From Paraphysomonas bandaiensis (taxonomy: Eukaryota > Protista > Chrysophyceae), in assembly GCA_965644295.1 (NCBI GenBank), contig CBFFRP010000421.1, positions 33,003-97,002 of the forward strand: DNA of 64,000 nt, written 5' to 3'. The notes beneath the pieces are model-generated. The model worked only from the letters and a program-made list of their open reading frames with translations. It ran no database searches and had not been told where the DNA came from. Numbering within the stretch: position 1 is the first letter of the stretch; every line of letters begins with the position of its first letter. This document shows positions 1 to 64,000 of this stretch, in pieces. A program made the position numbers and the translations under genes.

Positions 1-3000
1 TCGAAACATACCCAACCGAACCGTCTAGGACCACCGTCTCCATTATTTTCCTCATCACTAAGAGTCCAGTTAACAGGGAGTGTCCACCCAGGCACTTCAC
101 CATCATACTTCGACCACCTATACTCTTCCCTAACCCAATTCTCACCGGGTTCTTCCATTGCCAAAATGATCATGATCTTACAGCACTCTCTATGGTCCCA
201 CCTGCGAAGATCAAGCCTGTAGTATCTATCTGGGTAAAGCGGATCTATGATGTTGAGAATGCCCAGGCGATGGAAAATCTCATTCACCTCATCCTGGTTA
301 AATATATCCAATACACGAATGCCATTTTTGTCGTAGTCGACAATTCGAGAAAACATCGATACGAAGGCTTGAACTCGCAGATAATTGTCGGACGGGAAAC
401 AGAGCAATATATTTATTACTTGTTCCACCGATAGGTAGAGAATAGGTAGTGCCAATTGGAGCTCCAAAAGGCGACTATATGCCAAGGGATATATGGGATG
501 AAATTTTGTGACACTAGGCTTCGTCTGACAGTCTCGCAGACTTTCAGGAGTCGTCGGTCTCTTGGATGGATCATACTCCATGCGGCTGGCATCGCGCTGT
601 CTTTCTTCAGGATAAATAGAGTGGTAATGGTGGCACGAGTCGATATACTCGATGTGGTGCTCCTTTAAGTGAGCCAGTGTTAGTGACGGGTGCACCATTT
701 GGTCCAAAGGCGTATTTTTCAACCACTCCGTATCGCTATACTTTTCCATGATAGTTTCCAGATTCAACACATCTTTTAGTGCAAGAAATCTTTTATCTGA
801 CAGTGGCCATATTCCCTGCTTGGGACGGACAGTGGACACATAATCGCACCGAAGCTTTCCAGTTGAAGGACAGGAGGCAAACCAGTGTGCAGTCAGTGAA
901 AGCGGAGTACCACTAAGCGACTCATTGCGGAAATTAGAATAATTCCCTCGTTGTGAGGTGTCTACTCCCTGCTTGCGCATATACTTGACCTCTTCTGCCC
1001 ACACAGCAGATAAGCTTCGCCCTTCAACCTTCTTCTGTTTGTATCGGAAATCAAAAAAGAAGTGACCAGTTGGAAGACCCATGAACACGTTATATATCTG
1101 TCCCATAAGTACTCGCAAAGCAAACTTTCCTTCGTGATTGACGACTGAATCCACAAATCTATGACACTGTTCTGAAGTGACAAGCTGAGGCAAAACACGT
1201 GAAAGCACATGGAGATGGGAATTGTCATGTTTGCCCATTTCTTCAAATAACATCAATGCCTGCTGGGCACTCATGAAGTAATAGGGTGAAGTTGTTGCCT
1301 GCTCGAATATGACCTCTCGCTGCTCCATCGTAGGGGCGTCATGAATGGCCTTGATAACACTATGAATACCCTCATCATGACTTACATCGTATATCGACGC
1401 CTGCTCGCACTGGTAAAACACTTCAACAACTAATTCCCCAGACACAGGAATGCTCCATGGCTTCTTTGTGCTAGCATCCACAAGCTCACCACGGGGTACA
1501 TCGGTGCGGCAAAATTCATTGACCATAATCATTGCGAACTCCCTGCTGTCTATTGCTCCCGATTTATTCACATCGTAATCTCTAATTAATTTTCTACCAT
1601 ACTTCCGATCAAATTCTACCCCCAAACTCAAAATTGCAGCTAAAAATTCATCAACATCCATCTCGGCGTTGTTATCAGCATCATTAAGTTGAAATATGGC
1701 ATAGAATATTTGATACATCATGCCGCCAATGTAATCCTCCTTAAATTCAGCTACATCTGTCGCAAGATTTAGCTTCTGTTCGGCAATTTCATAGAGCTTA
1801 TCAATTACTATAGGATACAACTCATCGTCAGGAAAAAGGTCAAAAAATTCTAAAATATTCCTCAGGATATCAGGCGCTGATGCAGCTGCAGTTTTATTAT
1901 TTTTCTGATCAAGAATTATTTTGGCCAACTTGACTAGTTGTTGTCTAATATTTCGCCGTGACGACTCCGTTTTGGCACCCTGTCGAACAAGTTTTATAGA
2001 GTTCACAGTACGTGTATTCTCCGCGATATGTTCCAGTCTAACTAGAGTACATCCGGCTCTATAGTTCGCAAGATACATACATTCCTCGGCAACCATCTGA
2101 CCGTATGGTTCACTGAGGTCAACTCTATAAAACCCAGATGGATTAGCAGCATTGAATACATCGGGGCATTCCATCGTACAGTCACAGTTCTTAAACGACA
2201 CACTCAAGACGCGGCTCTCCCCACTGGCACGCTGTACTGCTGCAACTAGTGCCTGTGCGCCCACAGCTCCCAATACATTTCCGTCCACGACAAGTGTATC
2301 TAAACATTCATTCTGAATGAGAGCATTGGCCAGCACTGTTGCTGCGCGGGGATTTACTGAGTTGTACGACAAATCCAGATACCTTAAGCTATTGTTCACT
2401 TTAAGAGCTTGACCAAGGTATTGGGTGGGGAGGTCTCCAAAGGCATTGTAGGCCACTTTCAATACTGTGAGTGTGTTGTTTATCGTAAGTGACTCCGCAA
2501 AAGTAATCGCGCTATCAAGTCGTATAAAATTCCAGCGCACATCTAATTCAGTTATCGTCGTATTTCCCACAAGCATTTCTCCAAGCGCTTCTCCTCCAGT
2601 AGTAAGATCCGGATCCACAACGTTCATCAACTCAGCCGCCCCGATCATGTTATTGGTCAGAGAAAGTGTGGTGATAGAAAAGTTATCCATGATTGCCTTG
2701 GCAAGATTACAACATTCTCCATCATCCACATCCGCACCTACAGATAAATATTACAACGCACAGCCCTAGTATACATCAATCGTAACATCACAAATTGTAT
2801 ACGTCACATATAAATAGCATTACATATAACCGTACCGTTGAGAACTAAAGTTTTGAGTCGACACCGGCTATTCCGTAAATAGTCCATGATAACTGCTGAT
2901 GATTCGTCGATCTTGTTGTACGATAAATCTAGATGTGTCTGATCCATGACACGTAAGTAAAAAATAAAATCACGAAATACCACCCACCAGAGTGATCATC

Positions 3001-4314
3001 TTATCTAACTTCAGTGCGAAAGGCATGAGTGATACATCTGTCACATAGTGTAAGAGGTAAATCTAGAAACCAACTGCACTATTACCAGTAAGTCTATTAT
3101 CGCTTAAGTCGATTGTCTCTACAGTGGGAAGATCCTCGATCACCTAACAGGGTGTATATTTTAAAAATAAATTTATAAAAAATATATATACGTCACCTCT
3201 ATTACGGGAAGAATTTTCTTATCTCCAAGACCCTTGTGACCTAGAAATATTCCCTTCGGGTTCTGTGTTTCGAAACAGTATGTAACACAAGTGGGAAAAG
3301 TGAGAGAAAATGTACCGTTTCTTTTCGAAGCAATAGTGGCATTGGAGTGAGATTTTCCTTCGTCACTCGCCGGAGGTACATCGCACGAGGGGACTTCTTT
3401 TCTTCTGGTAAGTCTTCATCATTCATATACATGTCCAGATTCCTACAGTCCTCCATAAATCCAATAAGCACGTATTCGTTCAAACCCTACCTCCTTGCAA
3501 TTTTATACTGCCGGTAAAACTCGGATTTGGATATATCACCAAAGTATTTATCCCAGTGTTTAATACCCATACGTGGGTTTAACATGTCGTATCGAACTGC
3601 GGATATGACTTCCTTTCCACAGTCCTTCAAAGAAATACTTTTCTTCAAAATAGACCTCTTACGAACACCTTTGGCCGCATCCATGGCTTGTTCTTGAGCT
3701 TTGTTTACAGTTCGCTGAATCTTAGCTCGTTGTAAAACACGCGGCAGCGGACCAGGAATACGCGTGTGTTCAATTTTCTTTACCTCAGAGGGTGGTTTTT
3801 TAGGCAAGACTTTCTTTTTAACCGAAGGTGGTTCTGGTTTGAGTTTCCTAATGGTCGTACTGTGTTTAGAAATTTTCTTCGGAGGTTTTAGTATCTTCGG
3901 TGTTTTACTGACAACTTTCATTAAATCTTTCTCGGAATTATACTGATAACCCATTCCAAGTAAACTGCTTCTACGAACTTTATTGGCAGTAGATCTCCGT
4001 CGATTTTTACTCTCGTCAATTTGTTCAGTGTGGTAGTCACTGTCTTTGTCCGAATCAGAACCCTTTTCCTCATCGTCCTTATCAATATCATCAAATACTG
4101 ATTTATATTTCGGTAAAGCAGGTATCGAATCAGAGCCCCATATATCTCCTGATCGCCCGTGAAATATGGGCACAGAGGCAGAGAAATCCGTTAAGCTTAT
4201 ATGAGGTTTACTTGTTAATAAGCTTGGCAGTGTGATGCATGTTGACATACTTGACTCTGTATCTAATGGATGGTGTTTTCCCTGTATATCACTACGACTC
4301 ATAGTAGAGCTCAT
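1..4314 (-). CDS. Large multi-exon LRR + paired EF-hand protein; 3' end lies outside the window
   Basis: Starts with ORF 3487..4314. Short spliced exons at ~2740-3480 and a long exon running to base 1 carry LRR motifs (TIDLSDN, LDLSYNKI, LDLSYNSV) and two EF-hand loops (DADNNAEMDVDE, DVNKSGAIDSRE at ~1540-1690). The C-terminal region reads LGILNIIDPLYPDRYYRLDLRRWDHRE...EPGENW. No stop codon seen before the window edge. Confidence 0.8.
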
Positions 4315-4847
4315 GTTTGAGAGCTATACGGGCCTATGGGTAGTGTAGTGGTGATGGGAATAGGGTTAGAGTATGAAGGTAGATGGGGGATAGAGCATAT
4401 CGTGTACTGTGTTTTCAATTTAATGCAGTGAGTGTTAATGTATGGAACTATGCGTATATTATCATATGTATGGAACTCTAGGCAGATATATACATACATT
4501 AACTGCTGCATGATGATCTCATATGGAAGTTCTCGTAAGAACACGCCTACGGCTTATTCCATACATAAGCACCTCTCTATGTGTATATATGTACAGACCG
4601 TTTCTTTCCATAGAATACTGGAATACAATGAAATACAGTGGAAGGTGGAATACAGGTATGGTTTACAGCAGTGTCCAAGTACACACATACGGCATACAGA
4701 CTATACGGCATAGCATACACTCACAGCACCTGCAGCTGTACCATACTACAGTGTACTGTAGTATATGTACTGCAGTACAGCAGTGTCCCATTAACAGTCT
4801 CATAGCAGCCATATATAGACAGCATGCCTCCTTGTATACCATACACC

Positions 4848-6490
4848 ATGAACCTCACACTATCCCATCTCATAATCTCATTACTCTATCTCTTCTCCCT
4901 TGTATCCCCCTATCCACATCCATCACCATCAGCAGCATGCGGAGATATCATCCACCAGTCATGCCTAACGAACTGCTCCATTGCCAATCCATACTACTGC
5001 TTTAAAGATAAACCTATTAGTTATGATACATGTAAACTCTTTCTTCGTCAATCACAGCACTGTGATGCTGTTATCTATACAAATGCCAGGTGCTCTTTGT
5101 TCTCTCGCTACACTAACAGAGACCTTCAAACCCCCTCTGCTGTAAGCATACAGGCATCATTCACAGATGACTCTTCCATTCACTTGATTCGATTGACCGA
5201 AGGAGTAGATAACTGTACTGCTTACTCTGGGCCATCTAACTATCCTGTTGGGAAGAGTATCATGACTCAGTGTCTGAGTCATCATAATTTATTGTCCTCT
5301 GCATCGACCCATAGGCAGATGTCGGAGCAGAGATGGAGTCAGCTTCCTCGCCTTGGAATAATAGTTTCCGTTACTAAGGCTTGGATGCGTGATAATATGA
5401 AGGAGGTCGAAGCCGCAGTTAATAACTTCGAGTGCTATGCCACGACACACAGTTATGCCTTCGTAAGTCTCGAAAACTATCCGTTTACCTCTAACTGTCA
5501 TTTTAGCACTTGCATGTAATGCCATCCATGGAAACAAGCCGTTTTTTTCACGTTCGCCACCAGTCAGTGGTTCAAACGTACTTACATCGCTACCAATACT
5601 TGCTTGTGATGGACGCAGATAATCTGGTTGTGAATATGTCTCAATCTTTGGACCACCTTTTCGTTAGCAACATGTCATCCCCTACAGATGTCTTTCTCCA
5701 TATGCGAGAAGGGGGTGAGGTCACAGCCAGTACCTACATTATACGGAATTCTCTGTATTCTCGGTGCTTTATGCGATACTGGAGAATGATGGCACCGCTA
5801 AGCAGGCGTGTGTGGGTGCCAACCCCAAACCACGACAACGGTGACTTAGTTGTGGCGCTGATGAATCTAATCAGTGAGGAGGCCCTACTTAATTGTGCAG
5901 AGTATATAAAGCCCACATCTTCACTAGCTGCCTATGATACGGGGATATTGCTTTGTTTCCGTTTATTCCGTGGTGCTCTAGCAGATCCGTCTACCCTCTT
6001 GCCTCACATTCGTGTCTTTTTCATTCGTGAGAGCTTTTTCCGTATGCATCTAGGGAACAGTGGAACTCAAGGAGAAGGACGGCAAGTGCTGCTGAAAGAC
6101 TCCACTTGTCATAAGCACGACATCATTGCCCACGGGTGGAAAGCGATTGCTTCTTCCTACTGGCCGACGGACTCTGTATGTGATGTCGATGCTTTCCGAA
6201 GAGGAAAAGGGGGGAACCAGCGCTGCACTTGGTTGACAGTAGAAGAAGAGATGCATATTGTACAGACAAAGTGCTACTGGCGGTCTCCTCTCTGCAAAGA
6301 TGCAGAAACGCAGGTTAATGTCTGCCTAAACTCTGAAGGGTGCCGATTGGAAAAGATAAATATGCAACGCTGGGCACTATGCGTAGATCATGGAGTATGT
6401 AATCCTTATATTACGATTCCCGCCTTTTACAAGAAGTACGCAACTTTGGAACTTCCCCGGCCTTGGCTATCAGAATATATAAAGTCATGA
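4848..6490 (+). CDS. Secreted/type II DUF273-like (GT-A fold, GT34/MNN10-related) putative glycosyltransferase, 2 exons
   Basis: Hydrophobic N-terminus MNLTLSHLIISLLYLFSLV. An intron GTAAGT..TTTTAG (5463-5506) joins ORFs 4824..5519 and 5510..6490 in frame. Motifs CYATTHSY, FFHVRH, YLLVMDAD (DxD) and HDNGDL. Confidence 0.7.
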
Positions 6491-7333
6491 CTTCGTTCTT
6501 AGAGTTAATATATTTTACTTGTATAACGTGATTGTTTCTGTGATACGATTGTTTGCTGTGGTATCTTGATGTTGTAGATATCTTACCGAAGTACCGATTT
6601 TTAAAAGCATTTAATTTTATATTAGTACTACATACACATAAGTTGGAAGTGCGTTGTCCTAGGGACTATAAGCAAGAAGCAAGTAGCGCAACTAGCAATT
6701 GCACCTGATGGGTGTATGAAATTTCTTCAATCCTTTTTAAATTTATTTAAATCATTTAAAATTGACTTATATATTTTTCCTATTATTGTATGTGGTGGTT
6801 GCTTCAAAAATAACTGTCATCTCTTCTTTCTCACAAACATCCATGAAAACTCCTCCTACACCTGGAACGTGAGCAAACAATAATAGCAATTTTATACTAG
6901 ATAATAGAACTAGGAATAATGAAAAATACTACTCACATAGTGCAGCTTTCTTATCGCTGTTGCAGATTAGGTAACGAGTGACTGGCAGTACTTTATCCGG
7001 GCATGTGAATAACAAATTCGCATTTTTGACTATATCAAATATGTATGTTTACTATATCAATTACATGGGCTGAAATAGAATACTCTATGAAACCGCTACA
7101 AGTGAAAGACACAATGCATTAGTTAACTTCCAGTTAATTGTTTGTCTAAGTCACTAAAGTCGTGATCTTGTCACTGTAACACTTTTCTGCCGTTTCACGT
7201 ATTGCATTCTTCACTTTGATATATAAACATTCTTCTCTCGCTGGGTCGTTGCAGAAAACGCACACAACATATACAGCCGGTACGGTATCAACCACATGAC
7301 ATTATAGCAGAGGAAGTGTGTGAGGCTATACTA

Positions 7334-9882
7334 TCACCACGTGGATGTGGTGCCGGCTCCAGTGTTAGGAGTTCCAGAGGAAGAGGCGTCGCTGGGCTGA
7401 CCAGAAGTCGATCCTGCATTTCCACCCCGCCCAGCACCGTACTGTCCACCTCGCCCAGCTCCAGGATATCCAGGTCCGGGTGCGGCAGCTCCAGGGGGAT
7501 AAGGAGGCATCATCTGGCCCCATCCTGCACCATAAGACCACTGGTCGCCCCGACCGTATGGGCCATATCCACCAGCTCCGTAGGGCCCACCGGAATGCAA
7601 GCCGTGAGCTTGGGGGTTATCCTGCGCGCCGCCCTGTGGGTTCCCACCCGACTGAGAGGCATTGCCTCCCGGTGCAGAACCACCCTTGCGGTCGCCCTGT
7701 CCTCCGGGGTGTGGTGCTCTGTACGAATCCACCGCTGCGAAGTGTCCGCCTGGTCCAGATCCGTACATATCTCCGTATCCACCCATCCCTTGTCCAGCAC
7801 CATAGGGGTCACCGTAAGGAGGTCTTGGGGGCTGATACATACCCTGAGAATGTCCGCCACGTCCATAGAAACCCTGCCCTCCACCACCATAGTAGTACTG
7901 AGGGTAATAAGGATTGCCGTAGTAGCCATAACCTCCCATTTGTCCGTACTGTTGTTGGTGCTGCTGATACATACCTTGCTGGTTAGAATTGTTGTTGGTT
8001 GATGCGGAATCAGGTCCCGATGATGAGGGTGGTGGACTCGAGTTGGATTGCTGCTGATGGTTAACTGGAGACTCCAGGTGACCTCTAGGGAGATCTAGAC
8101 CGTACCCATGCTGCTGTTGCTGCATAGGAGGCATACCAACTGGCCCAACATTAGCAGGACTGTTTCGCTGGCCGACAGCCCCTGCGCTACCAGTCTGCAT
8201 GCCCGGAGGAGCAGCAACCTGCTCTTGCTGCTGTCTCTTCGGGGCAGAATTACGCTGTTTTTGTTGTCTTTGTGGAGCACTCTGTCTTCCCTGCTGCTCC
8301 TCCTGGCGTGCTTCTACATTCAAACCAGGAGGGGGACTAGGAGCCGCGGCCTGCTGTTGCTGAGCGTCCGCAAAGAGAGACTTCTCTGGCCCTTCTTTCG
8401 GAGCTGTAGAGGCAGGCTCCTGCTTCTGGGATTGGCGTTGGTCGAAAGCGCTAATGGGCGACAAGCCTTCCTCCAATGGCGCACTAGAACCTTCTGATCC
8501 CCAGACTGATACAGATGGACCAGGCGCAGAGACTTCATCAGCCTGAGAGGGATGGGAAGGAGAGGACGTAGACTCATCTCCGAAGTTTCCGAACGCGAAC
8601 TTTACTTCGCTGTCGGCCTCTGTTGACTCCCACTTCCCCAGTTTTATGAGTGGGCTGCCAACTGTGTCTGACACGGTGGGCACGCGAGGAGGAGAATCAA
8701 GGACTGCAGGCGAAGCCGACGGAGGCTCTTCGATAGTAGCTGGTGGGGCCGCTACAGTTGGCTGGGACTCAGTGACTGGAGTGGGTTCAGCAATTGGTGC
8801 CGGCTGGGCAACTTCAGCTGTATCTTCAACTGATACTGCTGCTACTTTGTCAGCAACTTCCTCTACCTCCACAGCAGGAGCAGATGCATCTACACTAGGG
8901 CTCACGCTGTCCCCGCGTGAATTCTTACTTTTGCGGGACTTCGACTTGCTAACTGGCTTGCTAGACTTTGACTCAGCACTCACAGGGGCAGCAACTGGCT
9001 GTTGTTTCTGCTGTTCGGCCGCCTTCAGCTTCTGTGCAAGGCTCATTCCCCCAGTTCCCCAAGCAACTTTTCCAGTGACTGGAGCAGCGGATGGTGGAGC
9101 CATGCCGGGGGAGGCTGTGGCTGGTGTAGCTTGCTGCTGAACTGGAGACGGGGTAACCTCTTCACGAGCCTCTTCTGAGGCTATGGGAGGGGAAGGTGCC
9201 GCCTCAGCTCCCTCTTTTCCCCAAGCTGGAAGAGAAGTTTGCTTAGAAGGTTGAGTGGGTTCTGATGGATCAGCTGGTAATGCTGATGGTGGCCCGCGGG
9301 GAGGCTGGCTACCTCGTCCTCGTCCTCCATACGCGCTGCTCATAGATCTGCCACCGCGCCCACCGCGTCCGCCATCGCCGCCACGATAAGGAGGGGCACT
9401 GCGCCCTCTTCCTCGACCACCGCCTCTATCGCTCTGACTTTGTTCCTATTCAATATATTACGTCTGCATTGACAGGCATGTTCATGGTTTTCAGTTGTCT
9501 ACCTTCTTTTTATTTTTTTTCCCAGTAGATATCCAGTCATCTCCCCTAGCTGACAAATTTTCGGCATCTACGACACTCCAATATTACGTATAATAGAAAA
9601 ACACTAGGGCACATACCATTCCACATAGCTGCAATTGCATCCTTGATTGCTGCGTCATTTTTCTGATGCTTACGAATTAAATCGAGCAATTCTTGATTCG
9701 ACACTGCCTCAGGTGTAATATCTCTATACTGTTAATACATTAAACTCCAGGGTAAAAAACAATACATCATAAATACTTGTTTTAATTCAGCCTGGGACAC
9801 TTTGACCCCGCGGGCTTCTTGTCTGCATTGATATATAAGGTGATATATGCAAGAGATGATGTAGTTACCCTCGCTGCGCCAT
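7334..9882 (-). CDS. Low-complexity RGG / Pro-Gln-Gly-Tyr-rich protein, UBAP2/lingerer-like architecture, multi-exon
   Basis: Spliced N-terminus MAQRG|QEARGVKVSQAELKQ|YRDITPEAVSNQELLDLIRKH...AIAAMWN (small helical UBA/CUE-like segment), then WISTGKKNKKK and an RGG box. ORF 7334..9343 contains KFAFGNFGD and a Q/G/Y-rich tail. Confidence 0.7.
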
Positions 9883-10744
9883 TGATAAATAAATATAAGC
9901 CAGAAACTATACGACTGACTCTCTCTTATATATTTTGGCACAAAAATACAATTCTCCTGGTGATAATTTGATCAAAGGAGAGTTGCAGCCAAGGTATGAT
10001 GTCTACTTTAAAGTAATTATAGGAATTAATTTTCATTGCAGAGCCTCACCTTTCAGTGTGTGTGTACCATCTATATATATATGTATATGTAGATGGTGTG
10101 GTGGGTGTGTCCCGTGTATGTGGTATGTGGTATGTGTATATGGTATGTGTGTGTATGTGGTATACAAAAAACAAAATGCTCACAAGACCACAAAAACTTC
10201 TGTTGTTCTTCATACTATACGGAAGAATACAGAGGAATACAGAGACGACTACTTCCCATCACTTTCTTCGATCCGAGAGAATACAGAGGAATACGAATGA
10301 TATACGCCGTATATGGTGTATTAGAATATTGTGGGGAAAAATCACACCACTGGAAAAATAGAGGATTTTGATGAATGAAACTTCTAAAAATCATTTATTT
10401 TTATAGATTACTGCTGGATATTCACTCTCACCTGCAACCTACTTCTTAAATGCAATGGGCATGATGGATAGGCAGCAGGCAAGCCATCACCAGGTGATAA
10501 GGAGGCAGCAAGGATTCAGATTCAGCCGTTCTTATCCTATCAGCAAAGTAATGATGGATATATATACTCAATGAGGACAGTACAGCACATACACTGTATC
10601 TGATATCTATACCGTGTGGAGACATATGGATCATATGTAACCGGACTACAGCCTCATCGGGCTCCACCCAGTAACTTCTTTCTCAGCTAATTTTCTGAGT
10701 GAAGAAGAAAGTACTGTAAAGTATGTACTACAATAGAGCATAGT

Positions 10745-11465
10745 CAGGGCTAGGGAACAATATATTGCAATACTATTGTTAGCTTCTCACCAATCATATT
10801 GATGGAGTTTTTAAACGGACCCTACAATACCATTGCAATTCAGTATGTAAACATTTGCATTGATTTCATGATAACGAAACCCACTACTCTGCCAGTCAAA
10901 GACTACCTACTGCTTAGCTAGTCTCAACTTTTCTCTTACTCATTTTCTCTGTCATCATTGGTGATGTTACCACCACATCTATTCAAAAATAATTGAAATA
11001 TGCATTCGGTCATAAATGTCGATCATAATATTAAGTGTAGTAGGGTGCATACTTTTGCGCAGCACTGAGATAATAAGTTTAGCTGTGCTGAACAGGCGTT
11101 CACATGTATTGGAAGCATTCATCTTTCAGGCGTCTCTTCTTATCAGTATGATATACTATAATATATATATATATTGTTAAGTAAGGTGGTATAGAGAATA
11201 GATGTATAGAGTATTGCAGAGCCAGCGATATGTAAAAACCAGAAAATAATATCAATAATTGGCTTTTTCTTGATTTTCCGCATATTTGTGTACATGGGTA
11301 TATATTTTGCACCCTACAGTTGAGAATCTCTCGGTATATGACAATCAAAATATGGTTGCAATATATCATATATATTGTGAGCTACTTTAACAAAAACAAT
11401 ATGGCTGGAATATTAGACCGGTCCATCAATCAATATATTTTACAATATATTTTTTTATAGCCCTG
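10745..11465. mobile_element. Candidate non-autonomous hAT-like TIR element
   Basis: Imperfect inverted termini CAGGGCTAgggaacAATATATTGcaata / CAATATATTTTACAATATATTTTTTTATAGCCCTG, plus subterminal CAATAT repeats. No 8-bp TSD found. Confidence 0.4.
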
Positions 11466-11751
11466 GCTCAACAGCAACGCGTGACAAAATAGCTGCATAT
11501 TCTAGTGACATTCTCCAGTAATAACAGCATAAAAGAAGCATATATTAAAATTATAATAAAATTGCTTACATCAGAGCCACATACAACATAGAGCCAATCA
11601 GCTACATACCACACAGCCAATATTGCAGTACACATCGTACTCTGTAACGATACTGTACTGTACTCCGACATGCACAAATATGATGGTATCTTCAAAAAGC
11701 ACATAAACGTCTACATCAGCTCAATACTAACGAGATGCTTATACGTACGTA

Positions 11752-13154
11752 CTAAGCTCCTAAAAAGTGTCCGCTGTATCCATTCATGTTAACATCGATA
11801 GAACTGCTATAAGATGCTGCTCGCTCTCCCTGATAGTCAAAAGAGGGCATTGTTAACTTGCTCACGTCATCACTATACATGGAGCTCTTCTCGTAAACAG
11901 ATAGGCAATCCTCACGCGCATCGTAGGTAGATGTGGCCTCCGCCTCATACAACTTCGTGACAAGTCGATTGAGAGGAACCAAATCACTGTTATCGATCAG
12001 ATCAAACCCCTTCACAAAAAATATAAACCTGCAATACCCTATATATTAGTGGACACAATGCAGAGCTTGATAAACCATACCACTTAAAGCACACATCCAA
12101 ATGGACAAGAGCATCGAGTTCGAGGAAGGCATCATGATGCCAGTGAAGAATGTGGGCATACAGATGAAAGAGTAGATATGCCACCATCTATAGGTAGGGT
12201 GTTAAAGTATACACCGTAAATAGAATCATTAGGAGGGCAATAGTAGTATATAGAAGGGCATTGCAAATGTCATAACGAAAGAATACATAATATACTCACT
12301 CTACAGCTAGCTTCATGCTCTTCGGCCTCCTGAATATCTACTCCAGCGTCAGATCCTTCCTCCTCTAAATAAAAAAGTAAAACCCGTAAGCTGTCGAACA
12401 CGGTGTGGCTGAACCTGAGTCAACGGCTTCAAGAACACTTTGTCTCTTCAGCAGACTTGATATCACCTCAAGAGCTTTGCTGATATACTCTGGAGCATTC
12501 AGCTACTACAAATAAGACCAACACGAATTACAATAACATTACAGTTATACATTTCTGTTTATGGATGCAGAGTGGTCCCCAGCGTGGTCCAGTGTCCAAG
12601 TATATGCATGTCCCGGCCGTTCGTTCATTTGTGGGCACGTCTTCCGTGTACACTTCTGTTGTAAAACATATTTTTGAAATAGTCGCATATGGTCGTAGAA
12701 GTCCGTGAGATGTATAGTTAGCCAATGCATACGTGGAAACCCCTTTGGACACTAAACGTGGTGTGAGGAATGAAAAAACAGCTTTAGGTTACCTCCAGAA
12801 TACTCGGTTTTATTCCTGCCTTAATAGTGCTCCGAATCATCTCTGCAGCTCGCCGACGTTTCTTTCCTTTTGGTTTTGAATGAGAGTCTATAAGACTTTC
12901 ATAACTGCCATTCTCCTGCACATAGAGACGCATGACACCCTCACGACAACTGCAGTAAACATCCTTACGGGTAACTTGTCCACAATTAGAACTGGAGGGC
13001 CCCTAATTGCATCTAAACGGGCTCGCCTTTCAATATTTTGAATTGAACCGTTACTAGGGCATTTACTAGGCCTAGAGTCGTCATACACTTCTCGAAGTAA
13101 GGGATGGCGCTTCTTGTCTATATGCTCTGCAGACTTACAGCAGCACGTACCCAT
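11752..13154 (-). CDS. MOB1/phocein family kinase activator with N-terminal extension, multi-exon
   Basis: Exons encode HWLTIHLTDFY...CTRKTCPQM, APEYI, LFHLYAHILHWHH...HLDVCFKW|FIFFVKGFDLIDNSDLVPL, matching the MOB consensus. Start reads MGTCCC. Confidence 0.85.
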
Positions 13155-13279
13155 ACTACACAAACTGAATACAGCAGCTTGTAGAGCACAACACACTACA
13201 AATATACTATACTAACATCGTATAGTTTCCAGGATGCACTCCACTGACAGTTGAATGACAGCGACAACCCCTCACACAG

Positions 13280-13605
13280 ATGTATGTATGTATGTATGTA
13301 TGTATGTATGTATGTATGTATGTATGTATGTATGTATGTATGTATGTATGTATGTATGTATGTATGTATGTATGTATGTATGTATGTATGTATGTATGTA
13401 TGTATGTATGTATGTAGGTAGGTAGGTAGGTAGGTAGGTAGGTAGGTAGGTAGGTAGGTAGGTAGGTAGGTAGGTAGGTATGTATGTATGTATGTATGTA
13501 TGTATGTATGTATGTATGTATGTATGTATGTATGTATGTATGTATGTATGTATGTATGTATGTATGTATGTATGTATGTATGTATGTATGTATGTATGTA
13601 TGTAT
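13280..13605. repeat. Compound microsatellite (TATG)n-(TAGG)n-(TATG)n
   Basis: Directly visible tetranucleotide array between two divergent genes. Confidence 0.98.
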
Positions 13606-13661
13606 GGAGGCATTCAAATGTTAGTCTGTCATCTGTTGGTGCATTTAAGGTTATCAGTGCA

Positions 13662-16156
13662 ATGTCTTCTCTAGTTAGCAAGAAGACGGGTGCTCCACTC
13701 GATTCCAACTTGCATGACCCTCTGATTGTGCAGAAGTATGCGGGTTTGGCTGCTGAATTGCGGGCGGATGGGTTCGAACTTGTTAATGAACAGTCTCTGG
13801 CTAAACTCTCTTATGATATTCAACTATTTATGGAGGTATATAAAAATCAGTGTTAGTACTTATATTAATATGATATATCGACAGGAGTTTTTGGGTAGGA
13901 AGGCACCGGCGCCCAGAAAGATGGTGCGATTGCCACACTCAGTGTTCAAAGACCTCTCAGTGGGGGGCTCGATGCACCTTATCTTCAAGACAGCTTACCG
14001 TAAATTAAGTGTAGCGGAGTGGAAGAAATTTGATGTGTTAGACTCATCGAATACGGAGACTATGTATTCTATGTTGTTAGAAATGCAAAGCAGTCTAATT
14101 GATGTGAGTGGGATGTACATGATACATCTGTCCGTAGTTAACATTAAACGTGAATTGCAGAGAAAAGCTATTAATAGGCCGAGTATATACTTTTCTCCAT
14201 CTCTTTCGTCTGATCTAATCGAAGAGCTTGGGATTATAGCCCAGGCACATGGCGGTAGAATTGTTAGTGATATCCAGGATGCTAGTCATGTAGTGGAATG
14301 GGACGACGAGGTAGATGGGCAAGGGGTCGCGGAAGAGTTTTTCCGCCCTCTAGAGATCCGTCCACACGCCGGAGAAGGAACCGCTCTAGTTCATTGGTGG
14401 TATACTCCAGATAGTTATGACGAGTGGGTACCATCGCAGGGAGTAGAGTGTCGTGAAGTACCCGAGGACCCCTTCACACACCAACATACCAAACAGTGGC
14501 GAGTGTGTTGCCGATTCGTGCGGGATGTAGAAGAATACAACGAGTGGGGTAATGAGTTGGATTACGAACTAGAAGACCCTGAGGAAGCTGTGAGGGAAGG
14601 TGACCGGACAGGGGCTGGTACTGGAGGACGAAAGAAACGTGGTAGGCGTAGGGTGGACTCGAATGCAGCTTCGAAGCAACAAGAAACGCCTGTAGCAGAG
14701 GCAGAGCAGGTAACAGAGAGAATGATGCAGAGTCTAGCACCCCCCACAGAGGACCCTTTGTTTAATATGTCAAGCTCTGGTGGTAGTGTTAATGTTGTGG
14801 ATATTCAAGGAGACCAGTGTGAAATGAAGAGAGAGCAGCCAAGTGAATCGAATCAGTCACCATCAGGAATGAAAGAGTCAGAATTAGGTGAAAGGGAGGA
14901 AATTAGCAATGGGAATAGAGCTTCTCCTACCAGTCCTACTGCTGCCGTGATTAGTGGTGCTAAGCGGAGCAGAGACAGTGACCGGTCAGATTGTCCAATG
15001 CACAGAAGGAAAAGGGATCTATTGTTGGGCCCCTCGGAACGAGACAGTTCTACGCTGCCGTCCTGGTTTAGTCTGGAAACAATCAGCCCAGTTGAACACC
15101 GATATCTACCAGAGATATTCGGCGGAACTTCTCTTAAATCAGATAAGAATTCAAACGATGATCGGGTACCTGGAAGTCTCCGTCATCGCTACATCAGCAC
15201 CCGTAATTACATACTCGACCTAAATTACCAGCAGCCCCTAGTGTATTTGTCGGCCACTGAGTGTCGACAGAAGATGGCAGGCGATGCTGCTTTCATAACA
15301 CGTATTCATGAGTTTTTAGATGCGTTTGGGGTGATCAATACAAGCACTGCGATAAGGCACACTACTAGACCCCCCAAATGTCCAGCTTTTTTTTCGAATT
15401 GTCCATCCAATGCTGAGGTGGAGGCCCACTGCAATGCATTCAAATCTGTCATTTCACCAACAGGAAAGGGGCGAGAAGGTCGTGCAGAAGAAATCCGGTG
15501 GAGTGCTGAGGCGGATGCAGCAATATTGCAGGCTGTGTCCTCAATGTGTCCAGAAGGGTCCACTCAAAGTGATATTGACTGGCGCAGTGTAAGCAAAGCA
15601 GTGACGGATTCTGTGAAACGCTCGGATTCTAGCGCGGTCTTCACCCCTGAAATTTGCTTCAGGAGGTTTGTGGAGATGTCTTTGCCGGCTGTATCAGATG
15701 AAGGACGTGGAGTACCATGCGTTATTTCAGTTCCTCGAGTGGTTACTGGGAGTGGCTCAACACGGCAAGTGAGGGCACTTGCAGCCACAGTATTGACTAA
15801 GTGCGCTTGCCACATGGACTTTTTTACAGCGTCAGCAGCCTTGCGGGTGTCAAATGAAATACTAAAAAAGAAATCAGAAGGAGATAGGAAATCAGTTCAA
15901 TCTGTCATGCAGTCAGGCACAAAAAGCAATGTTCCCAAAGGAAATACGGGAAGCAACATCACTCGTCGACTTGAGACTCTAGAGGAGAAGGTACATAGTG
16001 TCGTCAATCTATACATAACATCTCATATCTGTACCGCAGATGAAACTAATGGAAGAAGTAGAAGCAGCTCTTGAGATCGAGAGAGAAAGAATTGAACTAG
16101 ACAGGCGCGTTTTGCGAGTGCAACGTGCGCAATTGGCTTTTCATCAACCGCACTAA
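13662..16156 (+). CDS. SWI3: SWI/SNF core subunit SWI3/SMARCC (BAF155/170)-like, multi-exon
   Basis: N-terminal BRCT/chromo-like module (LVHWWYTPDSYDEW...FVRDVEEYNEWGNELDYE), SWIRM (LPSWFS...YISTRN...ITRIHEFLDAFGVIN), SANT (WSAEAD...DWRSVS...C..RF) and a C-terminal coiled coil (RLETLEEK|MKLMEEVEAALEIERERIE). Short introns. Confidence 0.88.
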
Positions 16157-16495
16157 CTGCAGTAAATTGTGATTGTGATGTAGTTGTTCCGTGGTTGTGT
16201 CGAGTCGTGGTTGAGCACCTTGATCTAGTAATTAGTAGTGTAGTCTTTTATGCATTAGTTATACAATTTTCGGCTCTATAAACGGTGTTATAATATTGTG
16301 TTGCTGCTTTATAGTAAATTTCTTTCGCCTGGCAATTAGTGTACCTAGTTTTCATAAATTGTGTAGATACTGTACACTAGACTGACTTGTTACGGTGGTG
16401 TAGTTTGCGCAATATGTACACCTATTTAGTGATGTTGTGTTTGTAATATCTCCATGAAGTCGTGAAGTAACATGTACACCTGGGTTAGGGAACAA

Positions 16496-16602
16496 CAGCG
16501 CTGCGTATCAATTAATTGACGCAGGTTGTAGTCAATTATAATTGCAATTATGAATCGACGTCCCAATTTCAATAATTAACAATTAATTGATAAGCAGCCC
16601 TG
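16496..16602. mobile_element. 107-bp hAT-type MITE
   Basis: 23-bp TIRs CAGCGCTGCGTATCAATTAATTG / CAATTAATTGATAAGCAGCCCTG (2 mismatches). Perfect 8-bp TSD GGGAACAA at 16488-16495 and 16603-16610. Confidence 0.85.
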
Positions 16603-16624
16603 GGGAACAATAGCACATGCTAAT

Positions 16625-16996
16625 CAGGGCTGCGTAACAATTAATTAATTGTTAATTATAGGAATTGCAATAATTGATATTGGGACATCAAGTACTAATT
16701 TCAATTTTAATTGGTCAAAACTTGAGACTGCATATGTGTAGTATGGAGTATGGATGTATAGATCATAGATCAGTACTGTCACACAATTATCATTAATAAT
16801 GATAAAGTGACTGTGAACAGTGCACACGTGCACACACATCAATATTCTTCTATGATAGCATCGATTAGTAGCTATACAGCTTAAGGTGCTATCCTTATAA
16901 TTAAACCAGCCAATAAATTGCAATTAATTGGCAACATTTACGAATAATAATTGCAGTTGTTATTTTTTACTTGCAGTTATAATAATTGCAAGCCTG
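16625..16996. mobile_element. Related hAT-like non-autonomous element (same terminus family as 16496-16602)
   Basis: Begins CAGGGCTGCGTAACAATTAATT and ends GCAAGCCTG, with many AATTGCA subterminal motifs. No TSD found. Confidence 0.45.
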
Positions 16997-17142
16997 GTAT
17001 AGATATACAGGTAGAATAATCTGTTGTCTCGACTTCACAGAGATCTATGTTACTGTTACTTGCTATTGTAACTGCACTAACTTCACCGCACAAACATCTC
17101 TACTTGAACTAATTTTCTATCTTGCGATTATAATACAATATT

Positions 17143-18091
17143 CTACGATGCTACCATGGAGTTATCTTTATGTTCACTAGATACTACAGTGTCAACAGGT
17201 ACATCGTGAGCAGGGGCTGCGGGAAGTACAGGAGTGGTGGGAACCTCGGGCATACTGATATCAGTATTCTGAGAATTCTGTTCAGGCGTGCGTTCTCTCT
17301 CACTTTCCGCATTCTCCCTCGCCATTATCATCTGCAATACAAAGTGTGAGCCAAGTGAGCGTGAAGTCTTATGTATATGAAATATACCTCGAGCTCTGCC
17401 TCTAACTCACTCTCGTCCGCTAAAGTGAACTCTCCAGCAACTAGGGTACTGATTTCATTCTCAATCTGTCAAGTGTAGGTGATATAATATAGCAGTCGTC
17501 TTTATCATTTTTTTACCTCCCTCGCTTCTCTAGTTTCTTCCATCAGTCGCTCAACATCTTCGACTGACATCTCCTCATGAAGCTTTTTTAGGGCATCGGT
17601 GCCAGCCTTCAGAGCGCGCAGAGCCTCTATATTATGAGACTCCCATTCAATTTCTTCTATCTGTGAACAAATATTCAACATCGGAGACATTTTATTTCAA
17701 CTGCATGATACCATCGACATGACATTCAGGAGTTTCGCATCAATCGAGTCCGCCTCTTTTATCTTATGCTTACGTAATTTCAGTGCAAGCAGAGCTCGAT
17801 CCTGTGATCCCATACTGTTAATATCAACATAAACCAGCAGCAGTCATGTGTACCTTTTTACCAGAAGCTAACAGCTCTTTAGCCTGATTCTGTAATCTCT
17901 CTGACTCTGTACCTAACTACAGTCATCATAAGTAGAGAGATGTTACCCCTTATTATAAACTGTACCCTCTTTTGGTATTTAAAGAGTTTGTCTCGAACTA
18001 TCTTTAAGTCGAGTATAGCACGATCTTTCTCAGATATGGAACTCTGCGCTTGTTTTGGAGGTGATTTAAGTGATTTAAATATATTTCCCAT
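17143..18091 (-). CDS. VPS20: ESCRT-III subunit VPS20/CHMP6 (Snf7 family), multi-exon
   Basis: MGNIF myristoylation start; ISEKDRAILDLKIVRDKLFKYQKR; DRALLALKLRK; IEEIEW...ALKAGTDALKKLHEEMSVEDVERLMEET; C-terminal MPEVPT motif. Confidence 0.92.
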
Positions 18092-18197
18092 TGTAAGGAA
18101 TTGATTGATAGTATAGTATGTTGAATGGTTGTTATATATGGATTATATAGAGAGGCATGCCTGTTAAAGTGTTAGTACAAGCAGGAGGTGTACACTA

Positions 18198-18248
18198 TAC
18201 ATACATACATACATACATACATACATACATACATACATACATACATAC
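18198..18248. repeat. (TACA)n microsatellite
   Basis: Directly visible, upstream of VPS20 in a divergent intergenic region. Confidence 0.95.
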
Positions 18249-18745
18249 ACACTATTCCTATTAGTATACTACACTGTAGTACTATATACTACTCACTGTA
18301 CTTTATACAGTTTGCAATATATATATATGCTGTACAGTACCGTAGAGTGATGTGTCCGAATGTGCGGTGCGTTCAAGTAGAATGCTGGACTCTGCACAGA
18401 TTACGTATATCACAGATGCACTATACAGTCCTATGATACGGAATACAGTGGTATACTCGTCTTCAAGATTCGGAAAGATCCCGTTTATCCCAATATTCTC
18501 CTGTAGTCTAACACTCTCACCTACATTCCAGCCGTTTCTCCATCTAGTGTACCGGAGTACAGACAAGATGTGTCCAGCTGCACAATATATACAGTATCTA
18601 ATGTATGTATATGTACTTATATATATATATATATGTACACACAGCAGTACAGTACAGCGCAGTACCATGCAGTCATTCTGGAAACCCATCAAACTAAGTA
18701 ACAATCAGCCCACAATCAGTGCAGCTGTTAATTAAACATCAAACA

Positions 18746-21635
18746 ATGAACGTTGACAATATTCTGAATATTGAGGTATTGCTATTTATACAGTGGTAAC
18801 ATACACTCATGATTATCTGTATAGAAAAGGACTGGTATCAGTAACAGTGATATCGATGACTTTGTTAGTAAAGCAAGTGCTGTTGAAGAGGCTGTGAAAG
18901 CTTTACGTGAAGGAAAAGTAGCCCCTGAAGATGTTAAAGTTGAAGGAATAGAAACTGAAGAAGAAAAAAAAGAAAAAGAAGTAAATTATATATAAATATA
19001 TATGTATATATATTCACATATTTAACAGTTGAAGAGACTCAAAAGAAGAGAAGAATTAAAGAGAGAAGAAGAAGCATTGCGTCTTAAAAGAAAACAGGAA
19101 GAAAAGGAGAGATGGTGGGCTGGTGCAGAGATGTATGCTGCTCGTAAAGATGATGAAGAGAATGCTGATGATGAGACGGATGAAGGAACAGTACATTCGA
19201 GAAGTATGGCACGATATTCCGCAGATTATTCGCGATGGGAGCAGTGGACTCCCAATGATCCGGCTACTCTCCAGGAGGTGTGTTTGTGTATGCTCTCTGA
19301 AACTCTCTTGTCCTTGTTAACGCATTTATGTTGTTTCGAGTAGAGGCAAGAAGAGGAGGCAGCTGCTGATGAAGCTCGTAATAAAGAGTTCGAGAACAGT
19401 AATCCGGAATTCTGTAAACAGTTTCTAGAAGATATGGAAGCTCGTAAGAAGGCTTCAGAGAAAAAGCTGCAAAGCGCTAACGCCTTGAAACTCAAAGGGA
19501 ACAAGTACTTCAAGGCGAAAAAGTACACTGAAGCCCTCACACACTACATGGACGCCCTCAAGCAAGCGCCTTACGACGGTGTGGCCGTGCTTACTAATAT
19601 CGCCCAGGCCAATATTAAGCTCCAGAATTATGAAGATGCTGTAGAATTTCTTAACCGTGCGCTGTACCTTCAACCGGATAATGTCAAGGTAATTTTTTCG
19701 GTTTGCTGCCATTGCATTAGTAAGTTGTGTCTGCAGGCATTGTCCCGCAAAGCTTTCGTGCTTGGGGAACTGGTAGGCGGGGAAGAAAACATTCAAGAAG
19801 CTCTGCGGTGCGCTGAGAGGGCCCATAAAGTTGATCCGTCTTGTGGTGAAGTGGAAGCACAGTTCAAGGACCTGACGATTGCCTTAGGTGACATCAAGAG
19901 TGAGAAGGAAGTGAGGGCATTGGCGGATGCACCCGAAAGAAAGAAGGTGGCAGATATACACAACACTTTGATTCAAGGTGAGGGGGATGATAAGGCTATG
20001 GCTGGAGCTCTACAACAACTAGCAGAGGTGGCGACTCTTTCTTCCACAGGAGCAGCACCTGGCCTAGCAGTGATTGATACTCTACAACTACTGCTTCAGA
20101 GAGACGATCAAAACGAAAAGGTAAATGAAGGACTTGACAAGGCCGTTTTAGATAGTGCGATGGATGTGCTACGGGAGGATAGAGCTGCTAGAGTATATCT
20201 GCGCACAAGCGGAACTCTTGCTGTACTTGTGGAAAAGATAAAGTCTCTCCTTACTTTGAATGATACCACTGGTGAAGAAGCTAAAAGTCATCTGTCATTG
20301 GGCTCGTTGCTGCAGATGTTGGCCACAGCTGTGAGCGGAGAGAGGCCGTCTAAGATAGTGGTTATGGATGATCCTGTCGTACTTTCTTCCGTGAAATCCC
20401 TTTTGGGGATGGAGTCTACGCCGGTTGACACCTTATATGGATGCATAAGTCTAATCGCCTCTGGCATTGAGGACACTTTCTTGAAGATGAGATCACTACT
20501 ACTGAAGGACAAGTCGCTGTTATTAAACCTAGGCGCTGCCTACTGTCACCTAAACGATATATTGACTTCCAGACGATCAGTCCATTCAAAAACACCTGAA
20601 GCCGTCAAGGCTTGTTGTGCAGTGATTAGAGATTTGTGTTTCTCGCAAGAGGGAAAGCAGCAGATGTCGTCCGTGTCTTCGCCCATTGTTTCTATTCTTG
20701 GATCCTCTCTCATCTCACATGTTAAGAAGCCCATGGCTCAGAGCACCGAACTTCTTGAAATAACTTTGGAGACATTGCTGGGATGTTCTCAGAGTGAAGT
20801 GCTCAGAGGTGCTTTCGCGGACCACCTCGTAACCACAGGAGATTCTGAGCTGACTACTGTTCATGCAATACTCCGCCTGACTATCAAGCACAAATGGTCG
20901 ATTCCAAATGGACTTGCAGTTCTTATGAACGTTACTATTCAGGATGCGCCAGAAATGCGCCGACTGGTATATGACGCTGGCGGGATGGATGTCGTCATGA
21001 ATGTACTGCAAGCTCATGACGGTGCTGATGTTAGCGAGTATTCACGGGTTCGCGCTGCTGGTTTATTGTCTCGCATGACTGGGATAGACGAGGTGCAAGG
21101 TGTACTGAGATCCGCATCAACGTATCGTATGTTGTGTAACAGGCTCTGTAAAAACTGTGAGTTGACAGGCGACAAGGTAGAGAAATGGGTCATTGACGAA
21201 CGAGCTCAGTTAGTTCGTGTTCTAGCTTCTGTTACCAATCCTCCCAAGGAATGTATTCGCGAGGGGGCGAATGCTGGGATCGTCCGGTCGCTTTTGAGCT
21301 GTCTCCCAATGCCAAGGAAGGAACTTCACCAAGTCACGCCTACATCTGTTATTCTTCCTCCTTCTGAGACGATTCAACCGGTACTACTGGGAAACATTGC
21401 ACGGTGTCTGATGCCATATGCAGATGACACAGAACAAGCGGTAGAGTTGTATACAAATCAGAAGAATTATGGTGTAGAGAAGCTGATATGTATGATGGCT
21501 ACATGTACAGATATGCGAGTGCGTAAGAACATAGCGATATTACTGGCAAAAGGGTGTAGAAACCCTTCTACTAGACAGCGTGTTGAGCATTTAAGAGGGC
21601 TACAGATGCTAGTTGAACTCCAGAAGCAACTGTAA
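18746..21635 (+). CDS. TTC12: TPR + armadillo-repeat protein, TTC12-like (axonemal dynein assembly factor), multi-exon
   Basis: N-terminal IDDFVSKASAVEEAVKAL; DYSRWEQW; TPR (ALKLKGNKYFKAKKYTEAL..Y); ARM-type C-terminus ending RKNIAILLAK...LRGLQML. Confidence 0.75.
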
Positions 21636-22143
21636 ATAATTTAGTATGCGGTAAATGTTGTTTACCGTTATATTCAACTTTATATTTGAAGCGATTACGT
21701 ATTCGAATTTGCTCTATAGTGTTTGAAAATTGACCATACCTATTCATATGATGTGTCTTCCGCTCTAAATCATATGTCGATCTCTCTCTAGTAAACTCAA
21801 GCAGTGATTTATTAAATAATAGCATGAGATAATTTAGACGCAGTGTGTTTTGTTATTCTTCTACACATTATATTCCAGAATCCAGAACTATGCAATCATT
21901 CTACAAAAAGAAGACAAGCACATATCTGTAACTGCTGTTGCTTTATTGAAATGCAACCAACCCCTACATTCATATTAATAGCTTCAGTAAAAGCATAGCG
22001 AGGACCTTTGAGTGCACAGCTTTAATGCATATGGCTCCATTTTAATTAATCCATAAAATAATTCCATTTTATAAATTATTAAATTATTCCATGTTATATA
22101 TTATTAAATTATTCCATTTTATTGTTTCTATATTATGGATTAT

Positions 22144-22691
22144 GGTAGAACGTCCACAAGCCCGAGCGCAGTGCGACCAGGGAAGAGAATCTTTAGATCC
22201 GGAGGGAGCCTGGCTTCTATGGTTTTTCATTTTAATTTATCTATAAAATCTATATCTTTTTTAAATAAATCCCTAAATAATTTTTTTTATTAATTTGATA
22301 ATTTGGCATTGGCATTTTAAATAAAACTATAAGAACTAAAAATACAATTAGAGATTAAAGAAATCATACAATATAATGTCATGCCAAAAATGCCATTTAC
22401 TTCATCACTACCAATAGCAGTAGCGTGTATATATTCCATCGCTACACTATGTGCGCATACTATAAACCTACTAGCTGCTGCACCAACACTATCAATACGA
22501 ATCATCTCTTCAAATACTATTGCAATCTGAAATGGTTTAAAGAATAATTTTTCACTTTTAATTTATTTAAATTTAAAACGCAATTAAAAACACTTAAAGA
22601 TAATTTGATATATTATTATAAACGACTAGAATTTAATGAACTCAGGCATGATTGACGAGACTGACTATCGCGATTTGGTCGACATTCTACC
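22144..22691. mobile_element. Candidate AT-rich TIR element
   Basis: Termini GGTAGAACGTC / GACATTCTACC flanked on both sides by ATTAT (possible 5-bp TSD). Confidence 0.35.
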
Positions 22692-22890
22692 ATTATGAAT
22701 AAATCAATATACATACTACTACATTATATATGTACTATATTGCCGCATTTTTATTGCGAAATTCATAGTTTCTAGCGAGTACATTGTTACGCACTTAATT
22801 AGTAATTAGTACTACTAGAGTAGGGCGTATAAGTAGTTAGATATGTAACCACGTGTAACATGTTACATGTTGTTATAAGAGGTTATATTG

Positions 22891-23752
22891 TTATCCCCAT
22901 TTTGTCTTAAAAAATGCTTTTTTTGACCTGATTTGGGCTCAACAGGGCGCTCATATCACCACCGGGCAAATATAGACATTCAACTTCAATGTTCGGTTCA
23001 ACAGAAGCTCACTTCTATCTTCATTATATGATAATGACAGTCGTATGTATGTGATTTCATTATAGTACACTATTATAGAGAAACCACAATCATGAGCGAA
23101 ACACCAAGAGCAGATCATCTAACTCCAAGTTATATTCCATCCTTCGACTGCTGTATAAGATCACAACGATGTCAGTGCAAGTGATCTGTCTTCATATCCA
23201 GGACTTCAAAACAACTTCAAGAACATTACAGGAGAGTTTAAGTACCATATCTGATGCTATATAGGTGGTTAGGAGCAGTGGCACCCAGTTCTTTCAGGGT
23301 TTGAGCCATATCGTGCTTCTCAGGATATTGTGTGTTTCGTATCATACACACATCATTCGATCAGGTGCACTTGCAGAGGTAAAGCCTGCTGTATATAAGT
23401 GTGATGATGATGCTAATTAAGGAAATAAGAAGCCTCTCTCTCACCTTCAACTGTTTACATTTATCATCACACTTACAGTATACATATCATTGATTTGAAA
23501 CTATATGAGTTCTCATTTGTGTTATTAATGTTAATCAAGGAACATCTATTTCTTTATACAGCAAGCATGCTACAAATAGCTATACAATCTAATATTAACT
23601 TTTCAACGTCATGAGGATAAGCTACAATTTAGCGTAGGGATAAGGAGTATCGTCCCTTGTCTAAATTTTAAAACTCGGACTTTTCGCCCTCGTTTCAAAA
23701 TTTTGAGCGCGGGACGATATAGCCTCCTTATTGCACATGGTTAAATATAACT
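22891..23752 (+). repeat. Dispersed ~860-bp non-coding repeat, copy A
   Basis: Highly similar to 29402-30264 along its whole length. Terminal stem-loop ATAAGGAGTATCGTCCC (23640-23656) / GGGACGATATAGCCTCCTTAT (23711-23731). Confidence 0.9.
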
Positions 23753-24144
23753 ATATTGATTTGTAGATTGGTAGTACTAACGACAATTAATGCAAGGAGA
23801 AATGTTTATCACAATTTAAAATACTGAGAGTATTTAAAACACACACAACACGACGACGAAATATTTATTAATGATGCTGTCCCATTTTGAGTGCGTGGCC
23901 ATAGTGTAGGCTCGCTTGTACACCATATATAACACCGAGAGTTTGCGCTGATTCTACCGCCCGCCTACCCATGTACCAACGTAGCTGATTTATTTGAGTA
24001 TATTAACAAAGTATCAAATATAGACACTTTTACATGTAGACAACAGTCGGAAATGAAAACGCTGCGAGGTCTAACACTAATACAAGGAATTTCGGACCAC
24101 ACGCCCATTCAACGAAATTCGTGGACTATTATATTCACACAGTG

Positions 24145-26629
24145 TTATAAAATTCCAGTAACATCAAAATCCCAAAGCTCTAAAGACTTGCGACAAACAT
24201 CAAAATTTGGAGACGTTTGCGAGTTGAAACCGGGAACATCTATACATGGATCGATGCGCTCAACAACATTCAAAAGAACTTCGTCCATGCTTTGGCATGA
24301 TTCGAAGCTCGAGCTACTGAATATTTCGTCAACTATCGTTCGAAATAACCATGGATTTAAAAAACTGTTCAACGTTTTCATGGAATCTGCCTCCACATAT
24401 CCACTGTACACTTCGGCGGTGTGCAATACATATCCAATATGACAAATAACGACTTCTACTATTGACCACATAACACACATATCTATTCCGCATTCATCTA
24501 CACTGTGATACCTTCTATTCTGGTATGAAGCATTGTTTGATATGAAGGGACAGTCTTTGTACACCAGCATACCGGCAAAGCCAGTTACAATTGCGCAGCA
24601 TGCGCGAGAAAAAGGGCGAAAACTACACGAAGGATACACCAGAGATCCGATGTGACACAACACACTTAAAGAAATTTTCACAATTGAATATTCCATACAT
24701 TGACTCTCACTTGAGGAAGCAATTGAGCATGGTTCGAGCATATATCTGCAGGCTTGAATAAATCGCGGTCTAGAACACTGCGGAAAATCATCATCCAACT
24801 TCAGTTCCTTCGCCTCAAACTTCGGTACTGACACATGGGTCTCGACTGGTTCCCCGGTGGAGAATAAAACTTCACGTATGACTCCTTCTCTACAGTCGAA
24901 ATATCCCAGCAACAAGGCGTACACGCGAGATCGGAGACTCCTCAGAGCGGCGTACACAGAACAAGATGGAGTTATATCAGAGTCTTCAAAGGAAATATCA
25001 ATAGCATTTTCACAAAGCGATACTCTAGGGAGGTAAATACGGTGACGAATTACCAGGCGCAAGTCCCATGGGAGGTTGTTATCTCCCATGCTGTTTGATA
25101 TTTTTTTCGGATAATGAGATACAAATTGAACTACCTCGGAATCATGCTGTGAATGCGACACAGAGTTGGAGTTGACAGTGTACATTGCTTCAGTAGAACT
25201 CAAGTAAGTAGCCAAGCGTCGGCATTCAACAGCTGTATTACTGCAGCATGGACTCCACCGGGGGCCCTGATCATTTCTAACCCACTGACATAATCCCCGG
25301 CACCGACTGTTCGTCAAAGCATTCTGGATGGATTGTGTGCTAATATCCAGTAGACAAGAAATCACAGAGACGGATATGTCTGAAACGCCTGGCCATAGTC
25401 GGTAAACGTCCGTGAGAAGCCGATGTGCAGCCTGCATGATTTCAATTAAAACAATATACTACAGTTCACTACAACGCTCCACTGAGGTACGACGGAAATT
25501 ACCTTCAGTGTATCAGGTGATGTCATTACATAGTCATTGTCAGCACAGCTACTTGGCCCATACTGCTGCAACACACTAAGCGCAGCCTCAATGTCACAAT
25601 CGATGTGCGCATCTTCTTGACAAGATTCTACTCCACTGTCGGCTTCATCATATATATCGTCCTGGTAGTGGCACTCTTTTGTGTCAATTTCACACTTCCT
25701 TTTCTTCTTCTGTTTCTTTTTCTTCTTTCGTGCTGAAGACTTCTGCTGGCGAGCACCACTATTGTTAACATTTCTAGAATGCACCAAGAGTAATGCGTGA
25801 ATTCTCTCAAGTATTGGTGCAGGCGTTGTGTCATGACCCAATAGTGCGGACAACAGCCACATATGCTGTAAGTTTACATATTAAGGTAACATCGGTTATG
25901 CTACATACAATAGTAGTTACATAGCAGTACCTGAGGAAGAACTCCAGTTGATCGCGATAGTCTGACACGGTCGACAACATGTGCAGAAATTCCAGAACAA
26001 GCAGAGTACTCCAATGTCCACAAAGGAATTAGCCCTACACCTATCTCTTCAGACCTACCTGAGCTTCTACTGTAATTATAGGCTAGTAAATCTGAATCAT
26101 TACTAAGTATTGCAACAGCCCCAACAGAATTTGCAACTGAAATAATATCTCTATCTGCTTCTCCATAGGCTCGAAGCAATGTATGTGTGTCGCTTTCATT
26201 TCCACCACCTGGTTGGAAAGAAAGAATAGCCATTGAAATGCACTCAACACTGAGCAATGGAGGCGGAACAGAAGATGCATACGAATATGGTTTCGATTCC
26301 AGTGTTGATCGAAGAACATCACACTGATTCTGAAGACGAGAAAGCTTAACACTGAGTCTGTTAGAGTCAGTGGGCCCATCAAACACAAACACTAAACGGA
26401 TCTTAAGTCCGTTACATATTTCAAGAAACTCATTCACTGCTCTATGAATAAGAGTGTAGTCAGATAAGATATAGGGGCATGGACCGAGATATCTACTACA
26501 TAACCAGTGAGTATATGCGTTCCCGTCCACTACTATCACTGCTACACTATCAGACGAGTCTCGTGTGAAAAAAGAGGACACTGAGGACATGTTATGCTTG
26601 ATGAAGGTCATCAGACCTCGAATTCCCAT
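24145..26629 (-). CDS. Asteroid/FAM120-like XPG-type PIN-domain nuclease, multi-exon
   Basis: MGIRGL start; IVVDGN; VFVFDG; GEADRDI; ILSNDSDLL; LLGHD (H3TH-like). Confidence 0.8.
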
Positions 26630-26840
26630 TGTGGTTACTTGTGGGTTGATATGATGAGAGAGAACGACACTGTGCCTCTATGAGTGCATGTCTAGATGGT
26701 GTAAGCAACACTGCGCTGTACACTGCTGTACATGGATGAGGATAGAAGTGATACATACACCCACACACAACACTCCTCGTTCATTGGCTAATGACACATA
26801 CACTTCGCCTACCTGCAGTACCTATACATACATCCATGCG

Positions 26841-27135
26841 TACATACATACATACATACATACATACATACATACATACATACATACATACATACATACA
26901 TACATACATACATACATACATACATACATACATACATACATACATACATACATACATACATACATACATACATACATACATACATACATACATACATACA
27001 TACGTACATACATACATACATACATACATACATACATACATACATACATACATACATACATACATACATACATACATACATACATACATACATACATACA
27101 TACATACATACATACATACATACATACATACATAC
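26841..27135. repeat. (TACA)n microsatellite, ~295 bp
   Basis: Directly visible between two divergent genes. Confidence 0.98.
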
Positions 27136-27180
27136 AGGTACATACAGGTACATACAGGTACAGCAGGGTATCTTAAGGAT

Positions 27181-29020
27181 ATGTATGTATTGTGGTATGC
27201 TCTTCAAATGTATTCTATTATAATCACAGTCCTAATATCACTCCTATCAGACGCCTCCCCTCCCAACCCCTTCCCCTCTTGTTCCTCTGTGCCTCTACCA
27301 TCATCTAGTCTATACACAGGGTTCCCTGCCCCCTCTAATACACTCAGATGGAAACACGCTCAGTCTCTTGCTTGTCGAGGAGATCACATCTTACTCTCAC
27401 ATGTCATGCGGAAGATCTCGCATCCACATGAAGTTCTTACAGCTGATCGTTCCTTCAGATGGACTCATCGGATAGCAGATGTACTCATGACAGCGGACAC
27501 AAGTATGCGTGTGTTCGATACATACAGAGAGAAGAGGGCGCCTATAGTACACTTCGGTGAGTATACATTTGAAAAAGAGAACTATGAAGGAAAGATTTTG
27601 TCATGGAACAGATATAGAGAGCTTGATGATCCTGAACGTTTTGTGCCAGTTAAGTACGTGGGGATTGGAGGGATGGATGAAAACTGGGGATGGTTAAGTA
27701 CATACATACTAAATCGCACTGTGAATTGGAGTTTAAATCTCTATGGATTTGAAAAGACAACTCTTAGTTCCCAGGAGATCTCCCAGAGTTTTTTAGATGA
27801 CCCGAACTTACTGATGCTTCTCGTCAATCAACATTCCAATGTAGGTGTGGTTGACCTGCTGTTATTGTCATCTAATACATTTAAATTAGATATCTCACCC
27901 TAAAGTTCTTAGTATGCCACTTGGAGTGCCATCTCCAGGTTTGATTTTTAGTATCGCCCGACGACTTCTGAACCGAACAGTATCAAATACTGAATTCTTT
28001 GATACATCTCGAAGCAGGTCAACGATTGAAACTCTGCACTGATATATACTCTAAATATCCCACATAGTAAAGACAAACTTCTCTTGACAATTGGATCTAA
28101 CTACGGTGTTCGCCCCGCCATTCGGCAATGCGTGAAGCAAAATATGGGTAATGAAACCGCATCAGACCATTACACGAACTTAGTACGTACACATCTATAG
28201 GGGAGCATCTGACCGTATTCACAAAGAGAGTAAGTCCAGGCGACTTCTACTGGCATATAGCCCACTCTATGGCTGTACTGGGCTTACCAGGATTGGGATA
28301 TGATACGTACAGGATATGGGAAACGCTATTGTTGGGGTAAGTTTTCGGTGTTTAACTACACTCCGTGTTCGATTTTGTTTCTACTCTCTAAGTTCAAGAA
28401 CTAGATCGATTCCTGTGATAGAACGGGGAGTTGGTTTGGACAGAACACTATATCGTCTACCGGTAAGTGCGAACGTATTCTTTATTCTGCAGAAATTTGC
28501 GTATATATATAAACCTCTTGGTACTAAGTGTGATGGAATAGTAATGTGTTGACTGAGACTGCGTGCTAAATACAACTTATTCTTAATGGCACTATTCATT
28601 ATAGCTCTTATTGTAGGCTTTGATTGTGGACGACTTTGCAGATGTGACACCAGAGTTAGTACGTACAGCATATATTGAGGCGTTGTACTGGGCAGATGAG
28701 TGGGAGTACGACCGCCTTAAATTCACTTTTTGGAAAGATGTAGTAACGAATGTAAGTGCCAGTGTAAATGCGGACTATCTGATGGAGCGGTTTCCCCGGC
28801 TTACAGGTATGCTACAAGCTGTAATGTTAATTTTCTTACGAAGATAATTTGTGTAAACGCAGTTGATTTCAACTTCACTCGACCACAATTCCCTTTCGAC
28901 TGTGTAAAGATGGGAGGGTGCTGTGATAGTCCACGGAAACGAATACCGAAGCAGTACTGTGCTATTGACACTAATACTGACTGGAATACTTATGAAATAC
29001 AGTCCGACGTAAATATTTAG
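27181..29020 (+). CDS. Secreted exostosin/GT47-like putative glycosyltransferase, multi-exon
   Basis: Hydrophobic N-terminus (start could also be 27208); MDENWGWLS; VNQHSN|ISHPKVLSMPLG; GLPGLGYDTYRIWETLLLG|SIPVIERG...LP|ALIVDDF, the PxGxGxDxxRxWExLxxGxIPV motif. Confidence 0.65.
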
Positions 29021-29401
29021 CCTGTAGTTGAGTCCTATCGTTACACGAGTGAGTGTAATGGTATCATATTCACATCTTGCTTTATTTAATGGAATGTGGG
29101 CAAGTAGAGTATCGTTTTAGGTAACAAGTACAGAACGAGAATCTGAAATTAAAAACGCCAGGACACACCCTCTCCCACGGCGGCAATAGGGAAAGTTTTC
29201 TCCTTTATAGCTGGTGTGGTTTGTCGGTTGGTGTGGGCGTGACGCCATACGGTGTCGTATCAACTGTTCATTCTGTTGCGGAATTAGTCAGGGATTCACA
29301 GAAGGCGATTGAGTCTGTCGCCGTCAGCAGTAAATCACTCTATTTTATACTGCTTCCCATCTTAGTTTATAAAAAGTCTTTCAATCTAAATCATTAATAT
29401 A

Positions 29402-30264
29402 TTATCCCCATTTTGTCTTAAAAATGCTTTTTTTTGACTTGATTTTGTCTCAACAGGGCGCTCAGCATATCAGCACCGGGTAAATATAGACATTCAACTT
29501 CAATGTTCGGTTCAACAGAAGCTCACTTCTATCTTCGTTATGATAATGACAGTCGTATGTATGTGATTTCATTATAGTACACTATTATAGAGAAACCACA
29601 ATCATGAGCGAAACACCAAGAGCAGATAATCTAACTCCAAGTTATATTCCATCCTTCGACTGCTGTATAAGATCACAACGATGTCAGTGCAAGTGATCTG
29701 TCTTCATATCCAGGACTTCGAAACAACTTCAAGAACACTACAGGAGAGTTTAAGTACCATATCTGATGCTATATAGGTGGTTAGGAGCAGTGGCACCCAG
29801 TTCTTTCAGGGTTTGATCCATATCGTGCTTTTCAAGATGTTGTGTGTCTCATATCATACACACATCATTCGATCAGGTGCACTTGCAGAGGTAAAGCCTG
29901 CTGTATATAAATGTGATGATGATGCTAATTAAGGAAATAAGAAGCCTCTCTTTCACCTTCAACTGTTCACATTTATCATCACACTTACAGTATACATATC
30001 ATTGATTTGAAACTATATGAGTTCTCATTTGTGTTCTTAATGTTAATCAGGGAACATCTATTTCTTTATACAGCAAGCATGCTACAAATAGCTATACAAT
30101 CTAATATTAACTTTTCAACGTCATGAGGATAAGCTACAATTTAGCCTAGGGATATGGAGTATCGTCCCATGTCTAAATTTTAAAACTCGGGCTTTTCGCC
30201 CTCGTTTCAAAATTTTGAGCGCGGGACGATATAGCCTCCTTATTGCACATGGTTAAATATAACT
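29402..30264 (+). repeat. Dispersed ~860-bp non-coding repeat, copy B
   Basis: Direct near-identical copy of 22891-23752 with scattered SNPs and small indels. Confidence 0.9.
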
Positions 30265-30837
30265 CTATATACCAAAAATAGTGTGACTAGGAAACAGTGA
30301 GGTCAAATGTCTATATTCTCTTGGTGCTAATAAGAGCGCTCTGTGGGATAATTTCAGTGAATTACAATTTACAAAAAAACGTACATTCCAATGAAAACTA
30401 CAGTACTAACTATATAACATCCGAGCGCACACAGCCATATACTGGTGATAATTCTTATAGTTCTGTAGATATAGAAAATACATGAAAAAACTACAAGATC
30501 AAATATGAAATATACGACACACAGCCATAAACTGGTGGTAACTTTTATAGTTCTGTAGGTGTAGAGAATAAATGAAAAAACTACAATTTTGAAATCTGAA
30601 ATATACATTGACAGGTGTAATACACAGTGAAATGTTCGCAGATACAAAACTGAAAAACAAGTGAAAAAAAACTAGGAAATTTCGCCATGGTCAGGGCAAA
30701 TAAATAAACGAACTTTAAATCATACATACATACCATTTGATGATCATACACACAGTTATTGGACTTTTTCCTGTTTCAAACCAATAAGTGTATGCTTTGT
30801 TGAAGTGAAACCACAGCGATGCGTAAAATATAAAAAA

Positions 30838-33800
30838 CTAGAACATTTCCGGGTCAAGACCAACTTTGTTGTTGCAATTGATACGTTGAAAAAAATTCCT
30901 GCATACGTCACTCATAGATGTAAGAAGATGCCATATTCTCGCTCGGCGCTGTACTATATCTAGCATAGAGTCTAGCTCAAGTAGAGTCGCATCTAGAATA
31001 GGTGGAAGTGGACCGATATCATCATCGGAACTAACTGCACCCGCACACTGCTTCGCCAATTTTACCGCCCTTGTAACGATAGTTGCAACCTTTGATAGCC
31101 CCCCCCAGCGTGTTGACTTCCGAATGGCTAATTTTAAATACGGAATAGCCCCACTGACTTCTTTTCGAGATAAATATTGCTCCGCAATAACACAGGCCCA
31201 GTAGTATGATTGACTTTTGTGGGAGAGTAGAGGGCTCTTTGCGTAATGATGGCATATACTGCACACAAGTTCCTGTTCAATAATACTTTGACAACATAAA
31301 TTATAAAATTACCAGATCTCATAGCAAGGCCATTCTGTGGGATGTATGGCGCGTAGCGCATCTGCAACTCGCGCATGCACAAGCCCCGCGTCGCTACAAT
31401 CATTAATTACACATGGATAGAACATGCGCATATACCTACCTTTGTGGCACCAATATGTAAACATTTCTGCGTATGAGTGAGCTAGTAAAACAATAAAAGC
31501 CTGTTGTTACAGCCAGGAGGAAACCCTTCTCACCAAGAACATCGAGACATGAATGCAACTGAGGAATTATCGATTGTGGCAATACAGAAGCTAATACATG
31601 AAAAGAGAAGTATTCTCCTATAATGCTCGATGTTTTCAGAACAACGCTCTCAGCGGATGTCAAATCGTCCATTAAACATGCAATCCAAGAGTTATCCTTC
31701 AGTCTCAATATAGTGTTTCCAATGTCTCTATCACTGTGTTCGACGTACTGCCGAAGCTTCCAAAGCAAAAAAGGGCATCCCTCAGTGACTTCAATGACGG
31801 TTTCGATCGTCCTATCTGGTACCCGCAATCCTGACTCGCTCTTAAATATTTTTTCAACGCTTTTCTTTGTCAAGGGCTTGAGGGTTAATATATTTTTCTT
31901 CGGTACGAACTCACTAAATGCCAGATATTCAGCCAAATGTCTAGCAATTACGAACAAAGAATAAAATTAAAGTAATAGTTATATGAATGTAATGCGCAAA
32001 CATTACCTGACGGGAACAGCTTCAAGTCGCTGATCATGTATGTAAACGGTGCGCGAACATGATTTCTTTTCGTCCAAGCGACTTTCTGCACTTTCTAAAT
32101 TCCGACGCTGTGAAAAATTCTCAACTTCTAAAGTAACTTGCTTCCTGCCAGTAACTCGAATTGTTAATATAATTAACGAAGAAGAAGCCAACGAGCAGAG
32201 TTGTGAGAATACACCCCAAGAATGAGAACACATAAAATGTGCGTCATCTAAACAGAGTATTGGTACACCTGTCCCTTCTACTAGCATGCGGTGCAAGAGT
32301 TTTGCAAGAATAGCGTACTCGCTGAAATGCTCTTCACCAAAAGAGTTTCCAGGTCTGCTCTGCGGACGCCTATCAGTGATGGAATGGGCTGTTAATTCTA
32401 ACTCCAGGGCATCACTCACTACAGATACCGCGTATTCAAAGTAATTGTTTGAGAAAATGAAATTTGTTGTCTTCAAAATGAATTCCTTCTTCTCTCTCAG
32501 ATTAATATGGCCATGAAACACTGCTAACATATCCACAACCTTTCGTACAACTGCATATGGTGCGTCATCTGCGACCGTCAATGGGACAAATACACAACTA
32601 GACAGATGTTTTAGGCGTATGTCCACTGGATTTCTCCCCAATTTAGCCAGCAGATGACGAATAAAGTAGCTCGCTGTCGCTGTTTTTCCTAATGATACAC
32701 GACAATGAGACATATATCTTTGATACATAACGTTGTATTTACCGGATCCGACAGTACCATGTATGAGAATTACATTCGAAAAACAATTTTCGTTGTCTCC
32801 AGAGGGAGAGGATATCTCTTTCAAATGAGAACAGTGATCATGACGTTGTATCTTTGACTCTGCATCTGAAACTATTTCATGCCGATCAGAATTCCAATTA
32901 AAATCTAGGGAGCGAAGCATTCGACGAATGTATCCCTCGATAACAATCAACGACCCGTTTCTAATATCTCTTACGTACGAGGCAGGTGGTACAGATCGCA
33001 TATAGCAGTGGTACTGCATGTCATCTGGAACGCCTTTCATGTGTAATGGTTCCGACAGGTAAGTTCCAGATGCTACAGAAAGTGGAAGTCTCTCAAAAGT
33101 CTCATCGTCCATCAAAATACGACCATTGGCTTTGCACATAAGGCGAGCCGCAAGATTCACAGACTTCCCAATGGCTACATAATCTCGTCTGCATACAGGC
33201 CCAACCACTCCACAAAACACGCTTCCAGTAGTTATACCAATGGATACAGTGTGAAGTTGAGCAAGTGATTCATTTTTCATCAATACCGCACAGCGGAGGG
33301 CTTTAGAGCAGTTGGAAGCATGAGTGGCAGTTGGTACCCCCCACAGACCGATCAACACACAGCCCTTATCATCAATAAGGAATTGTCGCAATAGCCCCCC
33401 ACATTCGTGTAGACACTTTTGCATGGCTAAGAAAAAAGGTTGCAGTGTATGTACATTGCTGAAAGTCTCTGAGTTGTAAGAGTCTAGGCGCAGAAACAAA
33501 GTAGTGACAGTTCTAATCTCCGCCAAACCGGAAAGGGTATTAGACAGAACGGCCTCCAGCACAGGCACCGGTACGCAGCCGAGTGCACGACGTGTGCTCA
33601 TCCCAACAGTTAGCCCCCCGTCTTCTATGTTCTCTGAAAGCGCTTCCGAGGTGGAATAAGGTGATGTGGATGAAGTCTACACAACAGTTCCTAAGTATTG
33701 TTCGAACCACTGATATTGTTAACACACACTTACCTGCCATGACCTTGAGTGCGTAGGTGACTCAAATGTACGACTTTTGTAGCCATTAACTTTTACAAAG

Positions 33801-34588
33801 CCTCCAGGTGGGAATGGCACCCCTGTAACTTCATTTGATACCTCATAGTATACATCTTGTGTCACTACGACCTCCTGTGCCAATGCTCTATCCAGACATC
33901 CCCCAAGTTCATCCATATTGTCACCATTAACTATATACGTATATTGATCTTGGTGGCCGCCAAGAAAAGAAAAACTCATTCGACCGTATGACACCGCCAC
34001 ATGCATACAAATGTCCTTGATTTGAATCTTTGATATGTGAAGCGCGCATTTGACAGCTTGATAGCAGCAACGATTCTTGCCGACGAAAGACGATTGCAGG
34101 AAAACGCACACGAGGGCATCACCAGCAAATGCAATAACTAGCAAAAAAGATTCACATGATCAAAAACTATGCATGGAATGTTTATAAATCTTACCTTGAC
34201 CACCAAAACTGCACACAGTCTGAACCAATTTTTCAAAAGAGTTGTTTATAAGCAGCCTAAGCTGGTCAAGTCCATCTGAACCCTTCGCACACAAAGCACT
34301 TGCCATAGCAGTGAAACCTGATATATCTGCTAACAAGCAGCATGCGGTAAAACTACAGTGGTTTGTACAACTAAAAGGGGGAGTAGTCAAGCAGGAGGGG
34401 ATAAATGAGAGACAACTCTCGGTATGATCCGAGTCAACCAGAGATTCAATGAGATGCCTATTCCGTCCCTCTTGTAAGTGTTTCTTTCGAGAGGAATCAT
34501 ACAGATTACTATGATCTTGTTTAAAGGGGTTATGGTATGTGTAGTAGGATACTGAGCGGTCAGATACTCCATCCATATCTCCTGGCAT
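30838..34588 (-). CDS. Soluble adenylyl cyclase (ADCY10/sAC)-like: tandem class III cyclase domains + STAND P-loop NTPase, multi-exon
   Basis: C1: LLADISGFT, FAGDAL. C2: RQFLIDDKGCVLIGLWGVP, SIGITTG, IGKSVNLAARLM. Walker A GTVGSG|KT after removing an in-frame intron; Walker B ILCLDDAH; TEGCPF. Confidence 0.85.
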
Positions 34589-35356
34589 CTGCTGTGATCA
34601 GGTTACAAGGAGATCCTACTATCCAGCCAGAGATATAGAGTGATCTTATATCGGCCTGGAGGAGGAAACAACTCTCTGTCAGTCACAGATATGACGTACA
34701 AAGGGGAGAATATGAACATCACAGTCGAGGCACCATCATCTTGAGAGATCTCATATATATGTACGGTATTATGACGAACGAGAAGATGAATAAGCAATAC
34801 GTACTTTACTATACATACATCTATAGAGAATCATACATACATACACATAGACAACAACTCCATCAAAAATCCGTCCAATATACATATTCGAAGTGATGAC
34901 GTGTTCACTTCACCAATACTTTCATATTCAATCTATATGATTGGATAATAATCTTCAATATAAAAAAAAAGTAGCTTTGAACTTTTTCACTGGTTTTGTA
35001 TGCCTAAATTTAGTACTCGATACAACAACTTGGATTTGACTATGAGTAGTGTGTGATATATGAACCTAGCTTCCTTGTTATTGTTGTGAGTTGATTGCTA
35101 ATCTGAAGTAAACCCACTTTCATAACTGTATGATGTGTGATTCAGGGGTATTTTGGAATATAATGATGGTAATTGTACACAAAAACTCTATATTTCTATC
35201 AGCATTTAGTGAGGAAAACTGAGGATTTTTCTCCACACGTACTTAAAAAACGAACTACGCACTGAACGGATAGAGGACATACATGGACATACAGTACGAA
35301 GCAGTGTCTCAACTACTTCATTCACCAGACCATTAAGAGCTGTGCTCTTTAATATA

Positions 35357-38300
35357 AGTCTAGTATAGTCTGTCTACTATAGTCTAGTATAGTCTGTCTA
35401 GTATAGTCTAGTATAGTCTAGTATAGTCTGTCTACTATAGTCTAGTATAGTCTGTCTAGTATAGTCTAGTATAGTCTAGTATAGTCTGTCTACTATAGTC
35501 TAGTATAGTCTGTCTAGTATAGTCTAGTATAGTCTGTCTAGTATAGTCTGTCTACTATAGTCTAGTATAGTCTGTCTAGTATAGTCTAGTATAGTCTGTC
35601 TAGTATAGTCTAGTATAGTCTGTCTAGTATAGTCTGTCTACTATAGTCTAGTATAGTCTGTCTAGTATAGTCTAGTATAGTCTGTCTAGTATAGTCTAGT
35701 ATAGTCTGTCTAGTATAGTCTAGTATAGTCTGTCTAGTATAGTCTACTATAGTCTGTCTAGTATAGTCTACTATAGTCTGTCTAGTATAGTCTAGTATAG
35801 TCTAGTATAGTCTGTCTACTATAGTCTAGTATAGTCTACTATAGTCTGTCTAGTATAGTCACTCTACTATAGTCTAGTATAGTCTACTATAGTCTAGTAT
35901 AGTCTCTCTACTATAGTCTAGTATAGTCTCTCTACTATAGTCTATTATAGTCTACTATAGTCTAGTATAGTCTGTCTACTATAGTCTAGTATAATTGAAA
36001 ATCTGATTATTAAGAAGCGCAAGCTTGTGCGTTGCCGCGACCAACCTAACGACTCGCGCGACACTATGCATAACATGACTCTCATCTAGTTACTATTGCA
36101 TGCACCGACAAGTGCTCAACTATACAACACGATTTAGTTAGCTACATGGGCATACGACGAGTTGCGTGTTTAAGCCGGATCATACGCTCCTGCCCAATCT
36201 ACTTGTCCTAACACAAACAACTTGCGGTCGGTGTCTTCGGCATATGTCTCCTGTATATGCGGCAGATCTTTAGGGCCCTCTTCAAGGTGGTGTTCACAGC
36301 AGCAGGTAGTCTGGAAGGGAGAATAAAGTAGCTCTATAGCGCCGGGTCCTCCCACGGTCACGAAGCGGTCTCACTGGTGCAATTTTGCACACTGACGCAT
36401 GAAACAGACATCTACCAAAATCTGTTACAAATTCAAGCTGACTCCAATGTCTTCCCTCCATTGTGTGCACTCGTCCAGCACATGCATCCACCTTGCACTC
36501 TTCTCCCGAGTGACTTACACTAGTAGGAAACCGTGCACCTTCCCCGCTCGGATGAAAACCTACTAAGCAAGAATAACATAAAAGCACCACAAATGTACCT
36601 GACACTGCTTGGAGAACAGTGCCAGAGCCTTGATATAATCTCAATGACCTGGGTCAGGAGAAACCAAGACTAGGCAGTAGACGTGTGAGAAGACATGACA
36701 GGTCTAATCACATCATTGCCATTGCCATGCATCCATGAGGAAAGTTTGACGCATTACCTCGGTCATTGGCCACACAGATACCGAATAATGTGAACTCATA
36801 CTCAGCATCAATCACTCAAAGCAAACGCAGGGAGCAAGCAGAATGTTGATATACCTGACATCTGCTGACTTCAGGTGTTTTGAGTTCTTAAGGTGAACAT
36901 CCCGGATGCTTAACTTCAGCAGGCAGCCCAATACCCCGGTTACCCTTCTGGTGGGCCCTGTCCCGGATGCCCTTGAGGTGGGCCCATTCCCGGATGCCTG
37001 TTTATTCGTCAGGGCACAAAGACGTCTACACAAGTGACACTTATTAGTGTCCCTTGTACCACACAAGCATTTGGCTATGAGTGGGCAGAACAATATCTGC
37101 TGACTATGTTTGCGGCTCACGTTAGTTTCCCAGAGAGAATCTCTCCGGTACTTATCCCCCAGAACACCACGAAAAGGTGCGAGTCCGACTTTGTTGAGGG
37201 TATAGTCTAGTATAGTCTGTCTAGTATAGTCTAGTATAGTCTGTCTAGTATAGTCTAGTATAGTCTGTCTAGTATAGTCTGTCTAGTATAGTCTAGTATA
37301 GTCTGTCTAGTATAGTCTAGTATAGTCTGTCTAGTATAGTCTAGTATAGTCTGTCTAGTATAGTCTGTCTACTATAGTCTAGTATAATTGAAAATCTGAT
37401 TATTAAGAAGCGCAAGCTTGTGCGTTGCCGCGACCAACCTAACAACTCGCGCGACACTATGCATAACATGACTCTCATCTAGTTACTATTGCATGCACCG
37501 ACAAGTGCTCAACTATACAACACGATTTAGTTAGCTACATGGGCATACGACGAGTTGCGTGTTTAAGCCGGATCATACGCTCCTGCCCAATCTACTTGTC
37601 CTAACACAAACAACTTGCGGTCGGTGTCTTCGGCATATGTCTCCTGTATATGCGGCAGATCTTTAGGGCCCTCTTCAAGGTGGTGTTCACAGCAGCAGGT
37701 AGTCTGGAAGGGAGAATAAAGTAGCTCTATAGCGCCGGGTCCTCCCACGGTCACGAAGCGGTCTCACTGGTGCAATTTTGCACACTGACGCATGAAACAG
37801 ACATCTACCAAAATCTGTTACAAATTCAAGCTGACTCCAATGTCTTCCCTCCATTGTGTGCACTCGTCCAGCACATGCATCCACCTTGCACTCTTCTCCC
37901 GAGTGACTTACACTAGTAGGAAACCGTGCACCTTCCCCGCTCGGATGAAAACCTACTAAGCAAGAATAACATAAAAGCACCACAAATGTACCTGACACTG
38001 CTTGGAGAACAGTGCCAGAGCCTTGATATAATCTCAATGACCTGGGTCAGGAGAAACCAAGACTAGGCAGTAGACGTGTGAGAAGACATGACAGGTCTAA
38101 TCACATCATTGCCATTGCCATGCATCCATGAGGAAAGTTTGACGCATTACCTCGGTCATTGGCCACACAGATACCGAATAATGTGAACTCATACTCAGCA
38201 TCAATCACTCAAAGCAAACGCAGGGAGCAAGCAGAATGTTGATATACCTGACATCTGCTGACTTCAGGTGTTTTGAGTTCTTAAGGTGAACATCCCGGAT

Positions 38301-40880
38301 GCTTAACTTCAGCAGGCAGCCCAATACCCCGGTTACCCTTCTGGTGGGCCCTGTCCCGGATGCCCTTGAGGTGGGCCCATTCCCGGATGCCTGTTTATTC
38401 GTCAGGGCACAAAGACGTCTACACAAGTGACACTTATTAGTGTCCCTTGTACCACACAAGCATTTGGCTATGAGTGGGCAGAACAATATCTGCTGACTAT
38501 GTTTGCGGCTCACGTTAGTTTCCCAGAGAGAATCTCTCCGGTACTTATCCCCCAGAACACCACGAAAAGGTGCGAGTCCGACTTTGTTGAGGGTATAGTC
38601 TAGTATAGTCTGTCTAGTATAGTCTAGTATAGTCTGTCTAGTATAGTCTAGTATAGTCTGTCTAGTATAGTCTAGTATAGTCTGTCTAGTATAGTCTGTC
38701 TAGTATAGTCTAGTATAGTCTGTCTAGTATAGTCTAGTATAGTCTGTCTAGTATAGTCTGTCTACTATAGTCTAGTATAGTCTACTATAGTCTAGTATAG
38801 TCTACTATAGTCTAGTATAGTCTGTCTACTATAGTCTAGTATAGTCTGTCTACTATAGTCTAGTATAGTCTACTATAGTCTAGTATAGTCACTCTACTAT
38901 AGTCTAGTATAGTCTACTATAGTCTAGTATAGTCTACTATAGTCTACTATAGTCTGTCTAGTATAGTCTACTATAGTCTAGTATAGTCTATTATAGTCTA
39001 GTATAGTCTACTATAGTCTAGTATAGTCACTCTACTATAGTCTAGTATAGTCACTCTACTATAGTCTAGTATAGTCTACTATAGTCTAGTATAGTCTCTC
39101 TACTATAGTCTATTATAGTCTACTATAGTCTAGTATAGTCTGTCTACTATGGTCTAGTATAATTGAAAATCTGATTATTAAGAAGCGCAAGCTTGTGCGT
39201 TGCCGCGACCAACCTAACAACTCGCGCGACACTATGCATAACATGACTCTCATCTAGTTACTATTGCATGCACCGACAAGTGCTCAACTATACAACACGA
39301 TTTAGTTAGCTACATGGGCATACGACGAGTTGCGTGTTTAAGCCGGATCATACGCTCCTGCCCAATCTACTTGTCCTAACACAAACAACTTGCGGTCGGT
39401 GTCTTCGGCATATGTCTCCTGTATATGCGGCAGATCTTTAGGGCCCTCTTCAAGGTGGTGTTCACAGCAGCAGGTAGTCTGGAAGGGAGAATAAAGTAGC
39501 TCTATAGCGCCGGGTCCTCCCACGGTCACGAAGCGGTCTCACTGGTGCAATTTTGCACACTGACGCATGAAACAGACATCTACCAAAATCTGTTACAAAT
39601 TCAAGCTGACTCCAATGTCTTCCCTCCATTGTGTGCACTCGTCCAGCACATGCATCCACCTTGCACTCTTCTCCCGAGTGACTTACACTAGTAGGAAACC
39701 GTGCACCTTCCCCGCTCGGATGAAAACCTACTAAGCAAGAATAACATAAAAGCACCACAAATGTACCTGACACTGCTTGGAGAACAGTGCCAGAGCCTTG
39801 ATATAATCTCAATGACCTGGGTCAGGAGAAACCAAGACTAGGCAGTAGACGTGTGAGAAGACATGACAGGTCTAATCACATCATTGCCATTGCCATGCAT
39901 CCATGAGGAAAGTTTGACGCATTACCTCGGTCATTGGCCACACAGATACCGAATAATGTGAACTCATACTCAGCATCAATCACTCAAAGCAAACGCAGGG
40001 AGCAAGCAGAATGTTGATATACCTGACATCTGCTGACTTCAGGTGTTTTGAGTTCTTAAGGTAAACATCCCGGATGCTTAACTTCAGCAGGCAGCCCAAT
40101 ACCCCGGTTACCCTTCTGGTGGGCCCTGTCCCGGATGCCCTTGAGGTGGGCCCATTCCCGGATGCCTGTTTATTCGTCAGGGCACAAAGACGTCTACACA
40201 AGTGACACTTATTAGTGTCCCTTGTACCACACAAGCATTTGGCTATGAGTGGGCAGAACAATATCTGCTGACTATGTTTGCGGCTCACGTTAGTTTCCCA
40301 GAGAGAATCTCTCCGGTACTTATCCCCCAGAACACCACGAAAAGGTGCGAGTCCGACTTTGTTGAGGGTATAGTCTAGTATAGTCTGTCTAGTATAGTCT
40401 AGTATAGTCTGTCTAGTATAGTCTAGTATAGTCTGTCTAGTATAGTCTAGTATAGTCTGTCTAGTATAGTCTGTCTAGTATAGTCTGTCTAGTATAGTCT
40501 AGTATAGTCTAGTATAGTCTGTCTAGTATAGTCTAGTATAGTCTACTATAGTCTAGTATAGTCTACTATAGTCTAGTATAGTCTGTCTACTATAGTCTAG
40601 TATAGTCTGTCTACTATAGTCTAGTATAGTCTACTATAGTCTAGTATAGTCTACTATAGTCTAGTATAGTCTACTATAGTCTAGTATAGTCTACTATAGT
40701 CTACTATAGTCTAGTATAGTCTGTCTACTATAGTCTAGTATAGTCTACTATAGTCTAGTATAGTCACTCTACTATAGTCTAGTATAGTCTACTATAGTCT
40801 AGTATAGTCTCTCTACTATAGTCTAGTATAGTCACTCTACTATAGTCTATTATAGTCTAGTATAGTCTACTATAGTCTAG
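35357..40880. repeat. Composite tandem array: 4 satellite blocks alternating with 3 near-identical 1207-bp cassettes
   Basis: Satellite built from TAGTA/TAGTC/TGTC/TACTA at ~35357-35993, 37201-37386, 38594-39161 and 40369-40880. Cassettes at 35994-37200, 37387-38593 and 39162-40368, with the same ORFs recurring at offsets 1393 and 1775. Confidence 0.97.
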
Positions 40881-41098
40881 CATACACATGCATGCGTTTG
40901 CTGCAAATTAACGACAAATCTTGTTATATGCTAAATTTCACCTAATCTTATAGTTCAGTACAGTACCATCTAGTTCTCATTATTGCTTGCGCATGTAACA
41001 GAAAAGCAATAACTGTACCCCAATGAATGAACTGATTATTACTCAACAGCCCAATAGTACTCCAGCTACACACTCTACTACTCTAGTCTCTAGTACCA

Positions 41099-41430
41099 CT
41101 ACTTATTACCTGACACTAGCCGGGAGTCTCTGGAGCTTATAGCCATTTCTGATGCATTTCTCTTTTTACCACGACTGAGAGCATTGCTCAGTAAGTCGAG
41201 CATATCCACTACCTCACCTGCATGGTCTTCTTTTTCCATTTCAAACACGGTTTCATGCTGTAAATCAGCACATGAATCAACGACGTACTCGGACTGAACT
41301 TTCACTGCGCATTTCAAATGCTTTACTCCTCTCCAATACTAATAGGCATTCTGCTTGCTTGCGTCATCTTCAATAACCTCGAGACATACACTCTCCGCTT
41401 TTCTACGGACACGGGAACCCACTTGTCACG
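41099..41430 (-). pseudogene. Degraded coding-like fragment of unknown origin
   Basis: ORF 41099..41317 extends upstream past an in-frame stop (…EVIEDDASKQNAY*YWRGVKHLK…). No recognisable domain. Confidence 0.25.
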
Positions 41431-41555
41431 CTCATTTTGTCGATAATGAGGCATAAACCTTTACAATAGCTCTCCCGCATAGTAATGAAGCTTGCTATAC
41501 GAACTCACAGTTAATAATGGCACGATTCACAGTGTATTCGCTCTCTCAAATTCCT

Positions 41556-41830
41556 TCTGTGGGATTAAGTCGATCCAGCAGAATATGTCGATCCAGCAAA
41601 CAAATCGACCTTTTTTCGTTATTTCTCTGAAATATATTCGTCAAAAAACAACATGCATCAAAAAAACCTGGATTTTTTTGCTGGATCGACATATTCTGCT
41701 GGATCTTATTCCCACAGACAGAATTCCAAGAAATCACAATCTAAGTGCGTGGCATTCGCTACTTCAAAATTGAAGTTCTGTCTGTGGGAATAAGTCGATC
41801 CACCGGAATAAGTCGATCCAGCAAAAAAAT
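41556..41830. repeat. Cluster of three transposon-end repeats in alternating orientation (AAGTCGATCCA(G/C) direct repeats)
   Basis: TCTGTGGGA(T/A)TAAGTCGATCCA... at 41556 (+), ending at 41718 (-), and at 41781 (+), directly upstream of the transposase ORF. Confidence 0.8.
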
Positions 41831-41988
41831 CAAAAACGACAATTTGATGAAAAACATACCAATTCGAATGGAATTTACAGTCAATAACTGTCATATATTT
41901 CACATTTATGTCATAACCATTATAGTATCGATGTGGAAAATCTGAGCATATCACAAGTGTATGCCTCCTGTCATGTAATCAAAATCTG

Positions 41989-43395
41989 GTGCATATTCTT
42001 CTTAAAATAATACACTTCTGCAGGCAAAATACTCCCGAGGTACCCTCCATCAGGTCAAGTGATAGCAGCGGCGATGAACCGCCAATAATAGCGTCACATG
42101 ATAATATACCTGTCATATTTGTTCCCACTGTAACATCCTTAAGGTTTTATTCCAAAATATCTTATCGGGACTTGAAGGATCACTTGTTTACAAAAGAAGA
42201 AAAAACATGGTTGGTGGAAGAATATTTAAAAACTTCTGACAACCTATTACCGCCTTCGCACCCACACTATGAAAACAATTGTAAAGTTTATCACTCACAA
42301 CGCGAACTGGCCGATCGATATAAAATATCGCGGTCCAAATTTCAACGTTGGGTGAGATCAAAAACTTCGGACATACCAATCAAAAATGATTGGGAAAACG
42401 TGGGAAGGAATCCTGATATGACTGCAAAGGATGTGGCACGTTTCACCAAAATTATTGTAGAAAGCGAGATAAGCTTGCATCCAATTAACCAGTCTGCCAA
42501 GACAAAGCTGCTGGTGGATCTTAGGGTGGAATCAGGATGTAGGCGGAAGAGACAGTTGGAGACTCATCAGCTCTGTTTGGATCCTGACTCGAAAACCCAA
42601 AAAAAATATATGGAGCTTGCTGGTGCTACAAACCTCACAGGACAGCACCTTACTGAAGCAAGGAGGAAAGCTTGCCAAGATCCACGTATGAGCTATTCGT
42701 GGTATCTGATGTGTGAAGCATTTTCTGCCACCCTTGCTCCTGAAAGGAAGTGGAATTTCGATGGGTCTACTTTTCAGATAATGGATATGGGTAAAGGAGG
42801 TGTCTATCTACACTACCGAGGTACTAATGGTAGTCAGGCTAGCCCAATTCCGAAAGCAATGAAGGGTAAAGTAAGCACTTGTCCCGAGTTTCAGGACGTC
42901 TATTTAAAGTGGATGGCAATGAGCAACGCTGCTGGGGAGTCTAGTCCAATGGTAATTGTAGCTGCCATAAAAGATATGCCAGATGGGGCATTTGAAGCTC
43001 TCCCGATTGTGGGGCTTTCCAACACATCTGCTTTGGGTGAGGTTGGCTATTTCGTGTGTTGCTCTACACGCTCTGGAAATGAAGCTTTATGGAAATGGTA
43101 TTATGAAACTATTGTCGTTGGAACCATTGTTAGAGCCAATATCGTGAATGACCATCTGAAAAATCCGGATGGTAGTCCAATGCGTAATTTTTTGTCCACT
43201 GACGACGGCGAGGCCACAATTCTGAAGCATGCGTTTGACCAACGAATTCAAGAGTTATTCAAAGGCGCTGGTATCGATTATGCAAAGGGGGGGGCCAGTA
43301 CGACGTCAATTCATCAACCTCTCGACCGATCAGTTGTCTTCCGCGATCATGATACTTACTGCAGTGTCTATCGCTATATGTGTCCGAAAAGTTAA
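41989..43395 (+). mobile_element. pogo/Tc2-like (DDE_1) DNA transposase, probably 3'-truncated
   Basis: HTH RELADRYKISRSKFQRWVR; KWNFDGSTF (first D); FLSTDDG (second D); STTSIHQPLD (third D). The ORF ends shortly after QPLD. Confidence 0.75.
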
Positions 43396-43786
43396 TGCTT
43401 GTGCTACACACCACTAACTTAAACTTACTGGAGGTTAACATCGGCAGGGTGTCCATAGCTCCGAAAAAAACTTCTTCCATTATTTTTATATAATATCTTT
43501 ACTCCAAACTTCTGTTATGGTTTTGAAACTAAGGGTGAATATTTAGTCTCTGTTACAATAACAGAATAGTCATGAATTTATTCCTAAATACACGAATCTT
43601 ACACTCCATAAATATACATATATGTTTATAATTTATTTTTGTTTCCTTGAAGAAAATCTGTGTTACTTCTGTTAACTTATAACTTATATATGCCCCCCAT
43701 TACATTGGTGCTGAACATGAAATGTATACGGAGGTTTCATATTTCATACACGCCATCCGCGCCCAAGGACATCAACAATAGTTATC

Positions 43787-46700
43787 CTAGTTACTTCCTA
43801 GCAAGCACCAATCATATTTGTACCAGAACTCTCCAGTTTCTTCCTCCGTTAGGCCAGTCAAAAATTTACTGATATCAAACGTGCAGTCATTCTTCTCAAG
43901 TACCATAGACACATCGCCACTAGATAATTCACAAGAACTGCCAGAAGCAAGAAGGGTTCGAATTATCTGACCTGCAAAAGAATAGAGTAAACATATAGAT
44001 TCTACCATTATATACAAGTTTCACTGTCCGGTAGTAGGTGTGCATTGTGAATACCAATCACATATCTACAAGTTTTAGGGAAAAATTTAATTTTGGCCCT
44101 TTTTGGCCCTCGGCCCGCTAGGGCCCTCGGCCCGCATTTGGCCCTCTACTACAACTAACAATAATAACAATAATTCTTAATTAAAAACACACACAACACA
44201 CACTACAACCACAAGCAACAATAACGCACAAAGCAAAGGGCAGTATTACGCACAAAGCAAAGGGTCAAATTTAGCAAGAGTTATTAATATCTTAAGCAAG
44301 AGCAACTTTATACCAAAACATTTTTCGGAGCTGGGGGCTCCCCACGCTTCGACTCTACGAGCCGGCGTCCACTGCCCCCAGGCCCCCGCCCCTAAACAAC
44401 GCCGGGGCCGGCCCCACCGGCCCTATTCCGGCGTTTGGCGCCGGTCTGAGCCCTGCCGGCGGCAACACAGCATGTCTCAATCTCCTCGGTGAAAGCACAG
44501 TCTTCGGCTGTCACTGTAGACTCCTTGCCACATCCAGTGTATTTCACTATCTCCTCAATTGAAATACAATCATCAGTGGGTACATCGACAACATATCCAT
44601 TCTGCAGTCGGCACTGCTCGCGATAGCCAACGATGGACCCCTCGTAAAATCCAACTCTCACCACCTCGTACATGCACCCATCCTCAGGATCATAGTGGCT
44701 CTTCCCAATCAAAAACTTGTATTGGTTGAGCTGCGCAAACTTAGTCCTTTGGACTGACCTGTCCATTTCAAATGCAGCGTAGTCCTCTGGCAATGTGAAT
44801 TGCTGGAATGGCAGATGTTTCGGCCGGGATGCATGACCCCTGAGAATTTTGTTTCGAAGTTCGACGTATTCTTGACTTAGCTTCCGAATAGTACTCACAT
44901 ATAACACCACGGAAGGATGCGCAGTGGGAAAAGCCTCGTTCAGCTTTCTGTTAAACCTTTCCAGTGGATTGTTGGTTCTATTAATCAAGCGGGATGTTGA
45001 TGACTCGTCTGTTACAATGCCATGCACATTCCAATCATTAGGATCGGATCCAGTTACAGGCTTGCCCTCAAAGTTCCGTTTGATAGCATTCATCAGACCC
45101 TTCTCGAAATCCACTGAGCCATTGATGATCTCCATCATGAAATCTGTTGAGGCCTTACTCAAATAAAGAGCCATGGAATACACTTCTTCAAACTTCGATT
45201 GCAGCAATATATAAAATACAGGAATGTATAGGGACGAGGCGTAGTCATATATCATAATTACTAGACACTGAGAAAATCCCTTTGGCACACATTTAAAAGT
45301 ACAGTCTATAAACAGATGGACCGGACCACCCTTTACAATATTGATTAAATCAGGATGTGCAAAGCCAATTATCTTCTGCATCTGATTGCTAACATTGATT
45401 GAAGTATTGAACTGTAAAAATAGTCTCTCGTCGTCATCAGCACAGTTCACAAGCGGATACGACGATATAATTCCTTCCCAATCATTGAACTCTAAACGTC
45501 TACACTGATACACCAAAGCTTTGAGTTTCGACGTTTCGAGATATCTATATGGCATTCCTACCGAAATAAGCAAAAGAAAATGAAGTGAAAACAGCAAAAA
45601 GAAAAAAAATATCAATTTTCTCACCGAGCTGCTTATATTTCGCTCGCGTTGTTTCCGCAACTTCATTTGCAATCGCAATGGAGGACTTCGAAACATCTTT
45701 CAACGCCATTGCTTCACAAAGTTGTTTCATTTCACCACTTGCGTCATATACACCTTTACAAAACGACGACCTCTCCTTGGAATTATCATCAGATGTTGGT
45801 GAATCTGAAGGCAATATAAAGATGGCGGCACCACATTTGTGCTCCTCTTTCCCCTTTGAAATTATCAGTTTTTCATCAGATTCTTCTGCTTGCTCGTGAA
45901 CAAGAATTGTCAATTTAGCTGGACAGCCACATGTTCTTCCTTTCCGGTGTTTTGAGCACCGATAATAACCCTTCAAATTTCCTAAATATATGGATCAGTG
46001 GCTTACTGATAGAGAATATATTATACCGAACCATCTTGAAGCCTCTTCCTCTGCTTGATAGTGTATCTGAAACCTTCCCACTGAAAAGTTGTAGGGAGAT
46101 CATCGCTATTACAACTATCTTTTCTCCCTGATTCTTCTGAATTAGAATCATGCATTATTAATCGCCTGCTTGATGACAAAATTATTAATGAATTTGTATT
46201 AAGTTTTCAAAAAGTCGAAATTAAAAACTAATCACATTAGTTTTTTCAAAACTCGAAATCTTTAAAAGACAATAACTGAAATAATATAACAAATCAAAAT
46301 CTTCAGGAGGCAAAAACTGAAAAAAATTAATTTTAGAGGGCCCGCGGGGGGCCGCGGGCCCGCGAGGGCCGAGGGCCCTGGCGGGCCGCAAAAAAACCTT
46401 ATCAGTTTTAGACGTACCACTCTCACAGTTCGATACGTTATCAATATACCACGTGAGTGCACCAGTGTCTTCATCCTCTTCAAAAAAACAAGTGCCAGCC
46501 CTTTCAATGCCATGCACAACATATGTTTGATCCAAACATGATGCTGCTGACGCACTTTCACCATAGATATGAGCATCATAATCTATCTTAGGGTACTTCT
46601 TGGCTTCGGCCACTTTGGCAAACCACACATCACCCATGCGAACACAATCACCTGGTCACCATGTCAATTAAGATTAAATTTCTTTTGTACAATAATTGTG

Positions 46701-47160
46701 CGTGCTTACCCAATACATAATCGTCTGTAAAACCAAATGTTGACTCAGGAGTAAGAGCATGTGTTGCACGAGTGTCTCCTTCACAATTGTGACCAAGGAA
46801 AAAACGCAAGCCAAAGAAATCATCAGTGGGTTCGAACACATAAGATATCGGCGTGCCATTCCCTTCGCCGTTATCCTCAACAATATTAACACATTCATTC
46901 ATTCGAAGAATCCACGTATCGTATGGGACTGAGCAATCAGGAGAAAACGAAGCCACATATTCGAAAAACTTCGTACGACCTTTCTTCCCTCTTTTCCTGA
47001 GCATGCCTTCAGTATGAGGTAGTTGATCAATACTCTCCCTGGTCACATGAGAAGATGAAATGGAAGCTCGTATGTTTTTTTTTAAATGGGCTCCACCATT
47101 CCGTATTTGTGCATCAACAGATATCACAAACAACCACGTGACAACTGACAATCTCAACAT
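43787..47160 (-). pseudogene. Secreted Cys-containing protein gene interrupted by a MULE insertion
   Basis: Signal peptide MLRLSVVTWLFVISVDA and an intron near 46655-46707. Removing 44079-46403 plus one TSD restores the frame ...NCESGTSKT-CRYVIGIHNAHLLPDSET|CQIIRTLL...WCLLGSN*. Confidence 0.75.
44079..46403 (-). mobile_element. Mutator-like element (MULE) with internally deleted transposase
   Basis: 8-bp TSD AGTTTTAG at 44071-44078 and 46404-46411; G...C termini; GC-rich inverted subterminal repeats (GGCCCTCGGCCCGC). Zinc finger YYRCSKH...CPAKL...EHKC; MULE motifs FIDCTFK, VDFEKGL, RTNNPLERFNRKLN. Confidence 0.9.
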
Positions 47161-47638
47161 TAGTTTAATATACTCTCAATTATTTCAATCCGTATCTTTG
47201 AGACAGTCTCACACTATACACACACTGTGACCTGGACATCAATAACCAGCATATCATATCGGTATCCTTTGTATATTTTTGTTCAAAGATGCCTCTAATA
47301 TTGAGATAACAATTATCTGTATTTCCGCTGTAGTTGTATTGCAGTAATAAAGAGTATTTTTGCTTCAATTTATTTCCGAAAACTATGATGCTGACTGCTG
47401 ATGGCTTCTGTTGTATTATATACGGAATACGGCCTTCCGGATACGCTGTATTATAGCCTATGGTTTATAAAAGGAGCTGTGGTGGATATGATGAATCCAC
47501 GAGAAGTATGAAAGATACCATTTGCAGTTATGATACAACCGTTGCAAAGTATATGGCTCAGCGATATACTCTCCGTACAAATGAACAACCAACTACGTAT
47601 ATCTTTAACGCTTATAGGCAATACTACTATCGTACAGT

Positions 47639-48727
47639 ATGTCTTCGTCATCGTCAACAGGTGTGGAAAATGGACAACTAGTTGTCACGATTCCACCGGG
47701 ACTGAAGCCAGGAGATCACTTTGCATTTGTTTCCCCTGAAGGCAATCATTTGAAGGTGCAGGTTCCCGATAACGCTGTAGCCGGATTAGCAGGACAAATG
47801 ATGATTGTCAATGCTCCCCACACAGAGACCCAATTCACTCCATCACCTTCTCCATCTGAAAGGACTACCAGTACAAGTGTAGGAGATGTAGAGATGGGGT
47901 TGAAGAGATTGAGCGGTAAATCTGCGAGCACTCGAGAAAGAAGTTACACTCAAATAAGCTCTGACCAAAAAGAATTTCTCAAAAATTTGGACGAATCCAA
48001 ATGTTTTTTGGAAAAAAAATATAATCGCATCACTGTTCTTGATCTTATACTGGGTGCTGCTAAGATTATTGTTTCTGAGGTAATATCAACAGGTGTCGAT
48101 GATCTACTCGCAAACACATCACTCGTGTTGTCGATATACTCATTCCTGCTTTCCGCCTACGGTTTTTTGGCATTTATAAGAATCAAAGGCACACCTGACG
48201 CTTTGGCAAAAAAGAAAACAAAAAAGAATTTTATTGAAAAATGTTGCTGTTGTTCCGATGAGAAAACAAGGTTCCAAATGCGCAGGAGGTATCTAGTGAG
48301 ATCAACGCTCTCTGCAACAGTTATATCTCATACAATTCAAGTCGCATTTTCTATATTTCTCCTTGTGCTCTGTGCACGTGAGCCCAAATTGCGTCTTCTA
48401 GCACTTTTATACACTGTGGAGCTATTCATCGACTATCCTGCCCTGCACTATAAAACTACATTGTGTTCGTATTGCACTCGTGATATACCGGTAATTGTTT
48501 CCCACCCTTGTTGTGGCCACTACGGGCCCTGTTGCTCATCATGCGTCTACACGGTTAGTTGCATACCTAATGGACTTGGAGGTGAATGTGTAAGCGATTC
48601 GATAAATCTTTTTTTCGAATGGGTTTTCAGTGTTTATAACGCTATCTTTTTGCTTCCTCTATCTCTGTTGTATCGATTTTCTTTTTCCAGTAGTTCTCTG
48701 GAGGAGAAGCTTATATTCTACACTTAA
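47639..48727 (+). CDS. Multi-pass membrane protein of unknown function with N-terminal VxxPxGxxPG-type segments
   Basis: 362-aa ORF; VTIPPGLKPGDHF...KVQVP; about 4-5 hydrophobic helices; Cys clusters. Confidence 0.65.
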   Translation: MSSSSSTGVENGQLVVTIPPGLKPGDHFAFVSPEGNHLKVQVPDNAVAGLAGQMMIVNAPHTETQFTPSPSPSERTTSTSVGDVEMGLKRLSGKSASTRERSYTQISSDQKEFLKNLDESKCFLEKKYNRITVLDLILGAAKIIVSEVISTGVDDLLANTSLVLSIYSFLLSAYGFLAFIRIKGTPDALAKKKTKKNFIEKCCCCSDEKTRFQMRRRYLVRSTLSATVISHTIQVAFSIFLLVLCAREPKLRLLALLYTVELFIDYPALHYKTTLCSYCTRDIPVIVSHPCCGHYGPCCSSCVYTVSCIPNGLGGECVSDSINLFFEWVFSVYNAIFLLPLSLLYRFSFSSSSLEEKLIFYT

Positions 48728-49300
48728 AGTAAGGGAGACTGAGCACTGAGCAATGCATACTTGGTACTTATGATGAAACATAAAGTTGTGCCTGAAAGTT
48801 TATATAAAGAAGGTGTAAATTTAAAGATATAAAAAGTAAACTAATTATAATCAGTTCAAACGTTATTATACTTTGAAACTTGTCAGCAGCTCTAGTAGTA
48901 TATTATTTCGACTCTAGGTAGAAAAGTATAGCGGGAAAACATGTTTAAATATTATATTTTACATGAATGCAAAAAAGGCTACAAACATAACTTTAGAGAG
49001 TTATTATGTGCGTGATATGTGATATGTAACAAGAAAAATACAATTGCATGAGGACAAAGAAAATTATTTGTTTATATCTTATAGGGTGAAAAACAAGCAA
49101 ATTTCTGCATACCATTATCTGCCATTATATACTACACTTTGACCGCCATTAGCAACATAAGTGTTCAGCGCAACCGCTACATTGGTGTAAGTCCATGTAG
49201 ATCGCACACTAATTCAACAACGATACGCGCTGAAGCAATGTAATACGAAGGAATGACGTTGTCACGCCCTGACTTACATATGAATGAGCAGAAACACTAG

Positions 49301-50713
49301 CTACCATTCAGCATGCCACAATCTATCCAGTACATCAAAAGAACGAGGATCCATATCTTTCAACTGCTGTCGGTTATGAGGAAACCACTTATTGAATTCC
49401 AGTGATGAATCGTCACACATATACGCCACAGAAAGTTCTGCAAAAAACTCCATGCAATTTGCACAAGCATAGCTTTTTACAGGCCCGTTATCACCTTGTG
49501 GGCCGTGAACTGGGACGCAGTCGTAAACACCGGTAGCCATCGCACGCTCAAAAGCCTAGTGGTACAGATTTAAACCTAAAACTAAATGCGTTTGTAAAAT
49601 ACCTCAATCACATCCACACAGCCATAACCTCCAGGACAATGTTTATCATGATAAGCGTGACAAAGCTCATGAAGAATGGCTCCTCCTTCTCCCCAGAAGC
49701 CTCTACTCGCCAAATAGTCTTCAGCGACATTTACTTCAACGCACCCAGCTTTCAAAACATTGAGGCCGTTGCATCGCAGCCACAGAGCCCCTTCAGCTGG
49801 ATGATAATGCATTCCTCTGCCTATCACAGGGTTTCCCTGTGTGCCGTACGTAATACTAGAGTTAACATATATCGGTGTGCTTTCTTGAATTTTCCACAGG
49901 GAATTAGCCGGTACCAAGCGGCAGACCTGTACGAACGGTCGTTGAAAGAAAGAATATTCATCAATTACTGACACTCACAGCTTTCAAGTCTTGTTCAAAG
50001 AATGGTATAAATTTTGGAGTCGTACAGCAAACGCTTCTCTCGAAGTATACTGTAAACCCACTGACAAAAATTTCCACATAGTCCTTCGGTGCTGTTAGTG
50101 GGATATCATCCGACGGATTTATACAAGCGCACTCGTGGGATACTGAAATCTCCCCTGGTAGTGCATAATCAGCCACTTCAATTCTAAAAGTATGATGGCA
50201 ACGCCCGGTTCTAGGCATACAAGAGCAGATAAAGTCCTGCCCAAATGTTATTTACATCTCAGTAATTTGGTATAGCACTACCTCTTCGGAAATCTCATTG
50301 AGATAAGTTGGGTATCCCTGTCTACCTCTAATGCAGACAAACATGTGATGCGTGTATGTATTCTCCGTGTGATAATTATGCACACTGCCATCGGGGATTG
50401 AATTGTCATTCACTCTCCGAAAATGATGAAGTTTTGCGTTTTCCCCAATCCATGATATGTAAAAGGGATATCCAAGCTCATTTACGACAGTAAGTTTGCA
50501 TGGAATGCCTTTATTACCATTATCGCTGCTATGCTGTCTATACAGTTCAAGAGTTTTATCTAATCTGAGATGTATCAGTAATCCTCTCATGTGACTGTAT
50601 GAGATACTCTGCCATATAAACTGTGAGTCTTTATAGGAGCGTCTGATGTATCCGCTTATTACAGATAACACAAACAGTGCAGCACCGGTACTGATGTTGG
50701 ATTCAAGAGACAT
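49301..50713 (-). CDS. N-terminally anchored VHL-beta-like domain + HExxH zinc metallopeptidase (MtfA/lethal-factor-like), multi-exon
   Basis: TM segment AALFVLSVISG; LTVVNELGYPFYISWIG...HTENTYTHHMFVC (VHL-beta pattern); ILHELCHAYH; YACANCMEFFAELSVAY; WFPHNRQQLKDMDP. Confidence 0.75.
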
Positions 50714-51295
50714 ACTGTGATAACAACTCTCCTGTTAAGTCCCCCTTATATCCTTCTATCTAATTAGATATCACTCTATAACCCTCCTGTATATATATGC
50801 ATGTATGTATAGCTATATATACAGTGATATTATAGACGTGAGATGTATCAGATCGTGTGTAGTCTTACATCACCCGTACTGACAGTCTATGCCTGTGATG
50901 TGTGTTCGAAGTTAGGACTGAGGTTTAATACTGTAGTGGGCTCCCTCTATAGATAGAAGTGCAGCAGAGTGTACAGAGGGAAGGTACTAAAGATTCTCTC
51001 GCCCTGATTTCTATGTTTTTATGCTAGGCTGTTGCTCTTTTCTCAAGTTTTTATACATACTGTTTCTATTTTCCCTAGTTTTTAGTATGTTCAGATTCTT
51101 ACAGGTAGATTGGACCAACCAGATGTGTTATCAGTGTCGTCTGCGCTATTGATTGGATATTAGCTGCTGGTCATGTGGTGTGTTTGTGCAATAATTCCAT
51201 AGTAGATTAACGCTAACTCACCGCACACTGCTGCATACTGTTACCACTGCACTGTTAAGACATCAATTATATTTCTCTGCAGTGAAGGATATAAC

Positions 51296-52939
51296 ATGAA
51301 CACTGTGAGTGCAATGGAGTCATCCAGACAGAGTGAGGAGGAGTGTAAGACTCTGGATGAACTCAAATGTGCGTTACAGTCAGATGCAGCTGTATCTGTT
51401 AAATCAATCTGGTTTAATGACTCATTTCTTAATCTATTGAAGCCGAATCTATTGTGTGCGTCAAATTTGAGAGCTTTAGATCTTAGTAAAACTCAAGTGA
51501 GTGATGCTGGTGCTCAATTGCTGTGCCACATTCTCGACAAACTTGAGACGCTTGCACTCAATAATACGAATGTTGGTGACGAAGGAGCTACATACATAGT
51601 CGACAGCTTAAAATTGAACCGCTATTTACAACGGTTGGATCTCTCTTGTACCAGAATTACTGATGCCTCGTGCTCTGCTTTTACAGATTTAATATTGAAC
51701 CACGGCAAAACATTCATCGCCCTCGAAGTGCATTCCAGTCATACTTCGTCTGAAGCTGAGGGTGTTCTAGCTAATGCTCTTGCACTCCATCCTAGAGAAC
51801 CGTTTTCTAAAGAAAATTGGGATATGCCACCATGGAATACATGGGCTTTTCAACATATTCCTCATTTTCTTAATTGCGATATTGTTCCTAAAGGAGGATA
51901 TATAAATCCTCTAAAAGAGAGTTATCGCGACTTTTCTGCGCACAAGTTCGAATTTATGGGAGAATTAGTATCTTTGGATTGTGTGTTGAGGGAGACATAC
52001 ACAGATGCCTTCATCGTTCTCCATCGCGGTGAAATAATCGTGGAGAAATACTTCAATGGCATGACACAGTGGACTCAACACCTAAGTCAATCAGTGGCCA
52101 AGTCAATTGCTGGTTTGTTATGCGGCATATTGGTTGGTCAAGGAGTACTGGATCCGGCAGAGGTTTTAACGACGTATCTGCCGGAATTGAGCTGCACTGC
52201 CTACAGTGGCGCAACACTACAACACGTACTGGATATGACATCCGGAGTTGCTTACTGTGAGATGTACACAAGTCCCACCTCAGACATTGCTATGACAGAA
52301 TATGCCTCTGGATGGAAGATACCTCCGCAGGGTGTCACTCCTCCCGGGACAGTGTGGGAGCAAATATTGTCTCTCACTGAACAGGAGTGTGACCATGGAA
52401 GTAGATGGAGTTACAGATCCATTGAAACAGATGTCTTAGGCATGGTAATGGAACGGGCAACAGGATCGACTATGTCTCAGCTTGTTTCTGAACTGCTATG
52501 GCAGCCCATGTGTGCCGAATGTGATGCGTACTATACAGTAGACGCTTCGGGGTATGCATGCGCGGATGGTGGGTTCAATGCGACCCTGAGAGATTACGCC
52601 AGAATTGGTTATCTCTTGCAGAATGGTGGAAGAGTGAATGACACACAAATTGTTCCAGAGTCATGGATAGAAAGTACTAGGTGTGGAAATCACGAAATGT
52701 TTGCATGCAAAAATATATCTGGACTCCCAGATGGGGCATACAAAAATCAGTTTTGGTTACGGGATTCAGAGTCAAGATCTATAATGTGTTTAGGTATATT
52801 CGGCCAGATGATTTACACAGATTTTAACAATGAAATGGTTATCGTCAAGCTTTCGAGTTGGCCTAGTGCTCTTGATGCTTCATTGAAAATTGGAACGTTT
52901 GAACTTGTCGATCAACTGGGTAAGATTTTGGGGGTGTAG
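51296..52939 (+). CDS. Intronless fusion of LRR domain and class C beta-lactamase / NylB (6-aminohexanoate-dimer hydrolase)-like serine hydrolase
   Basis: LRRs (LRALDLSKTQVSDAGA, LALNNTNVGDEGA, LQRLDLSCTRITD), then NWDMPPWNTWAFQHI, SVAK (SxxK), LDMTSG, YRS, RDYARIG, GIFGQ. Confidence 0.88.
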   Translation: MNTVSAMESSRQSEEECKTLDELKCALQSDAAVSVKSIWFNDSFLNLLKPNLLCASNLRALDLSKTQVSDAGAQLLCHILDKLETLALNNTNVGDEGATYIVDSLKLNRYLQRLDLSCTRITDASCSAFTDLILNHGKTFIALEVHSSHTSSEAEGVLANALALHPREPFSKENWDMPPWNTWAFQHIPHFLNCDIVPKGGYINPLKESYRDFSAHKFEFMGELVSLDCVLRETYTDAFIVLHRGEIIVEKYFNGMTQWTQHLSQSVAKSIAGLLCGILVGQGVLDPAEVLTTYLPELSCTAYSGATLQHVLDMTSGVAYCEMYTSPTSDIAMTEYASGWKIPPQGVTPPGTVWEQILSLTEQECDHGSRWSYRSIETDVLGMVMERATGSTMSQLVSELLWQPMCAECDAYYTVDASGYACADGGFNATLRDYARIGYLLQNGGRVNDTQIVPESWIESTRCGNHEMFACKNISGLPDGAYKNQFWLRDSESRSIMCLGIFGQMIYTDFNNEMVIVKLSSWPSALDASLKIGTFELVDQLGKILGV

Positions 52940-53569
52940 GCTCATTACTTAATTCTGAAAGTATATAGTTTAAGTCTTAGTTCTGAATAGCAATGCTTAG
53001 TTGCATGTCGTACGTCAAGAATTAATCTTCCTTGACTTTTTCAATTGCTGGAACCTTGCTAGTAGAAGTAATACTGTATGCTTTATTGTTGTTGATAATA
53101 CGTAAATATTCTTTGGCGTTTCGAGGTTTGTAGCTCACGGAAACGAGTACATTAGGTTAACACTTTCATATATCCGATGCCATTATAAAAATTATGTACC
53201 TACACCAGTTTTCTATACTAGCATTGGCTGATAACCGCCTTAAATATAAGCAAATCGTTGGTTGTATAGTTTTATAATTTCTATGTGAAAACGAAATGGA
53301 CTTCGAAATAGTATAACAAATTTAAACGCACATAGCATGAGACAATTGGATAATCTTTATTGTTATGCAGATAGAGAACGATGAATCGTCACGAATTATT
53401 TCATAGGTATAAGTCTAGTAGAAAAACGGAGATAATCTGTAGCAATAATAGCGGAAAAAAAATAGATGTGACCAAATAAGCTCTATTGCCCTTCCATTCG
53501 TCGAAACTACCATATTATTCGTGTGCTAAACTAACACACTGCGTGCATGAAAATGGCACAGTCGTTGTT

Positions 53570-54310
53570 TTATACATCTGCACCATTTTCAGCAGCATTA
53601 GAATTCGAAAATGGTCTTGCAACTACAGAATCTTTTATTTTGTGAAGGTAGCTATCACCCTCATTGCGATGGCGGACAAATCTTGCAGGAGTTCCATACG
53701 CAACAATATACGAAGACACGTCTCCCAGAACGGTTGCACCTGCCCCAATTACAGTGTGGTCGCCGATAGCACACTGGTGGCACACTGTAGCACCGATACA
53801 AACTGCGGAGAATGCCCCCACCTTCACCCCTCCTCCACAGCAGGCCTTGGGACCAAAGCTTGAAAAGTCGCCAAGCTCAGTCTCATGATCAATAGCACAC
53901 GAGGTATTCAGGATACAGAAATTTCCTATCTTCGCAAGACTGTTGATTATGACACCAGGCAAAACAACTGTGCCTTCACCAAAAGTGACCCCACGAGCGA
54001 CAAGTGCTGATGGATGAATCACTGTAGGAAAAAAGATATCTCCACATATCGACTTAATTCTTTGATATATTTGCGATCTGACATAGTTATCACCCACAGC
54101 AATTACAACAGCGTCGATACTTAGTTTCACCACAAGCTGCAAGAGATCTTCCTCTCTGCCAAGAACAGTGTATCCCATTACATCACATCCAGCATCCAGA
54201 TTATAATCAAGTATACCCACAACCAGATAACCAGGAATTTGTTCCAGTGTATCCAGTATGACTTTACAGTGTCCACCTCCTCCAACAACAATTACATTCG
54301 CCACAGCCAT
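53570..54310 (-). CDS. NeuD/PglD/VioB-family sugar O/N-acetyltransferase (left-handed beta-helix), intronless
   Basis: IVVGGGGHCKVILD; IAVGDNYVR; VIHPSA; hexapeptide repeats; IDHE; AYGTPAR. Confidence 0.9.
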   Translation of the reverse strand: MAVANVIVVGGGGHCKVILDTLEQIPGYLVVGILDYNLDAGCDVMGYTVLGREEDLLQLVVKLSIDAVVIAVGDNYVRSQIYQRIKSICGDIFFPTVIHPSALVARGVTFGEGTVVLPGVIINSLAKIGNFCILNTSCAIDHETELGDFSSFGPKACCGGGVKVGAFSAVCIGATVCHQCAIGDHTVIGAGATVLGDVSSYIVAYGTPARFVRHRNEGDSYLHKIKDSVVARPFSNSNAAENGADV

Positions 54311-55085
54311 GATGAGGTTAGTATTATGTATTAATGAAGAAGCAAACTGGACTTCTGAATCGTTTATATAACTTTCTTGTAATCGTATTTACTTCAATCG
54401 AACTTCAACATGCTTTTGAAGAAATCGTTAGATCAGAGTGTGTATTGTGTCGTAATTCTCTAACGTGGCCAGCAGAATAAGAAATCATCGCATTCAATCG
54501 TCCTTTCAAACCCTTATTTACAAACGCAACCATACTAGCCAATCATATCAGTTTAATCGATGAAGAGAGGATTTTATTTGATATTAGAGGGGAATAGGGT
54601 GTAGGGTGCGTACTATCTAATTTTTTACTGATTTTTCATAAGAACATGTCAAATACAGACACTATTATCATACAATGTCCTAAAAAGCCCACTATTTAGA
54701 GAAACCGTTGAAAGATTCTTAGATATCATCATGCATCACTGCTGCATCCATTATGATTGCCAGATGTTTAAACTTCAATGTACAGCTTGTTGAAATGCTA
54801 TCTATATGTAATGTGATATGCAAGATAGTAGTATGTGCTGCTTGATCCAATATGTTTGAATGCTACCACACATCCATGCAGTAACTTCCTACCTAGACAG
54901 AGGACTGTTGCTACTGAACTGTTATGAATATATTACTTATCAAGAACTAGTAACATGAGTAGCATAAATGAGGCATACGTTATTCAACAGTGTTGAGTAA
55001 CATATGCGAGAAAAGTGTCGGATGATAAGTGTAGCCACATAAGTGCAGTATTCGTATCGTTGAAAGCTTGGGGTATTTGTCATAT

Positions 55086-55265
55086 AGTTATATTTAACTA
55101 CGGGTTGTAAGGAGGCTACATCATTCAGCGCATAAAACTTTGACAAGTAAGGATAACCCTTGTCGTCAGGTCAAAATTGAAGATTATCCTCATGATATTG
55201 AAAACCTCATATATTTGAATGTATAGCTATTTTTATCCTGCTTGCTGTAAGAGGATATGTGTGTT
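55086..55265 (-). repeat. Diverged inverted partial copy of the end of the ~860-bp dispersed repeat
   Basis: AGTTATATTTAAC...TAAGGAGGCTACATC...TTATCCTCATGATATTGAAAA...TGTATAGCTATTT matches the reverse complement of ~23560-23752. Confidence 0.6.
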
Positions 55266-56579
55266 AACTTATTAAATCATAAACGAATGAAAAATTATTA
55301 AGTATTGTTTCTAACAAATGGTATCTGTATAAGGGAATGGCAATTGTACTAGCTAACTCTAAACATCAAATCCCCTAATTAATATAATAAGAGGATTAAC
55401 TTATAGTAGTTTAAACAAATGCACCCCTACCGCAGGATGATGCTTAGGGAGTAGCAACTATAAGATATTGAATTTTGTACATAAGTGTGACACGAGGGAT
55501 TTTATTGTCATTGGCATCATTATCATATTTACGTACATTACGCATAACCCTTGATAGTGCAACTGACTCTTACGCTGTGTGTACAATACACAATACTGAT
55601 CAAAACCCTAAAAGAACGGGGTAACATTACTCCAAACCATCATCAGCATTTGATAGATATTGCAAAGTCCTGGTTTCCTTTACAACTGGAAGTGTTGGAT
55701 ATTCTGCTTTTGAAGCAAAGTAAACTCATCATCGTGGAATATATTGAAATCTCATTCTAATAACTCTCACTATCATATTTAAGATAGAAGATACTTTAAT
55801 TCAACAGAATATTGAAGTTATGTCTATATTAGTCCGATGCTAATATTAGCGTTCTGCGGAACCCGATTCAGATCAAAAAACCCTGTTTGAGATGTGAAAA
55901 TAGCAACGATTCTTTCCGAACATTTCTATAGGCGTATGTGACAGCTTCTATGACCAAGTTTGAAAGAGGAATGCCGATATAACATTACTCACTACACCCC
56001 TAACACACTGTAGAAAGATATATGTAATATGTAACTATGTAGCTACGTAGCTACATAGTAGTATGTAGTATGCCACCACTAACTAAACTAAAGCACGAAG
56101 CACGATAACCACCACGTCAGGGCTTTTACAAAAGTATGTTAGCAGGACTAATTAACTAAATAACGAAGGAGTATATGTACGAGTAGTTATATTGCATTGA
56201 CATTCTGGCTTGTTTTGTTAAGTTTGAAAGATTTGCGCCCTATTGCCTTATGTGCCAAGAAATTGATGATTACCGTCTCTCCAACACTGTTTAATAACTC
56301 ATGCTAAATTATTAAAATGTATTTGAGATAAAGGAGAAGTTTACATGTTCATCATTTATAATCTTTCTGACACATGCGTATACTTTAATACGACAGACAA
56401 CTAACACAGTAAGGACAGTCAGCGTGTTATTATTGCGTATATATCAACACAGTTAAAATTCATCAATAGCAAGCCCCTACCGACATATCAACCACTTAAA
56501 TGTCAATGAACGCACGACGGAGAAAACAAGAATGTACTGACATGCCCCAAAGATACACAAGTGCCTACACCACTACATT

Positions 56580-57185
56580 CTACGCCTCCTCGCACCATTT
56601 GTTCTCTTCGCGAACTTGGGCTTCTTCCGCGGGTGTGAAATCATTAACAATGTTGAAATGCTGTCGTATATCTTCCGGTGTCTTTCCTTTAATCATGCTC
56701 GCCACAGTTGCACATGTAATTTCTAACAGAGGTTTGATATCCATATAGTTAGCAGCCAAGATGAGCTCAAAGAGAACTTCCTGATCAACATTAACAAAGT
56801 TTGCGTACCATTCCTGTACTATCTCGTTCATATTAGCTGACTTTAGCGGCTAAAATGAAATATGAGAGGAGTAAGTAAATGTGATATACAGCACTGCACC
56901 TTCTCGATTTCGTTCATAGGATCAGTTTTGTAATGCTCTGCGAATTCAATAATTTTCGCCAAAATTGCAGTCTTAACATTAGGAAGAGGAATCTCCTGCA
57001 CTTCATCATCTGCTTGCTCGTCTGTTCCATGTGTTAGATAGGTGTAGGACACTAGATCTAGGATCGTTACCATCAAACATAGTTTTAACAAGCTCAGACA
57101 TCTTTGCCACTTCAAGAGACACATCAAACTGTTCTCCTTCTTGTGATACAAGATGTACTGTACGATTATCACCTTCTGCTGCCAT
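56580..57185 (-). CDS. SKP1: S-phase kinase-associated protein 1 (SCF adaptor), 3 exons
   Basis: LVSQEGEQF; [15 protein letters not shown]; [17 protein letters not shown]; [34 protein letters not shown]. Confidence 0.97.
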
Positions 57186-57648
57186 TTTACTGCTCCTATT
57201 AACAGGGTTATATCTGTAATATATGACTATGGACAATTCCCAATGAGTATTATACACGACACTCACACATACATCTCAACACATACATCAACACAGCAAC
57301 AATCTAAGCATGTTGCTAATATTTTTTTCTACTTTCTTTGGTAATATCTTGAATGGACATAAGAAATGTAGGTAGAGAACTTTATGGAAACTGAAAGTGT
57401 CTGTTGAAGATAGGTATCACAACATTTGTTTTTTGTGAGATCAGGTTGTTTTTTTGCAAGGACTTCTGTGTGTATATATATGTGTGTATGCATATATGTA
57501 GGTATGTATCATAACATGCACTCACCTCACGTATACTGAATGCATATGCACTTAGATTGCTTGGTGACATATATTGCAGTCTATTAATATCTGCCACAGT
57601 GTTCACTTATATATTCATTTGTCCCCACATAGTTTTAATATCTGTAAT

Positions 57649-58545
57649 ATGTTCTTGCCAATTTTGCTTTTGGTTCCCACCCTTGCTCTAGGGCATTATT
57701 CGATATACTACACTAATTCCCAGTCAGCTGTGTCTGCATCTGTCACACGGTTTGCCAAAGCCCCAAATGCACTTCAGGTTGCTGATATATATTCACGATT
57801 GAGTGGGCATTCTCCAGTGCTAAGTGAAGGTATGTTTTTAGCTTCATAATATTGTGATAACGTCTCGATCAGATACTGTTGCATTGCCTGCTGTCGATGT
57901 GTTGTCTGCATCTACAGCAAAGCCTGTCATCCTCAATCTTTTTGGTGGTGGTAAGGTGAAGCACACAATTCACTCTTGAAACTGATATATTTTTTCGAAA
58001 ATGTAGAGAAATTAAAATTGGAGTCTACGACTGTCGCTCGATTTCCTGTTAAAGCTGATGATATGGCCCCATCTGCTGCCGATGTTCAAGCTGTTCTTCG
58101 CGCACACAACGTGGAAGTTGATGTCAAAGATATGGTAGCTAAAAGAAAAATTGCTTTGCCATAAGTAAATAGATTGCGTAGGAGTTTGCTGATAGTGCGA
58201 CAGTGGAGGCCTGGGTCAAGCAGCAGTCTGCACCAGTTGTGATTCTTCATCATGAGCAGGAAATTTCTCGTCACACTCCTATTCGTAGACTGGCTGAAAC
58301 TAATACCACTAACTCTACAACTCCTCTTACTGAAGAGGAAATTTCTTCTTATCAGGTTGATGACCTTTTCATTGCTGACTTTTGTGTATTAACTGACTAA
58401 ACTACTGTAGATTGGATTGTGGACTGGTTTGTCAATGGTTCTTCTTCTTCTTACTGGCGTTTGCATGATTTCCACCATGGATGTTATTCCAGACAGTTTG
58501 CTGTTTGCGAAATTTCAGAGTACACGCGGAAACAAGAGTGATTAA
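57649..58545 (+). CDS. Type I membrane protein, V-ATPase accessory (Ac45/ATP6AP2/Voa1-like C-terminus), multi-exon
   Basis: Signal peptide MFLPILLLVPTLALG; RRLAE basic site; EEEISSYQ|IGLWTGLSMVLLLLTGVCMISTMDVIPDSLLFAKF tail. Confidence 0.65.
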
Positions 58546-59700
58546 AATCTGGTCCCTATGTGCTTCATGCATTTGTTTTTGTGAGTAAGGGGTTTGATGC
58601 GATTTGGGGATAAGTTTTAAAATAAAAATCAACCTTCTACCATCAAAAATATTTTTAACACTTGGAGAATAGTTTTAATATCTGTCTACAAGGCTAATCT
58701 CTCTGACCTAGTAATCAATACACAAAAACAGATGGCTGTGTACGTACACAGTACAGATTTTTTTCGGGTAAAGATTTATCTGTGATGATTTAATCATAAA
58801 TGAGCGTAGTAATCGTCGATTTGCCATATAATTTTCAATTAGGTTTGTTCTGTGTCTTAATAGACGAGCTCTTATGTGCAATACTAGGACAATTTCTACC
58901 AGATTACCGTCTACATGATCTCCTTTATGTTGGTATCAACGTATCAACTCATTCTGTCTGAGCCATCTAGTGATAAGAACAAGTGTTTATGAACAATTTA
59001 GAGTATATACTCTACTTGTACAGGTAGATGCGTACAGGGTCTGGTAACAGGCTAATGGCACAGTTGTGAATGCCTAATTACTATATCTAATATCTACAGC
59101 ATCTTCTTACAAGGCAACGTCATACGTAACTCCTACGTTCTACCTTTAAGAATCTTCTCAAGAAAAGTGATAAGAAGAGAGACGTTGAGCTATGTTTTAA
59201 TACCGCACATTGTTAGTCGTTTCTTTGATGCACCACCATGGCTAAGCTGACTGTAAGCATAGGAATAGGAGCTTGCAGTGTAGAGTAATTTTTATTTTAT
59301 AATTATATTTTGTGTGTCATAATATGTTATGCTGCAGTCATATTACTTGAAGAGAGTACAGTACGTTGTTATAGGACTGGGAAGTGAATTAAATACCCAC
59401 CATTAATGATTGATAGTTTGCTTCAAAATATATTTGTCAGAGTTATTCTTATTTCAATTCGTCTCATTACCTCCTGCGAATTTTAACTCTAGTGGATGGA
59501 CCAGGAGAGTATACTGGTATCGATTCGATATGCCTAGAAATCCTAACTAATATAACGGTAAGTGATTAAATTAACATTCTATAGTGCATCATATCTTCAG
59601 CATATAGAAGTCCACTAAAACACATCTTTCGGACGTACCCTACATCAGCGTCACCAAACTAAAACTGTGGACAAACAAAAAGAAAACAAATATAGTGAGT

Positions 59701-60384
59701 TCATAGCCAATACTGTGGATATTTCCTATTGCAGAGAAGGTTATTGTAAAGAGCACCCACAGCTACTAAGAGAGATGTGCCGACCGCTGTTGGCACAAGG
59801 AAATAGAATCCCATGGAGCTGATATGCGCCGAGCCAGTTGCGGCTATTAGAGCAGTTGCACCCCCAGGAGGGTGAACAGTTCGAGTAGTCATCATAGCCA
59901 TTGTAGCTATACACACAGCGGCCGGCCCAGCTACGAAAGGCATATCCACTGGTACAACTTGATTCGCACAAATACCACAGAAAGCAGACAACACCTGTCC
60001 ACCAACTACATTTCGAGGCTGAGAAAAAGGTGCATAAGGAGCACTAATTATCAATACACAAGATGCACCAAATGATGCAACAATCATAGTGGCATCTATA
60101 GTAGCAACACCAAAATGAAGGAACGACAACGCTCCCACACCAAAGAATGACCCTAATCCCGATACGATAATCTCTGTATGTGATGCCTTTGGAGACGACT
60201 TCCCTTCAATCCCTTTAAACTTATCTATATATCTACTTAGTTTATATCTAATAGAGATAGCTGATGATTGATTATTATTATCTGATGATGTCGTTGAGAA
60301 CCATACAATAGACTGAGAGAGTGATTGCGATGATATCAGAGACCTGTATGTGCGCTGGTTAGTCTTGGAGGCCAGGCGATACAT
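59701..60384 (-). CDS. HPP family integral membrane protein
   Basis: ASFGASCVL; PFSQPRNVVGGQ; TRTVHPPGGATAL; YNNL...YPQYW. Confidence 0.92.
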   Translation of the reverse strand: MYRLASKTNQRTYRSLISSQSLSQSIVWFSTTSSDNNNQSSAISIRYKLSRYIDKFKGIEGKSSPKASHTEIIVSGLGSFFGVGALSFLHFGVATIDATMIVASFGASCVLIISAPYAPFSQPRNVVGGQVLSAFCGICANQVVPVDMPFVAGPAAVCIATMAMMTTRTVHPPGGATALIAATGSAHISSMGFYFLVPTAVGTSLLVAVGALYNNLLCNRKYPQYWL

Positions 60385-60667
60385 AGAATGATAATTAACG
60401 AACTGGTAAGTAGTAAATATCTGATGGGCTCGGACTCTGATATGTGACTAGAATGGTGTGTATATATGGTGCTTACATACTTCTATATATGGTACTTGCA
60501 GTGCAATATGAAGCAGGGATGATATTCAATGTACAGGACACATATACACAGACACAGACACAGACACACATACACACTCCCTTCAAATCATCAAAAGTGT
60601 CAAGTATACATATACAAATATTAATCATTTATATTATATAAAATATTCATTGTCGTCAGATATGTAC

Positions 60668-60739
60668 GGGAAAGTGGTCTAGGGGTATGATTCTCGCTTC
60701 GGGTGCGAGAGGTCCCGGGTTCGATTCCCGGCTTTCCCC
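60668..60739 (+). tRNA. tRNA-Pro (anticodon CGG)
   Basis: Acceptor stem GGGAAAG/CTTTCCC; D-arm TGGTCTAGGGGTATGA; anticodon arm CTCGC-TTCGGGT-GCGAG; T-loop GGTTCGATTCC; downstream poly-T Pol III terminator. Confidence 0.95.
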
Positions 60740-62101
60740 GTGCCTCTTTTTTTTTCATACTATCCATGGCTGGGGTATACTTGCAGATGCCGTATTCCTG
60801 CCGTATACTATAAGGTATACAGTACAGTGCATATGATGGAGTGGACGGTTAATGTACATTATTACATTTTCTTCTTCGTAACACTGCAGTCGCAGTGATC
60901 TCGTATTGTATAATGAGCAGCCATTCTGTTTGTGTAAACGTGAGTTATAGAAAAGACATCCAGGACTGGCAGATAGTCTGCAGCTGTGCATAGTTGATGG
61001 CTATGGGGAGAAGCTGACAATCATCATCGAGCACACGTTTATTGTACTAGTGACAACAATATTTAACTTGTAGAGCTGTACACAGTGAGATTTAAAATCT
61101 ATTAGCTGAACTCAAAAGCACTTTATGAAAGAAATGTACCCGCCAATCCGTACCTAATACTGCCTTATGTGTTATTGCTCAATTAAAGAATATAATAGTT
61201 GAACAGTGGGTCCAACTTAGAACTGTTTATTAACAGTATTTTTTGTGCCATCAGGTTGCATATAATTATATGTGTATCAGCTTTTCCGAAAGTTTATCTC
61301 AAATGGTATTGCAACAAGTTTAGCTTGTAATGCTTCAGCAACTAGCTAATTGCTGTCACCAATACTTCAGTCCTTTTATTTCGTATTGTTACGGCCAATA
61401 TCTATAAACACCATTCCTTCCAAACTCATATATCCTATAAATGGAAAAGAGTAGTTTGCAATAAACATTCGCTTAATAAATGTCAAGTATAGTTGGAAAG
61501 ATATTATTTCTACACCAAGGAATGAATTGAAACACACGAAATTTAAAGTATTTGCGGGTGACATGTATCACACACCTTTAGTTATTAGTGATTTAAAATC
61601 ACCAAACACAACACACAAGGAGTCGAGAACATACAATATATCAACTCCATGGGGAGCTTCCGCGAATCATCCTAATCTTTGTCGCAATTATTAGGAACTG
61701 AGATAAGGAGAAAAGCTGCTACGACATTATCAATAAACGCAGATATATCCAGTGTGTAAATAAACGAACAATATTTATTCGTGCTTGCACGCATAGTATT
61801 CCGTGGGCATGCAGCTCTAGCACAATAACTGCGGCTGCGAATCTAACGCTATCTACTATCGCTAGTACTATATTAGTCTATACTGTCGAGTTATCTATGC
61901 AAAATCCATCCACACTTCCTACACCAACACTTAAATCTGTCAATGTGGGAGGCGTTGCAAATTCCTTGTAGTACCGTCAAGCTTCCAACCCAGCAACTGT
62001 CATATGCCCTACCTGCCTCATACCACCTCCCATGCCCTGCCGCACCCTCTAAGCTCTTCGGGTGATTTCGTCACATCCTGCCTGCACTGAGCCCAACAAT
62101 C

Positions 62102-63959
62102 ACATTCCCTACAATGAAGCATTTGAAAAGATCAAATTGATGATCCATGAATGTCCAACATTATTTTTCATTGATGACGAGTCACCAATATATTTATTGA
62201 CCGATGCATCTGATTATGGAATAGGAGCATACCTCTACCAAGTAGTAGATGGTGTAGAACGTCCAATAGGATTTCTCAGTAAAACATTCGATGAAAGAAT
62301 GATGAATTGGGATACACCTCAGAAAGAAGGATATGCTATATACTATGCCTTAGATAAATGGGACTACCTATTAAGGTATAGATACTTTACGATCAAAACA
62401 GATCATAAAAATATTACTCAGTTGAGAACTGATTACGCTAAGGATAAGAAAGTTCAGCGATGGTTGAAATGTTTCCAAGCATATGATTATGATCTATGTG
62501 ATATTAAAGGATCTGATAATGTTGTTGCTGATGCATTTAGTAGACTATGTGCATTAGAATCTAAAATGGAAACAAAATGTGCTTCCCTAATTCCCGATAT
62601 TAAAGTTCCAAACAAGGAATGGGAAATTATTAAAAGATTTCATAACAATGTTACAGGTCATCATGGTATTGATCGTACAATACAAAAATTACGAGACAAT
62701 GGTCATAAATGGTCAAAGCAAGGGGCACATGTGACAAAATTTATTAAAACTTGTCCTTGTTGTCAAAAGATGAGTAGAATTAAACCAATAATTAATGCTC
62801 ATCCCTTTACTGTCTCAACATATGGCCCGATGCAAAGAATAGCAGTGGATTTTATTCAGAGTCTGCATCCAGATGAGGATGGATACACTAATATATTAGT
62901 GATTATCGATTCTTTTTCTAGGTGGGTAGAATTAATCCCTACTAAGAATCTCACTGCCATGGCGGCGGCAAAGGGGATTGCTTCAACACCTGGGTAGATA
63001 TGGAGCACCTATTGAGATTCATTCGGATCTTGGACCAGCATTTGTGGATGATTTAACAAAATCATTGATAGAAATGGTTGGAAGTAATCAATCATTTTCG
63101 ATGGCGTATTCTAAAGAAGAAAATGCTATAGTGGAACGTGCTAATAAAGAAATTTTAAGGCACTTAAGAAATATTATATTTGATAAAAATGTACTAAATA
63201 ATTGGTCAATGTATCTACCTTTAGTACAAAGAATTATGAATTCTTCTAAACATAGAAGCACCGGCGTTACTCCCGCTAGTATTCTATTTGGGAATGCAGT
63301 AGATTTAGATAAGAGTTTATTCATTGAACACAATGAGAACTTGGACGGGAACGAACAAAAGCTATCACATTGGATAGATAGAATACAAAAGGTTCAGTCC
63401 ACTATTATGGATGTTGCAAGACGAAATCTTCGCAAACATGATGAAATCCACATGGCAACTGCACCAAATATACAAACAAAAGAATTTCCAATAAATTCTT
63501 ATGTGTTAGTTGAGCATAGACAAAATGCTTTACGTCCTGGACCGGCAAGTAAGTTATTACCATATCTTAAAGGTCCAATGCGAGTAGTCAATGTTATTGG
63601 AGACAAATATACTCTTCAAGATATTGTTACTAAACGTAATAAAGACTATCATATAAAGAAATTAAGGGAATTTAATTACGATCCCTCTACTATTGACCCC
63701 TTACAAGTGGCATGTAAAGATGGTGGAAACTTTTATGCTATTGACCATATTTCAAAAATAAAAGGTCGAGCTAAAAGGTCCGAAAAGTCAAATAAAATTT
63801 CTAGTACATTGGATAGGGTATGAAAAACCTACATGGGAACCATGGGCTAACGTTAGAAAAACGTATGCTCTACAAAATTTCCTAACTCAACATCCTGATG
63901 AAAATGTAAGAAATTTACTACCTCGAAATGTGGTTTATTCTTCTGATGAAGAAGATTAA
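62102..63959 (+). mobile_element. 5'-truncated, frameshifted Ty3/Gypsy chromovirus pol (RNase H, integrase, chromodomain)
   Basis: LTDASDYGIGA...TDHKN...NVVADAFSR; HHCC zinc finger; IAVDFI / HSDLG / VERAN DDE triad; chromodomain FLVHWIGYEKPTWEPWANV. Frameshifts near 62990 and 63770; RT core absent. Confidence 0.92.
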
Positions 63960-64000
63960 TAACAAAGTTTACAGAATTGAGTGTCAATATAACACATTAA

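Follow-up and report, generated by a model that had tools for sequence, protein, structure and literature searches.

Three near-identical copies of a 1207-bp cassette interrupt a minisatellite in the 64,000-nt window analysed here (the whole stretch of DNA, to which all coordinates below refer), and this arrangement raises the question of whether the locus houses a mobile element that seeks out repeats or a single insertion that was multiplied in place. An earlier note on this DNA had entertained both possibilities and had singled out the array as the window's best candidate for a novel system. That candidacy fails because the cassette belongs to an abundant LINE-type family of non-autonomous retroposons, and the locus follows an ordinary route of DNA amplification rather than representing a new repeat-seeking mobile element. 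The main value of the analysis is one of correction: what appears to be a repeat-seeker is, in our reading, an unremarkable retroposon insertion followed by amplification in place.

Layout of the array

The array consists of three cassettes, each exactly 1207 bp long, between four satellite blocks of 637, 186, 568 and 512 bp (Table 1), and both the coordinates and the block lengths match the earlier description of n cassettes flanked by n+1 blocks. The junctions are identical in all three local copies, again as previously described, and the two-site divergence reported among them is likewise borne out: position 58 is G in copy 1 but A in the other two, and at position 902 copy 3 carries a private A. 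Copy 2 departs from the family consensus at a single base, the A at position 1023.

Table 1. Features of the cassette array, in window coordinates
Feature	Coordinates	Strand	Remarks
Satellite block 1, 637 bp	35357..35993	.	Units are TAGTATAGTC and variants
Left copy of 14-bp target-site duplication TATAGTCTAGTATA	35980..35993	+	
Cassette copy 1, 1207-bp retroposon	35994..37200	+	Private G at position 58 (36051); A at position 1023 (37016)
Cassette copy 1, 5' end	35994..36045	+	
Cassette copy 1, cassette-specific middle part, ~750 nt	36046..36798	+	
Cassette copy 1, 3' tail ending TTGAGGG	36799..37200	+	
Satellite block 2, 186 bp	37201..37386	.	Ends shared with blocks 4 and 1
Cassette copy 2	37387..38593	+	Same sequence as the putative local ancestor; A at position 1023 (38409)
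Satellite block 3, 568 bp	38594..39161	.	Prefix shared with block 4; right end like block 1
Cassette copy 3	39162..40368	+	Private A at position 902 (40063); A at position 1023 (40184)
Satellite block 4, 512 bp	40369..40880	.	Zone order as in blocks 1 and 3; then unique DNA

The satellite has a period of 10 bp, and searches of the assembly with a 34-mer and a 20-mer place its TAGTATAGTC-type units at this one locus only. Block 1 is zoned, passing from a 24-nt TGTC type through a 20-nt TAC/TAG type to rare ACTC/TCTC/TATTATAGTC variants, and the order of these rare variants is the same in blocks 1, 3 and 4. An exact prefix of 80-118 bp is common to blocks 2, 3 and 4, such that the initial 80 nt of block 2 and the initial 118 nt of block 3 are those of block 4, both matches being exact. 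At their right ends the resemblance is to block 1, with which block 2 shares its final 34 nt exactly and block 3 its sequence of rare variants, apart from a single A-to-G substitution in the final unit of block 3. The host genome is protist-like and 62.5 Mb in size, and the contig that carries the array is gene-dense and intron-poor.

The cassette family and its mode of insertion

The full cassette aligns to many contigs at 97-100% identity, and a cassette-specific 23-mer occurs 113 times genome-wide, with no occurrence of its control. Tails are far more numerous. The ~400-bp 3' tail, which the cassette has in common with a ~512-bp family, is present about 1,400 times, far beyond the number of cassette-type copies, and a 25-mer at its end occurs 1378 times with at most 3 mismatches (control, 0). 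For the ~512-type family at least 344 5' ends were counted, and the tails (1378) exceed the heads that were counted (113 + 344). Several subfamilies are distinguished by differing heads on one conserved 3' tail; the cassette and the ~512-bp family have this tail in common from position 884 onwards, and older relatives share it from position ~806. At the 5' end of the cassette, the terminal ~20 nt (ATTGAAA...) and a 16-nt module both have homologues in the head of the ~512-bp sister family. Seven cassette copies could be aligned only as far as position ~1100-1117.

We found no sign of a product encoded by the cassette. Its ORFs, the longest of 116 aa, have no Pfam match at E <= 1, ARAGORN detects no tRNA within it, and Rfam yields no small-RNA family at E <= 1 to 10 and, across 30000-46000 at E <= 1, neither a hammerhead nor any other ribozyme. 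The fold-stability z-score is 0.04 in the middle part and -0.98 in the tail, leaving the ~750 nt of the middle part without a coding or RNA-family signal and without excess fold stability. On the null Pfam, Rfam and tRNA results and the z-scores, we rejected a role of the cassette as a gene for a protein or a functional RNA. Terminal inverted repeats are likewise missing from the cassette, as are poly-A or a 3' microsatellite from its end, in agreement with the earlier characterization of an element that has no TIRs, no poly-A and no protein domain.

Scripted scoring identified exact flanking direct repeats of 11-15 bp at 18 of the 19 non-local copies that were fetched, and the nineteenth (L018) has an 11-bp repeat, recognized by eye, with a one-base offset. 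These repeats are mutually unrelated in sequence and reveal no common target motif (n = 19). The 3' junction at TTGAGGG is flush in the non-local copies, apart from the one-base offset in L018, and 1-3 extra bases stand at the ATTGAAA junction in 7 of the 19. At the level of sequence, the 11-15 bp duplications together with the extra bases at the 5' junction are the signature of target-primed reverse transcription (TPRT), and the cassette would have moved through an RNA intermediate; the asymmetry of the junctions and the excess of tails suggest its sense strand. Copies that are 5'-truncated and have clean flanking duplications are tentative only, being hard to document among older copies. The cassette is a young, dispersed, non-coding and non-autonomous retroposon with ~113 copies in 62.5 Mb.

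On either side of the focal cassette stands the 14-bp direct repeat TATAGTCTAGTATA (35980-35993 and 37201-37214), its two copies being identical. The 10-bp period of the satellite allows the local duplication to be read as either 4 or 14 bp, and the earlier note had chosen the shorter reading. That a target-site duplication is present stands; a length of 4 bp is arithmetically possible but disfavoured, and 14 bp is the preferred length given the norm of 11-15 bp elsewhere in the family and the exact 14-bp repeat at this site.

Origin of the three local copies

Position 1023 is A in all three local copies versus C in all 19 of the other copies fetched. Genome-wide, the A version of a 31-mer around this position occurs four times, three of them in the array, and the C version 280 times; the fourth A-type site, on C398, is absent among the cassette-specific 23-mer sites listed, and C398 is not among the matches listed by a DNA search. 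Among cassette-type copies, the A thus appears to be a substitution private to the local ones. This private base, the identical junctions and spacers that are mutually homologous and unequal in length (186 versus 568 bp), as unequal exchange predicts, point to a single insertion that was subsequently multiplied in place. We consider it very probable that one retroposon insertion by TPRT, in a minisatellite found at this locus only, was followed by out-of-register exchange that gave rise to three cassettes.

In this scenario, one copy of the cassette would have inserted in the minisatellite with formation of the 14-bp target-site duplication, and the satellite on both sides of the insert would have offered the homology for out-of-register exchange. 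The exact recombination mechanism was presumably unequal crossover between sister chromatids or homologues, or an equivalent replication template switch, and it would have duplicated the 'cassette + satellite' unit until three cassettes and four satellite blocks were present, with repeated expansion and contraction producing spacers that differ in length and retain their homology. Since block 4 is similar to block 1 over its whole length, either several rounds of exchange would be needed or the satellite had been internally duplicated beforehand. The earlier suggestion that one insertion was amplified with the satellite as a pseudo-LTR survives in part: its unequal-crossover version is supported by the private base, the identical junctions, the unequal spacers and the prefixes and suffixes shared between blocks, while the unequal spacers speak against its rolling-circle version. 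The locus offers a tidy, datable case of flanking tandem repeats converting a single insertion into a tandem array, and such an array is an early step towards a complex satellite.

A bolder reading, which we regard as unlikely, is that a complex satellite has been caught at birth in a protist, with retroposon and minisatellite forming a new higher-order repeat of ~1.4-1.8 kb whose copy number is still changing. If this were true, the insertion of a mobile element in a minisatellite would itself destabilise the array. In a weaker variant, the ~750-nt cassette-specific segment may be captured host sequence whose dosage is relevant.

The number of cassettes is taken from one assembly, satellites assemble poorly, and neither an allelic contig nor an empty site for the array was found for comparison, the left flank being single-copy in the assembly. 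An artefact in which reads or haplotypes were chained via the satellite, at a true locus with one or two cassettes, nonetheless seems decidedly improbable to us, as private substitutions tell the copies apart, the spacers differ from each other in length and in the order of their units, and the array lies in the interior of a long contig, with unique DNA to either side. We attach still less weight to a circle of cassette and satellite, replicated to a concatemer by a rolling-circle or extrachromosomal route and then reintegrated, even though the units are head-to-tail and almost identical and circle-based amplification of tandem transposable elements has been discussed (PMC5932611): a concatemer predicts equal spacers, whereas those observed differ in both length and unit composition, and the position of the array exactly inside the sole genomic copy of the satellite makes a reintegration step superfluous. 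Finally, three independent insertions by a satellite-recognising retroelement, always in the same phase, would fit left and right junctions that are the same for every cassette and the n cassettes in n+1 blocks but are scarcely credible, given that none of the 19 other copies lies in satellite, that their target sites are without a common motif, that the satellite is unique to the array locus, that the A at position 1023 unites the local copies to the exclusion of other cassette-type copies, that the spacers are homologous to each other rather than successive pieces of a single array, and that 113 copies in 62.5 Mb lead one to expect ~0.003 insertions in 1.9 kb and hence, by arithmetic, ~1e-8 for three random hits. 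The 19 fetched copies are dispersed in unrelated DNA, and the satellite-targeting mobile element proposed in the earlier note is not supported.

Class assignment and the putative LINE partner

The cassette most resembles LINE-dependent, SINE-like non-autonomous retroposons, with which it shares a non-coding sequence in many near-identical dispersed copies, variable duplications of 11-15 bp with what appear to be a precise 3' and a variable 5' junction, and different subfamily heads on one conserved 3' tail. It differs from them in having no poly-A or 3' microsatellite, and its partner LINE is putative here; at 1.2 kb it is also long for a SINE and has no tRNA-, 5S- or 7SL-like head. A canonical SINE, with Pol III transcription and a head of one of these types, was rejected on the basis of the null ARAGORN and Rfam results and of internal TTTT runs, which start to appear in the ~512-bp family at position 14 and are present in the cassette at 390 and 885; such runs inside both families argue against Pol III transcription. 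The termini (ATTG...AGGG) and the 11-15 bp duplications do not fit an LTR retrotransposon or solo LTR, for which TG...CA and a fixed 4-6 bp would be expected, and the presence of duplications and the different ends eliminate a Helitron (no duplication, A/T insertion, TC...CTRR and a 3' hairpin). A Penelope-like element or retrozyme was set aside because no hammerhead is found in 30000-46000.

Site-specific non-LTR elements include R1 and R2 in rDNA and microsatellite-targeting elements of the Dong/R4, Mino, Kibi and Waldo types, and these repeat- or site-specific families occupy their target repeat at most or all of their loci. Like R1/R2 and Dong/R4-type elements, the cassette is a retroelement inside a tandem repeat with reproducible junctions; unlike them, it lies in the repeat at 1 of ~111 loci, an occurrence that is explained by local duplication. 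Assignment to the repeat-targeting non-LTR elements was rejected on the 0/19 result and the single satellite locus.

A framework for tandem transposable-element arrays expanded by unequal exchange is given by McGurk and Barbash 2018 (PMC5932611), and the marks of such an array are present here, namely a common derived base and common junctions, together with spacers that vary in length and are mutually homologous. As in LTR-mediated tandems and the R1 array, element units follow one another head-to-tail and repeated DNA between them supplies the homology for exchange. The locus differs from these systems in that this homology comes from a flanking host minisatellite, not from the element's own LTRs or a double-insertion duplication, and in that it comprises three units only.

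Many contigs bear open frames of 1,700-3,700 aa in which an APE and an RT domain are combined, and a LINE of this APE+RT type in the same genome would be the candidate for mobilising the cassette in trans via the common 3' tail. When RT matches were compared with tail sites by coordinates, only C15 had a tail, 2.9 kb downstream; it was rejected as a tail-bearing LINE because no tail accompanies the remaining members of its RT group that could be checked, a pattern compatible with chance. The start of L021, which lies downstream of the giant C644 LINE, is also free of a tail, and a chimera of LINE fragment and tail in L023 was discarded as a LINE 3' end, its junction being unique in the genome. 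The ORFs that adjoin tails at the examined loci are host genes. The PF14529 profile gave zero matches anywhere, and its controls were equally zero, which makes it uninformative. With its ~113 very young copies, the 1.2-kb subfamily joins the abundant tail-sharing retroposon system of this genome, and the youth of these copies points to activity of that system very recently.

Dispersal of the cassette and its insertion footprint

The focal array comprises three copies of a 1207-bp non-coding cassette with the ends ATTGAAA (5') and TTGAGGG (3'), separated and flanked by four TAGTATAGTC-type satellite blocks of 637, 186, 568 and 512 bp, a copy number taken from one assembly (62.5 Mb, 669 contigs) in which a search for an allelic contig of the focal locus found none. 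The coordinates and lengths that we measured match those of the earlier note, and the two differences it had seen between cassettes are the only ones, a G at position 58 of copy 1 and an A at position 902 of copy 3, each private to its copy in a 22-copy alignment. Its description of the cassette also holds, as inspection of the ends revealed neither terminal inverted repeats nor poly-A and a Pfam search of the ORFs returned no domain; tRNA and Rfam family searches of the cassette likewise found nothing.

Full-length matches of 97-100% identity occur on many contigs, and a cassette-specific 23-mer is present at 113 sites genome-wide (<=2 mismatches; control, 0). The host DNA was unrelated at all 19 copies sampled from other loci, 18 of which are bracketed by exact direct repeats of 11-15 bp of locus-specific sequence; an 11-bp flanking repeat with a one-base offset was identified by eye at locus L018. 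Apart from this offset, the TTGAGGG-end junction is flush in the 19 non-local copies, and 1-3 additional bases are found at the ATTGAAA end in seven of them. Where target-primed reverse transcription is carried out by the endonuclease and reverse transcriptase (RT) of LINE-type elements, the classical outcome is duplications of variable length with a precise 3' boundary and an irregular 5' one. The cassette, which is dispersed and mobile, probably inserts in this way.

Cassette copies often sit inside other mobile elements (see table). Paired cassette-specific sites 1102 and 1166 bp apart, at G000:C148:52042-54354 and G000:C485:40706-42291, respectively, suggest nested or partial tandem copies. 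In seven copies (contigs C423, C370, C297, C144, C529, C12 and C430) the alignment stops at about position 1097-1117 of 1207; their 3' ends may be genuinely truncated, or a stretch rich in indels may have halted the alignment.

Cassette copies, satellite blocks and the chimeric element (focal features in window coordinates)
Feature	Coordinates	Strand	Length or remark
Satellite block 1	35357-35993		637 bp
Cassette copy 1	35994-37200		1207 bp
Satellite block 2	37201-37386		186 bp
Cassette copy 2	37387-38593		1207 bp
Satellite block 3	38594-39161		568 bp
Cassette copy 3	39162-40368		1207 bp
Satellite block 4	40369-40880		512 bp
Cassette at L013	L013:1501-2707		host: LINE-like RT ORF
Cassette at L020	L020:1501-2711		host: end of older relative
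Cassette at L021	L021:7923-9131		host: 512-type head
L023 chimera	G000:C397:193086-200616, about 301-2620	minus	2.3 kb; 12-13 bp flanking duplication

A probable single insertion in a local satellite and its amplification

The earlier note had proposed, as one of two alternatives, an element that targets the satellite, and had ranked the array the best candidate for a novel system in the window. We reject satellite targeting because the satellite is unique to the focal locus and none of the 19 other copies, with their varied flanking repeats, lies in it. All 20 genomic occurrences of a satellite 34-mer are at the focal locus, as are 89 of the 90 occurrences of a 20-mer dimer (<=1 mismatch), the other being an unrelated microsatellite; the satellite is therefore a locus-specific minisatellite, and of the roughly 111 cassette loci the focal one alone is embedded in it. 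The probability of three independent hits in 1.9 kb is roughly 1e-8 (113 copies, 62.5 Mb). The target-site duplication itself stands; since the satellite period is 10 bp, its length can be read as the 4 bp proposed previously or as 14 bp. An exact 14-mer, TATAGTCTAGTATA, is present on both sides of the cassette and fits the family range of 11-15 bp, so that 14 bp is the preferred reading.

At cassette position 1023, the three local copies have A in the 22-copy alignment and the 19 others C. Genome-wide, the 31-mer with C has 280 sites and that with A four, three of them focal and one on contig C398. This contig appears neither among the top matches to a query specific to the cassette nor among the listed 23-mer matches, which cover all but 13 two-mismatch sites, and its A-variant therefore probably belongs to another subfamily in which the change arose in parallel. 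Together with homologous spacers of unequal length, the shared A argues for a single origin of the three local cassettes followed by local amplification, in agreement with the alternative of one insertion multiplied by unequal crossover. In such an out-of-register exchange, satellite to the right of one cassette would pair with satellite to the left of another, and the resulting internal spacer would combine the right block's prefix with the left block's suffix at variable length. The spacers match this prediction in their prefixes, suffixes and unequal lengths: the first 80-118 bp of blocks 2, 3 and 4 are identical, as are the last 34 bp of blocks 1 and 2, with block 3 ending in the same way except for one A-to-G change. 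From left to right, zones and rare variants follow the same order in blocks 1, 3 and 4. Block 4 also resembles block 1 along its whole length, and this similarity points to repeated cycles of expansion and contraction, or to internal duplication already present in the ancestral satellite.

Tandem elements can also arise by double insertion, as described for Drosophila elements (PMC5932611), but the focal spacers far exceed a duplication in length; of the models in that study, recombination between flanking repeats comes closest, with host satellite here replacing the LTRs. A simple rolling-circle concatemer, the other form of local amplification considered previously, is opposed by spacers of 186 and 568 bp. 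The focal locus shows a familiar type of event acting on a new representative of an established class of element; it is not a satellite-targeting system, and its mechanism is not novel.

The shared tail and the LINE machinery

The cassette has three parts, as its ~50-nt head is homologous to the family head, its tail is shared and the ~750-nt segment between them is its own. A ~512-bp element (e.g. L028:8741-9252) is 97% identical in its 3' part to cassette positions 884-1207; it has its own flanking duplications and a 5' end starting (TAT)ATTGAAAGTC. In older relatives (67-91% identical), the sequence in common with the cassette starts at about position 806. The tail's final 25 bases occur at 1378 genomic sites (<=3 mismatches; control, 0) and the 512-type 5' end at at least 344. 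In Rfam and ARAGORN searches, neither the cassette head nor the 512-type head resembles a ribozyme or tRNA, 5S or 7SL RNA, and both families contain internal TTTT runs; we therefore term the cassette SINE-like, in contrast to canonical Pol III SINEs. A few local hairpins can form in the tail, no compensatory changes were seen, and the tail as a whole does not fold with unusual stability (z = -0.98).

The LINE machinery for target-primed insertion is present in the genome: many contigs carry uninterrupted frames of 1,700-3,700 aa in which an APE endonuclease domain and an RT domain are separated by 1.3-2.1 kb. Among RT matches checked by coordinate for a downstream tail, only one had it, which is compatible with chance. 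The chimera at locus L023 runs from cassette positions 1-899 through a 1082-bp segment related to the CCHC (CX2CX8HX4C) C-terminal region of APE+RT LINEs to the shared tail. Its LINE-to-tail junction has no second occurrence in the genome and is therefore a one-off rather than proof of a LINE partner; the chimera looks like a single template switch or nested event. By match coordinates, 95% identical copies of the LINE-related segment lie ~1.1-4.4 kb from the start of contigs C537, C354, C338 and C69, equally far in all four, adjoining ~2 kb of 160-270-bp tandem repeats, and may be a subtelomeric repeat.

Surroundings of the array

Genes are densely packed in the window, which is part of contig C421, and their long ORFs, poor in introns, encode eukaryotic proteins (such as SWIRM, TPR, cyclase and an LRR/beta-lactamase fusion), the last of which, at 51296-52939, joins LRR repeats to a beta-lactamase-family domain (Pfam). 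Two adjoining palindromic units at 41549-41831, foldback- or MITE-like with arms of 25-45 nt that are 91-92% complementary, give weak, sub-threshold Rfam matches to plant MIR families. Long tetranucleotide microsatellites, (ATGT)82 and (ATAC)82, occupy 13280-13606 and 26824-27156.
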